A stretch of 54,076 nucleotides of DNA from Candidatus Poseidoniaceae archaeon (GCA_049623485.1 JBMZTB010000003.1:1-54076); one strand, 5' to 3'; shown: positions 1 to 54,076, counted from the first letter of the stretch. Notes: generated by a model from the letters alone, not told the origin. Numbers and translations are program-made.

Positions 1-52
1 ATCATGCAGGATTGTCATTCCTGCGACCCGGGTTCAATTCCCGGAGTGGGCG
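1..52 (+). tRNA. tRNA-Asp (anticodon GTC), 3' portion only; the 5' part lies off the window
   Basis: Anticodon stem CAGGA(7-11)/TCCTG(19-23) encloses the 7-nt loop TTGTCAT (12-18), with GTC at positions 34-36, U33 and A37. T-arm is CCGGG(28-32)-TTCAATT-CCCGG(40-44). The 7-nt acceptor 3' strand AGTGGGC (45-51) is followed by discriminator G52. CCA is not encoded (CCT follows). Confidence 0.75.
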
Positions 53-212
53 CCTACTCTTCACGATGATGTGTCGTTACTGTGCCACAAACGCGGCACC
101 AAACCTTAATTCCATCTTTACGAGGAGTGATTCCAGCGATGTCAATACTTGCACCACATTGGCATTGGACGACGTTGCGCATGACCACTCCAACCATTGC
201 CTGTTCATCAAT

Positions 213-1310
213 TCAGCGATTGGATTTACTGGATAATACGCATTCATAACGCACCATTGATTTAGTCGCAGAAAAACCTTTCACGATATCGAGTTGATCG
301 GATTCAACGTCACGATTCCCTGCCTGAAGGATTGCTTTGAGCGCATCCATGAAGGCTTCTGTTCCACTCTTTTCGATAATTGACCAACCGCATAGCAATG
401 CTTGTCCGTTTGATAAAAGTGGAAGAAGATCTGGCAAATGCTCGATTCCATCATGTGGTAAATTTACCAGAAGAACATCTGCCATGTTTCGTGTTTCTGG
501 CAGTGACGATGCCAGTAATCTTGCGTCCATCGTCTCAACAACATAGGTGCCATTTACATTCCTTTTTTTGTCAAATGCCTGCATATTTGTTTCCAATAAA
601 TCTCGGGTGTTAGGGTTCATATCGTTAACAAATGCGTGATTGATCAGGGTAGAATCAGTGTATAGATAGGCCATTGATGGCCCAACCCCTGCATATGGAT
701 CAAACACAGTTAATGGGCGTTGAAATCTTTCTCTAAACTTCAAAATCGCTTTATGTGTCTTCCTACGTTGCTCACTCAAGCGTCCAGAAAAATATGTTTT
801 AGAAGGGTCTACATGGATAAAAAAGCCATGCTCTTTGATTCGCGTCTGTGTTGTCATTGAACCATCTCTCGATTCAAGAACACGTAAATTGCGAATTCTA
901 AATTCACCATCAACGCCTTCATCATGGCAGATAATACGTACATTCGGATATTGTTTGAGCATCGCTTGAGCGAGTTCAATCTCAATGTTTTCAAGCTCTT
1001 CTGGAATCTTGATGAGAAGAACATCGCCTTGTATTTCATAGGACTGTGGGAATTTTTTTACGTCGGAGTCAAGGAGACTTGGAGGCAGATGCTCTGTCCA
1101 ATGCTGTGTTTTCTTCAAGGTCCCAACTTCTTCGGTAATGATGTATTCATCCCAAACAGGATCTCCGTTCTGCGGAGCAGATTCGTTGAGGGGTATGCCG
1201 CGTTCCTCGCCGAGAGGGAGAACTCCTGAACCGTGTTCATACCAATTGTTTTCTTTGCATCGTTCGACCCAAAATGCCGTTTTAGCACTCGGCACCCTCA
1301 AATGACGCAT
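213..1310 (-). CDS. trm5: tRNA (guanine37-N1)-methyltransferase, Trm5 / Met-10+ family
   Basis: SAM-methyltransferase core 'VFDPYAGVGPSM' and 'LLVNLPHDG' (NLP-type loop), typical of archaeal Trm5/Taw22. The ORF track gives 213..1400. I moved the start to the ATG at 1310 (MRHLRV...) because the 1400 start would overlap the divergent dph5 start. Confidence 0.8.
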   Translation of the reverse strand: MRHLRVPSAKTAFWVERCKENNWYEHGSGVLPLGEERGIPLNESAPQNGDPVWDEYIITEEVGTLKKTQHWTEHLPPSLLDSDVKKFPQSYEIQGDVLLIKIPEELENIEIELAQAMLKQYPNVRIICHDEGVDGEFRIRNLRVLESRDGSMTTQTRIKEHGFFIHVDPSKTYFSGRLSEQRRKTHKAILKFRERFQRPLTVFDPYAGVGPSMAYLYTDSTLINHAFVNDMNPNTRDLLETNMQAFDKKRNVNGTYVVETMDARLLASSLPETRNMADVLLVNLPHDGIEHLPDLLPLLSNGQALLCGWSIIEKSGTEAFMDALKAILQAGNRDVESDQLDIVKGFSATKSMVRYECVLSSKSNR

Positions 1311-1347
1311 GTTCTTCGCTAACCTGTCGCAAGTATGAGGTTTGAGG

Positions 1348-2166
1348 ATGGCAGATGACAAAAAGTCGGGTTTAGCGCTGATAGGAATCGGCCCTGGCAA
1401 GGTTTCATCGATGACTCTTGAGGCTGTTGAATTGGCTCGCCATGCAGATGTTCGTCTTTATGAAGCCTATACGGCACTATGGTCGGAAGAGGCTTTAGAT
1501 GAATTAGAATCTGAAATTGGTTCAATCCAACGAGTTATGCGGCCAACCATTGAGCAGCCTGAAGACTTGCTTGAAATGGCAAGAACCCAAAATGTGGCGG
1601 TTCTCGTCGTTGGAGACCCGATGCAGGCAACCACGCATATCGATCTTCAGCTTCGAGCGGAACGTGCTGGCATTCCAGTTCATGTTGTTCACGGCATTTC
1701 GATTACGACACTTGTCCCTGGAGCTACTGGTGTTTCAAATTACAAGTTTGGTCGCTCGACAACCCTCACCTATCCATATGGCGAATGGATTGCAACATCT
1801 CCACTTGAAGTGATGGTGCAAAATTATTCACAAAAATTGCACACGCTCGTTCTCTTTGATCTTGACCCAAGCGGGGCAGGTACTGGCGATCAGCGGCCAA
1901 TGAAAGCTTCTGATGCTGCTGAAAGTATTGCAAAGATGGTTGCTAAGTATGAAGAAATGGAACTCGCTCAGGAACAAACCGAAATAATCGAAATAATCGA
2001 CACACTCGAAGTCGTATTATGCAGTGATTTAGGAACTGATGACCAACGCCTTCAAACCACAACAATTGGAAATCTCGGTACCAAAAGCAGCGGGAGATTG
2101 AATTGTATGGTCCTGTTAGCCAACCTGTCCGAGATTGAGCGCGAAGCAGTAAATCGATGGAAGTGA
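1348..2166 (+). CDS. dph5: Diphthine synthase (diphthamide biosynthesis methyltransferase)
   Basis: 'GLALIGIGPG', 'VLVVGDPMQATTH' and the tetrapyrrole-methylase fold pattern typical of Dph5/DphB. The ORF-track start at 1342 is TTG; the ATG at 1348 (MADDKK) is preferred. Confidence 0.88.
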   Translation: MADDKKSGLALIGIGPGKVSSMTLEAVELARHADVRLYEAYTALWSEEALDELESEIGSIQRVMRPTIEQPEDLLEMARTQNVAVLVVGDPMQATTHIDLQLRAERAGIPVHVVHGISITTLVPGATGVSNYKFGRSTTLTYPYGEWIATSPLEVMVQNYSQKLHTLVLFDLDPSGAGTGDQRPMKASDAAESIAKMVAKYEEMELAQEQTEIIEIIDTLEVVLCSDLGTDDQRLQTTTIGNLGTKSSGRLNCMVLLANLSEIEREAVNRWK

Positions 2167-4259
2167 TTCATATGAGCAGTGAAGTTGGAATTCTTGTCTC
2201 GTTTTTAATTTTCTTGGGTTTCTTTGCAGCAGTTGGCCTTGCCAGTATGCGTGTCAAACAGGATACTACAGATGACTATTTGGTTGCAGGTCGCGGAATG
2301 CATCCAGCCCTGGCAGCACTTTCAGCAGTAAGCACTTGGAATTCCGGATACATGTTCATTGGATTCATTGGATTTACCTATGCAATGGGATACTCAGTCA
2401 TTTGGATCGGTTTATTTTCAACGATTGGGCAATTGGTTGCATGGGCTTGGTTGTACAAATTCATTCAGAAAGAAGGGAGTGAACGTGGTGTCCGATCCTT
2501 GTCCTCACTCGTTGCTGAGAAGGCTGGAGCGCCTGAAGCGAAACTCGCTGCAGTACTTTCAGTGTTCTTCCTCTGCATCTATGCTGCAGCCCAACTAACC
2601 GCAGGCGGAAAAGCGTTGTTTGTTATGATGGGTTGGGATGAATTGATTGGAATTCTCATCGGATTTGTTCTGGTTGTAGCCTACTGTTACGCCGGTGGAA
2701 TCCGGGCATCGATTTGGACCGATGCTGCTCAATCTTGTGTCATGATTGTTGGATCTACAATCCTATGTTTCATTGCCATTGGAGAAGTTGGTGGATTTTC
2801 AGGACTTAATGATGGATTGGCTTCTCAGAGTTCGAATCTAACGAACATTCTTCCACCGGATTTGTCCTTCGGCATTAGCCTCTATGTCCTCGCTTTCTTC
2901 CTTGGAGGATTGGGGGTTGCAGGCCAACCCCAAGTCGTATCTCGTGTCATGACACTCGATTCTGACGAAGATCGCAAGAAGGCTATGATCTGGTTCTTCG
3001 TTTGGCAAACTCCTTTCATTCTCATCATGCTCATTATTGGACTGGCGAGCCGAGTCTTATTCACAGCAGCAGAATATGATGCTGAATTGAGCCTCCCCCA
3101 GATGGCAATGGAAACCATGCCTGCAATCGGTATTGGGATGATACTCGCATCGATTTTCGCTGCTACAATGTCCACTGCGGACAGCCAAGTCTTGGCTTGT
3201 ACTGCAGCAATAACTGATGACATCAAACCTGAATGGAATCAAAATCACAAGAGAACAAAGCAAGTGACGCTCGTTGTTGCAGCATTCGCAACTGCAATCT
3301 CAATAATTGGATTGTATATCCCCGGAGGAGATTCAGTCTTCACCCTCGTCGTTCTTGCAGTCTATGGGCTTGGAGGCGTATTCGTTCCGCTTTTGATTCT
3401 GCGCTGGAGTGGATACAAACCTGATTCAACTCACTCCATCGTAATGATGATCTCTGCATTTGCAGGTGTCATTATTTGGGGTATTCTTGGATTTGGAGAG
3501 GACGTCTTCCCGTCCGTTCCTGGAATGGGGGCTGCCTTCCTTATGCACTTCCTCATGTGTGCCTTTAGAGAGAACTCAGATTCCAACTCGTTGGGTCGGT
3601 TTGAGATTCCTGAGGCTCGAAAGAAGCAAGTCGTTGGATATTGTATCGCGATTCTCTTCGTTGGGGTCATCGCCGAAGGTGGGTATGCAGTTTATGCTCC
3701 TGAAGCAATTCCTTCTAACACCGATAAGGGTGAAATTGGAGTGTATACGATCAACGGAAACATTACCTATCACGAAATTGGTTCTGGTGAAGAATACATC
3801 AATGATGGCGAGATGATTACCATCGAGGCAAATTCAGAAAATGAAAATCTAAACGATTTGAATATAGTAGGATTCAGAGTTACCTCGTCGCACGTCGATG
3901 ACGAGCCGAATGGGAATCCGTTAACATGCGCTGGTGTTTCCAATGAGGATGATTTGGTTTCTGTATCTGGCGGCATTGGCATGAATGTTTCATCGAATTC
4001 AGGAACAGAATCCCCCCTCTTGACATATGGAATTTTCATACCCGATGTTCTCAACCAAACGTTGACACTTTCAATTGCGGAAATTGAAGACCTCTTAGAT
4101 GCCGGTTCCACTGGATTTGGAGAGTATTCATTCGATGTTGAGGTCAATACAAATGCTGGTTCTCGCCCAGGCTGTAACAAGCAAGATGAGGGTGAACAAA
4201 TCGATTGGACCATCGAACTCATCTCGCTTGAGTATCAAATCAATGAAGTCATAGCGTGA
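2157..4259 (+). CDS. Sodium:solute symporter (SSS) family transporter with a 186-aa C-terminal non-membrane extension
   Basis: About 13 hydrophobic helices span the first ~510 aa. SSS-like segments are 'DDYLVAGRGMHP' and 'YAGGIRASIWTDAAQ'. An alternative ATG at 2172 (MSSEVG) lies just after the dph5 stop. The tail from nt 3699 has no TM segment. Confidence 0.8.
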   Translation: MEVIHMSSEVGILVSFLIFLGFFAAVGLASMRVKQDTTDDYLVAGRGMHPALAALSAVSTWNSGYMFIGFIGFTYAMGYSVIWIGLFSTIGQLVAWAWLYKFIQKEGSERGVRSLSSLVAEKAGAPEAKLAAVLSVFFLCIYAAAQLTAGGKALFVMMGWDELIGILIGFVLVVAYCYAGGIRASIWTDAAQSCVMIVGSTILCFIAIGEVGGFSGLNDGLASQSSNLTNILPPDLSFGISLYVLAFFLGGLGVAGQPQVVSRVMTLDSDEDRKKAMIWFFVWQTPFILIMLIIGLASRVLFTAAEYDAELSLPQMAMETMPAIGIGMILASIFAATMSTADSQVLACTAAITDDIKPEWNQNHKRTKQVTLVVAAFATAISIIGLYIPGGDSVFTLVVLAVYGLGGVFVPLLILRWSGYKPDSTHSIVMMISAFAGVIIWGILGFGEDVFPSVPGMGAAFLMHFLMCAFRENSDSNSLGRFEIPEARKKQVVGYCIAILFVGVIAEGGYAVYAPEAIPSNTDKGEIGVYTINGNITYHEIGSGEEYINDGEMITIEANSENENLNDLNIVGFRVTSSHVDDEPNGNPLTCAGVSNEDDLVSVSGGIGMNVSSNSGTESPLLTYGIFIPDVLNQTLTLSIAEIEDLLDAGSTGFGEYSFDVEVNTNAGSRPGCNKQDEGEQIDWTIELISLEYQINEVIA

Positions 4260-5088
4260 TTTTTTGACCTTCGTTGGCAACGTTCCATCCAAGATCTCTA
4301 ATCTGTTGATGCTCATTATTATCTGTTGAGTAGGCTGGATTTGTGTGGTTGAGATGAGTAAAATAAATCTCAGGATCTCCACCTTGCTTTTTCCCTAGTC
4401 GTGAAAGGGACTCCTGTATTGTAGGATGAGGGACAACCGACATATCCCTCCCTTGAAGTTCATCACCAGACCAAAATGTTCCATCAAGCAGTGCGTGAGT
4501 GACTTGAAGATTGATGAGCCATTCTCGAATTGAAGATGCGCCATGTGCAGAAAGGGTTTGGTCCCATGAATCATGGTCTGGTAAGAAAAGTACTGCTTGC
4601 TCCTTTCCTCGAAGAACAAAAGCATGCATATCAGAAAGTTCAGCTCTATGTGGAATTTCAATTGATTCAATAACAACATCATCAATCTCAACGCTCCCAA
4701 TTTCCCTCAAATCAAACACTCCTTGTTCTAACAACAAGGCCCATGCCGGAGTGGATTTGATGAGATTGTGCATCGATGGACTGCTGTGCAAAGGTATGCC
4801 TCTGGCACTCATTGTTTCCCTACCGAATAGCCCCAATCCATCGACATGGCCAAGATGAGCATGTGTTAGAAACAAATGGTCGATTGTTGATTCTCCAAAA
4901 ATCTTGAGTTGTCGGCCGAGATCTCTGGTTGCTTCAATCAGAATTTTTGTTCCGTTTTCTGTTTTGATGCCGAGTGAGACTGGGCTGCAATAATCTGCTG
5001 CGGATAGTTCGCTACAACATGCCCGTTGACAGCCGGGTTGTGGCCTGCCGCCATCTTGAGCAATTCCCAAAACTGTGAGGGTCCCCAT
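4249..5088 (-). CDS. MBL-fold metallo-hydrolase, PqqB-like
   Basis: N-terminus 'LTVLGIAQDGGRPQPGCQRACC' resembles the PqqB N-terminal Cys-rich motif. 'FLTHAHLGHVDG' is the HxHxxH/D metallo-beta-lactamase motif. Start set at the ATG at 5088 (MGTLTVLG) rather than 5190. Confidence 0.7.
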   Translation of the reverse strand: MGTLTVLGIAQDGGRPQPGCQRACCSELSAADYCSPVSLGIKTENGTKILIEATRDLGRQLKIFGESTIDHLFLTHAHLGHVDGLGLFGRETMSARGIPLHSSPSMHNLIKSTPAWALLLEQGVFDLREIGSVEIDDVVIESIEIPHRAELSDMHAFVLRGKEQAVLFLPDHDSWDQTLSAHGASSIREWLINLQVTHALLDGTFWSGDELQGRDMSVVPHPTIQESLSRLGKKQGGDPEIYFTHLNHTNPAYSTDNNEHQQIRDLGWNVANEGQKITL

Positions 5089-5182
5089 GCTAACAAAATG
5101 CCGTTGGACTCCTACATGATAGAGATATATGCGAAGGGAAGACCTCAAGCGAGACCCCTTGTTGGGTTGGATTGGGGAGAAT

Positions 5183-6928
5183 ATGGCCAAACCAGCACAA
5201 GTTACCTTCCCCGGTCAAAAACAACGGATGCGAATGCGCGGCACGAAGCATGCAAATGATGCTACTGCAAAGCGCCTGAGCCGTCAATTGAGACTGTTGC
5301 TCGAAGACCCTGATGCTTGTCTTCCAACAATGACTTGGAAAGGAAGATTAAGTTGGGGGCGAAAAGATCCTGTCTCAAAAACCTTGAAAGATTTGAAGAA
5401 GATTGTTGCCAATAAGGACAACACTTCATGGCTTTCAAAACGAATGCTTGCAAAGAGGGGAGATCCTGTTGGTAAGGCTCTAGCAGGTTCTCTTCACGCT
5501 GCTCATGATTCAGACATCACGATAGTTGGAAATTTTAAATCTCCTAATTTTGGAACTGGTTCATTCATTCGAAGAGGAGATGGAAAGCAGGGGTATCTCG
5601 CAGGATTACAGAACCATCACAATCTCACTCTTCGCCTCCTACCTTGGGAAGATCATGCTCGAAAAGGAATGTACTTCTTCTCATGGGAAGGTGGTTTCGT
5701 CTGTACTGGGCCAAATCCAACCCCTCCTCCTGGATGGCTCGAAGATGTTCTCGAACGTTCTCGATTTGATTTTAAGCATGAACTCGTCGAAGGAATCGAT
5801 GTCTTTGTTACTGGAGATATCGCTCCAAGTGATGTCCTAAACAGCATTCCATCCAATGAGGGATGGGTTCGCCTAACGTTCAAACATGGACCTATTGTTG
5901 GAATCGATCTTCAATCATTGCGAGCAACTGGTGAGAAAGAGAGTGCGTTTGTCCATCATCTTGCCCTATCAATGCTCCCTCCACTCTTGACCTCAATTGT
6001 TGATATTGATGCGATGTGGATTCCTATGGGATGGAATCCTGAAAACGAACTCCCTGATAGCGCACTGGAAGGGTTAGGGAAGATTGTTTCTGGCTGGCAT
6101 GGCCTTACCGTTCCTGAAGGAAGTTTGAGTATGGCTTGCCAACGTGCAGTCCTTGATTCATTGGATTCTGGATTGCTTATGGGTTCATCCTGGTGCGAAG
6201 GTTCTTCGATTGAAGAAATTCTTACAGCCCTATCTGAAATGACGGGTGCTGATGATGAGAAAACATTGGCTGCGGGCGTGTTTCTTCATGCTATGCAAGA
6301 GTCAAGCGAAGGTGTGCGAATTGATTCGCGCGGAGGACTTCGTGAACGTGATGGGAAGATCATTGAGGTAATGGAAGGTGCAAGTCTGAGCGACGCTGTC
6401 AATGCTTTGTGGGAAGAAAATGGCCTTGCGGGTCTCGACCACATAGGCATACATGGAGACGAAGCGGAAATCATTTGGAAACAGCAACTGAAAAAGCCAA
6501 AACCTCTCAAGAACTTCCTCAAGAGCCTAGGAACCGCCCGAGAGAAAGCCCAGAAGAAAGCTAAATTTCCATTCAGTAAAGAACAGATTTCTGGACCAAC
6601 TGGTTCAATCCATGACTTGATTTTGACTGGATTGTTGGAAGGTCCTGGAATTGCAGAACGTATTGCAACTTCACGCCATGATGGCATCGATGAATCTGCT
6701 GCTGGATGGTCATGGTTGTGTGCTGCAGGGCGTTCAAGTGGCCAGGATTGGCACTTTGAATCTCTTGCAAGAGACCGAGGTGGGGCTTGGATGGCAGCAA
6801 CGAAAGTTTTGCTTAACGCAGGAAAGAACCTTCTCGATTCAGAACATAATGACCAAACCGAATTTATTGATGCATTGAACAATTTGCATACTGCTACTGG
6901 ACAACAGCAGCCTTTACCTTCACTGTGA
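5183..6928 (+). CDS. Hypothetical protein (~581 aa), no recognisable domain
   Basis: Long uninterrupted ORF with normal composition, a basic N-terminus (KQRMRMRGTKH...) and no TM segments. Start ATG at 5183 follows GGGGAGA and a TATA-like 'GATATATG' at ~5124-5131. The ORF-track start at 5129 is also an ATG. Confidence 0.6.
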   Translation: MAKPAQVTFPGQKQRMRMRGTKHANDATAKRLSRQLRLLLEDPDACLPTMTWKGRLSWGRKDPVSKTLKDLKKIVANKDNTSWLSKRMLAKRGDPVGKALAGSLHAAHDSDITIVGNFKSPNFGTGSFIRRGDGKQGYLAGLQNHHNLTLRLLPWEDHARKGMYFFSWEGGFVCTGPNPTPPPGWLEDVLERSRFDFKHELVEGIDVFVTGDIAPSDVLNSIPSNEGWVRLTFKHGPIVGIDLQSLRATGEKESAFVHHLALSMLPPLLTSIVDIDAMWIPMGWNPENELPDSALEGLGKIVSGWHGLTVPEGSLSMACQRAVLDSLDSGLLMGSSWCEGSSIEEILTALSEMTGADDEKTLAAGVFLHAMQESSEGVRIDSRGGLRERDGKIIEVMEGASLSDAVNALWEENGLAGLDHIGIHGDEAEIIWKQQLKKPKPLKNFLKSLGTAREKAQKKAKFPFSKEQISGPTGSIHDLILTGLLEGPGIAERIATSRHDGIDESAAGWSWLCAAGRSSGQDWHFESLARDRGGAWMAATKVLLNAGKNLLDSEHNDQTEFIDALNNLHTATGQQQPLPSL

Positions 6929-8092
6929 AAGTGCTTGATTCAGGTCGTTCCAAAGATCTTCAACATCTTCGATTCCGACGCTAATTCGAACATAACCTGG
7001 CTCAATTCCAGCAGCGATTCGAACATCTACTGGAACGGCCATATGGCTTGATGTTGCTGGAACTTCAATGAGAGATTCGACACCTCCCAACGACGTTGCT
7101 TCATAGAAGAGTTTCAATCTTGACATGAAATCCATAGCGCCTTCATCGCCTCCCGAAACAACAATCCCGAGCATTCCGCAGCCCTTCGGCACAACTCTTT
7201 GAGCGACATCATACTCTGAATGAGATGGCAGTGAAACGTGTTGGACACGCACAACCATTGGGTGATTGTCAAGTCGTTGTGCAAGCGTGGCTGCATTGGA
7301 TGTGAGCAATGGCATGCGAGCATGAAGAGTTCGCATTCCGCGTTCTAGAAGATAGCAGTTGTGAGGATCTGGAGACCCTCCAAAGTGAACTCTTCCCTTG
7401 AAGATTTTCGCAATCAATTCCTTTGAGCCAACAACTGCACCACCGATTAAATCAGAATGTCCACCTAGGTATTTTGTGGTCGAGTGAATAACCAAATCTA
7501 CGCCCATTGCAATTGGCTTACAAGCCCAAGGCGAAGCGAATGTATTGTCAATGATGACAAGGAGATTGTGTCTTTTTCCGATTTCAACCATTGCTGGAAT
7601 ATCACAGACTTTGAGGTTTGGATTTGTAATCGTCTCGATGTACAGAATTTTCGTGTTCGGTTGAATTGCTGCCTCGTACGATGACGGATCGGTCATATCG
7701 GCCATGGTTGTTTCAATACCGAAACGAGGGAGTTCTTCTGTGATCAACCCATAGGTTCCCCCATAAACATCGGGAGATGCCACCATATGGTCCCCTTGGC
7801 TCAAGAGCATCATCAATGTAGAGGATATTGCAGCCATGCCGCTTGCAAAGGTTTCTGCATCCTCTCCGCCTTCCATTGCACATATTTTTTGAGCAACTGC
7901 ATCAGAATTGACAGAGGATATACGCGAATAAAGAAGCGTATGTTGAGCTCCTGCTGCCCACCCTGCATAGCGCTCTTCTGTCAGTTTGTATGTTGAAGAA
8001 AGAAAAATCGGGGTGTTGACTGATTCACCGACGTGATTCGTCCCTGCGTGCACGTTTTTAGTTCCGTCTTGGTGATGTTGGTTGTCGCCCAT
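6920..8092 (-). CDS. PLP-dependent Cys/Met-metabolism enzyme (cystathionine gamma-synthase / gamma-lyase / O-acylhomoserine sulfhydrylase family)
   Basis: Signature 'VIHSTTKYLGGHSDLIGG' with the PLP lysine; 'DNTFASP'; size 390 aa. Confidence 0.85.
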   Translation of the reverse strand: MGDNQHHQDGTKNVHAGTNHVGESVNTPIFLSSTYKLTEERYAGWAAGAQHTLLYSRISSVNSDAVAQKICAMEGGEDAETFASGMAAISSTLMMLLSQGDHMVASPDVYGGTYGLITEELPRFGIETTMADMTDPSSYEAAIQPNTKILYIETITNPNLKVCDIPAMVEIGKRHNLLVIIDNTFASPWACKPIAMGVDLVIHSTTKYLGGHSDLIGGAVVGSKELIAKIFKGRVHFGGSPDPHNCYLLERGMRTLHARMPLLTSNAATLAQRLDNHPMVVRVQHVSLPSHSEYDVAQRVVPKGCGMLGIVVSGGDEGAMDFMSRLKLFYEATSLGGVESLIEVPATSSHMAVPVDVRIAAGIEPGYVRISVGIEDVEDLWNDLNQALSQ

Positions 8093-8154
8093 GTTTCAGC
8101 CCAACTCCAACGAGTTGCCTCCAGCCCTTCAACGATGTGGAAGATTTTGATGGG

Positions 8155-9084
8155 TTATTCTTCCTCTTTTGGAGGAGATTGTCGTAATTCCACAAGAATA
8201 TTGCCCAAAAGAAGCGCAGATCCTCCTATAGCAATCCAACCAGTCCAATCTGTTAGACCTAGGCCAAGTGCAAACATTGTAGCCCAAACGGGTTCAAGAC
8301 CATAGATAATTGCAGCCTGAACAGGGTGCAAATATCGTTGCAATAAGTTAAGCAACAAGAGAGCAAAAAGGGAACCGAGCAGTCCTAAGCAAAGAAGAGG
8401 AAAAAGAACATCTTGCTGAAGCGTTAATTCCCAAAGTCTGAATGCGTCCCTTCCACCCATTAGCAATGAAATTGCTAAACTTCCAATGCTGACAACAAGG
8501 AAAGAGGTTATGGTAACGCCCATTGGATCCATTCGTTGTGTGATCGATTGGGTAAAAATGATGTGAAGTGCGAAAAAGAATGCGCAGATGACGGTTAATA
8601 TCTCTCCCTTCCCCCATGATAAGTGGGGAGGGCCCTCGATAAAGCCTGCACCGAATGTCGCTAAAAGGACGCCTGCAATCATCATCCGAGTGACAGGCTG
8701 GCCTGTCATTTTGGTTGAAATCATCGCCGTAAACACGACATAAAGAGAGGTCAAAAAGGCAGACGTGGATGGCGTAATCGTATCGATTCCAACCATCTGA
8801 GTCGTGAAACCGACAAGAAGAATCAGGCCGAGGACTGTCCCTCCACTCCACAATTCCCTTTCTCTAAGTGCAGATCTGGCTCTTGAAGAGCCGATAAAAA
8901 GTGCAACTGCTGCAATCAGGAAACGCCCGCCAACAAGAACAGATACGACTGCAGTTTGACCATAAAAATCGATTTCATGTTGCAAAGCATTCATGGCTTG
9001 TTTCATCCAAATGAATGTCGCTCCCCAAACGATGGTTACGACCAACAGGCCCCATACCGCTTGACGTCGCGTCACGGTCTGCAT
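8155..9084 (-). CDS. EamA / DMT-superfamily transporter
   Basis: About 10 hydrophobic helices in two similar halves; N-terminal 'VTIVWGATFIWMK' is typical of EamA domains. Confidence 0.7.
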   Translation of the reverse strand: MQTVTRRQAVWGLLVVTIVWGATFIWMKQAMNALQHEIDFYGQTAVVSVLVGGRFLIAAVALFIGSSRARSALRERELWSGGTVLGLILLVGFTTQMVGIDTITPSTSAFLTSLYVVFTAMISTKMTGQPVTRMMIAGVLLATFGAGFIEGPPHLSWGKGEILTVICAFFFALHIIFTQSITQRMDPMGVTITSFLVVSIGSLAISLLMGGRDAFRLWELTLQQDVLFPLLCLGLLGSLFALLLLNLLQRYLHPVQAAIIYGLEPVWATMFALGLGLTDWTGWIAIGGSALLLGNILVELRQSPPKEEE

Positions 9085-9164
9085 AAAGCACGATGTTCAC
9101 CCAAAGCGCATAGTGATGATGGTGTCGTAAGAAGCCTCAAAGAGCATCGTGAAGTCCAGCAACC

Positions 9165-10511
9165 ATGGCGTCATGGACTCAGCCAATTGATACTGGGGAT
9201 ATCCCTGTATCAGGTACTTCCTTTGATGCAATTGTAGTCGGTGGTGGCCCTGGTGGCTCTTCTGCAGCTGGATATCTTGCCATGGCAGGAAAACGCGTAC
9301 TGCTGATTGAGAAAGGTGTTTGGCCTCGAGACAAGGTCTGTGGTGATGCTGTTGGTGGAAAATCGCTTTCGCACGTCAAGGCCTTAGGTGTCAAAGAAAC
9401 ACTCGAGGGAACACCCCACTTCAGAGTCAATGGAATTTTGTTCTCAAGTCCAAATGGCAAAGAGGTTCGAGTCCCTCTGCCTGAAGAGGATGTTGCTCGG
9501 TTAGAGGCCGGATATTCGCTCCCCAGAGAACAGTTCGACCATCTTCTGTTCGATCGAGTTCAACACCTTGTTCGAGAAAACGGAGGTTCTGTCTTACAGG
9601 GAGCGGATGTTACCGATGTTCTGTTCAATGAGGGAAATGATCCTGGGAATGGTTCAAAGGATAATCGATTCGCTTCTGGAATACGTCTCAAGATAGGCGG
9701 GAGAAAAGGCGATGTTCTCGAATATAAAGCACCAGCAATTGTCGGTGCAGCAGGATATCGTTGCCCTGTTGCGACAGCGTTGGTCGTAGATACTTACAAC
9801 GAAGTAATGGTTGACAGAAAGCATTACTGCGGGGGTTATCGCGAATACTGGGATAATGTCAAGGGGTGTGAGGAAGACATCGGTGATATCGAAATTCATT
9901 TCGTAGATGATATCATACCTGGGTACTTCTGGATTTTCCCACTTGGCAACGGTAGAGCAAATGTTGGTTGTGGGATGGTTATGCATCTCATGGATAAACA
10001 ATCGAAGAAACTCAAAGCACTGCAACGTGACATTATCGCCAATCATCCTCAGTTCAAAGAACGCTTTGCTGATGCAACCTTGGTAAAAGGTACGGCAAAG
10101 GGTTGGCAACTTCCATTCGGATCCCCGAGAAAGAAACAGAAACTTCAGCCACGAAGAATGGCAATGAAGGGGGCGTGGTTGGTTGGAGATGCTGCAAGCC
10201 TCATCGACCCTTTTTCTGGGGAAGGGGTTGGAAACGCTCTAGTAACGGGGGAAATCGCTGCACGTCATATCCTCGAAGGGAAAAATCCAATGGATTATCA
10301 GGAAGAAGTCTGGTCTGCACTCGGTAAGGAATTAACCAATAGTTATCGTATGCAATCTCTCTCTCGTCGCTCTTGGTTGCTCAATTGGTTTGTTGGAAAG
10401 GCAGGCAAAAAGCCAGCTCTTCAAGAAATGATGACGGAAATGATTGCAAGCAAAGAAGCGCAAGAAAATCTTCACTCTCCATGGTTCATGTTCAAGACCT
10501 TGATGTTCTAA
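9165..10511 (+). CDS. Geranylgeranyl reductase family flavoprotein (archaeal lipid / isoprenoid saturation)
   Basis: FAD-binding 'FDAIVVGGGPGGSSAAGYLA', 'KVCGDAV' and 'WLVGDAASLIDPFSGEGV', characteristic of the GGR family. Confidence 0.8.
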   Translation: MASWTQPIDTGDIPVSGTSFDAIVVGGGPGGSSAAGYLAMAGKRVLLIEKGVWPRDKVCGDAVGGKSLSHVKALGVKETLEGTPHFRVNGILFSSPNGKEVRVPLPEEDVARLEAGYSLPREQFDHLLFDRVQHLVRENGGSVLQGADVTDVLFNEGNDPGNGSKDNRFASGIRLKIGGRKGDVLEYKAPAIVGAAGYRCPVATALVVDTYNEVMVDRKHYCGGYREYWDNVKGCEEDIGDIEIHFVDDIIPGYFWIFPLGNGRANVGCGMVMHLMDKQSKKLKALQRDIIANHPQFKERFADATLVKGTAKGWQLPFGSPRKKQKLQPRRMAMKGAWLVGDAASLIDPFSGEGVGNALVTGEIAARHILEGKNPMDYQEEVWSALGKELTNSYRMQSLSRRSWLLNWFVGKAGKKPALQEMMTEMIASKEAQENLHSPWFMFKTLMF

Positions 10512-10520
10512 GAGCACAAC

Positions 10521-11309
10521 ATGGGAGCCTCTCTCGACGGGATTAAGGCGGTTTTTCTAGACCTTGATGGGACAATATATCTTGGTGGAAATCTCATTGA
10601 TGGGGCTCTTGAATTCCTGAATCGTTGTGATGAACAGGGCGTTCAACGCTTCTTCCTATCAAATAATTCATCGAGAAGTGTTACGCAGTATGTCAAAAAA
10701 TTGGAAGGAATGGGTATTCCAGCAACGGCTGATGATGTTCTTCTATCGACGCACGATTGTTTGGCTTGGTTGCATAAGAATAACGTAACAAAAACATATT
10801 GTGTCGGTACAGAAGGAATGTGCAAAATGCTAGAGGCGGAAGGGATTTCAACTCGTTCATTGAATCCACAATACGTCGTTTTAGGATACGACACTGAAAC
10901 AACATATGAGAAGTTGGAAACTGCAAGCTTGCACCTTCATGCCGGAGTTCCTTTGATGGCTTCACATCCAGATATGGTCTGCCCTTCTCCCAAAGGGGGC
11001 TTGCCCGATGTCGGCGCATTCCTCGCTCTTTTCAAAGTAACAACTGGCGTTGATCCAGTGCATATTTCAGGGAAGCCAAATGCTGGAATGATTCTGCACC
11101 GAATCGAAGCCTTGGGATTAAAGCCGGAAGAATGTGCAATGGTTGGAGATCGCCTCTATACAGATATTGCAATGGCAAATCGAGCTGGGTGCATGGGCAT
11201 TCTCGTTCTGTCTGGTGAAGCTACGATGGATGATGTTCACCAACTCCAAGAAGGTGCTGAACAAATGCCTTCTCTGATTGTAGACTCTGTTGATTCATTA
11301 CTCAGGTGA
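10521..11309 (+). CDS. HAD-IIA family phosphatase (NagD / PGP-like)
   Basis: Motif I 'VFLDLDGTIY', 'SNNSS', 'ISGKPN' and motif IV 'MVGDRLYTDI'. Confidence 0.8.
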   Translation: MGASLDGIKAVFLDLDGTIYLGGNLIDGALEFLNRCDEQGVQRFFLSNNSSRSVTQYVKKLEGMGIPATADDVLLSTHDCLAWLHKNNVTKTYCVGTEGMCKMLEAEGISTRSLNPQYVVLGYDTETTYEKLETASLHLHAGVPLMASHPDMVCPSPKGGLPDVGAFLALFKVTTGVDPVHISGKPNAGMILHRIEALGLKPEECAMVGDRLYTDIAMANRAGCMGILVLSGEATMDDVHQLQEGAEQMPSLIVDSVDSLLR

Positions 11310-12210
11310 TCGGTTGGGATTCAAACAACGATGGAATCTTTGGCGGAGACGGTGTTTGAAACAACCCGTTGACGAGATACATCAGGCTGGAGATAATTCA
11401 GAATTACGACTCGAGAAGTTATGTCGGGCTGCTGGACGCAAAAACAACTGGTCAGTACATGGTTCTGTACGCATACCTGATCCAGATGGCGGAAGAAGAG
11501 AAATCGATTTGATCTTAATTTCAGGTTCTGTTGTTCTCGTGGTTGAACAAAAGCATTGGTCAGGCCGGTTTGAAGTCAAGGAAGATGGTGAATTCATTCA
11601 ACATCGAAACAATGGGACGATGCACAGTCATGCTACTGTCGCTCACCGTATCGCTCGAAAAACAAGACTGTTAACAGAGATTCATGCTGAACGATATCCT
11701 GATGATAAACTCGATATTCAAACATTCGTGGCTATGACCCATCAACGACTTGAATGGCCAGGGAATATGCCCGAACTTCCAGCAACAATGCTGAACGAGA
11801 AGCAACTACTCGCACTTTTGCAAAAGCGTGGAGGCGGAGAAGAAAACCCTCGAATTATGGAAACCATGGCTGGATTCGGCACGTGGGATGAAATCCATAT
11901 GCACGGGGGATTGAAAGTAAAGGGAGATCTTCTCAGTCTTGGGTTAGGGTCTGGTGTCGATGAATGGGATACGACGCGTCAAGGTGGATTAACGGCGACA
12001 TGTCAACACCCACGAAGCATCTTGACATTGCTCAAGCCCAAACTTAGCAAAATCCACCTCAATGATGAAAGTGGACGCAATATTGAACTCAAATGCAAAG
12101 ATGGTCCTGCTGTCAAAATGCATGTCGTTGGCAGAACCCAAGCAGAAGAGATCGATTGGATGATGATCGATTCAATTGATGCCTCAAAGCGACCAAAGGA
12201 GTGGGGTTGA
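11290..12210 (+). CDS. NERD (nuclease-related) domain protein
   Basis: 'REIDLILISGSVVLVVEQKHWSG' matches the NERD D...(E/Q)xK core. The C-terminal ~150 aa are unassigned. Start is TTG (11290), overlapping the HAD gene by 20 nt; an alternative TTG lies at 11314. Confidence 0.6.
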   Translation: MIHYSGDRLGFKQRWNLWRRRCLKQPVDEIHQAGDNSELRLEKLCRAAGRKNNWSVHGSVRIPDPDGGRREIDLILISGSVVLVVEQKHWSGRFEVKEDGEFIQHRNNGTMHSHATVAHRIARKTRLLTEIHAERYPDDKLDIQTFVAMTHQRLEWPGNMPELPATMLNEKQLLALLQKRGGGEENPRIMETMAGFGTWDEIHMHGGLKVKGDLLSLGLGSGVDEWDTTRQGGLTATCQHPRSILTLLKPKLSKIHLNDESGRNIELKCKDGPAVKMHVVGRTQAEEIDWMMIDSIDASKRPKEWG

Positions 12211-12488
12211 TGGCTGAAGCTTGGATTGAAGCAATAGGCCTCTTAGGTGGTTTGATTGGTATTCTCGCTTGGATTCCTCAAATCCGCAGAGTTTGGGTAG
12301 ATGGCAAAGAGGAGGGGATTTCAATTCCAACATTTGTTGCTGTAAGCGTATCACTATCCCTGTGGCTCGTCTATGGAATCATTGTAAATTCGATTGCAAT
12401 GATCGTATCAAACATACTTACATTGGCCTTTATCGTTGGCATTACCGTTGGCGTATACCGTATACGCAGTGGGCAATCTGTGCCGTAG
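12210..12488 (+). CDS. SemiSWEET / PQ-loop 3-TM transporter subunit
   Basis: Three hydrophobic helices in ~92 aa with the PQ motif 'AWIPQIRRVW'. The ATG at 12210 shares one nt with the NERD stop (TGATG). The ORF-track start at 12201 is GTG. Confidence 0.7.
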   Translation: MAEAWIEAIGLLGGLIGILAWIPQIRRVWVDGKEEGISIPTFVAVSVSLSLWLVYGIIVNSIAMIVSNILTLAFIVGITVGVYRIRSGQSVP

Positions 12489-12507
12489 ATGTTCGTTTGT
12501 CACTCAT

Positions 12508-12530
12508 TTCGAGTGGACTCGAATTTCTTT
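12508..12530 (+). terminator. Hairpin plus T-run between convergent genes
   Basis: TTCGAGT-GG-ACTCGAA (12508-12523) is followed by TTTCTTT, 20 nt after the SemiSWEET stop and 20 nt before the GSII stop. Confidence 0.3.
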
Positions 12531-12549
12531 GCGATGAGAAAAACGTCAA

Positions 12550-13560
12550 TCACATTGCTGATTTTGTCGTCTCAATAATGACTGCGCCAATCTTGTATGG
12601 ATCGCCATTGGATGCTGGGCGGCGGTCTTCAAGACGACCAACCCATCCATCGGTTGGAACAGTTGCTGGTACGCGAATGGACGCTCCACGATCAGAAACT
12701 CCGTATGAGAATTGATCGATTGATTGAGTTTCATGCAGACCGGTTAGTCTCAGTTCGTTGTGGGCGCCATAGACGTCCATGTGCTTCTTGATGTTCTGCC
12801 CAAACGCTTCACAAATTGTGTCGAAAAGGTCCTTTCCACCAACATCGCGCATAGCACCATTGGAAAAGTTGGCATGCATACCAGATCCATTCCAATCTCC
12901 TTGGACTGGTTTTGGATGATATTCGATGTAGTAGCCGTAGCTCTCGGTTAATCTATCGAGAAGATAACGAGCAACCCAGAGTTCATCGCCAGCTTTCTTA
13001 GCACCTTTAGCGAAGACTTGGAATTCCCATTGGCCGCATGCAACTTCTTGGTTAATGCCCTCAAAGTTGATTCCTGCCTCTAGACAAAGATCTGCATGCT
13101 CTTCAACGAAGGCACGTCCGTGAGTGTTCTTTCCTCCTACTGAGCAATAATACAGTCCTTGTGGACCAGGATACCCTCCTACTGGGAAACCAACTGGGAG
13201 TTGTGTATCAACATCCATAATGAAATATTCTTGCTCATATCCAAACCAGAAATCATTGTCATCATCGTCGATTGTAGCTCGAGCATTTGAGGCATGGGGT
13301 GTTCCATCTGGATTGAGTACTTCGCACATAACAAGGAAACCGTTGATACGTTGTGGATCTGGATAGATTGCAACTGGTTTGAGAAGGCAATCAGACGCCC
13401 CTCCTTCTGCCTGGCGTGTTGAAGAACCATCGAACATCCATTCTGGACATTCTTCAAGGGTACCTGAAAAGTCATCTCTGACCATGGTTTTGCTTCGCAT
13501 ATTCTGTGTTGGTTCGTAACCGTCAAGCCAGATGTATTCTAATTTTGATTTCGTGGACAT
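12550..13560 (-). CDS. glnII: Glutamine synthetase, type II (eukaryote-like GSII)
   Basis: Collinear with GSII by recall: 'LEYIWLDG', 'PEWMFDGSST', 'YPGPQGLYYCSVG', 'CGQWEFQV', 'WNGSGMHANFS', 'RLTGLHET', 'EDRRPASNGDPY'. At ~336 aa it is GSII-sized. The ATG at 13560 is preferred over the TTG at 13569. Confidence 0.88.
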   Translation of the reverse strand: MSTKSKLEYIWLDGYEPTQNMRSKTMVRDDFSGTLEECPEWMFDGSSTRQAEGGASDCLLKPVAIYPDPQRINGFLVMCEVLNPDGTPHASNARATIDDDDNDFWFGYEQEYFIMDVDTQLPVGFPVGGYPGPQGLYYCSVGGKNTHGRAFVEEHADLCLEAGINFEGINQEVACGQWEFQVFAKGAKKAGDELWVARYLLDRLTESYGYYIEYHPKPVQGDWNGSGMHANFSNGAMRDVGGKDLFDTICEAFGQNIKKHMDVYGAHNELRLTGLHETQSIDQFSYGVSDRGASIRVPATVPTDGWVGRLEDRRPASNGDPYKIGAVIIETTKSAM

Positions 13561-13724
13561 CAAATACAAGGTATCGTAGACGGTATATCAATCATTTGTT
13601 CACTATTTTTGGCTATATTTGTGCTTTACGAATAAAAATATACGTTTTTAATAATTAAATGATTATTTTTTACTCTTTATCTTGGAATAAAATTTATCAA
13701 ATGCTCGTTTTTTATTGTAAAATT

Positions 13725-13747
13725 ATTCAATCGTTCAACGATTGAAT
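13725..13747 (-). terminator. Perfect 9-bp-stem palindrome (terminator or operator candidate)
   Basis: ATTCAATCG-TTCAA-CGATTGAAT begins 16 nt downstream of the peptidase stop (13763). On the minus strand it is followed by AATTTT. It also lies ~165 nt upstream of the glnII start. Confidence 0.35.
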
Positions 13748-13762
13748 TTCGGCCGAAAACTG

Positions 13763-15592
13763 TCAATTATTGTTCGCCGCTTCTTCAGATTGGGGCGTAA
13801 TAAGGACATCTGCTTCTGTTCGCTCAATAAGGGGCAATTCTACAATAGAAAGTGATGGTAATACGTGGACTGTACAGGTTGTTCCGCAGGCAGGTGCTAG
13901 GTAATCTTCGCCTTGTTCTGAGAGAACAAAACGTAACCCATGGCCTGCAGGAAGGATAGCGTCGATCGCTTGGAATTCCATGAGCATTGTAATCGCTTCT
14001 CCAGGAATCACGGTTTGAGCTTCATATCCTCCTGCATGGTATCGAACATCCATTGTAGCATGTCCTAAACGGATCCCTGTTTCAGCATCTTGCATCTCAA
14101 CGAATATTTGTCCACCATCAAATGTAGGGACTGCAGTCAGATGAATCGTTGCAAGACCTGCGATATGGAGGTTCTCTGTATCGCTCATTGCAGGACAATT
14201 CACTGTTAGCGTTTGTCCACCTCCTACGACTGGGGCGCCTCCTCCAACAAACGCCCCATCATTTACGCAATCTGAAAGTTCCAATGGAAGGCGTTCAACA
14301 TCCAAAGGCGGCCAGGATTCTTCAATTCGCCATTGCCCGTCATTTCGTTGGACTTGAGCATGTAAATCTGGTTTTTCTCCAATTCCTTTGAGATAGTATT
14401 CCATCCATTCAAACAGATCTTGGCCCCAGTCCCATCGAGTCATATTCTGAATCGCTTCTCCACCATATCCTGATTCCTGGTTGTTGTGTTTTGACCATTG
14501 ATCTGGATAGTTGTGTTCCCATTGGCCGAGCATTCCAGCCACATCGTAACCTGCATCAATGTAGGCTTGATACCAATTGGTTCCAGGTGGGCCTCCAAAG
14601 ACTTGATGCGGATCAACATTCCAATCCTGTAAGCCTTGAACCCAATAGATGCTTCCGTTGTATTTTCCAAGCGCTTTGTCAATATGGCTGCGTTCATCGT
14701 AATAATTATCCATGTACGGATCTAGTTCACCTAGACCATAGCGGGTGGGCCCTGCTAGGAAACCTTCTACAACGTCAGCGCACATATTGTCCAAATCATC
14801 TGCATCATAATCAAGAATAGAGCCACCATAATTCGAATGCATGATTTGACTTCGAGCCTCGGCACTTCCATTTTTGTAGAGAAGCGGCCCGAGTGCTGTC
14901 GTTCCAGAAATAGGAACTATCGTCTTGAGGTGAGAACTCCCTTGTGCTGCTGCTTCCCATGCGGTTGCTCCTTCGTAGGACTTTCCATAGATGGCAACGT
15001 TTCCGTTGCTCCAGTTCTGAGTGCCGAGCCATTCAACTGCGGCATGGATGCCTTGTCCTTCTCCGTCACCTCTGTAATCGAAACAGCCAGTGCTCTCTTC
15101 GGTCGCAAAGACGGCGACTTGGGCTAAAGCATACCCGTGAGGAATGAAATTGTCATAGATGAATTCGCCGCGTCCAGCACTGACGACATTTGTTGGAGAT
15201 GATTCGCTTCCTGGCTGGCCATAAGAAAAATATGGGCTGATGACGGCAATTACAGGGACTTGTTCACCTACTTCTGTATTGGAAGGAAGCCAGTAAGACA
15301 AGTGCACTTCCGCTGTGTTCGGCCCACCTTCCCAAGTTCCTGAGGTGTCTACATCAATTGTTGCTTCTTGGACGGAAAGGGGCTCATGCGGTCCATCTTC
15401 AAGGACTCTAGAATACGATCCAGTCCAGTTCCATTCGAGGGTATGGCGTTCGTAGATATCAGGATAATTCGAAGAAGTCCTTTCTTCTTGGGATGCTGAT
15501 TCCGGAGAACCAAAGCAACCAGCAAGGAGGACGTTCAACAACAACGCTACGAGAAGCATCGCCTTGATGGTGCGCCTCTGCGTCATGTTCAT
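13763..15592 (-). CDS. Secreted X-Pro dipeptidyl-peptidase / CocE-NonD family (S15) serine hydrolase, putative lipoprotein
   Basis: Nucleophile elbow 'VAIYGKSYEGATAW' (GxSYxG). Signal peptide 'RRTIKAMLLVALLLNVLLAGCFG' carries a lipobox-like LAGC. Start is ambiguous (ATGs at 15625, 15610, 15592, 15586). Confidence 0.75.
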   Translation of the reverse strand: MNMTQRRTIKAMLLVALLLNVLLAGCFGSPESASQEERTSSNYPDIYERHTLEWNWTGSYSRVLEDGPHEPLSVQEATIDVDTSGTWEGGPNTAEVHLSYWLPSNTEVGEQVPVIAVISPYFSYGQPGSESSPTNVVSAGRGEFIYDNFIPHGYALAQVAVFATEESTGCFDYRGDGEGQGIHAAVEWLGTQNWSNGNVAIYGKSYEGATAWEAAAQGSSHLKTIVPISGTTALGPLLYKNGSAEARSQIMHSNYGGSILDYDADDLDNMCADVVEGFLAGPTRYGLGELDPYMDNYYDERSHIDKALGKYNGSIYWVQGLQDWNVDPHQVFGGPPGTNWYQAYIDAGYDVAGMLGQWEHNYPDQWSKHNNQESGYGGEAIQNMTRWDWGQDLFEWMEYYLKGIGEKPDLHAQVQRNDGQWRIEESWPPLDVERLPLELSDCVNDGAFVGGGAPVVGGGQTLTVNCPAMSDTENLHIAGLATIHLTAVPTFDGGQIFVEMQDAETGIRLGHATMDVRYHAGGYEAQTVIPGEAITMLMEFQAIDAILPAGHGLRFVLSEQGEDYLAPACGTTCTVHVLPSLSIVELPLIERTEADVLITPQSEEAANNN

Positions 15593-15666
15593 CCCTCCAC
15601 ATGGTTGCATAAACGATTTGCGCATCCTCCGTAAACTATGATTGATAGCACCTCTTGGGGGATACT

Positions 15667-16461
15667 ATGGAGCCTGCAAGTGTCTGGAAAGAACGTTGGG
15701 AATCTGCAACTCTTCCAATGGCTCGACAATACATGGAACTCGCGACGCAAAAGCAATCACTGGTTTGTTTGGCTGCTGATCGTCCAACAATGAGTGAGTT
15801 GAACGACTTACTCGATGCTGTACATCCACATATTGTTGCGTTGAAAACGCATGTCGACATGGTCGATGATTGGACTCCAAAGGCTTGGGAAGCGTTCTGC
15901 AACAAGGCGAACAATCTCGGCCTCCTCATTTTTGAAGATCGAAAATTCGCTGATATTGGCAAGATCAGTGAAAATCAAATGCTTGGACTCTATGATATTG
16001 CAAGTTGGTCAGACCTTGTCACAGCCCATCTCATCAGTGGCCCCGATATTGTCGATGGCATACAGTCTGCTTGGGAAAGAAAGGGACGTATCGGAGGCGT
16101 TCTGCTACTTGCTCAGATGTCAAGTCGCGGCAATCTCCTTGTTCCATCCTATACCAAAACTGTTGTAGAACATGGTTCAAAACATCCGGGAGTATTCGGA
16201 TTTATTGGAAATGGAAGCCAGCCGTCTGGAATTTCTGAACTAAGAGAATTGGTTGGGAGTTCTAAGTTGATTTGGACCCCCGGGATTAATCTAGCAACTG
16301 GCGATGGCGCTAAGGGACAGCGTTATGGAGATCCTTGCGAAGCTGTCCTTTCAGGTTCGGATTGTATCATAGTCGGTTCTGGAATTCATGGGAAGGACAA
16401 CCCGGCTGTAGAGGCTGCTAAGTACGCTCAAGCCTCTTGGAAAGGAATCATGGAGAGATAA
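15667..16461 (+). CDS. pyrF: Orotidine-5'-phosphate decarboxylase (URA3-like subtype)
   Basis: 'LVCLAADRP', 'ALKTHVDM', 'LIFEDRKFADIG' (URA3-type signature) and 'LLLAQMSS'. The ATG at 15667 is preferred over the TTG at 15655. Confidence 0.88.
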   Translation: MEPASVWKERWESATLPMARQYMELATQKQSLVCLAADRPTMSELNDLLDAVHPHIVALKTHVDMVDDWTPKAWEAFCNKANNLGLLIFEDRKFADIGKISENQMLGLYDIASWSDLVTAHLISGPDIVDGIQSAWERKGRIGGVLLLAQMSSRGNLLVPSYTKTVVEHGSKHPGVFGFIGNGSQPSGISELRELVGSSKLIWTPGINLATGDGAKGQRYGDPCEAVLSGSDCIIVGSGIHGKDNPAVEAAKYAQASWKGIMER

Positions 16462-16462
16462 C

Positions 16463-16738
16463 ATGAACGTCATCATCTTCCTAATTGGATTGGTTTTCTT
16501 TGGAGGTCTTCTAGCATTGGTCTATTGGGGATATTGGAATGCGAGAAAGCTTGATGCTCAAATTGCACGAGGCGATCCGAGTCTTCTAACAACCAATACC
16601 TATCGGAGAGAAGAAACCATACAAGCACCTGCAGGATCGATTATTCAAGAAGGTCAACTAATCCAAGTTCAGGGACAATTCGTTCAACCTGTACAACATC
16701 AACCTCGAGTTGTTGTTCAGCAAGGGCCGTTACAATAG
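16463..16738 (+). CDS. Small membrane protein, hypothetical (N-terminal TM, Gln/Val-rich tail)
   Basis: 'VIIFLIGLVFFGGLLALVYWGYW' forms one TM helix. The ATG lies 1 nt after the pyrF stop. No recognisable family. Confidence 0.45.
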   Translation: MNVIIFLIGLVFFGGLLALVYWGYWNARKLDAQIARGDPSLLTTNTYRREETIQAPAGSIIQEGQLIQVQGQFVQPVQHQPRVVVQQGPLQ

Positions 16739-17398
16739 TCCATCAAGATGGCCTTGCTGATACGCAACGCCTGCGCCAGCCCCAACAAGAAGAAGGAAAA
16801 TCAAAAAGTTTCGAAGTCTTTTCTTTTTCTTTGGTTTCGCTGCAGGCGCCTCTGTTGAAACGGTCAGTTCCAATGGAGGAAGTTCTTCCAAAGGTGGGAG
16901 TTCAGCGAGAACTGGAAGTGCAGGTAAAGCGTCATCAGGCTCAACTTTGATTCTATCTTCTGGATACAATTTATCCAAATCTTCCAGCCCAGGTGCTTCT
17001 GGAATATTCCCCAGTACTTGATCCCAAATTTCATCCAATTGAGACTGTGTAACTGGTTTTGTAAGCCATCCAACAGCTCCTGCCGAGTATGTTGCTTGCT
17101 CGGCGAGATCTGAGAGTCGATTTGGAGCGATGAATAAAATCCTCGAGTCCCCGCCGTGCTCTCTCATTTCAAGGGCTGCCAAATGCCCGTCTAATGATGG
17201 GATGTCAAGTGACATGACAACCAGTTCAGGATTGATGCGAATGTACTCGTCGACTGCCACGTCCCCATCTTCGCAAACAACGAGAGCAAAACCACGCTTT
17301 CGAAAGACCTCTTTCAGCCTCATAATCGACATCTGATTGTTATCTACAATGAGCACTGTTGGTGCGTCTTCGGATGAAACTTCACTTACGTAAGACAT
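16730..17398 (-). CDS. Response-regulator receiver (REC) domain protein with Pro/Leu-rich linker and C-terminal TM anchor
   Basis: 'TVLIVDNN', 'LVVMSLDIPSLDG' (phospho-acceptor Asp context) and 'GWLTKP' (conserved Lys). The tail is 'LPALPVLAELPPLEELPPLEL...KPKKKKRLRNFLIFLLLVGAGAGVAY'. The ATG at 17398 is preferred over the TTG at 17407. Confidence 0.75.
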   Translation of the reverse strand: MSYVSEVSSEDAPTVLIVDNNQMSIMRLKEVFRKRGFALVVCEDGDVAVDEYIRINPELVVMSLDIPSLDGHLAALEMREHGGDSRILFIAPNRLSDLAEQATYSAGAVGWLTKPVTQSQLDEIWDQVLGNIPEAPGLEDLDKLYPEDRIKVEPDDALPALPVLAELPPLEELPPLELTVSTEAPAAKPKKKKRLRNFLIFLLLVGAGAGVAYQQGHLDGLL

Positions 17399-17462
17399 CG
17401 CAACCAAGTCGTCTGACTTGTTTCTTGCTCATCAATCAACCGATGGTATTTGTTGAAAATGT

Positions 17463-17822
17463 TCATTCTTCGCTACTTATGTCTTCGACCGGTGCAGATC
17501 GTGGATTGTTGAACGTTTGACGAACATTTTCCATGTTAGCAGCGTCCTCTTCCAATGCTTTCTTGCGTTTTGGACCGTTCATGAATTGCATTTGTAATTC
17601 ACTGACAACACCATCAAGCATGGCTCTAGCAGAATTATCGAGATTTCCTTCAGTTTTGTTTTTCAGCATTCGAAGAATGTCGATGGCTTCTTTGGCTTCT
17701 TGAAAATTAAACCTAGGGCCGCCTTCTGGATGTTCTAAAAGACCAAGATTAACCATAGCAGTTCGTTGGAAAAGGTGGACAACCTGAAAGAACCGTTCTG
17801 TTTCTTCATCCTGGAACATCAT
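17463..17822 (-). CDS. DUF1844-like small protein
   Basis: 'FFQVVHLFQRTAMVNLGLLEHP...FQEAKEAIDILRMLKNKTEGNL' matches my recollection of the DUF1844 pattern (F..LV..L...A...LG..., AK..IDLL..L..KTKGNL). Confidence 0.55.
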   Translation of the reverse strand: MMFQDEETERFFQVVHLFQRTAMVNLGLLEHPEGGPRFNFQEAKEAIDILRMLKNKTEGNLDNSARAMLDGVVSELQMQFMNGPKRKKALEEDAANMENVRQTFNNPRSAPVEDISSEE

Positions 17823-17828
17823 TTCACC

Positions 17829-19187
17829 TCACGAAAACATTTCATCCAAAAGCCAGTCTGGATTGAATTGAAGAAGATCATCGTAACCTTGGCCAACACC
17901 TGCGAAGACGATTGGTCTTCCTGTAGCGAAGGCAATAGAAAGACCCGCTCCACCTTTAGCATCCGTATCCATTTTGGAAAGGACTGCTCCATCGAATTTC
18001 ATCATTTCTTGGAACATCTTTGCCTGATCAACTGCATCATTTCCTGCCAAAGCATCGCCTACGAACAATACGAGATGAGGGTCTGCAACCCTTCGAACCT
18101 TTTCCAATTCTTTCATCAGATTGGTTTTGTTTTGCATTCGACCTGCAGTATCGACAAGGACGACATCGATTCCTTTTGCCTTTGCAGATTCGATCGCATC
18201 ACGGGCAATTGCCGCAGCATCGCCACCACGCTGACTTGAGATGCAACGAATTCCCAAATTTTCACAATGAGACTCGAGTTGTTGAATTGCTCCTGCACGG
18301 AACGTATCGCCTGCAGCTGCAATGACTGAATGGCCATTCGACTGAAGGCGGTGTGCAATCTTTGCAGCCGTTGTTGTTTTCCCAGTTCCATTGACGCCAA
18401 CCAACATGACCACGACAGGTGCATCTCCAGCATCTAAGTAAGATTGGACCGAGGCATCAAAATCCCAATATCCTGCAGCAAGAAGATTGCGCAATGCTCG
18501 CTTTAGGGCAGCCTCGAGAACCTTTGCAAGTTCTGCACCTCTACGAAGTCGTGCACCGACAAGGCTCTTCCTTAGTGCAGATAGTACTGAAGTGACCGCT
18601 TCACTTGAGATGTCAGATTCGAGAAGCATCCATTCCAATTCTTCAAGAAGATCGTCGAGAACTTTTCCTTGCTTGATGACGCGTCCGCCTTGAGAGACAA
18701 TACCGCCACCGAGATCGATTGAAACTGAGCCGGATTCTGTTTCAATCTCGGCTTTTTCAGTCGAACCTTTTGGAGCTGTTTTTACTTCAACAAGTTGACG
18801 TCCTGTTGTTGTCCTCATCATTGAAAGATCGACGCGAGATCCTTGTGGCTTGGCAACATCAGTCGCCTTTCTTCGGCGCAATTCCTTTTCCCTTTGTTTC
18901 TCCAATTTTTCCAAACGCTTTCGCTCTTTTTTGGAAAGTTGGCGTGGCAATTCTATCTCATCTTCTTCTTCGTCCCAATCATCCCATTCATCTTCAGAAT
19001 CAGTCGGTTCTGGTGGAAGTTCTTCAGGTTCAGAAATGGGTTCATCTTCCCAATCTTCCTCAATCTTTGTCGCAGTTTGAAGAGCGGCTTGCCCTTCCTC
19101 AGAGTCCTCAGTTGCAGTCAACTCTTCCGAATCAACTTCTTCAGCAACTTCTTGAACACGACGTTTGAATCGATCAAACAAGCCCAT
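17829..19187 (-). CDS. ftsY: Signal recognition particle receptor FtsY
   Basis: NG domain with 'LVGVNGTGKTTTAAK', 'LVDTAGRMQ' and 'LSKMDTDAKGG'. The charged N-terminal A-domain is rich in E/D/K/R. Confidence 0.92.
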   Translation of the reverse strand: MGLFDRFKRRVQEVAEEVDSEELTATEDSEEGQAALQTATKIEEDWEDEPISEPEELPPEPTDSEDEWDDWDEEEDEIELPRQLSKKERKRLEKLEKQREKELRRRKATDVAKPQGSRVDLSMMRTTTGRQLVEVKTAPKGSTEKAEIETESGSVSIDLGGGIVSQGGRVIKQGKVLDDLLEELEWMLLESDISSEAVTSVLSALRKSLVGARLRRGAELAKVLEAALKRALRNLLAAGYWDFDASVQSYLDAGDAPVVVMLVGVNGTGKTTTAAKIAHRLQSNGHSVIAAAGDTFRAGAIQQLESHCENLGIRCISSQRGGDAAAIARDAIESAKAKGIDVVLVDTAGRMQNKTNLMKELEKVRRVADPHLVLFVGDALAGNDAVDQAKMFQEMMKFDGAVLSKMDTDAKGGAGLSIAFATGRPIVFAGVGQGYDDLLQFNPDWLLDEMFS

Positions 19188-19195
19188 AGTCTCAC

Positions 19196-19771
19196 CTAAT
19201 CATCCAGTGTTAGTTCATTACCAAACATTCCACCGCGACGGCGATTTGGTTTTGAACTGGGTGTTTCCTCTGGTTCAGCTTGGGTTTGTTCAACCTCTTG
19301 TTCAACTGGTTGTTCAACTGGTTGTTCAACAATAGGGATCTGCTGTTGTTCCTGCGCCGCTGCTGCTTGTGTGAATGTCTTAGCAAGAGATGAAATTGTT
19401 GCTTCAAGTTGTTTGCTTTGTGATTGAAGGTTTTCTAAAAGAGAACCTAGTTCTTCCATTCGCTCTCTTGTCATTGAGGCGGCATCTGACCATGTTCGCT
19501 CACCAAAGATTCCACTTCCTAAGTCGATGATAGCAGTTCCTTCCCCACCACCTGGGTGTTGGCAACTGAGCGTTACACCAGCGCCGATAGATACGTGCAT
19601 TTTCATTTTGGAATCATGATTCTTACTCGAAAGAGTTTCGAGAATTGTTGCGGTGACATCGTGTTCTCCAAGTACATTGAGCACTTGTTCAACGCGCTCT
19701 TGGACTTCGTGATAACGTTCACGATTCATTTCCACGAGTCGTGCAGTTTGTTGAAGTTCGGTCTGTTCCAA
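19196..19771 (-). CDS. pfdA: Prefoldin alpha subunit with a ~50-aa low-complexity C-terminal extension
   Basis: Coiled-coil / beta-hairpin / coiled-coil layout ('VSIGAGVTLSCQ...AIIDLGSGIFGE'). Its position between the LX and ftsY genes is classic archaeal synteny. Confidence 0.75.
   Translation of the reverse strand: MEQTELQQTARLVEMNRERYHEVQERVEQVLNVLGEHDVTATILETLSSKNHDSKMKMHVSIGAGVTLSCQHPGGGEGTAIIDLGSGIFGERTWSDAASMTRERMEELGSLLENLQSQSKQLEATISSLAKTFTQAAAAQEQQQIPIVEQPVEQPVEQEVEQTQAEPEETPSSKPNRRRGGMFGNELTLDD
19286..19333 (-). repeat. Four tandem 12-nt units inside the pfdA 3' region
   Basis: Plus strand reads TTGTTCAACCTC TTGTTCAACTGG TTGTTCAACTGG TTGTTCAACAAT. It encodes (I/P/E)VEQ x4. Confidence 0.9.
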
Positions 19772-19827
19772 TGTATCGCCCCGTCATAGCCTAGAGGGGG
19801 TCATTGATGAATGCGGCGATGTGCCTT

Positions 19828-20100
19828 TCACTCTTCTTCAGCCGTAGGTGCGATTTTTCCACCCTCTGCCGCAATTTGGTCACGGAAATGGTGTAGAACT
19901 GCCGGTTCGGTCGATGTTCGAGGATCGATTTCACCGACAGAGGCGATGTTAATTGAACGTCTGGTTGCCTTGTGGCGAGAACCAATAATCGAGTATGCTC
20001 GGTGTTCAGCATCGTCTTTTGAATTTGCAACGATGTCGAGAGAGAACTTTTGTCTCATTCTTCCAAAGGGGGCTTGTCCAGCAACACGGTAGGCCTTCAT
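19828..20100 (-). CDS. rpl18a: 50S ribosomal protein L18Ae / LX (eL20)
   Basis: 'MKAYRVAGQAPFGRMRQKFSLDIVANSKDDAEHRAYSIIGSRHKATRRSINIASVGEI' matches the archaeal LX pattern. The gene lies upstream of pfdA/ftsY. Confidence 0.8.
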   Translation of the reverse strand: MKAYRVAGQAPFGRMRQKFSLDIVANSKDDAEHRAYSIIGSRHKATRRSINIASVGEIDPRTSTEPAVLHHFRDQIAAEGGKIAPTAEEE

Positions 20101-20196
20101 GGTTCATCGCGACTGGTTGATTGATTTAAACGCGATGGTCGTCTTGTCAAACGGCTCATCGCGTGTTTCATCAACGATGAGGAGGTCCCTAACGTT

Positions 20197-23058
20197 GTGC
20201 GAAGCGCTTTTCTTCTTGTCTTCCTCTTGGCTGCACCGCTCTCAATGGTGCACGAACAAGGTCCTATCGAACTTGAAGGGGAGGAAGTATTGCTTACGCT
20301 ACCTGGTGGTGAACTGTGGACGCAAACGGCATGGGAAGAGGCGATTCAACGAGGATATATTCCTCTGAGAATTGTGTCTCCAACTGAACTCGTTGCATGG
20401 AAACTCGAACGAGCGTACCAATCATTCTACGGAATTGAATCTGAAAATGAACCAGCCCATTGGCAATCAGTTCCCATGAAAGGACAATCTGTTGCTCTTG
20501 TTTTCGAACCAAATTTACCCGAGCAAATTCAACAAGATATCATTGATCGAATCGCGGAGCGAATCGATATTTCAATTCTCCACCTTGCCTATGATGCTGT
20601 TTTACCTCATGTTACAATCGAATGGAATGAAGTTTATTCAATCGAATGGTTTTCTGAAATAGACGGCCTTCTATGGCTGGAGCCCACCCTCGAAACTGTG
20701 AGTAGAAACCTCGAGAGTGCACTTCAACTCTCATCACCAAATTCTGATTTTGATTCTCCACTTGCTTGGGAATTGGGATTAAATGGAAGTGGGGTTGTCG
20801 TAGGCATCGCTGATTCTGGAATCGATGCCGATCACTCCTGCTTTAGGAACCTAACAAGCGATAGCACTGGAGATTCGCAACGTAAAATTCTGCACATCAA
20901 TACCACAATTGATGATTGGGATTCTCAAGGACACAGCGATTACCGACATGGGACCCACACTGCAGGTTCGATAGGTTGCCACCCCGTATCGACTGCGGAA
21001 GAATATCAAATTCCTTCTGCTGCTATGGCCCTTGGATATGGAACGAAACTTGTCGTACAAGACATCGTTTCACAGGAGGGTTGGCTCCCTCCAGATGTTG
21101 ATTATTTACTCCTCGAATCATCTGAATATGGGGCTGTCTTACATTCAGATTCTTGGGGAGATGATACGACAGAATACACACTTCGATCTGGTGATTTCGA
21201 TGCATTTACTCGGGAGTATCCCTGGTCGCTTCCTCTCATCGCTCCAGGAAATAACGGTGGAGAGGTCCTTGAGCCCGCAAACGCAAGGAATGTCATTGCT
21301 ATTGGAGCATCTACCAAAGATGATGACCCTAGACGTTGGGATTCATCCGTTCATGGTCCTACAGAAGCTGGTACTAGGGGCGTTTTCGCCCTTGCCCCTG
21401 GTGTTTCAATTACTTCCGCACGATCAGATGGTCAAAACAACACTTGGAATTCGGGGCATCACACCCTTAGCGGTACAAGTATGTCCACGCCAACCGCTGC
21501 TGGATTCGCCAGCATCTTAGAACAGATGGTGCGGGACGGTTGGTTCACAGGTCACAATGAATCATTAGTCAACATTGATTCTCGAACTCTTCAGCCATGG
21601 TTTTCAAACACCCCTTCATTCCAACATGACCTCCTTCTTGGGGAAGGGTTTACTCCCTCAGCGCCTCTTTTGAAGTCGCTTCTATCACTCTCAACAACTC
21701 CATTGTCGGAGGAATTCAGAAATGGGGGGATGGGCGGAGGTCTGTCTCCAAATTCCTACGATGGATGGGGGCGTTTGAACCTCTCAGAAGTGATTGATAT
21801 CGAAGAGGTTCAAAACGATTTGATGCAGGGGGATGTTCGCCCAATTGAAAATATATGGATTCATGATTCTTATCGATTGGAAAACGGGAGTCCGCTTGAT
21901 CTAATTCATCAGAGAAAAGGTGCCGATGAACCGCTCGAATCACTTCTGTCTATCCCGTGGGATGGGACAGAAGCGCAAGGCCCTTTTTTGGGAACTGGCG
22001 ATGTTTTTCAGCAGCGTTTTATTCTTCAACAGGGTCAAGATCTTGATATTCGCATGGCATTTCAAGCCAAGCCCGAACCCCACATGGTTGATGACTTACA
22101 ACTTCTCGTAAAATTACCAGATGGTAGATTTGCCGTTGGAGATACCTACAAAGAAAATGGATTTTCAATGTTGTATTATGATTTTGCAGATCCTTCGAAT
22201 ATGAGTGCATTTCCAAACTCAAATGAAACAACTGTTGGCGTCTCACTCTCTGCTGAAAGCTTAGATTCAAGTGATTGGGTTGATGTTTATGTTGTTGGAA
22301 GATACATAACCCCTGGGAATGTCCCTGATTCGATTGGTGTTGAAGGAAATAAGGTTGGTTTTGGAATGGCAATTCAAGGCGTCGTCCTCGACCCTGTGGG
22401 GCACACAGACGCCGATAATGATGGAGTGCCCTATGAGAGTGATTTGTGCCCATTCACAGACGCTAGTTCTTGGGACGTGGATCAGGATGGTTGCATCGAT
22501 GACAGCGATGACGATGGTGTTGTCGATTCAATAGACGACTGCCTCGGCACAATGAAGGAAACCCCAGTTCAAGAAAACGGGTGTATGGAGACAAATAGTG
22601 TCCCGCAAATCTTCTTTGATTCATCTCAATTACAAAATCACAATAATACAACAATTCCTTTGACATTCTCTGTTCTTGATGAGGATATTGTTGATGTTAC
22701 TATCATCCTCGAACGCTCAAATGATTCAACGATTGTTGTGGATATCTGTTCAGTTGTTATCGAGAATGATTCATGGCAAACCTGTAATGTCGTTGTTGCG
22801 GATGCCTTTTTCCCACTCTCTCCAAATGGTGAATGGGTGGTTGTCATTCAAGCCTTTGATCGCAATACAAGCTGGTGGACTGAAGCGGAATCGAATCTGA
22901 TTAAATCCCCTGCGTTTACAATCGAAAAATATGAAATCAGCCAGATTGATGCAAAGGAGCCTTCTGGGTGGTTTTTGACATCGATTTTGTCAATCCTTGT
23001 TCTTTCGCTCCTTCTTTCTGTATTTTTCCAGATTTTGACCCGTGAAAAGGTTGACTGA
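20197..23058 (+). CDS. Secreted subtilisin-like (S8) serine protease with thrombospondin-type-3-like Ca-binding repeats and a C-terminal TM anchor
   Basis: Catalytic triad contexts are 'VGIADSGIDADH', 'HGTHTAGS' and 'SGTSMSTPTAAG'. 'DADNDGVPYESDLCP...DVDQDGCIDDSDDDGVVDSIDDC' forms the repeats. GTG start follows GAGGAGGT, with signal peptide 'AFLLVFLLAAPLSMV' and C-terminal 'WFLTSILSILVLSLLLSVFF'. Confidence 0.88.
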   Translation: MRSAFLLVFLLAAPLSMVHEQGPIELEGEEVLLTLPGGELWTQTAWEEAIQRGYIPLRIVSPTELVAWKLERAYQSFYGIESENEPAHWQSVPMKGQSVALVFEPNLPEQIQQDIIDRIAERIDISILHLAYDAVLPHVTIEWNEVYSIEWFSEIDGLLWLEPTLETVSRNLESALQLSSPNSDFDSPLAWELGLNGSGVVVGIADSGIDADHSCFRNLTSDSTGDSQRKILHINTTIDDWDSQGHSDYRHGTHTAGSIGCHPVSTAEEYQIPSAAMALGYGTKLVVQDIVSQEGWLPPDVDYLLLESSEYGAVLHSDSWGDDTTEYTLRSGDFDAFTREYPWSLPLIAPGNNGGEVLEPANARNVIAIGASTKDDDPRRWDSSVHGPTEAGTRGVFALAPGVSITSARSDGQNNTWNSGHHTLSGTSMSTPTAAGFASILEQMVRDGWFTGHNESLVNIDSRTLQPWFSNTPSFQHDLLLGEGFTPSAPLLKSLLSLSTTPLSEEFRNGGMGGGLSPNSYDGWGRLNLSEVIDIEEVQNDLMQGDVRPIENIWIHDSYRLENGSPLDLIHQRKGADEPLESLLSIPWDGTEAQGPFLGTGDVFQQRFILQQGQDLDIRMAFQAKPEPHMVDDLQLLVKLPDGRFAVGDTYKENGFSMLYYDFADPSNMSAFPNSNETTVGVSLSAESLDSSDWVDVYVVGRYITPGNVPDSIGVEGNKVGFGMAIQGVVLDPVGHTDADNDGVPYESDLCPFTDASSWDVDQDGCIDDSDDDGVVDSIDDCLGTMKETPVQENGCMETNSVPQIFFDSSQLQNHNNTTIPLTFSVLDEDIVDVTIILERSNDSTIVVDICSVVIENDSWQTCNVVVADAFFPLSPNGEWVVVIQAFDRNTSWWTEAESNLIKSPAFTIEKYEISQIDAKEPSGWFLTSILSILVLSLLLSVFFQILTREKVD

Positions 23059-23145
23059 ATTGGTTTTTATCGTGTAAAATTTCCTTGAGAGCGGAGGGCT
23101 ATATTGAAACCGTATGGCATCCACGCCTGTATATCCGAGAAGGTG

Positions 23146-24156
23146 ATGATGATGAGTGAGCGATTATATGTTGGAATTGATTTAGGAACCTTTCAATCGA
23201 CAATTGCATCCAGTGCGGGTGCCATGCATTCTATTGAGACAGTTGTAGGACGACCAAAAGACCCAGTTGCTCGCAACTTCTTGAAGCGTGATGTTCTCTT
23301 CGGAGCAGATGCGTTGAAGAACAAACTTGCTTGCAACCTATACCGTCCTATGGCTGCTGGTGTTGCACAAGATGATGAAGCAAACCTGGCTGCTGCTAAG
23401 GCATTCGTTTCCCACCTCATCGAAACAGTAGATCCTGAAGAGTTCGACGAAGTATTCGGAGTAATTTGCTCTCCAAGCCACGTTTCATTTACTGACAAGA
23501 GCAACCTTGTTGCTACGCTACGCGGTCAAGTCAACGCAATTATGGTCGTTACAGAACCATTTGCAACTGCATTTGGAATCGGCGAAATTGGCGGTTCAAT
23601 CGTTGTTGACGTAGGAGCAGGTACAACTGACATCGCCCGCATCCACGGTACATTCCCAACCGATGAAGATCAAGTTACAATTCAAGAGGCTGGAGACTGG
23701 CTCGATATTGAACTCATGACTCTTATCTCAAAGAAATTCACTGGTGCTCAAATCACCAAGGACATGGTTCGAAAGTGGAAGGAAGAATCCTCCTATGTTG
23801 GAGGAGACACACGAACTGTTGAAGTCAATTTGAGTGTTGATGGAAAGAATCAAACCGTCGATATCGGTGATTTGATCCAAGAAGCTTGTGAACTCCTTAT
23901 TCCAAAGGTTGGAAACGCAATCAAGAGAATCGTTGCTGAAGCTGACCCTGAATACCAGCCAGTTCTACGAAACAACATCATTCTCTCCGGTGGAGGCTCC
24001 CTCATTGAAGGGCTTGCAGAGCGAGTCGCACGAGAGATTTCAGACATCGGTGACGTAAACGTCTGGTGTGTTGAAAACCCACTCGAAAAGGTTGCAGAAG
24101 GTGCTCTCATGCTTGCTGGCGAAATGCCTGATGACATGTACACCGCAATCAACTGA
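23146..24156 (+). CDS. Actin-fold cytomotive ATPase, MamK-like (MreB/MamK clade)
   Basis: Phosphate-1 'LYVGIDLGT', 'VVGRPKD', 'VVTEPFATAFG', phosphate-2 'IVVDVGAGTTDI', 'GTFPTDEDQVTIQEAGDWLD', 'PEYQ', adenosine 'ILSGGGSLIEGLA' and 'GDVNVWCVENP'. Each has a near-identical counterpart in MamK as I recall it. The ORF-track start at 23104 is TTG; the ATG run at 23146-23154 follows AAGGTGA. Confidence 0.75.
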   Translation: MMMSERLYVGIDLGTFQSTIASSAGAMHSIETVVGRPKDPVARNFLKRDVLFGADALKNKLACNLYRPMAAGVAQDDEANLAAAKAFVSHLIETVDPEEFDEVFGVICSPSHVSFTDKSNLVATLRGQVNAIMVVTEPFATAFGIGEIGGSIVVDVGAGTTDIARIHGTFPTDEDQVTIQEAGDWLDIELMTLISKKFTGAQITKDMVRKWKEESSYVGGDTRTVEVNLSVDGKNQTVDIGDLIQEACELLIPKVGNAIKRIVAEADPEYQPVLRNNIILSGGGSLIEGLAERVAREISDIGDVNVWCVENPLEKVAEGALMLAGEMPDDMYTAIN

Positions 24157-24248
24157 TTCGGTTCGTCGTTTTCACCTTAAAATCGGGGCTATTTGCCCTT
24201 CTTTGACAGGGAAGGTTCAAGAGTGGTTGTGTCTCGATAGGGTACTGT

Positions 24249-25523
24249 ATGACGCTCGGCGCTGCAAATTCAGGCTCCAACCATGGACAATCCTCTGGGA
24301 ACGACCGAGCTGCGCTTGAAGGTATGCTCAAAGGGTACCCAATCGAGCAACTCGTCGAAGAAGTTCTCATCGCTTGGGATGAATTAGGACGTCGAAATGA
24401 GGAGGTTGTTACACTCAAGCAACGCCTCCGTGTCTTGGAACTCGATCTTGCTGAGCGAGAGGATGATGTCGCTCCTGAAATCCAACGTCTGCACCAAGCA
24501 GATGAACAATTGAAAGAAGCAGATGCTCGAATAGTCCATCTTGAACGTTTGCTCAATGATAGTCGGGCTGAACTCGATGCTCAAGCATCATCTCTCTCCA
24601 AAGAACAACAAGACGCCCTTCACGAAGAGGTTGCTCAATTACGAGATCTTAGCGTATCTCAAGATGATGTTATTTCTGAGATGGAAGGACGAATGGGTTT
24701 GATGGTCGAGGCTTTGGAAAAAGCAGCGGACGCTGGTCTTACTTCTGTTACCGCCGACGAGGTTCGTTCGCTCAAGAACAAACTGGACGAACAAACAGCA
24801 CATTACGAAGCGGAAGTTGCTGCAAACAATGCCCTTGAAGAAGAGCGACAGCGGCTAAGAGACATCGCAGATCGTATGCGTGGATTACTTGATGCTCGAG
24901 ACCAACGTTTGGCAGACCTCGAAGAGCAACTCGAGCGTGTGATGCAAGGTCCTCGCTCTGTCTCTGCAGAGCACGATTATTTAGTTGAGCAAATCGAAGA
25001 AATGAAACGTCGTTTGCTTGAAAGAAACCGTGAATATGAATCTCTACGACGTCGCGAACGCCGACTCCACACTGATGTCTTTGAGCGAGATGAGCGTATT
25101 CAACAGATGTCGCTCACAATCACTGATCTTGAGGCTGCACTCACAGACCGTGTTGCTGAGATAAGAGAATTAGAATCACAAAATCACGTTGCTATGCAAG
25201 AAGTTGATAGCGTTCGTAGAGGCGAGCGCACTCGTGAAGTTGTGGGACGAGTCTTTGCAGATTCCCTTTCATTGGTTCGCGGCCACGATGCCAGAGAAGC
25301 GAAGAGAGAAGCATATGCAAACTCTCCTGACGTAAAGCGAACTCTTTCAACACCTTCTGCGGAAGATATGCAACACCTCGCAGAAGGAGGGCGTGTGCAA
25401 CTCGATGTTGATGAAGACGAACTCCAGAGTGGAATGGATGTTGATGAGGCAAGACCACCGTCACCAGGTGGAAGCGGTGATCCTGTACTCTTTGATGAAG
25501 AATCAGAGAGCGCTGATGAGTGA
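24249..25523 (+). CDS. Acidic coiled-coil protein, hypothetical (424 aa)
   Basis: Heptad-like E/R/L/Q-rich sequence runs through most of the length (e.g. 'LKQRLRVLELDLAEREDD', 'LADLEEQLERVMQG', 'ITDLEAALTDRVAEIRELESQ'). The C-terminal tail is acidic ('DEDELQSGMDVDE...FDEESESADE'). No TM segment. Confidence 0.65.
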   Translation: MTLGAANSGSNHGQSSGNDRAALEGMLKGYPIEQLVEEVLIAWDELGRRNEEVVTLKQRLRVLELDLAEREDDVAPEIQRLHQADEQLKEADARIVHLERLLNDSRAELDAQASSLSKEQQDALHEEVAQLRDLSVSQDDVISEMEGRMGLMVEALEKAADAGLTSVTADEVRSLKNKLDEQTAHYEAEVAANNALEEERQRLRDIADRMRGLLDARDQRLADLEEQLERVMQGPRSVSAEHDYLVEQIEEMKRRLLERNREYESLRRRERRLHTDVFERDERIQQMSLTITDLEAALTDRVAEIRELESQNHVAMQEVDSVRRGERTREVVGRVFADSLSLVRGHDAREAKREAYANSPDVKRTLSTPSAEDMQHLAEGGRVQLDVDEDELQSGMDVDEARPPSPGGSGDPVLFDEESESADE

Positions 25524-26300
25524 GTGCAATTGCTCTCTCAAACTATCGAGTGAATCGTGTTCTTCAGTAATTGTTCCAGTAACAATGTAATCTGCACCAG
25601 CGTTGGCTGCTGCCAAGAGTTGTTCTGATGTTCGAATCCCTCCGCCTACAATGAGTGTGCACTTGCTCGATGCCTTTGCGGCCTGAATGAGTTCGGTGTG
25701 AACAGGAACTGATGCACCTGAACCTGCTTCGAGATAGATCGTTGAGAACCCATACATTTCGGCTGTCTTGCAATATGCAGATACAGCTTCTAAATCATCG
25801 GTTTGAATCAGGTCTGCATCCCCTACTTCTCCAACCTTTCCTCCTGGAGCGCATACGATGTAGCCGGTCGAGATTGGTTTGATTCCAAATTGATCAATCA
25901 TTGGTGCACCGGCGAGTTGCTCATCGATTAAAAATCGGCGAGAACGGCTGTTCATGAGCATCATGAAAAGAATTCCATCGGCGCTGCTTGACATTGCATG
26001 AGCGCCTCCTGGAAAAAGAATCACAGGCACGTTCCACATCTCTTCGTTTGCATCAGGATGTTGACTTGCAGCAAAGATTCGTAATTCTAAGGCCTCTTGA
26101 ATGGCTTGACATGTAGCATGAACAAGGTCATTCCCAGTGTTGGTCGATCCACCCACAAATATGGCTGAAGTACCACATTCGACTGCAACTAATGCTCTGT
26201 TAGCTGCTACATCCGGCGATTGTTTATCTGGATCAATGAGTGTAATATGTCTCGTTTTTCCAGATTGAGAAGGGAGCATGGGCGATTCATCTGTCCACAT
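25503..26300 (-). CDS. Geranylgeranylglyceryl phosphate synthase (GGGPS / PcrB family)
   Basis: 'HITLIDPDKQ', 'YLEAGSGA' and 'LIVGGGIRTSEQ' in a TIM-barrel pattern. The ATG at 26300 is preferred over the GTG at 26309. Confidence 0.85.
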   Translation of the reverse strand: MWTDESPMLPSQSGKTRHITLIDPDKQSPDVAANRALVAVECGTSAIFVGGSTNTGNDLVHATCQAIQEALELRIFAASQHPDANEEMWNVPVILFPGGAHAMSSSADGILFMMLMNSRSRRFLIDEQLAGAPMIDQFGIKPISTGYIVCAPGGKVGEVGDADLIQTDDLEAVSAYCKTAEMYGFSTIYLEAGSGASVPVHTELIQAAKASSKCTLIVGGGIRTSEQLLAAANAGADYIVTGTITEEHDSLDSLREQLHSLISAL

Positions 26301-26348
26301 TTTCAACACCCTCTACCTACCTGTAGGCGACGCGGTTGGTAAAGGATT

Positions 26349-26969
26349 TCATTCAGATGAAAGTTTTCTGATGTCTGCGGCGACGCTTTCTGAATCCCAT
26401 TCTGATTGAAGCCACTGTACTCGAACATCACGGTCGACATCAACAAGGACCGCATGTACTGTGTGAGTTACTGTGTAATTCATCAAATGGATTGAACAAC
26501 GAGCAAGAGAATCTGTCAGATTCGCAGATACCTCCACAGAGGTGCCGAAGGATGCCCAAACTGATTCGATCATTTCAAGTTCAGAATTGATATTGCTAAC
26601 AGTAAGGTGTGGCCATTCAACACTGTTGTTTCTTTTGTAGTGGTAGAGTCGGTTACTATCATCGTGCCATGGATCTGTTGTAATAGTGAGAAGAGAGACT
26701 TTTTGCTGTTCTTGAGATGAAAGAAGATTGTATGTTTCATTCATAGACGTGGATAAATCATCACATTCGTTAAGACAAGATGTGTGAATAAAGCCGACCA
26801 TAATTACGTCTGAATCGACCATTGACAGATTGAATTTATCTCCATTTTCGTCGAATAATTCGAAAGGAGAGATTGGTTTTGGCTCCAATGTGTTGCCATA
26901 GAAATCGGTCGTTCCGATGCATCCTGAACACAGCATCGCCACTGTCATCGCAGCAATCAGTATACGCAT
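26349..26969 (-). CDS. SCO1/SenC-type thioredoxin-fold copper chaperone, putative lipoprotein
   Basis: CxxxC in 'FIHTSCLNECDD' plus a downstream His ('YTVTHTVHAVLVD'). Signal peptide has a lipobox-like 'MLCSGCIG'. Confidence 0.65.
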   Translation of the reverse strand: MRILIAAMTVAMLCSGCIGTTDFYGNTLEPKPISPFELFDENGDKFNLSMVDSDVIMVGFIHTSCLNECDDLSTSMNETYNLLSSQEQQKVSLLTITTDPWHDDSNRLYHYKRNNSVEWPHLTVSNINSELEMIESVWASFGTSVEVSANLTDSLARCSIHLMNYTVTHTVHAVLVDVDRDVRVQWLQSEWDSESVAADIRKLSSE

Positions 26970-26973
26970 AGTT

Positions 26974-29295
26974 TCACTTCTTACGACGTTTTATTCCTGC
27001 GCCGATTAAAGCCAAGAAAAGAATTGAAAAACTCACATCAACAATGAATTCTTCGATTTCATAGTGATCAATGAGATAATCCATTTCTGGAGCGAAGGAG
27101 TACAGTATCGCTCCACCACCAGGTGGTCCTCCGCCACCTCCGCCGCCACCGCCTTGGCCGCCTCCAACGTCCTGGCCAGCGACGTCCGCAACGCCGTGAT
27201 AGCAGAGAAGGAAGTATGGGAATCCAATCATCCCCACAGTTTGTCCATTGGTATCGGTTACCATAGTTGGAGAACCAGAGAGAGGGGTGCTGACATAGTG
27301 ATAAATTCCATCAGGATATTCTGGAGTTGGTCCAAATCGTCCATTGCATTCGTCTAGGTCGCCGACCCCATCAACATAATTCCAATCATCAATTCCATTG
27401 TAGCCTTGATCGCCTCCTTCTTGAGTGCGCTCAATTGCATAAGAAGATGTGATTGCTTTCAATGAGGTTTGATCGTCGTTGTAGCCATACATCCCGTAAA
27501 TGGGATAGCCATCAAATGCCCATCCAATAATTGGACTGTGTTCATCACTCTTGATCTTTGAAGGGTCGTAATCTTCCATTGTCTCCCCGGCTTCAGGTTC
27601 CCAATACACACAGTTTGCGTCATAGTGGTAATGGTAGCCCCCTTGGCCAGCAGAGTGTCCTGTACACCATCCAAGAGTTATTGGCTGTCGGTTTTCGGTG
27701 AAATATTCGAAGTGAAGTGCAACTGCATCTCCCCCTGGTCCTTCCTCTGGACCAAAGATTGGAGCACCATTGACTGACATCGCAACAGTTCCTCGGTCTG
27801 GAACACATTCCCAACGCCCCGCTGAAGCTGGGCAGTTTGTTGTATCGTGCCCTCCTGTAGTGTCATTAACTGGATTTAGAGGAAACGTCGCCGTGTAGTC
27901 CATCTCCGGAGCGCAACAACCCATTGTGCTCAAGAAATCGTGATTTGGAATTCCATTACTATCAACAATCATTTCGTTGTTTTGAACCGTAACAGAGACT
28001 TCGCATTGGAACCATGGCCCGGAACCGCCCCCCCCTGGGCTGCTCACGCCGTTTGTGTTTGCAGTGTATCCGTTTCCATCCCCGTTGAAATCCTTGACCC
28101 ATGGGCCTTGTCCATCCGTACACATCCATGAGTCCTCGGGTGCCCAATCAGGCAATGTGCAACCATCTGGACCGACTTGTTCACCGGAAGGTGTATTGGG
28201 GCATTGGTCAATATCATCAGAAATTCCATCGCCATCCGTATCCTTTTGTGAATCTGAACAGCCAGAAGAATCGACTTGTTCGCCCAGCGGCGTGTTTGAA
28301 CATTGGTCAACTGCGTTACTTACTCCATCATTATCAGCATCGAGCTGGTATTGTGAACATCCATCGGGATTGACTGCTCTGTTTAGTTCTGTATCAGGAC
28401 ACAAATCGACATCATTCATGACGCCGTCTTGGTCAGAATCCGTCTCTGAATCAGAACATCCAGTTCCATAAACTGGCTCATCGCTTGGTGTGGCATCGCA
28501 ATCATCGTTCAAATCTGGGATACCATCGTTGTCTGAATCGGTTGAAGATGGTGTCACTGGAAGATCTACACGTAGTGTTTGAGAGGATATTGTATAAAGT
28601 CCACAATCGGCAATAATATCGCCTTCAGTGTTCGTCGTAGAAACATCAAACAGAATCGAATAAGTTCCCGTTGTTGTGTTCACTTCTCCGATGATTGAAT
28701 TTGAAGAGCTTACTCCAAGAGGGTGATACTTGATTGAGCAGGTCTCTGGGAATTGATGTAGAATTGCCCCCGAGATGAGACCTATTGTCTCGTTCTCCGC
28801 AGGCTCTGTCCAAGAAAATACCACATCTACATCTCGTTCATCAGGAACATTGACAATGTATTCAATAAGCCGCTCAACGCTTGCTGATTCTGAATCTGTG
28901 GCCTGAACTCGTACAAGCCATTGGCCTGGTTCCGATTCGGAGAATTCAACCTCCCAGAAACCATTCCCTTCAGTTTGAGTTGTTATCGTTGCAAGATATG
29001 GAGAGAAATCTTGGTTGAGCATAGTGATTTCAAGCGATACACTCGAAGGGGCTTCATCCACAACATATCCTTGGAGGGTATGGTTTACTCCAGTCCAATC
29101 TGATGTTCGGTTTTCCACTAAGATTGTTGGTTCAACATTCTCTGGCGGGATTTGAATCCCTCCTTGATCAACCTCATCATTCTGTGATTCTGTATCGTTT
29201 TTTGATTCTTCATCATTTGAGGATAAGGCAAAGACTGCGATTGATGCACCTACGAGAAGCGCCATCAAAATGACCGAAGCAAGTTTGTTATCCAT
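26974..29295 (-). CDS. Surface protein: Ig-like N-terminal region, thrombospondin-type-3-like repeats, YHYH domain, poly-Gly linker and C-terminal TM anchor
   Basis: Repeats read 'DSDNDGIPDLNDDCD', 'DSDQDGVMNDVDLCPDT', 'DADNDGVSNAVDQC' and 'DTDGDGISDDIDQCPNT'. YHYH motifs are 'GQGGYHYHYDANC' and 'DGIYHYVS'. The linker is 'GGGQGGGGGGGGGPPGGG' and the anchor is 'FSILFLALIGAGIKRRKK'. Confidence 0.75.
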   Translation of the reverse strand: MDNKLASVILMALLVGASIAVFALSSNDEESKNDTESQNDEVDQGGIQIPPENVEPTILVENRTSDWTGVNHTLQGYVVDEAPSSVSLEITMLNQDFSPYLATITTQTEGNGFWEVEFSESEPGQWLVRVQATDSESASVERLIEYIVNVPDERDVDVVFSWTEPAENETIGLISGAILHQFPETCSIKYHPLGVSSSNSIIGEVNTTTGTYSILFDVSTTNTEGDIIADCGLYTISSQTLRVDLPVTPSSTDSDNDGIPDLNDDCDATPSDEPVYGTGCSDSETDSDQDGVMNDVDLCPDTELNRAVNPDGCSQYQLDADNDGVSNAVDQCSNTPLGEQVDSSGCSDSQKDTDGDGISDDIDQCPNTPSGEQVGPDGCTLPDWAPEDSWMCTDGQGPWVKDFNGDGNGYTANTNGVSSPGGGGSGPWFQCEVSVTVQNNEMIVDSNGIPNHDFLSTMGCCAPEMDYTATFPLNPVNDTTGGHDTTNCPASAGRWECVPDRGTVAMSVNGAPIFGPEEGPGGDAVALHFEYFTENRQPITLGWCTGHSAGQGGYHYHYDANCVYWEPEAGETMEDYDPSKIKSDEHSPIIGWAFDGYPIYGMYGYNDDQTSLKAITSSYAIERTQEGGDQGYNGIDDWNYVDGVGDLDECNGRFGPTPEYPDGIYHYVSTPLSGSPTMVTDTNGQTVGMIGFPYFLLCYHGVADVAGQDVGGGQGGGGGGGGGPPGGGAILYSFAPEMDYLIDHYEIEEFIVDVSFSILFLALIGAGIKRRKK

Positions 29296-29381
29296 GGCCT
29301 TTTTCGAACTGCAATAGCATTTAATGTTGTTTCAATTTTGTGTGGCAAGAGTTCACAAACCTAAGACTGTAGCAAGGATTC

Positions 29382-31160
29382 ATGGAAGCAATAGAGAAGC
29401 CTCTACGTAGTATTCTCAAGCGTTCAGATGCCCCAAAGGGAAAGATTCGCCTTGCCATACTTTGTTCCATTTTGAATAAAATTTGGGATTTAGCTCCACC
29501 TCTCCTCATTGGTGTTGCAGTTGATGTTGTAGTCCAGAAGGAGGATTCACTGCTTGCAGACTGGGGAGTCATTGACCCTTGGAATCAACTTCTTGTGCTT
29601 GCAGTCGCCACATTTGTAATATGGGGATTGGAATCTCTGTTCGAGTATTTTTACGCTATATTATGGAGAAATTTGGCGCAGACTGTCCAACACAACTTGC
29701 GTCTTGTGACCTTTGATCACGTTCAGCATCAAGCCATGTCTTGGTTTGATGAACATCAGAAAGGAGACCTCCTCGCCGTTATGAACGATGATGTTAACCA
29801 ATTAGAGCGGTTTCTCGACAAGGGCGCTAATGATCTCTTACAGGTGACAACGACCGTGATTGTTGTTGGTTCTGTCTTCCTCTTCTTGTCTTGGGAAATA
29901 GCCCTCTTTGCTGTTCTTCCAATCCCTGTGATTCTGTGGGGTTCGTTCCTATACCAGAAAAAACTCCAATCACGTTACCAAGAAGTTCGTCATACTGCTG
30001 GCCAATTGAATGCTCTACTTGAGAATGATTTGACTGGGATGGCAACCATCCAATCCTTCACAAGTGAAGAGAGAGAATTGCAACGAGTTGAGGCGTTGTC
30101 AGAATCATACAGAAGCGCAAACAAATCTGCCATTCGTCTCTCGGCAGCATTCGTCCCCCTGATTCGAATGGCCATTTTAGCTGGCTTTACTGCAACATTA
30201 CTGCTTGGAGGTAAATTGGCTCTAGATGGAGTCCTTGCCGTTGGAGCCTACTCTGTTCTTGTATTCATGACGCAACGCTTGCTATGGCCTCTTACACGAC
30301 TTGGTGAAACCTTTGACTTGTATCAAAGAGCCATGGCGTCCTCTGTAAGAATCCTCACTCTTCTCGAGCGCCCAAGTTCTATTGAAGATGGGAAGCGAAT
30401 ATTTGTCCGAGATATTGCAGGAAAGAGTTCTATCCATTTCAACGACGTATCGTTTGCTTATCCAGATCGTGATGAGTTGTTTACAGATTTCAGTATGGAT
30501 ATTGAGGCAGGGACAACAATTGGAGTTGTAGGTTCAACAGGTTCTGGAAAAACAACACTTACGAGGTTTTTACTTCGGTTTGCTGAACCTTCGAAAGGCA
30601 CAATATCATGGGGCGAACATTCAATCTCGGATTATACGCTCACGTCCCTTCGAGATTCGATCGCTTTAGTCTCTCAGCATGTTACTCTTTTTCCAACAAC
30701 AATTCGCGAGAATATTCGTTATGGAAAAGAAGATGCAACGGATAATGAAATCGAAGATGCTGCAATCATTGCAGAAGCATTTGAGTTCATAGAGGCGCTT
30801 CCTAAGGGGTGGGAAACACTGGTTGGAGAAGGAGGATATCGTCTTTCTGGGGGACAGAGACAACGTATCGCTATCGCTCGAGCTATTCTCAAGGATGCTC
30901 CTTTGCTCATTTTAGATGAGGCGACATCTGCTGTAGATAATGAAACAGAAGCTGCTTTACAAAGAAGTATTTCCAAAATTAGCCGAGATCGAACAACCAT
31001 GATTGTTGCCCATAGATTATCCACCGTTCGAAATGCGAACAAAATTGTGGTGTTCGAAAATGGGTCCATAATTGAACATGGTACGCATGACGAACTTGTG
31101 ACTTTGGATGGCAAATACGCTGCACTGTGGCGTGTTCAGACAGGAATTATTGGCTCTTAG
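29382..31160 (+). CDS. ABC exporter, fused permease-ATPase half-transporter (ABCB/MsbA-like)
   Basis: Six N-terminal TM helices. Walker A 'VGSTGSGKTTL', signature 'LSGGQRQRIAIARA', Walker B 'LILDEATSAVD' and H-loop 'VAHRL'. Confidence 0.88.
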   Translation: MEAIEKPLRSILKRSDAPKGKIRLAILCSILNKIWDLAPPLLIGVAVDVVVQKEDSLLADWGVIDPWNQLLVLAVATFVIWGLESLFEYFYAILWRNLAQTVQHNLRLVTFDHVQHQAMSWFDEHQKGDLLAVMNDDVNQLERFLDKGANDLLQVTTTVIVVGSVFLFLSWEIALFAVLPIPVILWGSFLYQKKLQSRYQEVRHTAGQLNALLENDLTGMATIQSFTSEERELQRVEALSESYRSANKSAIRLSAAFVPLIRMAILAGFTATLLLGGKLALDGVLAVGAYSVLVFMTQRLLWPLTRLGETFDLYQRAMASSVRILTLLERPSSIEDGKRIFVRDIAGKSSIHFNDVSFAYPDRDELFTDFSMDIEAGTTIGVVGSTGSGKTTLTRFLLRFAEPSKGTISWGEHSISDYTLTSLRDSIALVSQHVTLFPTTIRENIRYGKEDATDNEIEDAAIIAEAFEFIEALPKGWETLVGEGGYRLSGGQRQRIAIARAILKDAPLLILDEATSAVDNETEAALQRSISKISRDRTTMIVAHRLSTVRNANKIVVFENGSIIEHGTHDELVTLDGKYAALWRVQTGIIGS

Positions 31161-31171
31161 ATAATCGCACG

Positions 31172-31192
31172 CGAAAACGAAAGTATATATTC
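31172..31192 (+). promoter_or_regulatory. BRE/TATA-like promoter element of the opsin gene
   Basis: Purine-rich 'CGAAAACGAAA' is followed by 'GTATATATT' (31183-31191). It is centred ~25 nt upstream of the ATG at 31212, which suggests a leaderless or near-leaderless transcript. Confidence 0.4.
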
Positions 31193-31211
31193 TCAACAAA
31201 ATTGTTACACC

Positions 31212-32150
31212 ATGAGTAACATGCTAAATCATAGCGATACTAAACTACGAAGCCTGAAGTTAAACCGTCGTAACAGCGTTCTATTTGCTGTTCTGATGCT
31301 TTCACTTACTGCAGTTGCCATGCCAGCAGCAGCAGAAATAATTAATCCATCCGCAGAGTGTAAAACAAATGAGCTCACTGGAGAGGAAGAATGTCCATTT
31401 TTGAACGACGGAAGTAACGACGGTCTTGAACTTGTCACTTTCTTCCTCTTCTTCGTTGGTTACATCTCAATGGGTGCAGCTTTCGTCTTCTTCATGAGTG
31501 AAAGAAGCAACGTCGCTAAGGAATACAGAACAACCATGACAATCTCTGCATTGATTGTTGGTATTGCTGCATTCCACTACTACTACATGCGTGGTGTTTA
31601 CGTCGACCATCAAGTCGTATCTGTTGAGTACCGTTACATGGACTGGATCATTACAGTTCCGTTGATGGCTCTCAAGTTCCCAAGCCTTGTCGGCAAAGAT
31701 GCAATCACTGACGCCAAGTTCGCCGGACTTGGCTTCACTGGTATCTGCTTCACAGGTGCTCTCATCATGATTGGATTCGGATATGTCGGAGAAGCTGGTC
31801 TCATGGACGGTTACCTCGCACTCATCCTCGGAGGAGTCGGTTGGGCTATGATTATGGTCGCTACAGGTCTTCCATTCGGTCTCTATGACGGTCTTGGTGT
31901 TGATAACAGCAAGATCAAAGACGAACTCAAGTGGAGTACTGATGCACTTCGAACATTCATCCTCGTTGGATGGATCATTTACCCACTCGGTTACCTCTTC
32001 AGCCCAGAAGTCGATATCATTGATATCGGTGCCAAAGGAGAACTTTGGATGGGTATTGCATACAACATTGCTGACATGATCAACAAGATCGGTTTCGGTG
32101 TAGTTGCATGGATGGGAGCCAAGAAGGCTACCGAAGCATTGAACGCTTGA
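31212..32150 (+). CDS. Proteorhodopsin-type microbial rhodopsin (D-T-K helix-C motif, Met tuning residue)
   Basis: Helix C 'RYMDWIITVPLMALKF' aligns without gaps to proteorhodopsin 'RYIDWLLTVPLLICEF'. Helix B is 'FHYYYMRG'. Helix G 'AYNIADMINKIGFG' carries counter-ion D288 and Schiff-base K292 (AAG at 32085-32087). D144 is GAC at 31641, T148 is ACA at 31653, M152 is ATG at 31665 and K155 is AAG at 31674. Confidence 0.9.
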   Translation: MSNMLNHSDTKLRSLKLNRRNSVLFAVLMLSLTAVAMPAAAEIINPSAECKTNELTGEEECPFLNDGSNDGLELVTFFLFFVGYISMGAAFVFFMSERSNVAKEYRTTMTISALIVGIAAFHYYYMRGVYVDHQVVSVEYRYMDWIITVPLMALKFPSLVGKDAITDAKFAGLGFTGICFTGALIMIGFGYVGEAGLMDGYLALILGGVGWAMIMVATGLPFGLYDGLGVDNSKIKDELKWSTDALRTFILVGWIIYPLGYLFSPEVDIIDIGAKGELWMGIAYNIADMINKIGFGVVAWMGAKKATEALNA

Positions 32151-32193
32151 TTGTGTGATTTGTCCTCAGCATGTCATGATTGGAAGAGGGTGC

Positions 32194-33201
32194 TTAGGCA
32201 CCCTCTTCCTCTCTTTGATGAGTCATATTACGCATTGCATTCTCGAGTGAATACCTTGGTATTCTTGCCTGGTGAGCAACGCTAAGAGGCCACCACAGCA
32301 ACGTATAACCTAAGGTAAGTACGCTTGCAGAATAGAGATTAAGATCCACATCAGCAAACACGCTTAACGGAATAAAATGAAGAACATAGAGCGTCAACGA
32401 TAATCTCCCTAAATGATGGAGACCAATCATTGATTGCCTGTTTTCGAGCATTGTCCAAATGAGAAGCACGCCTGAAAAAGCTGCTATCAAGAAAGCGCTA
32501 TTTGCTGGGAAGAAGGTCAACATCGCTTCACCAACTGGTTGTGCAAATGGAATATCATCTTGCACTGATCTGTATAGGAAATATGCGCTAACAAGAACCC
32601 CTCCCGATCCAAGAGCCAATAGAGTTCTCTGGGAAGGCTTGTGATTGTTAAGTGATGCACCGATGATGGAAAACATAACCCAAGGCAGGAACGGATATGT
32701 CCCTGTTAGGAGAAGATGTTTGATGTGTTCTAGTATCCCTCCAACGTATGTTCTCTCGTCCCAGGTTAACGCCTCATGAACTGAGAGAAGGTTGTGGTTG
32801 AGTACTAGGAGGCTTATTCCAACAAGGATTGTTATCTGCAGGTTCTGGCTAATCCGCACCCACAAAGGTGCTGTGAGATAGAGCAGAGCAAACAATGTAA
32901 GCACTCCTGGAGAGTACAGACCAAACCGTTGGGATGCAGAAACATTCACTGCAATTTGAGCTGCATAAAGAAAGACAAATCGAATAAGGGCTTTTCGTAG
33001 TGTCCAATTCGATTGAACCGTTACCCAACCACCAACTGTAACGAATAATGGTGCAGCAAGCCCACCTAGACCTGCTATAACCAACGCAAGGAGGTTTGTT
33101 GTTGAAGCATCGGAAGGAGCCCATGTCGCTGCAGAATGCACCATGACCATGAGCAGAATTGCAACACCACGTAATTGGTCGATGTCTTGACGACGACTCA
33201 T
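32194..33201 (-). CDS. DUF1624 / heparan-alpha-glucosaminide N-acetyltransferase-like integral membrane acyltransferase
   Basis: N-terminal 'RRQDIDQLRGVAILLMVMVHS' followed by ~10 hydrophobic helices. Confidence 0.6.
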   Translation of the reverse strand: MSRRQDIDQLRGVAILLMVMVHSAATWAPSDASTTNLLALVIAGLGGLAAPLFVTVGGWVTVQSNWTLRKALIRFVFLYAAQIAVNVSASQRFGLYSPGVLTLFALLYLTAPLWVRISQNLQITILVGISLLVLNHNLLSVHEALTWDERTYVGGILEHIKHLLLTGTYPFLPWVMFSIIGASLNNHKPSQRTLLALGSGGVLVSAYFLYRSVQDDIPFAQPVGEAMLTFFPANSAFLIAAFSGVLLIWTMLENRQSMIGLHHLGRLSLTLYVLHFIPLSVFADVDLNLYSASVLTLGYTLLWWPLSVAHQARIPRYSLENAMRNMTHQREEEGA

Positions 33202-33207
33202 TGAATC

Positions 33208-34044
33208 TCACCGTTGACTTCGAACGTATTCAACGGCATTTCTGAAGATCTGCAGGCCTGATCCTTCCCATTCATCCTCATCGAGTTTCATTGACGTGTG
33301 TTCTGGATGAAGCCACATTGTGTAGAATGCTTCTGGGTGAGGCATCAATCCAAAGACGAGGCCAGTTGGATCACAAATTCCAGCGATGTTACGCATGCTT
33401 CCATTTGGGCTCAAAGGGAATGGGAGTAAGTCATCTGAAAGCCCAGACCCAGATTCGGTTGATGGATCGACATAGCGGACAGTTATCTGATGGTTGGTTG
33501 AAAGATGATCCAGTTCAGCATCCGTTGGCATAACAAAGCGTCCTTCTCCGTGACGAACTGGGCATTCGATTCGCTGAATCCCTTTTGTCCAAATACATGG
33601 GCTTTCTGAATCAAACTCCAACGTGACCCATCGATCCTCATATCGCCCAGTATTGTTGAGAGTCAAACTTGCTCGTTGAATTAAATCCGGCTCTAGTGAC
33701 GCGTTTTCCGGGCCAGGCAAAAGCCCCGTCTTGACCAAGGCTTGAAATCCATTACAAATCCCAATGATTGGTTTTCCTGAATTGACGAACTTTTGTAATT
33801 GATCCCGAAGAGCGAAACGAAGTCGGTTTCCTAGTAGGCGTCCACTGCCAAGGTGATCCCCAAAGGAAAAACCACCTGGGACTGCTAAAATGTCGAATTC
33901 TTCCAAACTACGATTGCCTCGTACAAGATGATTGACGTGAAGGCGTTCTGAGGTGCCCCCAACCATATCGAATACTGCTGCTGTTTCACGATCACAATTG
34001 ATACCAAAACCGAAGAGTACTGCTACACGTACATTGTCGCTCAT
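33208..34044 (-). CDS. purQ: Phosphoribosylformylglycinamidine synthase, glutaminase subunit PurQ
   Basis: Nucleophile elbow 'IIGICNGFQAL', 'PGGFSFGD' and 'LMPHPEAF'. Its ATG directly abuts the purL stop. Confidence 0.9.
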   Translation of the reverse strand: MSDNVRVAVLFGFGINCDRETAAVFDMVGGTSERLHVNHLVRGNRSLEEFDILAVPGGFSFGDHLGSGRLLGNRLRFALRDQLQKFVNSGKPIIGICNGFQALVKTGLLPGPENASLEPDLIQRASLTLNNTGRYEDRWVTLEFDSESPCIWTKGIQRIECPVRHGEGRFVMPTDAELDHLSTNHQITVRYVDPSTESGSGLSDDLLPFPLSPNGSMRNIAGICDPTGLVFGLMPHPEAFYTMWLHPEHTSMKLDEDEWEGSGLQIFRNAVEYVRSQR

Positions 34045-37000
34045 TCAAACACCTCCAGTCATATCAAGCGCCTCTTTCCATGACTTGGTCAAGTCAGCGA
34101 TGTTGGCTTGAATCAGTTCATCATAACCGTCTTCGATAATGAGGTTCTGGGCATCAGTAACCATTCCAATCAAATGGATGTCTGCATCGCTCATGGCTTC
34201 AATAAACTGTATTTCGTGTTCGGAGTCAACTGCAACAATAATTCTTCCAAGGGATTCGCTCCAAAGCCGAGAGAAGGAGTCGCCTTCTCCAATTCCATCA
34301 ATATCGATAATTGCTCCCAATCGTCCACCAATGCACATTTCTGCTACAGCTACTGCAAGGCCGCCTTCACTGCAGTCGTGTGCTGTTTGAATCAATCCAT
34401 CTTGAATTGTTTTGGAGAGTCTTCGGTAAATGTCGAGTTGTCGTTCTGGCTCAGGTAATCTCGGAACATGACCTCCAATTCCTTCGACAAGGTTCTTTTC
34501 GTTAAGGTGGTAAGCAACTTCTGAAGCACCTAATTCATTCTTACTGTTTCCAACAAGATAGATGCGTTGCCCGTGTTTCTTAAAATTCGATGTGGCTGTA
34601 TTTCGTACATCGGCATGGTTTCCAAATAGAGAGAAGAGCATCGTTGGTGGAATGGATATTTTGTTTGGCCAAACACCGTAATCGTTCTTCATTGAATCCT
34701 TTCCAGAGACACATGGAAGACGATATGCTCTACAAATACGCTCCAATTCTCGATTTGCTCGAACGAGTTGTGCAAGTTTGAATTTGCCGTCTGGAGTCTT
34801 TTCGGATTCGATTGGATCTGGCCAGCAAAAGTTGTCAAGCCCAGCCATTTTGTCAATGTCAACGCCAACACATACTGCATTTCGTACAGCTTCGTCGATT
34901 GCTGCGGCGACCATGGCCCCTGCATCAATGTCCGAATATCTAGGAGCGATTCCACATGAAACAACGATTCCTTGGGGATTTCCATGGATTGGAGCAATAA
35001 GACCTGCATCTCCAGGTCCGTCTCGTTCCTTTCCTACGAATGGCTTGACAGCAGTTTGAGCCATGACTTCATGATCGTATTGACGAACCCACGTTTCCTT
35101 AGAAGCAATGTTTGGTCGTGCAAGCATTTCCACCAGAAGTGTTGTGTTGTCAAGAGAAGTCGGTGGATTGAATTCTGGCAGTACTGGAGGGACCCATTCT
35201 GATTCCAACTCAAGTTGAGGGACGCCATCATGAAGGAATTCAATTGGGAGATATGCGACTGTTTCGTCTCCATGCTTGACATGGAAATATCCTGAATTCG
35301 TGAACTCGGCAACAGCTGTCGCTTCGACTTCGTGAAGTGCTGCAAGGGCTTCAAACGCTTCAGTATCTTTTGGTGCTACTGCTACGGTCATACGTTCCTG
35401 TGATTCTGAAACCAGTATTTCCCAAGATGAAAGGCCTTCTTGTTTGAGTGGAACCTTGCCAAGGTCGATTTCACATCCGTTTGTGTATTCAGCCATTTCA
35501 CCTATTGATGAAGAGAGTCCGCCAGCACCATTGTCTGTAATACAGGTAATCAAACACGCATCCCTGGCTTCAAGAATCATGTCCATCATCTTCTTTTGAG
35601 TGATCGGATCTCCAATTTGGACAGCACTTGATGGCGATTCATCTGTCAATTCGAGAGATGAGAAAGTGGCTCCATGTATTCCATCGGAACCAACTCTGCC
35701 ACCAACCATGTACACGGTATCGCCTGGCGTTGGATTCTTCTCATGAGATTCGCGACCATCTGCAAGGCGGCGGGGCATCAATCCAACTGTTCCACAATAT
35801 ACTAGTGGCTTACCAATATAGCGTTCATCAAACACGATTGCCCCATTCACTGTTGGAATTCCAGATTCATTGCCACCTACTCGAACACCTGCATGCACGC
35901 CACGCAGGACGCGTGATGGATGGAAAAGGGTGGATGGAAGTTCCCCAGTCCATGTTGGCGGCCCGAAACAAAAGACATCTGTATTCGCTATTGGCCTTGC
36001 TCCAAGTCCAGTCCCGAGAATGTCTCGATTGACGCCAACAATACCCGTCATTGCACCGCCGTACGGATCAAGTGCAGAAGGAGAGTTGTGAGTTTCTGCT
36101 TTCATACAAACGCTCCAATCGTCATTCCATGCGATAACTCCAGAATTATCGTGAAAAACTGAAAGAAGCCAATCGACTTCCTTTGCCATATCATGAGTAG
36201 GATTCATGATGTGGGTTTTGAACAATGAATCGATGATCGTATCTTCATTCGTTTCAGTATCGACATGATGTATTTTACTTGCGAAAATCTTGTGTTTGCA
36301 GTGTTCACTCCACGTTTGTGCAAGACATTCCAATTCCACATCTGTTGGTGCATTTATCGAAATTCCAACCAATTGGCGTGCTGTTTGGTGCTCTGGCATT
36401 CTGTAGTGGGCTTGAATTGCCTGCATCTCTGTAAGATTAAGAGCGAGTAAGCCGTCATTAGAGAGGCGAGTTAATTCCTCATTCGCCACTTCTAAATCAA
36501 TAATTGAGGGTGATTGTCGGACGATTGTTGGCCTGTCTGGAAATGTAATCGTTGATGCGTTTCCTGATGAGATCTCTTCTCGGGTTGCTAAAATTGCTCG
36601 CTCGATGAGAGGATTATGAAGTGTTGAAGCAAGCCAAGTGTTGTCGACAGTCGCTGGAAGATTGGTAAAAACATATGTTGTATAGGTAGATATCGATGCA
36701 TTCTCATCTGGAAAGAGTACTTGAAATCCGTCATTTGCAGCGGCACCTGGGTTGTCGGTAACGCCTGGTTTGAATCCAACTGTGACGGATAAGGACGGTA
36801 CCTCTGAGAAGAATTCTGGGTTGTGAATTATTGAAGTGTCGACTGCTCCAAATTCAATAATTGGATCGGAGAAAATATCCTGTACACGGGGGGTGATTGA
36901 ACTAGCGTCGTATTCACTGCGGACGAGATATCCGCAAATGCTGCGCACGATTCCAACATCGACTCCATGGTCGGCTATGAGTTGCCGACGTACAACGTCT

Positions 37001-37068
37001 CCGCGTACATCGCGCATCCCTTCTGTTTGCAAAGGCGTGACTTCGATTCGCACATCGTGGACTGTCAT
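34045..37068 (-). CDS. purL: Phosphoribosylformylglycinamidine synthase PurL with a ~250-aa N-terminal PurS-like extension (PurS-PurL fusion type)
   Basis: 'WSEHCKHKIF', 'ETHNSPSALDPYGGAMTG', 'TDNGAGGLSSSIGEM' and 'HDCSEGGLAVAVAEM'. At 1007 aa it is longer than the ~700-750 aa usual for small PurL. Confidence 0.9.
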   Translation of the reverse strand: MTVHDVRIEVTPLQTEGMRDVRGDVVRRQLIADHGVDVGIVRSICGYLVRSEYDASSITPRVQDIFSDPIIEFGAVDTSIIHNPEFFSEVPSLSVTVGFKPGVTDNPGAAANDGFQVLFPDENASISTYTTYVFTNLPATVDNTWLASTLHNPLIERAILATREEISSGNASTITFPDRPTIVRQSPSIIDLEVANEELTRLSNDGLLALNLTEMQAIQAHYRMPEHQTARQLVGISINAPTDVELECLAQTWSEHCKHKIFASKIHHVDTETNEDTIIDSLFKTHIMNPTHDMAKEVDWLLSVFHDNSGVIAWNDDWSVCMKAETHNSPSALDPYGGAMTGIVGVNRDILGTGLGARPIANTDVFCFGPPTWTGELPSTLFHPSRVLRGVHAGVRVGGNESGIPTVNGAIVFDERYIGKPLVYCGTVGLMPRRLADGRESHEKNPTPGDTVYMVGGRVGSDGIHGATFSSLELTDESPSSAVQIGDPITQKKMMDMILEARDACLITCITDNGAGGLSSSIGEMAEYTNGCEIDLGKVPLKQEGLSSWEILVSESQERMTVAVAPKDTEAFEALAALHEVEATAVAEFTNSGYFHVKHGDETVAYLPIEFLHDGVPQLELESEWVPPVLPEFNPPTSLDNTTLLVEMLARPNIASKETWVRQYDHEVMAQTAVKPFVGKERDGPGDAGLIAPIHGNPQGIVVSCGIAPRYSDIDAGAMVAAAIDEAVRNAVCVGVDIDKMAGLDNFCWPDPIESEKTPDGKFKLAQLVRANRELERICRAYRLPCVSGKDSMKNDYGVWPNKISIPPTMLFSLFGNHADVRNTATSNFKKHGQRIYLVGNSKNELGASEVAYHLNEKNLVEGIGGHVPRLPEPERQLDIYRRLSKTIQDGLIQTAHDCSEGGLAVAVAEMCIGGRLGAIIDIDGIGEGDSFSRLWSESLGRIIVAVDSEHEIQFIEAMSDADIHLIGMVTDAQNLIIEDGYDELIQANIADLTKSWKEALDMTGGV

Positions 37069-37124
37069 GACTTCCGACCCAAACAGAGTTCATCGCATAC
37101 GCTCTTTGAACACTACGGCGGACT

Positions 37125-40058
37125 TCACTGGGGAGAAAGGAGGGTTTTGAGGAAATTTCCAGTAAAACTGTTCTCTTCATCTGCAACTTCCTCGGGCGTA
37201 CCAGCGGTCACGATTTGCCCTCCACGTTCGCCCCCTTCAGGACCTAGATCAATGACGTGATCGCTGCACTTCACAACATCAAGATGGTGTTCAATAACAA
37301 TCACAGTATGACCTTTAGAACGTAATTCAAGAAGAACGTCGATGAGCATTTGGACATCGCTAAATGCTAATCCAGTTGTTGGTTCATCCAGTATGTACAC
37401 TGTATGTTTATGCGGGGGTCTGCGTAGTTCACTTGCGAGTTTGACTCGCTGAGCCTCGCCACCAGACAATGTTGTTGCTGGTTGGCCAAGTCTGATGTAC
37501 GAAAGCCCTACTGAGTGAAGAGTTTCGAGTGTCCTGTGGATTTTCCGATGATGTTCAAAGAATTTTACCGCCTCACCAACAGGCATTTGCAATACATCGT
37601 GGATTGTCTTCCCTTTCCAAGTGACTTCTAGGCATTCCCTTGTGTAGCGTTTCCCATTACAAATGTCGCATTCGATCCAGACGTCTGGAAGAAAATTCAT
37701 TTCCAATTTTATAGAACCTGCTCCTGAACAAGCTTCACATCGACCGCCTTTGACATTGAAACTAAAAGTCCCGGGAGTATATCCCCTCTCCTTCGCTAAT
37801 GTTGTATTGGAAAAGAGTTTTCTGATTTCATCGAACACTTTTGTATATGTTGCTGCATTTGAACGAGGAGTTCTTCCGATGGGAGATTGATCGATAATGA
37901 TAGCCTTATCAACGTGTTCAAGACCGTCGATTTCCTTGTGCTTTCCAGGAAGTTTTTCGCTGTTGTGAAGGTATCTTTGAAGTGATGGGGCTAGGATTCC
38001 TGAGATAAGTGAAGATTTACCAGAGCCAGAAACCCCTGTTACAGATGTAAAGCAGCCGAGTGGAAGTTTTACATCGATATTGCTCAAATTATTGTGTTGG
38101 GCGCCTTTGATTGTAAGCCATTTCTTTGACGGTTTTTGCCTTTTTTCTGGAACTTTTATTGATCTTCGGCCTGAAAGATATGCGCCTGTAACCGAATCTT
38201 TTGCTTTCATAACCTTGGAGGGAATTCCATTCGCAACGATATTTCCTCCTTCAAGGCCTGCGCCTGGGCCTAGGTCGCAGATCCAATCCGCTTGCCGTAA
38301 TGTATCCTCGTCGTGTTCGACAACAAGGAGTGTATTGCCCAAGGAAGTGAGTTCGCGTAATGTTTCCAATAGTCGTTCATTGTCTCGTTGATGCAAACCA
38401 ATAGAAGGTTCATCGAGAACGTACATGACTCCAGTAAGTCTAGATCCTATTTGTGTCGCTAATCGTATTCGTTGGCTTTCGCCGCCAGACAACGTGTTTG
38501 CTTTACGATCGAGGGTGAGATAATCCAGCCCAACGCTATCAAGGAAACCGAGTCGATTCTCGATTTCTTTGAGAATTTCATTTCCAATAAAGAGGGCTCT
38601 ATCATCAAGGGTTTCGAGAACATCAGCATATTGCTCAGGAGGTCCATCCGCTTCTGGATTGAGAGCTTTGATCAATTGGTACGCTTCGTGAACTGAACTT
38701 CGGCTGACCTCTGGAAGGCGGATTCCACCTACAGTTACGAAACGAGCTGCTGGATTGAGTTTCTCACCATTACAAGCATGGCAGTCGAGGTCGGTCATAC
38801 ATGCTATGAGTCTGTTTCGAGTGCGATCGGAGGATGTCTCTGAGTATGTTCGTTCAAGCCGGGAAATGATGCCTTCCCAGGGACGATTCATCTTGTAGAC
38901 TGATCCATTGTCTGATTCGAAATGGAAATGAATGATGGTCGACCCTGACCCATGAAGTAAGATGTCTTTCGAGTCCTCGTCAAGAAGGCCAAAGGGGACT
39001 GTGGCCGATATTCCATAATGTTCGCATACTTGTTGGAGCAGCTTTTTGTACCATCCAGGGGACATTGATTGACGCCAAGGAAGTACGCACCCATTTGATA
39101 CTGCAAGTGTATCGTCGATGATTAATTCTGGATTAAATTGGCGTTGGATTCCAAGCCCTTGACAATCAGGACATGCTCCCAACGGGGAATTGAAAGAGAA
39201 AACTCTAGGGGAGAGTTCTGGCATAAAAGCGCCGTGCTCAGGACATGCAAATTCCTCTGACCAGGAAACGGTGTCCCCTTCCTTATGCACGGGACGGTTC
39301 TTTCCGTTGAGTTCATCGAGGTTTTTAGGGACTCGTAAACTGGTAACTGCAAGGGCTCCACCACCAAGACGTAATGCGTTTTCTACACTTTCTGTCGTTC
39401 GTTGACGTCGTTCTCTTGAAAGAATGAAACGGTCGATTCGAACGTCGATATCGTGACGCATGTTCTTGTCGAGTGTCGGGGGATTTTCGAAATCAACTTC
39501 ATGACCATTGACACGACCTTGCATGTATCCCTGCTCAACAAATTGTCTGAATAATTCCACATGAGTCCCTTTTCTAGCTCGAACAACGGGGCTCCAAACG
39601 GCAATTGTGTGTTGTTCATAATTCCAAAATATATCGTCAACGATTTCTTGAACCGTCCGCCGGGCTACTTCTTGGCCACAATCTGGGCAATGGGGCTTTC
39701 CAATTCTTGCCCATAGAAGTCGAAGATAGTCTTGAATTTCGGTCACGGTTGCAACCGTTGACCTTGGATTGTGAGAGCCTTGTTTTTGATCAATTGAAAT
39801 CGCTGGAGAAAGACCTTCGATTCCGTCACAATCTGCTTTCTTCATTTGACCAATGAACTGGCGAGCATAGGAAGAAAGAGATTCAACATATCTTCGTTGG
39901 CCTTCAGCGTAGAGGGTATCGAATGCTAAACTCGATTTCCCTGAACCCGAGACGCCTGAGATAACAACGAACTTTCCTCTTGGAAGTTTGACATCGATGT
40001 CTTGTAGATTGTGTGTACGAGCACCTCGCACCTCGATCCACTCGTGGTTTACAGACAT
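37125..40058 (-). CDS. uvrA: Excinuclease ABC subunit A
   Basis: Two ABC modules: 'ISGVSGSGKSSLAFD' / 'LSGGESQRIRLA' and 'VTGVSGSGKSSLISG' / 'LSGGEAQRVKLA'. Zn-finger Cys clusters 'CPDCQGLG' and 'CEACSGAG'. Confidence 0.95.
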   Translation of the reverse strand: MSVNHEWIEVRGARTHNLQDIDVKLPRGKFVVISGVSGSGKSSLAFDTLYAEGQRRYVESLSSYARQFIGQMKKADCDGIEGLSPAISIDQKQGSHNPRSTVATVTEIQDYLRLLWARIGKPHCPDCGQEVARRTVQEIVDDIFWNYEQHTIAVWSPVVRARKGTHVELFRQFVEQGYMQGRVNGHEVDFENPPTLDKNMRHDIDVRIDRFILSRERRQRTTESVENALRLGGGALAVTSLRVPKNLDELNGKNRPVHKEGDTVSWSEEFACPEHGAFMPELSPRVFSFNSPLGACPDCQGLGIQRQFNPELIIDDTLAVSNGCVLPWRQSMSPGWYKKLLQQVCEHYGISATVPFGLLDEDSKDILLHGSGSTIIHFHFESDNGSVYKMNRPWEGIISRLERTYSETSSDRTRNRLIACMTDLDCHACNGEKLNPAARFVTVGGIRLPEVSRSSVHEAYQLIKALNPEADGPPEQYADVLETLDDRALFIGNEILKEIENRLGFLDSVGLDYLTLDRKANTLSGGESQRIRLATQIGSRLTGVMYVLDEPSIGLHQRDNERLLETLRELTSLGNTLLVVEHDEDTLRQADWICDLGPGAGLEGGNIVANGIPSKVMKAKDSVTGAYLSGRRSIKVPEKRQKPSKKWLTIKGAQHNNLSNIDVKLPLGCFTSVTGVSGSGKSSLISGILAPSLQRYLHNSEKLPGKHKEIDGLEHVDKAIIIDQSPIGRTPRSNAATYTKVFDEIRKLFSNTTLAKERGYTPGTFSFNVKGGRCEACSGAGSIKLEMNFLPDVWIECDICNGKRYTRECLEVTWKGKTIHDVLQMPVGEAVKFFEHHRKIHRTLETLHSVGLSYIRLGQPATTLSGGEAQRVKLASELRRPPHKHTVYILDEPTTGLAFSDVQMLIDVLLELRSKGHTVIVIEHHLDVVKCSDHVIDLGPEGGERGGQIVTAGTPEEVADEENSFTGNFLKTLLSPQ

Positions 40059-40079
40059 AGGAACAAAGATAGCGTGTTG

Positions 40080-40964
40080 TCAAGGGTTCTTCAATCCGTG
40101 GTTCCAGGCTGGATCGTATTCGGATTCAAAACGTACTGGTTCGTCATCGAACGGATGAAGAAATTCTAGAGCGGTTGCGTGGAGACAAATTCTTCCGTGA
40201 AGGTTCGTCTCAGCACCATGCATTCGGTCACCAACAACTGGCGTTCCATGGTCTGCTAAAGCGACGCGGATCTGATGGCGTCTCCCAGTTTCGATAAGGA
40301 TGTGAAGAAGCGTTGCAATGTCGTTTGACTTCAATACCTGCCAAGAGGTTACTGCGAGTTTGCTTTCCTTCGTTTTGCTTTCAGAAATATGCACTCTCAG
40401 CGTCTTGTCCTCAATGAGGTGATGGGTTGCGTTTCCATCTTCTGCAACCCCTTCAACGAGAGCGACGTAATGCCGGTGAACTTGCCGTTCAGCAAATTGG
40501 TCTTGCAGATAGCGTTTTGATTCCTCATTCTTTGCAAATATCATAACACCTGAGGTTGCTTTATCGAGACGGTGAACGATAAAACACCAGCCTTTCCGAT
40601 CATTTGTTTTGCAATATTCAACACATCTGTTGTGAAGAGTGTCCCGTTCAAGTTTGTTTGTTGCAACAGAAAGGAGGCCTGCGGGTTTTGAAACAACGAG
40701 GATATGTTCATCTTCAAACAGAATATCGAGATCATTTTCTTTCGCAGAGACTTCTTGCTTTTCTTCGTTCGTCATCTTCGGACGAGGGAGAATCTCAATG
40801 ATTTGTCCGGGTTGAACGATGTGTTTTGCTTTGTAAACTACAGTTTCATCAACTTGAATCCGTTGATTTGTAAGCATTTTACGCAGGACGTTGTTGCTTG
40901 TGGAAGGTTGCATCTTTTTGAGTTGGTCGAGTAATGTGGCTTCCTCTGAAACAGTTACTCGCAT
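40080..40964 (-). CDS. RluA-family pseudouridine synthase with N-terminal S4-like domain
   Basis: Catalytic 'VHRLDKATSGVMIFAK', 'HQIRVALA' and 'VGDRMHG'. Confidence 0.85.
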   Translation of the reverse strand: MRVTVSEEATLLDQLKKMQPSTSNNVLRKMLTNQRIQVDETVVYKAKHIVQPGQIIEILPRPKMTNEEKQEVSAKENDLDILFEDEHILVVSKPAGLLSVATNKLERDTLHNRCVEYCKTNDRKGWCFIVHRLDKATSGVMIFAKNEESKRYLQDQFAERQVHRHYVALVEGVAEDGNATHHLIEDKTLRVHISESKTKESKLAVTSWQVLKSNDIATLLHILIETGRRHQIRVALADHGTPVVGDRMHGAETNLHGRICLHATALEFLHPFDDEPVRFESEYDPAWNHGLKNP

Positions 40965-40973
40965 AATTTCACC

Positions 40974-42179
40974 TCAAAGTAAGAGCACTTCAATCCATTC
41001 CCCTGTCTTACCCGATTGTCCGGGTTGAAGTAAGGTTAAGCCATCTGCTGAAGATAAACTATCGATGTTTCCGGAACCTTGGTGTTTTGGTTGATCAGCA
41101 AGGAACCCTTCTTTTGTCGAACGTAGACTCACTCTCCTCAAGGTTAGGCAGTCATTCGTTGAGCGTACATCGGTTAAGAGTTTAGCATGAATAATTCGAT
41201 CGATTGGAAAGGACGTTTGAAGTGCATATCGCAGATACGGTGTTACAAGCATACGGAATACAACATGACTGCTAACAGGATTTCCGGGGAGGCCAAACAT
41301 CGGTGTTCCATTCCAATGACCAAAGAGTGGTGGCGAGCCGGGACGTATGCGAACTCTCCAGAAAGCAATCTCTCCTTCTTCCTCCATGAGTTTGCGAACA
41401 AAATCCCATTCGCCCATAGACACCCCGCCTGATGTGAGAAAGAGATCGCATTCTGAGGCTGCTTTGTTGAATTGTTCTCGTAAATCAGTGAGTGAATCAA
41501 TCACTGCTGGATATCGAATTGGAGTGTGTCCTAGTGCTTGGACAAGGCCTGAAAGGCCGTATGAATTGGATTCATAAATTTCTCCAAAGGAGAGGTTTTC
41601 TCCAGGAGATTTGAGCTCATCTCCGGTCGAAATAATTCCAATCTTAAGTTTCTTAACGACTGGGAGGTGACTGTATCCCATCGTAGCACACATCGAAATA
41701 GATTGTGGAGAGAGGTAACTTCCTTGTTTCAAACCGATGGTCCCTTTCTTGATATTTTCTCCACAACGGCGAATGAAGTGTGGTTTGGAAGGTTGGGTTA
41801 ATGTGACTGAATTGCCTTCTACAACACATGCCTCAATTGGAATAATGGCATCTGCTCCCTCTGGCATCGGGGCCCCTGTCATTATTCGAACCGCTTCACC
41901 AGATGAAATAGAAACCGAACTATTCGAAGCTGCAGCCTGTGCTGTTGCCACGACAACTAGTGTCGTTGGAGCCGTTTTCGTATCCTCGAAACGTACTGCG
42001 AAACCATCCATGGCAGAATTGTCAAACGGAGGATCATGGACTTTTGAAGCCATGTCGGAAGCGAGTATTCGGCCATAGGCTTGGTCGAGTGGGATGGATT
42101 CTATTTGGGTTTTGATGGCGTAATTCTGTACGATTGTGATGGCTTCTTCGAGAGAGATGTAGTATGGCGTTTCTGACAT
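40974..42179 (-). CDS. moeA: Molybdopterin molybdenum/tungsten transferase MoeA
   Basis: 'DNSAMDGFAV', 'RIMTGAPMPEGADA', 'LFLTSGGVSMGEWDFV' and 'GLPGNPVSS'. Confidence 0.9.
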   Translation of the reverse strand: MSETPYYISLEEAITIVQNYAIKTQIESIPLDQAYGRILASDMASKVHDPPFDNSAMDGFAVRFEDTKTAPTTLVVVATAQAAASNSSVSISSGEAVRIMTGAPMPEGADAIIPIEACVVEGNSVTLTQPSKPHFIRRCGENIKKGTIGLKQGSYLSPQSISMCATMGYSHLPVVKKLKIGIISTGDELKSPGENLSFGEIYESNSYGLSGLVQALGHTPIRYPAVIDSLTDLREQFNKAASECDLFLTSGGVSMGEWDFVRKLMEEEGEIAFWRVRIRPGSPPLFGHWNGTPMFGLPGNPVSSHVVFRMLVTPYLRYALQTSFPIDRIIHAKLLTDVRSTNDCLTLRRVSLRSTKEGFLADQPKHQGSGNIDSLSSADGLTLLQPGQSGKTGEWIEVLLL

Positions 42180-42258
42180 TGATTGGGCCCCCGATGGATG
42201 TGCTACAGGCTGTGGGTCAGTTCGCCAACCTCAAAGGTTTGTCTCGTCTGGGGATGAC

Positions 42259-43584
42259 GTGGTCACTTCTTCTAGCCTATGGGATGTCGTCGTACGGACG
42301 GTTGTCACAAGCGGAACTGCCACACTCATAGCAACGGTTTTTGCCCTCGCTATTGCTCTCATATTAGCAAATACGAATTGGAGAAGAAAAGAAATATTGC
42401 GAATTCTTGTTCAGACTTTGTATGGACTCCCGCCTGTGGTAGTTGGGGTTGTTGTCTATCTCGCTTTATCAAAGGACGGTGTGCTAGCAGATCTGAATTG
42501 GCTGTTCACAATTGAGGGCATGATTTTAGCACAAACCTTGCTCATTTTCCCGCTTATTCTTGGTGTTGCATGGGGTGCGTTGGAGCGCGTTTCAGAAGAT
42601 AAGAGAGATGTTTTTCGAGTTATGAATGTAAAGAGAACGAAACGGGTTTTTCTTGAAATGTATTGTGCTCGAAGAGGAATTGTCAATGCCGTGCTGCTTG
42701 GGTTCGGACGAGCGATTGCGGAGGTTGGTGCCGTTTTAATGGTGGGCGGAAATATTGCTGGAAAAACACGCGTCCTTACTACAAGTGTTGTGCTTGAAAC
42801 CTCCATTGGAGAGATGGATGCCGCATTACAACTTGGGGGTGTGCTTCTTGTTTTATCCCTAGTAGTGGCATTGTGCATTCAGTTATTGCAAAAAGTTCAT
42901 TTCTTCGGGAGAGGTGATTTTGGGGATGATGAAAGGGATTTACGTTGCTTTGAAAAGTTCAAGATTACATTGGAAGATCTATGCGTCGAAAAGGACGGTG
43001 CCCTCATCATAGACTCGTTTTCAGTCGAACTCAACCAAGGAGAAATTGTAGCATTGATGGGTGAATCTGGATCGGGGAAATCCACTCTTTTAAGAAAAAT
43101 TTGTGGTTTGGAAGGGGTTTCGGCGGTAAGCCATGATGTCGCATATGTCGCACAACAACCAACACTTGTGATGGACACAGTCGCCATGGAATTGAAACTC
43201 CCTTTCATGGTCCAAGAGAATCTAGCAAATGCCGGCAAAAAGCTTGCCGAAATTTGTGGTTTGGAAGAAAAGGAGAATCAACGCACAAATACGTTATCTG
43301 GTGGGGAAAAACAGCGGCTTGTCTTTCTAAGAGCATTGGCAATGAACAGAAAAATACTGATTCTTGATGAGTTTACATCTGAACTCGATGGTCTATCGAT
43401 TGAAAAAATAGAGCAAGAAGTTCTTGATTTCAAAGAGCGTGGGGGTTGTGTTCTCTTTGCAACACATAATGTTCTACAAGCGGAACGTTTGGCGACTCGA
43501 ACGATATTTATTCATCAAGGGAAAGAAGTGGATTCTGAAAGTGAAATTGCTCAACAAATCAAATCAGGGAAATGGATTGGTTAA
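42259..43584 (+). CDS. Fused ABC importer permease-ATPase, TupB-TupC-like (tungstate/oxyanion)
   Basis: N-terminal ~215 aa form a permease with the EAA-type loop 'GFGRAIAEVGAVLMVGGNIAGKTRVLTT'. The C-terminal ATPase has 'GESGSGKSTLL', 'LSGGEKQRLVFLRAL', 'ILILDEFTS' and 'FATHN'. GTG start. Confidence 0.75.
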   Translation: MVTSSSLWDVVVRTVVTSGTATLIATVFALAIALILANTNWRRKEILRILVQTLYGLPPVVVGVVVYLALSKDGVLADLNWLFTIEGMILAQTLLIFPLILGVAWGALERVSEDKRDVFRVMNVKRTKRVFLEMYCARRGIVNAVLLGFGRAIAEVGAVLMVGGNIAGKTRVLTTSVVLETSIGEMDAALQLGGVLLVLSLVVALCIQLLQKVHFFGRGDFGDDERDLRCFEKFKITLEDLCVEKDGALIIDSFSVELNQGEIVALMGESGSGKSTLLRKICGLEGVSAVSHDVAYVAQQPTLVMDTVAMELKLPFMVQENLANAGKKLAEICGLEEKENQRTNTLSGGEKQRLVFLRALAMNRKILILDEFTSELDGLSIEKIEQEVLDFKERGGCVLFATHNVLQAERLATRTIFIHQGKEVDSESEIAQQIKSGKWIG

Positions 43585-45092
43585 TTCATTCCGAATTCTG
43601 ACAGAATTAGATCTACTGTTGCCTTTGCAGAATTTAAAACGCCTGGTAAACCAGCACCGGGATGGGTTCCTGCTCCTACAAGGTAGAGGCCTGGAATATC
43701 TGGATCTTTGTTGGATGGGCGGAAAAAGGCGCTTTGTGTCAACTTAGGAGCAACCGAAAATGCTGAACCCTTGAATGCCGATAATTCCGTTTCAAATGTC
43801 TTTGGAGTCATGTGTCTTCTCGTTACGATGTGTTGTCGTAAGTTCGGCATTTCAACTTCGAGTGCTTCAATGATCTTGTCCCCGTATGCTTCTGCTTCTT
43901 CTTCCCAATCTACATTTGCCCGTCCAAGATGAGGTACTGGAGCTAAAACGTAGGCTGAGCTGCATCCTTCTGGAGCAAGTGATTTGTCCGTGACTGTTGG
44001 AACGTGCAGATACAAACTGAAATCTTCTGGAAGTTTGTAACCTTTGAAGATTTCATCCAAGAGCCCTTTGTAACGTGGACCGAATAAAATCGTATGATGG
44101 GCGACGTCTTTGTACTCGATGTCAGTCCCAAAATAGAGAACAAAGAGAGACATGGACCAATCCATTTTTTCGAGTTTCTTCGTTCGTTTTTGTGCAGCCT
44201 TATTTGTTGAATACAGTTTCTTGTAGGTATGGTGCACATCAGCATTCGATATGACGATATCAAAGAGTTGGGTATTTCCTTTTTTATCTCCTACTCTATG
44301 TTTTACGCTTTTTCCATTCGTATTTTCGATCTCGATTGATTGAACGGGTGTGCTTAGACGTACTTCGCCGCCTAATTCCTCGAATAAAGTAACGAGTGCT
44401 CGTACGAGTGCGTGAGTACCTCCTTCAGGAAAATGGACCCCCCACTCCCGTTCCAAGAAATGAATGAGGGTGTATATCGAAGAAGTTTGAAATGGATTTC
44501 CACCCACAAGCAGTGAATGAAAACTCAGTGCCTGACGAAGATGATCGTCTTTGACATATTTTGATACTGTTGAATAAACTGAACGTTCCGCTCGTAATTT
44601 CATAAGGGATGGGGACACTTTCAGCATGTCTGAAAATCGTAGAAATGGCGTATCAGCTAATTCAGTGTAGCCCTTATCAAATACTTTCTTTGCATACTTG
44701 AAGAATTTTTGATATCCTTCTGCGTCTTTTTGGCTCCGTTCTGAGATTTGTTTCACCATTGTAGATTCGTCACGAACATAGTCAAATCGATCTCCATCAG
44801 ACCAAATTAATCGATACATTGGACTTACTTCGACTAATTTCACGTAATCCTCGAGATGTTTGTTTGAGAGTTCGAACAAGTCTGTGAGAGTGTGGGGTGC
44901 AGTGATCACTGTCGGTCCAGCATCAAACGTGTATCCTTCGTCATGGTACACATAGGCTCTCCCTCCGGGCAAATCTCGGGCCTCGTAAAGTACCGTTTGA
45001 ATTCCAGCGCTTTGAAGGCGAATTGCTGCACCTAAGCCGCCAAATCCACTCCCGATGACGGCTGCATTTTTTGGAGGGGATGGCTTGGCCAT
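43581..45092 (-). CDS. crtI: Phytoene desaturase (bacterial CrtI type)
   Basis: 'AAVIGSGFGGLGAAIRL' and the C-terminal signature 'LYLVGAGTHPGAGLPGVLNSA'. Confidence 0.92.
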   Translation of the reverse strand: MAKPSPPKNAAVIGSGFGGLGAAIRLQSAGIQTVLYEARDLPGGRAYVYHDEGYTFDAGPTVITAPHTLTDLFELSNKHLEDYVKLVEVSPMYRLIWSDGDRFDYVRDESTMVKQISERSQKDAEGYQKFFKYAKKVFDKGYTELADTPFLRFSDMLKVSPSLMKLRAERSVYSTVSKYVKDDHLRQALSFHSLLVGGNPFQTSSIYTLIHFLEREWGVHFPEGGTHALVRALVTLFEELGGEVRLSTPVQSIEIENTNGKSVKHRVGDKKGNTQLFDIVISNADVHHTYKKLYSTNKAAQKRTKKLEKMDWSMSLFVLYFGTDIEYKDVAHHTILFGPRYKGLLDEIFKGYKLPEDFSLYLHVPTVTDKSLAPEGCSSAYVLAPVPHLGRANVDWEEEAEAYGDKIIEALEVEMPNLRQHIVTRRHMTPKTFETELSAFKGSAFSVAPKLTQSAFFRPSNKDPDIPGLYLVGAGTHPGAGLPGVLNSAKATVDLILSEFGMN

Positions 45093-45215
45093 ATCTTTCT
45101 CTAGGAGTTTTCATTCATAATGTTCGGTTTTTTTCCAAATTCATAACCAAATAGAATCTAAACAATTAGTTATAAGTAAATTCTTAGATTTTTTTATTAT
45201 CACAGAGGTGAAAAT
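45093..45215. promoter_or_regulatory. AT-rich divergent promoter region between crtI and crtB-crtY-blh
   Basis: This 123-bp spacer holds several TATA-like runs ('TTATAAGTAAA', 'TTTTTTTATTATC'). The 8-mer ATTCATAA occurs twice (45113-45120 and 45139-45146). GGTGA precedes the crtB TTG start. Confidence 0.35.
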
Positions 45216-46133
45216 TTGTCGAATGAAAGCCTAAGTCCTGAAGAATCACTTGCTGCAAATGGTGAGAGTTTTTATTGGGCTAAGAAATTCCTTGGAAAAG
45301 GAGTAGGGAAGGACTCCGCACATTTGTATGCATTTTGCAGATTGCTCGATGATATGGCAGATGGAGATATTGAAAATGGACCGGAGAGGCTCGTTGCAAT
45401 TCAAGAGAAATTACAGAGTGGAGAAGGTCCTACAGACACTGCTTTAACTGCATTCTTACCACTCCTAAACAAGAAAAACTTTCCGAAAACAGTTGTTCTT
45501 GCATTGATAGAAGGATTGTTGGAAGACCAAAATGAATCTGTTGAGTTGCCGAATGTCGATTCTTTGATGAGATATGCTTACAAAGTTGCAGGAACGGTTG
45601 GCCTGCTCATGTGCCACGTACTCGATTGTTCAGACCCTCGTGCTCGATCACACGCTATTGACTTAGGTATTGGGATGCAACTCACAAACATTGCAAGGGA
45701 TGTACTGGAGGATGCCAAGATGAATCGTAGATACATACCTGGTGAATGGGTAAATGATATGAGTCCTCGTGAAATAATTGAAGCTTCTAAAAACCCTTCT
45801 TCCGAAGATTATCTTGCAGTGCAGATGTCTGTAAAAAAATTGTTAGAATTGGCTGAAGTGTTTTATGCGAGTGGTGTGAAAGGGCTGTCTTACCTTCCTT
45901 TACGCGCTCATATTGCAATCTCAATTGCTGGTCGTGTTTATCGGCAGATTGGTATGGAGATTGTAAAAGATCGATACCGATGGGAAAATGGAAAATTTAC
46001 AGTTTCTAAACCGATGAAAATTTTATGTTCCATTCGAGCCACTTCGACCCTCATTCGGAGAATCTCATTCCGAAGAGTAAAGCATAACACAAACCTGCAT
46101 GCGTCGCTAAATGGACTGCCATACGTGGGGTGA
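45216..46133 (+). CDS. crtB: Phytoene synthase
   Basis: 'YAFCRLLDDMADG' (first Asp-rich motif), 'YKVAGTVGLLM' and 'GMQLTNIARDVLEDA'. TTG start. Confidence 0.9.
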   Translation: MSNESLSPEESLAANGESFYWAKKFLGKGVGKDSAHLYAFCRLLDDMADGDIENGPERLVAIQEKLQSGEGPTDTALTAFLPLLNKKNFPKTVVLALIEGLLEDQNESVELPNVDSLMRYAYKVAGTVGLLMCHVLDCSDPRARSHAIDLGIGMQLTNIARDVLEDAKMNRRYIPGEWVNDMSPREIIEASKNPSSEDYLAVQMSVKKLLELAEVFYASGVKGLSYLPLRAHIAISIAGRVYRQIGMEIVKDRYRWENGKFTVSKPMKILCSIRATSTLIRRISFRRVKHNTNLHASLNGLPYVG

Positions 46134-47205
46134 CTTAATTTTGAAAGATATTTCAATAATAGGCGACGGTTGTGCTGCTATGTCTTTTGCCTCTAAAATG
46201 GGGTCGCTACCTCATCATTCCTTAACAATCCAAATACCAAAGAATGCACCCGAAAAGAAAGATCATTGTTGGGGTTTTTGGAGCCATCCTGTTGTTGAAG
46301 AGGCTGTTGAATTATCGAAATACTCTTGGGAAAAATGGAGTATAATTACTGAAAAGGAAACTATTGTTCTAGAGTCTGTTGAAAAACCATATCACGTTCT
46401 TAAGAGAAAAGATTGGATCGATTATTGTCAGTCGATTGCTCAAAAACATGAAGTTTCTTTTGTCCCGCAGGATTCTATTGAAAAAAATCCGAAACATCTC
46501 TTTGATACTCGTCCTCCGAGTGTACCAAAAAATGCTATGCTGCAACATTTCCTAGGTCAAACGATTCGTGTTGAGAAAGGGTGCTTCGATCCTACGACGG
46601 TGACGTTGATGGATTTCCGTGTTGATCAATCAAATGGAATGCATTTCATCTACCTCATTCCATTTTCTGATACTGAGGCGTTGGTTGAGTCAACATTATT
46701 TAGCACTGAAAAACTCAGTGAATCATTTTACAGAGAGGCTATCGAGGCTTATGTTAGAGAAGTTTACGATGTTTCTAAGTTCGAAATTATCGAAGAAGAA
46801 TCTGGAGTTATTCCAATGGGTGAACTATCACGGCACGATCCTTCAATACCTGGTTTAGGAGGTAATGGGGGAGCAATCCGCCCTGGGAGTGGATATGCAT
46901 TCATTTTTATTCAAAAGCAAATCCTAGAAGCGATTCAAAGAGTTGAGCAAAACAAACCGCTTCGGTTTAAATCGCCACATAAGAAAATAGATTTATGGAT
47001 GGATGGAATTTTACTTCTGATTTTAAGACATTGGCCGAGTCATGCTCCTATTATTTTCTCACGTATGGGGAAGCGATTGAACGGCGATCAATTTGCTCGT
47101 TTTTTGAGCGGGGATGTCGATTGGAAGTTGAGATTGAAAGTCATATTTTCGATGCCTAAACTAATTTTTGCTAGAGGGTTTGTGAAGTGGGCAATAAAAA
47201 TATGA
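46111..47205 (+). CDS. crtY: Lycopene beta-cyclase (CrtY type)
   Basis: 'ISIIGDGCAAMSFA' dinucleotide fold, 'FLGQ', 'MHFIYLIPFSDTEALVESTLFS' and 'GGNGGAIRPGSGYAF'. An alternative TTG start at 46141 lies just after the crtB stop. Confidence 0.85.
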   Translation: MDCHTWGDLILKDISIIGDGCAAMSFASKMGSLPHHSLTIQIPKNAPEKKDHCWGFWSHPVVEEAVELSKYSWEKWSIITEKETIVLESVEKPYHVLKRKDWIDYCQSIAQKHEVSFVPQDSIEKNPKHLFDTRPPSVPKNAMLQHFLGQTIRVEKGCFDPTTVTLMDFRVDQSNGMHFIYLIPFSDTEALVESTLFSTEKLSESFYREAIEAYVREVYDVSKFEIIEEESGVIPMGELSRHDPSIPGLGGNGGAIRPGSGYAFIFIQKQILEAIQRVEQNKPLRFKSPHKKIDLWMDGILLLILRHWPSHAPIIFSRMGKRLNGDQFARFLSGDVDWKLRLKVIFSMPKLIFARGFVKWAIKI

Positions 47206-47214
47206 GGGGAGAAT

Positions 47215-48060
47215 ATGAATCTCATGGGAATAGTGGATGACCTGGGTTTTCTCAACGTCATTGCAATCTCTGCAATTGTTTTCATCGGCTTACCTCATGG
47301 AGCAATGGATGGCGCTGTTGCATATCGATTAGGGTGGATGAAGAATTTAAAAAAATCCAGTTTATTTCTACTCGCCTATGTTTTAATTTCTTTGTTGGTT
47401 GTGCTTTTTTGGATAACGTTCCCAGTCATAGCCTTGATTGGATTTCTTGGGATAAGTATGATTCATTTTGGTATTGGTGATGTTGGGGTAAACGTAGATT
47501 CCCGGGCGTGGATTGAAGTTATTGCTCATGGCGGCGTAGTTATTTGTGGAATTAGTATGTCCCACATGGCAAGTGTTGATGAAATATATTCTGCGTTGAT
47601 TGGTGGGAAAAATACCTCATGGATTTGGGGATTTGTTTACGTCACATCGGTTGCAACTGTTGGTGCACTTCTCTATTGTGTCGCACGGTTCAATGTTAAC
47701 GAAGAAAGGAGAAAAACTGTTTTTGAGCTTCTTTCCCTGGGAATCATATTTTATGTTCTCCCTCCATTGCTAGCATTTGCATTTTACTTCTGTTTTGTAC
47801 ATTCAATACGTCATTTCAAAAGCATTTATGCGAGTTTAAGTGATGGAATCTCAAATAAAAATATTTACTGGTTGACATTCTTATTCTCAATTATCACGTG
47901 GAGTATTGGTGGTTTGTTATTCGTTCTAAATCAAGGATCAATCGAAATTGAAACTTCATTACTTAGAATTGTTTTTATTGGTCTTGCATCCTTAACAGTC
48001 CCACATATGATTCTCATCGATGGTTGGGTAAAATCAGAGCGTTCATATTCTCAGATGTAA
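47215..48060 (+). CDS. blh: Beta-carotene 15,15'-dioxygenase, Brp/Blh family (retinal-forming)
   Basis: Multi-TM protein with the four conserved His contexts 'GLPHGAMD', 'SMIHFGIGD', 'FVHSIRHF' and 'TVPHMIL'. Confidence 0.88.
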   Translation: MNLMGIVDDLGFLNVIAISAIVFIGLPHGAMDGAVAYRLGWMKNLKKSSLFLLAYVLISLLVVLFWITFPVIALIGFLGISMIHFGIGDVGVNVDSRAWIEVIAHGGVVICGISMSHMASVDEIYSALIGGKNTSWIWGFVYVTSVATVGALLYCVARFNVNEERRKTVFELLSLGIIFYVLPPLLAFAFYFCFVHSIRHFKSIYASLSDGISNKNIYWLTFLFSIITWSIGGLLFVLNQGSIEIETSLLRIVFIGLASLTVPHMILIDGWVKSERSYSQM

Positions 48061-48067
48061 CACATCT

Positions 48068-48886
48068 CTAGGGCATACCGCTCTTGAAAAGTGTTTGATT
48101 ACCAACGGTATAGTCGTCAATTAAAGCGGAGTTATTTAGTAAAAAATCTCGGAATAGGGTTGTTTCGGAAATTTTCTCATTCTGCAATAACAAAACAGAA
48201 TAAGGATTAACTAATTCTGAAGATTCGAATTCTTGAATGCCTATCTCAATATTATCCAAACGAAATAAAGCGGTTCCTTTGTCAGATAGAGTCCAACACT
48301 CCAGTTCGTTGGCGATAGTAATCGCAGCACCCATACCTTGTCCAATTGATTGATAACCTTCCCAATCTGGATGGAATCCTAATTCGTTATCGAGGAATGT
48401 AAAATCATTGATCTCTGCTACACTTTTCCAGACATCTTGTTCTTTGATATGTGTCCCTGATGAATCCCCTCTCGAGATAAAACATTTATTTTCAGACACA
48501 AGGGAAGACATTGCTTCTGTTAAATTCCCACTTAGCTGACTTGGTCCGACAAGAACAAACCTATTCCAAGCAAAAGTGGTTCTGTTTATGCCATAACCTT
48601 CCTCGATGAATTTGATTTCATTCGCCGGAGAATGAGAAATGAGTATATCGACATCGTTTGCTTTTGCAAGGTTCATGGCTGCACCTGATCCGACTGCAAT
48701 AACATCAACCTTAATTCCAGTTTCTTCAGTGAATATTGGTAATAACTCTGCTAAGAGGCCGGAATCTCTCATTGAAGTTGTTGTAGCCAATCGAATTGTT
48801 TGATCTGGAACTTCTTCCGAAGTGCCTAAACAACCTTGCAAGCAAGGTAATATGAAAATGAAGAGAAGGAAAATGACTCGTTTCAT
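48068..48886 (-). CDS. tupA: Tungstate/oxyanion ABC transporter substrate-binding protein, TupA-like, putative lipoprotein
   Basis: 'IRLATTTSMRDSGLLAELLPIFTEETGIKVDVIAVGSGAAM' carries the TupA-type TTTS motif. The signal peptide ends in a lipobox-like 'LQGCLG'. Start set at the ATG at 48886 (MKRVIFLL). Confidence 0.8.
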   Translation of the reverse strand: MKRVIFLLFIFILPCLQGCLGTSEEVPDQTIRLATTTSMRDSGLLAELLPIFTEETGIKVDVIAVGSGAAMNLAKANDVDILISHSPANEIKFIEEGYGINRTTFAWNRFVLVGPSQLSGNLTEAMSSLVSENKCFISRGDSSGTHIKEQDVWKSVAEINDFTFLDNELGFHPDWEGYQSIGQGMGAAITIANELECWTLSDKGTALFRLDNIEIGIQEFESSELVNPYSVLLLQNEKISETTLFRDFLLNNSALIDDYTVGNQTLFKSGMP

Positions 48887-48887
48887 C

Positions 48888-49235
48888 TTAATCAAAAGAC
48901 ATAACATTTCCACATTCTGGATATGTGCAGGTGACTGAGTAACGTGCTCGTGTTGGTTTCCGTATTTTCAACATAGATCCACACATATCGCATTGAATTG
49001 AAAGTGTTTCTGGTTCGGCCTTTTTAGGAGCGTCCCCCAACGTTCGACCAACATCTGTTGACCAGCCAAGACTGTCTGTATAGGTGTCGGCCTTCTTGAT
49101 TTTACTTTGACGAAGACTGAGTCGCAACTTTCGTTTCCTTCGTGGTCGCTTCTTCCCGCCTGGTGCTTTTGCCGCCATGAGTATCAACAGTCCCTTTAGG
49201 TTGATATATTCAACCTCTTCGGCTGAATGAATCAT
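48888..49235 (-). CDS. Small basic zinc-ribbon protein, hypothetical
   Basis: C-terminal 'CDMCGSML...VTCTYPECGNVM' (CxxC ... CxxxxC) and a Lys/Arg-rich segment 'GGKKRPRRKRKLRLSLRQSKIKK'. The ATG at 49235 forms an ATGA overlap with the upstream beta-CASP stop; an alternative ATG lies at 49178. Confidence 0.5.
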   Translation of the reverse strand: MIHSAEEVEYINLKGLLILMAAKAPGGKKRPRRKRKLRLSLRQSKIKKADTYTDSLGWSTDVGRTLGDAPKKAEPETLSIQCDMCGSMLKIRKPTRARYSVTCTYPECGNVMSFD

Positions 49236-50602
49236 TCAAGTATTCCTGAAATACCATTATCTGGAACATGTACATTGTGTCCGTTTTCTTCTAACGCCTT
49301 CGCAAGTGGAGGTCTTGCCATGTTTGGATCTGAATGGTAAATCACGACATCTTCTGCTTCACAATCTTTAGCGAACTGAACAATTTCACTATGACCTGCA
49401 TGAGTCGAAAAAGAATATTGGTCAATCTCAAGATCGATCGATGTTAAATTACCAAAGATTGGAATTCTGTTTTCTTCAAGCAATCGCCGCCCACCTGTAT
49501 TCCGGGCCTGGTAACCTGTTAACAGTAGGGCATTTTTCGGATCGTGACGTAGTCGATTTAGATACCAAATTGATGGTCCTCCATCAAGCATTCCTGAGGT
49601 CGAAACGATGACGTCGGCTGCAAGAGCTTTTTTCCTGTCCGATTTACTTGACACCCGTCTACACCAACTCCACGCATCTTCGAGAGCTTTTGGATCTCGT
49701 AGAGTATCGGGGTGTTCCATCTGTAATTTTGCAACGCGTTTACCCATTCCATCCACATGAACATTGAGATGGGGGAGGTGTTTGTGGAGCAGCATGACAA
49801 CATCTTGTGTTCGTCCATTAGCAAACGCAGGAACAAGTGCAGTCCCTCCTCTTTGAACAACCTCTGCCACTCGCTCGATAAAACGAAGATTCTCAACTTC
49901 TTTTGAAGGATGGTCTCGACCACCATATGTTCCTTCTACAAACAATACGTCTGTTTTGACCGGTTTTGCACCATGAACGAGTTGTGAGTCACGGGTATCG
50001 AAATCTCCAGAAAAGAGAACTTTCTTCGTCCCAGTATCCACATGTAGCATTGCTGCACCTGGTATATGTCCTGCTCGATGAAGTTCTAATTTCCAATCGT
50101 TTTGTTCCCAAGGACTGTTGAATTTATGAGTGTTCCAAGCTGATAATGCAATGTCAATATCTCGCTTATCCCAAGGGAGAGGGTATCGTTCAATCGAGGA
50201 GACTTTGTGACAGTCATACCACATCATTTCCGAGATTGCAGCGGTTAATTCAGTTGCATGTAGCTTTGTGTTATGATTTGATGCTAACCAAGGGACCATT
50301 CCTAAGTGATCTATGTGTGAATGTGTGATTATTGCATCTGAAACATACGGTGCCTCATCTGGATACCTTGGAGGTTTCGTTGGAGCAAGACCATAATCGA
50401 GTAACAAACGATTTGCTGAAGGATCTTCAAGGACAATTCCTACATTACCAACTTCATTTCCACCTCCAAGATAATGATATCTCAATCCTTTATCTGGAGG
50501 AGATGATGGATAAGTAGTTGTACGCCCAGGTGCATAAACGACCATGTTTAGACGATTCGTTGGCAACAGAAGAACTTGTGGGTCACACCCCTCTGTTTCC
50601 AT
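49232..50602 (-). CDS. MBL / beta-CASP family nuclease (aCPSF2-like, no KH domains)
   Basis: 'AIITHSHIDHLG' (HxHxDH), 'HRAGHIPGAAM', 'LFSGDF', 'VEGTYGG' and 'SFSTHAGHSE' form the beta-CASP motif series. Confidence 0.8.
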   Translation of the reverse strand: METEGCDPQVLLLPTNRLNMVVYAPGRTTTYPSSPPDKGLRYHYLGGGNEVGNVGIVLEDPSANRLLLDYGLAPTKPPRYPDEAPYVSDAIITHSHIDHLGMVPWLASNHNTKLHATELTAAISEMMWYDCHKVSSIERYPLPWDKRDIDIALSAWNTHKFNSPWEQNDWKLELHRAGHIPGAAMLHVDTGTKKVLFSGDFDTRDSQLVHGAKPVKTDVLFVEGTYGGRDHPSKEVENLRFIERVAEVVQRGGTALVPAFANGRTQDVVMLLHKHLPHLNVHVDGMGKRVAKLQMEHPDTLRDPKALEDAWSWCRRVSSKSDRKKALAADVIVSTSGMLDGGPSIWYLNRLRHDPKNALLLTGYQARNTGGRRLLEENRIPIFGNLTSIDLEIDQYSFSTHAGHSEIVQFAKDCEAEDVVIYHSDPNMARPPLAKALEENGHNVHVPDNGISGILE

Positions 50603-50868
50603 TGGAGCAATTAGTTGCTATCAATCAATGACTTCTCATGACTTTTTTACAATAATAATATACACTTTACGCGACAATCTTCAGATGGATTTTGTTGTTT
50701 TAGGTATTTATTTCTGTTTTGTTGTTTCTTCGAGATCGTATATTCTATTCCAGTGGAAACAGAGGGGTGTGTAGATACTCTTCTTTTTTACATTGAGAAA
50801 ACACTCTTTTTCTTTCTTTTGGAATTACAATTCATCAGTAAATCTGTTTCAATCAACGAAGAACAAAT

Positions 50869-51081
50869 ATGATGATGTCCACTGGAACAAACATGGCACA
50901 ACTCGAATTCGTCGTCGATGATGATCGATGTTACGGTTGTGGTGCCTGTATCGGACTTTGCCCAACAAATGCTCTTTCTATGAAAGAACTCCTTGCTATT
51001 GTCGAACAGGAATTATGCACATACTGCGATCACTGTATACCTTCATGTCCTGTAGACGCATTAGAAATTCTCGGTAGGTGA
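50869..51081 (+). CDS. 2x[4Fe-4S] ferredoxin (70 aa)
   Basis: 'CYGCGACIGLCP' and 'CTYCDHCIPSCP'. Confidence 0.85.
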   Translation: MMMSTGTNMAQLEFVVDDDRCYGCGACIGLCPTNALSMKELLAIVEQELCTYCDHCIPSCPVDALEILGR

Positions 51082-51785
51082 TTACAATTCGAGTTCTCAT
51101 TGTAGGGGCTGGTCTAGTTGCATATGGTTGTGCATATTCAGCTTTGGAAGAAGGATGCACAGTGTTCATTGCAGATCATAGTACTGAGTTTGGGTTGCCT
51201 AATGTATGGCCGAGTCTCATTAAGAATAAAGAAAACATTCCTCTCAATTTTGAAACTGAGCGAGGTTTTGAGGGAAATGAAGCAGGGTATAGACATGAAT
51301 GGATTATGAAATCTATGAATATTCAACTTGCTAAGAAGGGCGTTAGTCTTCTAAATAAGGCAAGAATTGTATTTTCAAAAAAATCCCTTGACGGATTTAA
51401 TGTTCAACTGAAAGGAGCAAGTCAAATAGAGGGAGACCGAGTATTCGATGTGGTTGTTGATACAACAAAAGACACCTGGATTCCTTGGGCTAAGCAACAT
51501 AATCTATCGGATGTAAGCATTCGTTATGATGTACAATGTGGATTAGCAACAGGTTTCCTTCATCTTGATACAGAAGCAGATTATTTTTCTAATACACAAT
51601 TACAACTTGAGCGGTATGATGGTCTGATAGAATCTTGGTATACTGGAGAGAAAGAATCTTCAAATACAAAAATTCTAGAAATTATGCCCACAAATCTTCC
51701 AATTGATCAGGATATGTGGTCGTGTGATCAACGATTCTTGAACGGAATGAATTTGTGGGAAGAACTGAAGGAGATGAACAAATGA
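51078..51785 (+). CDS. Short Rossmann-fold (FAD/NAD-binding-like) protein, hypothetical
   Basis: N-terminal 'IRVLIVGAGLVAYGCAYSALEEGCTVFIADH' (GxGxxA/G followed by an acidic residue at the strand end); the rest is unassigned. The GTG start overlaps the ferredoxin stop (GTGA). Confidence 0.5.
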   Translation: MITIRVLIVGAGLVAYGCAYSALEEGCTVFIADHSTEFGLPNVWPSLIKNKENIPLNFETERGFEGNEAGYRHEWIMKSMNIQLAKKGVSLLNKARIVFSKKSLDGFNVQLKGASQIEGDRVFDVVVDTTKDTWIPWAKQHNLSDVSIRYDVQCGLATGFLHLDTEADYFSNTQLQLERYDGLIESWYTGEKESSNTKILEIMPTNLPIDQDMWSCDQRFLNGMNLWEELKEMNK

Positions 51786-52507
51786 AAACAGAACGGCTTT
51801 ATCTTTCTTCAATAGAAGCTGCTTATGAAAAAGAATTTACTGCTACTGTAACGAAAGTTGAGGGTGCTAAAATTGCTTTGGATCAAACACTATTCTACCC
51901 TCTTGGTGGAGGACAAAATTGGGATTTGGGTACTTTAGATGGTCCAAACGGTCAATTAAACGTTACAGAAGTGCGTGGTAGAGATATTATCGAACATACA
52001 GTCGAAGACGTGTTTGGATTAGAAGTAGGTGATGAAGTAACGGGAGAGATTGATTTTGAACGTCGCTATGCGCACATGAAAATGCACACTGCACAACATC
52101 TTGTAAGCGGTATTGCATACGAAATCTTCGATGGAGTTCGTACTGTTGGGAATCAAATCCACACAGATCGTTCCAGGATTGATTTTCATCCAATCCAGTT
52201 CACAGAAGAGATGTTATTGCAATTACAATCAGAGGTGAATGATAAAATCCAGGAAGGGTTAGAGGTTACAGATTCACAAATGACACGAAATGAAATCAAC
52301 GCTATCATGCCTCAAGAACGTACGAATATGGATCTATTGCCTGCATTTATCAACGATTTAAGGGTGATCACTATAGGAGAACGAGAGGATATGTGTCCTT
52401 GTGCTGGAACACATGTTCGAAACATCTCTGAGATTGGCCAACTTGAGTTTACAGGTAAAAAATCAAAAGGAAAGGGAAAGCAAAGAGTTTCGTATATTCT
52501 TAACTGA
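51782..52507 (+). CDS. alaX: Alanyl-tRNA editing protein AlaX (AlaX-M type)
   Basis: Zn-binding 'HTAQHL' and 'CPCAGTHV'. At ~240 aa it is AlaX-M-sized. The ATG overlaps the upstream stop (ATGA). Confidence 0.85.
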   Translation: MKTERLYLSSIEAAYEKEFTATVTKVEGAKIALDQTLFYPLGGGQNWDLGTLDGPNGQLNVTEVRGRDIIEHTVEDVFGLEVGDEVTGEIDFERRYAHMKMHTAQHLVSGIAYEIFDGVRTVGNQIHTDRSRIDFHPIQFTEEMLLQLQSEVNDKIQEGLEVTDSQMTRNEINAIMPQERTNMDLLPAFINDLRVITIGEREDMCPCAGTHVRNISEIGQLEFTGKKSKGKGKQRVSYILN

Positions 52508-52559
52508 TTTATTTACATATAAATAATATTTTAATTATTATTTGAATAATGAATATATA

Positions 52560-53258
52560 TTAATCATCTTTTAGCAAATCATCAACATCTGAAAGCGTGG
52601 ATTTCCAATCGTCTTTTTTCTGTCTTTGTTGGTGAATCTCTTCAGCTTCAATAATATCCAATAACTCTTGATCAACACCCTTTCCCTTTGCTTGAATGTC
52701 GACACGAGCAGCCATTTCTTTATCTTCCCCAGTTCGATCAGAACGATCAACCGACGGTATATTTTGGCTTGGAACAGTTCTGCCTTTATGATACTCTGAA
52801 TTATCTAACTCATCTTCTCTCCATGCTTCTTCACCAATATGGCGAGCTACGTCTGGTGATGGAGGAGAATCTTTCCATTTGTTTTTATTCGCTATTGCTT
52901 GGATGAGGTTACTCTTTGTCGCGTTTCGTTGTTGCTGAAACGTTTCTACAATATCTTCCTCAGTAAGTGGACTTGGTTTTGATACAAGCTTGGAAGCAAG
53001 TATTTGTTGTTCTTCGAGAGCTTTACCATGTATAGGATCATTATCGAAGCGGTGTGGTGCTGCAGTCATGGCTAACAACTCCTTGGCAAATTGAAAAAAA
53101 GCGTCATCAGGAGGGGCTTTAGCAATCCTGTCACGTATTGATTCATGGTGTCCAATACAGGTCTTACATCGTGCACTACCAGTATCATCCGGTTCATCAC
53201 AACGAAGACAACAAGCCTGTAAGCCCATATTTTTCATTGCACGACGGGGCATCGACAT
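52560..53258 (-). CDS. Hypothetical protein with N-terminal zinc ribbon and acidic C-terminus
   Basis: 'CLRCDEPDDTGSARCKTC' (CxxC-x11-CxxC). No TM segment and no recognised family. Confidence 0.5.
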   Translation of the reverse strand: MSMPRRAMKNMGLQACCLRCDEPDDTGSARCKTCIGHHESIRDRIAKAPPDDAFFQFAKELLAMTAAPHRFDNDPIHGKALEEQQILASKLVSKPSPLTEEDIVETFQQQRNATKSNLIQAIANKNKWKDSPPSPDVARHIGEEAWREDELDNSEYHKGRTVPSQNIPSVDRSDRTGEDKEMAARVDIQAKGKGVDQELLDIIEAEEIHQQRQKKDDWKSTLSDVDDLLKDD

Positions 53259-53454
53259 GAGATTCTATTGTCCCTAACCGTCCAACCTCATGAAGTCTCG
53301 TACATCGCGAGCGAGCCTTCAAAGAGCACCAACGGCTGAGAAAGACATGGTTCGGGACCCAAGGGCTGACATTCTTGAGACCAATCCATTTGCTGGCTCG
53401 CAGCCCCGCATTCATCGAGTTCATGCAAATGAACCCCCCGCATCGCGTAACCCC

Positions 53455-54076
53455 ATGGAAGGATTTTTCCAGGCTATGTCACAAACACAACCTAAACTTC
53501 ACAAAGGTGGGATTTGGCATTTTAGTGAAGTCGAGAAAACTCATCTTCTTTACGCTACAGGAGCCTTTACTCTCGCCTTGGGTTTCATGAGTGCTGGCGG
53601 ATTAGCAGGTATGAGGGAAGGATTCTCTCCGTGGTTGATACAAGTACTCATTGCTATGCCAATCATGCTTATTGCAGTTGGTCCAGCTTTTGTCCTCCAT
53701 GAAATAGGTCACAAAATTGTTGCAAAGAAAAATGGTTGTTGGGCTGAATTTAGAGCAGATCCCAAAGGACTCCAATTCGGAATGTTTCTTGCTTTTTTCT
53801 TAGGCATTCTCTTCATGGCTCCAGGGGCTGTTATGGTTGCTGGCCTTGTTACCAGACGTCAAAATGGGCATATTGCCATCGCAGGCCCGCTGGTTAATCT
53901 TGGATTATTCATAGTAGGAATTCCGCTCGGAGCACTCATATTGATCTTAACGAATGCACAAGACTACAGCTCAATGGAATATCTTGCTGATGGTACGCTT
54001 GTATGGCAAGCCATGGTTTACGATGCAGTCGTGTATTGGATAGGCGCAAACCTCATCCTCGGGATATTCAACATGA
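53455..54076 (+). CDS. M50 (site-2 protease) family membrane metalloprotease, 3'-truncated by the window edge
   Basis: Translated by hand because the ORF track omits it (no stop): 'MEGFFQAM...GPAFVLHEIGHKIVAKKNGCWAEF...IAIAGPLVNLGLF', with HExxH inside a TM helix. In-frame upstream ATGs at 53347 and 53290 are alternative starts; the frame opens after a TAA at 53275-53277. Confidence 0.7.
   Translation, partial: MEGFFQAMSQTQPKLHKGGIWHFSEVEKTHLLYATGAFTLALGFMSAGGLAGMREGFSPWLIQVLIAMPIMLIAVGPAFVLHEIGHKIVAKKNGCWAEFRADPKGLQFGMFLAFFLGILFMAPGAVMVAGLVTRRQNGHIAIAGPLVNLGLFIVGIPLGALILILTNAQDYSSMEYLADGTLVWQAMVYDAVVYWIGANLILGIFNM

Follow-up and report, generated by a model that had tools for sequence, protein, structure and literature searches.

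What does an actin that resembles the magnetosome protein MamK do in a planktonic archaeon, and does the coiled-coil gene that follows it encode its partner? These questions are raised by a stretch of 54,076 nucleotides from a Candidatus Poseidoniaceae archaeon (GCA_049623485.1 JBMZTB010000003.1:1-54076), referred to here as the window. The Poseidoniales (Marine Group II) are among the most abundant planktonic archaea; they are uncultured and, to our knowledge, nothing is known of their cell biology. A literature search found nothing relevant on any MGII or Poseidoniales actin. The explanation towards which we lean, if only slightly, is that the two genes form a cytoskeletal module specific to the Poseidoniales, in which a MamK-like filament works with a dedicated binding partner. 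The two genes are:

23152..24156, + strand: clade A Poseidoniales MamK-like actin, 334 amino acids (profile, PDB and Foldseek matches; start set by alignment)
24249..25523, + strand: Poseidoniales-specific coiled-coil protein, the candidate partner, 424 amino acids (directly 3' of the actin gene in 85/85 loci)

The MamK-like actin

The original prediction described a MamK-like actin of 337 residues. The open reading frame is as described, but the start had been placed at a GTG (23143); the start common to the aligned relatives is the ATG at 23152, which gives a product of 334 residues beginning MSERLYVG. The public record of this contig likewise gives a 334-residue product (P0415). Other in-frame starts lie at 23143, 23146 and 23104.

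As predicted, no family is nearer than MamK, whether judged by profile, sequence or predicted fold, and MreB, salactin, ParM and Hsp70 follow far behind. With the NCBIfam models the actin scores 334 bits (333.7) for MamK, 208 for BeeR, 80 for MreB, 34 for salactin and 17 for ParM. The best solved relative in a search of PDB sequences is also MamK (206 bits), followed by BeeR (135) and MreB (38-56), and the actin is 34% identical to MamK over 328 residues with a single one-residue gap. An AlphaFold model of the actin (pLDDT 79, pTM 0.77) has the MamK filament subunit 5ljv_A as its top Foldseek match (TM 0.87/0.90, rmsd 2.9 Å, E 9e-33) and BeeR (8r2n) as its second, and these two rank above every MreB. 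The actin had also been said not to resemble Ta0583, and no Ta0583 chain is present in the 41 PDB sequence matches or among the 50 Foldseek matches listed.

All of the MamK segments listed in the original prediction are found in the HMMER alignment to PDB 5jyg/5ljv (VVGYPKD, VVSEPF, IVDIGAGTTDI, GTVPGPEDQVTLTKAGNYVD, PEYQ, GGGSRIRGLA and GDANVTCVKDP). The same alignment bears out the nucleotide-binding motifs of the actin fold: phosphate-1, phosphate-2 and adenosine are all conserved, and the DLGT, DxGAGTTD and GGGS motifs are aligned. Residues E135 and D153 (334-residue numbering) correspond to MamK E143 and D161, which we take to be the sites of ATPase mutants, and both positions are conserved. 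With its catalytic motifs intact, this divergent actin most likely binds and hydrolyses ATP. The counterpart of MamK A278 is Pro in the window actin and Asp, Gly, Ser or Asn in the KSB1 actins; the title of PDB entry 5ljw describes A278D MamK as a non-polymerising mutant. Because this residue varies across the family, the polymerisation interfaces are not readable from sequence.

The match to MamK has its limits. With 333.7 bits, the actin does not reach the 400-bit cut-off of the MamK family (NF040964), and the most divergent member of its clade (L077) scores 330.6. Elsewhere, bacterial non-magnetotactic homologs score 404-432 with this model and pass, and Methanoperedens scores 395. The cut-offs of BeeR (530 bits), MreB (TIGR00904, 69 vs. 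366; PRK13927, 80 vs. 293), salactin (NCBIfam, 34 vs. 400; Pfam, 25.6 vs. 27.1), volactin (23.6 vs. 35) and ParM (17 vs. 417) are not reached either. The Pfam MreB_Mbl model is passed with 82 bits against a cut-off of 27, and it tops the Pfam matches by default because Pfam has no MamK model.

A neighbour-joining tree, the one kind of tree made, places the window actin in a clade, here called clade A, that is confined to the order Poseidoniales. Its sisters are a second Poseidoniales actin, paralog B, and the KSB1 long actins. Bootstrap support for A+B is 82%, and the deeper nodes are weak. The AMB-1 sequence is the sole verified MamK in its clade, and clade A groups with that clade in 0/200 bootstraps. 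Judged by its sequence, the window actin is outside the curated MamK family and outside the clade of the verified magnetosome MamK, and it is part of a wide MamK-like radiation, most of it non-magnetotactic; most members of this wider family come from phyla without known magnetotaxis. Within public clusters named Poseidoniaceae and Thalassarchaeaceae, the actin is 94-99% identical. NCBI, JGI and a 2012 MG-II genome entry (EHR75765.1) all name it "rod shape-determining protein (MreB)"; the MreB label in databases covers what is really a MamK-type actin.

Compared with Magnetospirillum MamK (5jyg, 5ljv, 5ljw), the window actin has the same fold, a nearly gapless full-length alignment and the same nucleotide motifs, and neither protein has a membrane-targeting extension. 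It differs in that it belongs to another clade, has no magnetosome cluster among the 26 neighbours scanned and has a coiled coil as its candidate partner, whereas the partners of MamK are MamJ, McaA/B and MamY. Salactin and volactin are, like the window actin, archaeal actins beyond the crenactin/Asgard line; salactin has a long charged N-terminal tail that the window actin lacks.

Gene order, neighbours and conservation

Actin and coiled-coil gene occur in this order and on the same strand in 10/10 genome loci and in 75/75 metagenome loci with enough sequence, and the spacer between them is 89-105 nt long. Profile affinity (MamK best) and synteny (kept), which were examined as points that could count against the original prediction, thus both favour it. 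Rearrangements right after the coiled-coil gene do occur, the context 3' of it differing in 14/55 loci, and none was ever seen between the two genes in the loci examined. On the other side of the actin, an S8 protease gene adjoins it in 53/53 loci. The two genes are part of a 10-kb block, FtsY-prefoldin-L18Ae-S8-actin-partner-PcrB-ABC, that is collinear across the order. Since the whole S8-actin-partner block is collinear, adjacency is weak evidence of a functional link, and it could reflect slow genome rearrangement alone.

Identities to three tiers of relatives are 95 / 85-87 / 75% for the actin and 88 / 72-76 / 63% for the coiled-coil protein; for comparison, they are 87 / 66-71% for FtsY, 78 / 67-77% for L18Ae and 56 / 41-47% for the S8 protease. 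The coiled-coil protein is therefore the best conserved of the block after the actin, above FtsY and L18Ae in most comparisons, and these protein identities show both to be under strong purifying selection.

A Pfam scan of 26 predicted proteins from about 6.9-42.2 kb of the window found housekeeping, transport and rhodopsin genes only; the rhodopsin gene is 6 kb from the actin. The statement that no magnetosome genes are nearby holds, in that no mam-type domain is present in these 26 proteins, and neither are mreC, mreD, rodA or PBP-type domains. Centromere-like repeats were not found near the two genes. PADLOC and PHROGs gave no meaningful matches, a PHROG "partition protein" match being weak (23 bits), and a defence-system or phage origin was rejected. 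An Rfam search of the window found only a truncated tRNA at 1-52.

The coiled-coil protein

The open reading frame of 424 codons, on the same strand and exactly 92 nt after the actin gene, was confirmed from the sequence. Its product had been described as a coiled coil over nearly all of its length, ending in an acidic disordered tail, and the AlphaFold model agrees: helices span residues 17-357 and residues 396-424 are disordered (pLDDT <50). The protein is about 80% helical, with helices at 32-115, 118-161, 169-233 and 239-357 and breaks at 162-168 (AGLTSVT) and 234-238 (GPRSV); the low pTM of the monomer model (0.21) is as expected for a rod. It had also been called strongly acidic. This is correct for its net charge of -43 and its D+E content of 23%, the highest among 40 window proteins, but not for its pI of 4.6, which is ordinary here because the median pI of window proteins is 5.2 (an acidic proteome). 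Three parts of the protein are conserved:

24306..24491, + strand: N-terminal block, residues 20-81, RAALEGMLKGYP.EQLVEEV..AW.EL...RLRVLELDLAERE (near-invariant columns)
24723..25178, + strand: most conserved central block, residues 159-310 (from conservation; contains both helix breaks)
25452..25520, + strand: conserved RPPSPGGSGDPVLF motif followed by the acidic disordered tail, residues 402-424 (from conservation and pLDDT)

In the last of these, all 17 sequences compared share R402, P403, P406, G407, G408, G410, D411, P412 and V413.

The protein belongs to no Pfam family and has no PDB sequence match, and Foldseek against the PDB gave noise only (E of at least 2). A weak match to the SMC model TIGR02169 (E 7e-10) has 37 bits against a cut-off of 729 and covers coiled-coil segments only; the same applies to JetC (17 bits, below cut-off, coiled-coil segments only). 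There is no recognisable actin-, DNA- or membrane-binding domain and no ATPase head or Walker motif was seen. Public labels are generic, for example "chromosome segregation ATPase" (JGI) and "myosin heavy subunit". Homology to known adaptors was not found in Pfam, PDB or Foldseek. MamJ itself is a repetitive, acidic protein that is not a coiled coil. The analogy to MamJ made in the original prediction has no basis in sequence or structure, as the protein matches no known family.

Kinship with the coiled-coil neighbours of other actin clades was also considered and rejected. An HMM built from 125 sequences matched clade A loci only, and tblastn concurs that there are no relatives beyond them; with the HMM, the protein is absent beside paralog B and beside all bacterial relatives.

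Paralog B and other MamK-like clades

The original prediction missed paralog B (e.g., L045, in Ca. Poseidonia alphae). Like clade A, to which it is sister and 47% identical, it occurs in the same order and is named in both Poseidoniales families, and so, the two paralogs likely co-occur in one genome. It is nearer to the MamK model than the window actin is (362 bits). Unlike clade A, it has no coiled-coil gene 3' of it; upstream are genes for a conserved 352-residue zinc-ribbon protein, present in 10/10, and a 277-residue protein.

Each of the other MamK-like clades carries its own tightly linked partner gene. The Planctomycetota homologs have a coiled-coil gene upstream (34 loci), those of Methanoperedens a FlaD/E-plus-coiled-coil gene downstream (2/2) and those of six bacterial groups an Amidase_3 gene upstream (18 loci). 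The Planctomycetota partner is a coiled coil like the Poseidoniales one, but it is encoded upstream, has 210-290 residues and shows no detectable similarity. Saltatorellin of Saltatorellus and the Planctomycetota and Nitrospirota homologs resemble the window actin in belonging to the same broad family, in coming from organisms that lack magnetosomes and in having a clade-specific linked partner; the non-magnetotactic bacterial homologs pass the NCBIfam MamK cut-off and the window actin does not. In E. coli and in Magnetospirillum, saltatorellin, a planctomycete MamK-like relative, assembles into filaments (bioRxiv 10.1101/817700).

Possible functions of the gene pair

The annotations would suggest an ordinary MreB, a rod-shape protein that guides envelope synthesis from the membrane, and the best Pfam match, MreB_Mbl, is on their side. 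We find this very improbable. The NCBIfam MreB models give 69-80 bits against cut-offs of 293-366 and MamK gives 334, the PDB sequence and Foldseek rankings agree, no mreC, mreD, rodA or PBP-type domain is present in the 26 neighbours scanned, and the N-terminus of the actin is too short for an amphipathic helix. The actin may nevertheless have a role in cell shape by a mechanism other than that of MreB. We regard it as extremely unlikely that the actin is a true MamK and organises magnetosomes or some other iron-mineral organelle, even though the nearest characterised protein is MamK: the actin is under the family cut-off and never groups with the verified-MamK clade, its scanned neighbours have no mam-type domains, the wider family is mostly from phyla without known magnetotaxis, and the lineage consists of aerobic surface-ocean photoheterotrophs, with a rhodopsin gene close to the actin. 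The module is almost certainly unconnected with magnetosomes.

A more serious alternative, which we still regard as rather unlikely, is that the two genes are neighbours by inherited gene order only. The actin would then form filaments alone or with other proteins, and the coiled coil would be unrelated to it, for example an SMC-like chromosome-organising rod or a self-filamenting coiled-coil-rich protein. The collinear FtsY-to-ABC block, the S8 gene that is always adjacent without an obvious functional tie, and a spacer with its own conserved element and possible terminator (see below) are all consistent with this, and the weak TIGR02169 matches and JGI labels would fit an SMC-like role. However, those matches are far under their cut-offs and there is no ATPase head; the order breaks right after the coiled-coil gene and never before it; the coiled-coil protein is found at clade A loci only; no other gene of the block is as well conserved as these two; and their upstream elements share a core. 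The pair might also segregate chromosomal DNA in the manner of ParM/ParR or salactin, with the coiled coil linking the filament to DNA. Actin-plus-adaptor gene pairs are the standard design of plasmid partition, and there is the weak PHROG match. MamK is the subfamily closest to salactin, which affects the partitioning of DNA in Halobacterium (PMC10746226). We consider this improbable, since the actin scores only 17 and 34 bits with the ParM and salactin models, no centromere-like repeat array is near the genes, the coiled-coil protein has no recognisable DNA-binding fold and the surrounding genes are those of a housekeeping chromosomal region and not of a plasmid or virus. It should be noted that this alternative concerns the cargo only and is compatible with a filament and its partner.

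In the explanation that we prefer, a filament with a dedicated partner, the fold and the extreme conservation suggest that the clade A actin most likely polymerises into MamK-type filaments. The second protein would be an elongated, probably dimeric coiled coil with hinges and a disordered acidic C-terminal tail, and it most likely binds the actin filaments. Once bound, it could bundle or regulate them or tie them to cargo or envelope. ParR, arcadin-2 and the FtsZ C-terminal peptide bind actin-like partners via short terminal peptides, and by analogy the tail with its RPPSPGGSGDPVLF peptide is a plausible candidate for docking to the actin. A filament gene beside dedicated partners is known from ParM/ParR, AlfA/AlfB, crenactin/arcadin-2, MamK/MamJ and MamK-Mad28 with the Mad coiled coils, and a disordered tail in which a docking peptide might reside would fit such actin-adaptor pairs; the present protein differs from all of these partners in showing no relationship to them by sequence or structure in the searches above, and no centromere-like repeats were found at the locus. 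In magnetotactic Desulfovibrio, MamK and Mad28 are described as working with coiled-coil proteins (PMC12748827). The housekeeping chromosomal site, the presence in both named families of the order and the extreme conservation point to a core function, for example in giving the cell its shape, in dividing it or in partitioning its chromosome, and not to organelle positioning.

A wider reading, which we offer tentatively as possible though short of probable, is that the Poseidoniales have a dual actin cytoskeleton, with two ancient MamK-like paralogs that each have a private partner, within a larger modular family. Paralog A may pair with a hinged coiled coil of roughly 48 nm and B with the zinc-ribbon protein, and the coiled-coil dimer may regulate or anchor the A filament via its C-terminal docking peptide. 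If so, the A pair would serve a core function of the cell and be a prokaryotic equivalent, evolved independently, of actin paired with an adaptor or a tropomyosin-like protein. A MamK-like actin combined with a partner specific to its clade would then make up a widespread, largely unstudied modular cytoskeleton of bacteria and archaea, and magnetosome positioning would be one specialised use of it. The results favour seeing MamK-like actins as filaments of general use, repeatedly recruited with different linked partners beyond magnetotactic bacteria. With an actin more conserved than the ribosomal protein of its block and locked to an order-specific coiled-coil gene, the locus offers archaeal cell biologists two specific proteins on which expression, polymerisation and imaging can be tried.

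Elements upstream of the two genes

Four short elements surround the actin gene:

23094..23109, + strand: degenerate copy of a conserved element 5' of the actin (alignment with relatives)
23141..23145, + strand: GGTGA, Shine-Dalgarno-like ribosome-binding site, 6 nt before the conserved ATG
24185..24205, + strand: short hairpin GGGGC-TATTT-GCCCT, then a T-rich run, just past the actin stop
24208..24229, + strand: conserved spacer element GGGAAGGTTCAAGAGTGGTTG, 31-44 nt before the start of the coiled-coil gene

The first element reads GGGCTATATTGAAACC in the window and AAGGTGAACCTTGAAG in most relatives. The octamer CTATATTG, previously taken to be TATA-like, falls inside it; relatives do not preserve an A/T-rich box there, and most of them read GAACCTTG. 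The ribosome-binding site proposed before the actin was retained as GGTGA, of which the G, T and G are invariant in eight lineages. A small open reading frame from a TTG inside the upstream element was not adopted because relatives differ in how it is phased with the actin: the two share a frame in the window and in one relative (L072) but not in another (L071).

In the spacer, TTSAAGNGYGGT is present in 72/76 cases, and there is no further copy in 611 kb. This 12-mer was discarded as a motif shared by both genes (0/77 upstream of the actin in the metagenome sample). The core common to the actin-upstream and spacer elements is GAAnnTTsAAG, which is found 51-60 nt 5' of the actin ATG in 70/87 clade A loci and in 68/86 spacers; elsewhere there are 14 matches with 12 expected by chance. 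This likeness is a single observation, made up of eight fixed bases and one two-fold position.

A hairpin of 4-6 bp with a U-run is present at the same relative place, with different stems, in 7/8 lineages, and it is possibly a partial terminator. RNAalifold found no consensus for the spacer RNA and the shuffle z-scores of the hairpins are not significant, and so, the hairpin is suggestive at most. Because the spacer has its own conserved element and this possible terminator, the two genes may not be co-transcribed. The weak hairpin and T-run appear to separate the genes, each preceded by a related conserved element, and such an arrangement would suit a subunit made in large amounts and a co-regulated partner made in smaller ones.

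The actin and its downstream neighbor

The original prediction placed a MamK-like actin 92 nt ahead of an acidic coiled-coil protein on the same strand, and both the spacing and the orientation were found as claimed. The actin ORF is present as well, but it had been read as 337 aa from a GTG at 23143, whereas an eight-lineage alignment identifies the ATG at 23152 as the conserved start. This ATG is preceded by an invariant GGTGA and gives a 334-aa protein with the N-terminus MSERLYVG; a 334-aa product is also listed for this contig in the public record (P0415). The features of the pair are:

23094-23109: degenerate copy of the element AAGGTGAACCTTGAAG, which sits 51-60 nt ahead of the actin start codon
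23152-24156 (+): actin-fold ORF, 334 aa
24208-24229: element GGRAARGTTCAAGNGYGGTTG, in the spacer, 31-44 nt before the partner start
24249-25523 (+): partner ORF, 424 aa

The window belongs to an archaeon of the Poseidoniales (Marine Group II). The proteins closest to those of the window come from sources named Candidatus Poseidoniaceae, Thalassarchaeaceae or Poseidoniales. Pfam scans indicate that the neighbors of the pair are housekeeping archaeal genes (FtsY, prefoldin, L18Ae, the GGGP synthase PcrB, purL/purQ and UvrA), together with a rhodopsin.

A MamK-like actin

Pfam, which lacks a MamK model, matches the actin to MreB_Mbl (82 bits) and Actin (58 bits). The NCBIfam scores are 333.7 bits for MamK (E 1e-99), 208 for BeeR, 69-80 for MreB, 34 for salactin and 17 for ParM. 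A PDB sequence search gives the same order, with MamK (5jyg, 5ljv, 5ljw) at 206 bits, the BeeR filament protein 8r2n at 135, MreB at no more than 56 and eukaryotic actins at about 30. The pairwise alignment with MamK extends over 328 residues at 34% identity with a single 1-residue gap, and the MamK motifs listed in the original prediction are all present in the alignment to PDB MamK. The best structural match of the AlphaFold model (pLDDT 79, pTM 0.77) is the MamK filament subunit (TM 0.87/0.90, E 9e-33), followed by BeeR and then by MreB and actins; no Ta0583 chain occurs among the 50 structural matches listed. Conservation also extends to the phosphate-binding and adenosine motifs and to the positions that align with MamK E143 and D161, the residues mutated to abolish ATPase activity. 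Therefore, the profile, PDB, structural and active-site evidence confirms that the window actin is MamK-like and neither MreB-like nor Ta0583-like.

The window actin is, however, not a magnetosome MamK. It scores below the curated NCBIfam MamK cut-off of 400 bits, as do the other archaeal homologs (Methanoperedens 395, ANME-2 371, the second Poseidoniales actin, paralog B, 362, and the Poseidoniales-specific clade A that holds the window actin, 331-334). Some bacterial non-magnetotactic homologs exceed it (Planctomycetota 432, Omnitrophota 429, Thermodesulfovibrio 405, Kuenenia 404), and in a scan with one genome for each GTDB species the family turned up in many phyla without known magnetotaxis. 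A neighbor-joining tree was built from 161 sequences, with 200 bootstrap replicates on a 57-taxon subset. In this subset clade A is monophyletic (100%), clade B is its sister (82%), and long KSB1-type bacterial actins join the two with weak support (60%); none of the 200 replicates groups clade A with the clade that holds MamK from Magnetospirillum AMB-1. Pfam scans of the genes around the actin found no mam-type domains, in agreement with the original statement that magnetosome genes are not nearby.

Database entries going back to the 2012 MG-II genome name the gene 'Actin-like rod shape-determining protein MreB' (EHR75765.1), the partner has only generic coiled-coil names, and a literature search found no paper discussing either protein. 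MamK-like actins outside magnetotactic bacteria are known, and so are actin-plus-adaptor pairs. What we found described nowhere is an order-specific, extremely conserved clade with a private coiled-coil partner and a second paralog, which is of interest for archaeal cell biology.

The partner protein

Searches of Pfam, PDB and Foldseek returned no family, no sequence relative and no fold match for the partner; its SMC and JetC matches are sub-threshold and confined to coiled-coil segments. AlphaFold predicts four long helices (32-115, 118-161, 169-233 and 239-357) with short breaks between them, then a small element (362-391) and a disordered tail (396-424). The partner is more than a plain coiled coil. 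Near-invariant stretches (residues 20-81, 159-310 and 322-347, and the motif RPPSPGGSGDPVLF at 402-415) run through it despite an overall identity of only 62-88% among the compared sequences, and the helix breaks AGLTSVT and GPRSV are conserved. The strong acidity attributed to it holds for net charge (-43) and D+E content (23%, the highest of 40 window proteins) but not for its pI of 4.6, which is ordinary against a proteome median of 5.2.

Linkage and conservation of the pair

The partner adjoins the actin directly downstream on the same strand in all ten genome loci (the window, the close relative L081 and eight GTDB species representatives) and in 75 of the 75 metagenome contigs that reach at least 400 nt past the actin, always with a spacer of 89-105 nt. 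Thus, the predicted synteny was borne out. Clade A actins keep the partner down to 73-75% identity, and a partner HMM matches clade A loci only. The context beyond the partner varies in 14 of 55 evaluable loci (inserted genes or PcrB absent), and no actin-partner break was seen across the evaluable loci.

We favor, by a modest margin over an even chance, a functional filament-plus-partner module. The main rival, which we consider unlikely but deserving of attention, is that the adjacency is inherited gene order and that the coiled-coil protein works independently. Adjacency alone is weak evidence here because the S8 protease gene adjoins the actin upstream just as invariantly (53 of 53 evaluable relatives) and the whole 10-kb block is collinear across relatives. 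Relative conservation and conserved non-coding elements add weight to the actin-partner link. The actin is the most conserved protein of the block; the partner is second in most comparisons and tied with L18Ae in some lineages.

Table. Identity of window proteins to those at relative loci (L081; L060-L079; L077)
Actin: 95%; 85-87%; 75%
Partner: 88%; 72-76%; 63%
FtsY: 87%; 66-71%; no value
L18Ae: 78%; 67-77%; no value
ABC transporter: 79%; 67-69%; 64%
PcrB: 73%; 59-63%; 57%
Prefoldin: 75%; 36-42%; no value
S8 protease: 56%; 41-47%; 36%

A core, GAAnnTTsAAG, is common to the elements ahead of the two genes: it is present at 70 of 87 actin sites and in 68 of 86 spacers, and elsewhere in 792 kb its frequency is that of chance (14 matches versus 12 expected). 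The elements may be a promoter, a regulator site or a leader. In seven of eight lineages a short hairpin with a T-run follows the actin stop codon and precedes the spacer element; its stem sequences differ, and it is not significant against shuffles. Together, the elements and the hairpin suggest a pair of transcription units under common regulation, perhaps with read-through between them. Lineages of the L060-L079 type have an extra hairpin, TCCGC-NNN-GCGGA, placed after the upstream element and before the ribosome-binding site; it is missing from the window and L081.

Both proteins are under strong purifying selection, and the ATPase motifs of the actin are intact. No centromere-like repeats and no defense or phage signals were found. 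In the module that we favor, the actin would polymerize and the partner would be an elongated dimer bound to the filament, with a length of up to ~48 nm if its ~325 helical residues were fully extended and with the conserved C-terminal peptide as the candidate docking site. The pair might then serve a core function, e.g., cell shape, division or DNA partitioning.

Partners of other MamK-like actins

MamK-like actins in general are tightly linked to a partner specific to their clade:

Planctomycetota (34 loci): conserved 210-290-aa coiled-coil gene, 80-380 nt upstream
Nitrospirota, Desulfobacterota, Gemmatimonadota, Thermoanaerobaculia, Rokubacteria and Schekmanbacteria (18 loci): Amidase_3 gene immediately upstream, often overlapping
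Methanoperedens (2 of 2 loci): Arch_fla_DE-plus-coiled-coil gene directly downstream
Poseidoniales clade B (10 of 10 loci): conserved 352-aa zinc-ribbon gene, ~100-150 nt upstream

The planctomycete protein (e.g., L026:7071-7850, L016:64-687 and L054:6924-7802, in a clade that includes Kuenenia and Brocadiaceae) has a C-terminal motif of roughly REV.NLQRRI.KLT.SL..TE.RL..VA..KNIDDGI.SIYR.VQGL and shows no sequence relationship to the partner in Poseidoniales. The Amidase_3 gene encodes a membrane-anchored N-acetylmuramoyl-L-alanine amidase (e.g., L064:6797-8005, L062:4913-6109, L061:6134-7282), and its linkage hints at a role in cell-wall remodeling in those six bacterial groups. In the 203-aa Methanoperedens protein (L018:9003-9614; L032, ~37 nt beyond the actin), a coiled coil comes after an archaellum FlaD/E domain (Arch_fla_DE, E 3.5e-14).

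Paralog B (L024, L028, L029, L033, L035, L045, L050, L058, L066 and L069; e.g., L045:7995-9020) is a 341-aa actin, 44-47% identical to the window actin. Its 352-aa neighbor has zinc ribbons at both ends and is itself preceded by a gene for an unassigned 277-aa protein in seven of the 10 loci; no coiled-coil gene follows the actin. Paralog B is abundant in public data, where one 90% cluster contains 1,474 proteins with names from both Poseidoniaceae and Thalassarchaeaceae.

KSB1-type bacteria differ in that a long N-terminal extension, acidic and rich in Glu and Pro, precedes the actin domain in the same protein. These 523-1254-aa actins, one homolog of which carries the name of candidate division KSB1, are the closest non-Poseidoniales relatives and have a conserved N-terminal helix, the acidic linker and a basic patch ahead of the actin domain. 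At the three loci examined (L083:4864-13716, L084:10001-18682, L085:2844-11525) they are followed by a second actin of 346 aa, three Roadblock/LC7 genes (one with PatA_N) and an Arf/Ras-like small GTPase, and magnetosome genes are absent from this cluster.

Saltatorellin, a planctomycete-related MamK-like protein, forms filaments in heterologous hosts (bioRxiv 10.1101/817700), and the actin-like MamK and Mad28 of Desulfovibrio magneticus are reported to act with coiled-coil Mad proteins (PMC12748827). Therefore, the Poseidoniales pair fits an existing design of a filament with a dedicated partner, its own partner being one without known relatives.

Other genes in the window

The gene upstream of the actin (20197-23058) encodes a fast-evolving 953-aa S8 subtilase (36-57% identity to relatives) that has a signal peptide and, at its C-terminus, a membrane anchor; it shows no apparent functional link to the actin. 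Two genes between PcrB and the ABC transporter (26349-29295), a SCO1/SenC protein and a very acidic 773-aa surface protein (pI 4.05) containing a YHYH domain plus thrombospondin type 3 repeats, are missing from L081, a local insertion or deletion within an otherwise collinear block. A stand-alone response-regulator receiver protein of 225 aa lies just beyond FtsY (16730-17407), and the window edge cuts a tRNA gene, leaving its 3' part at 1-52 (Rfam tRNA, 32 bits). Six kb downstream of the pair, a bacteriorhodopsin-like (proteorhodopsin-type) gene (31212-32150) fits a surface-ocean photoheterotrophic MGII lineage.
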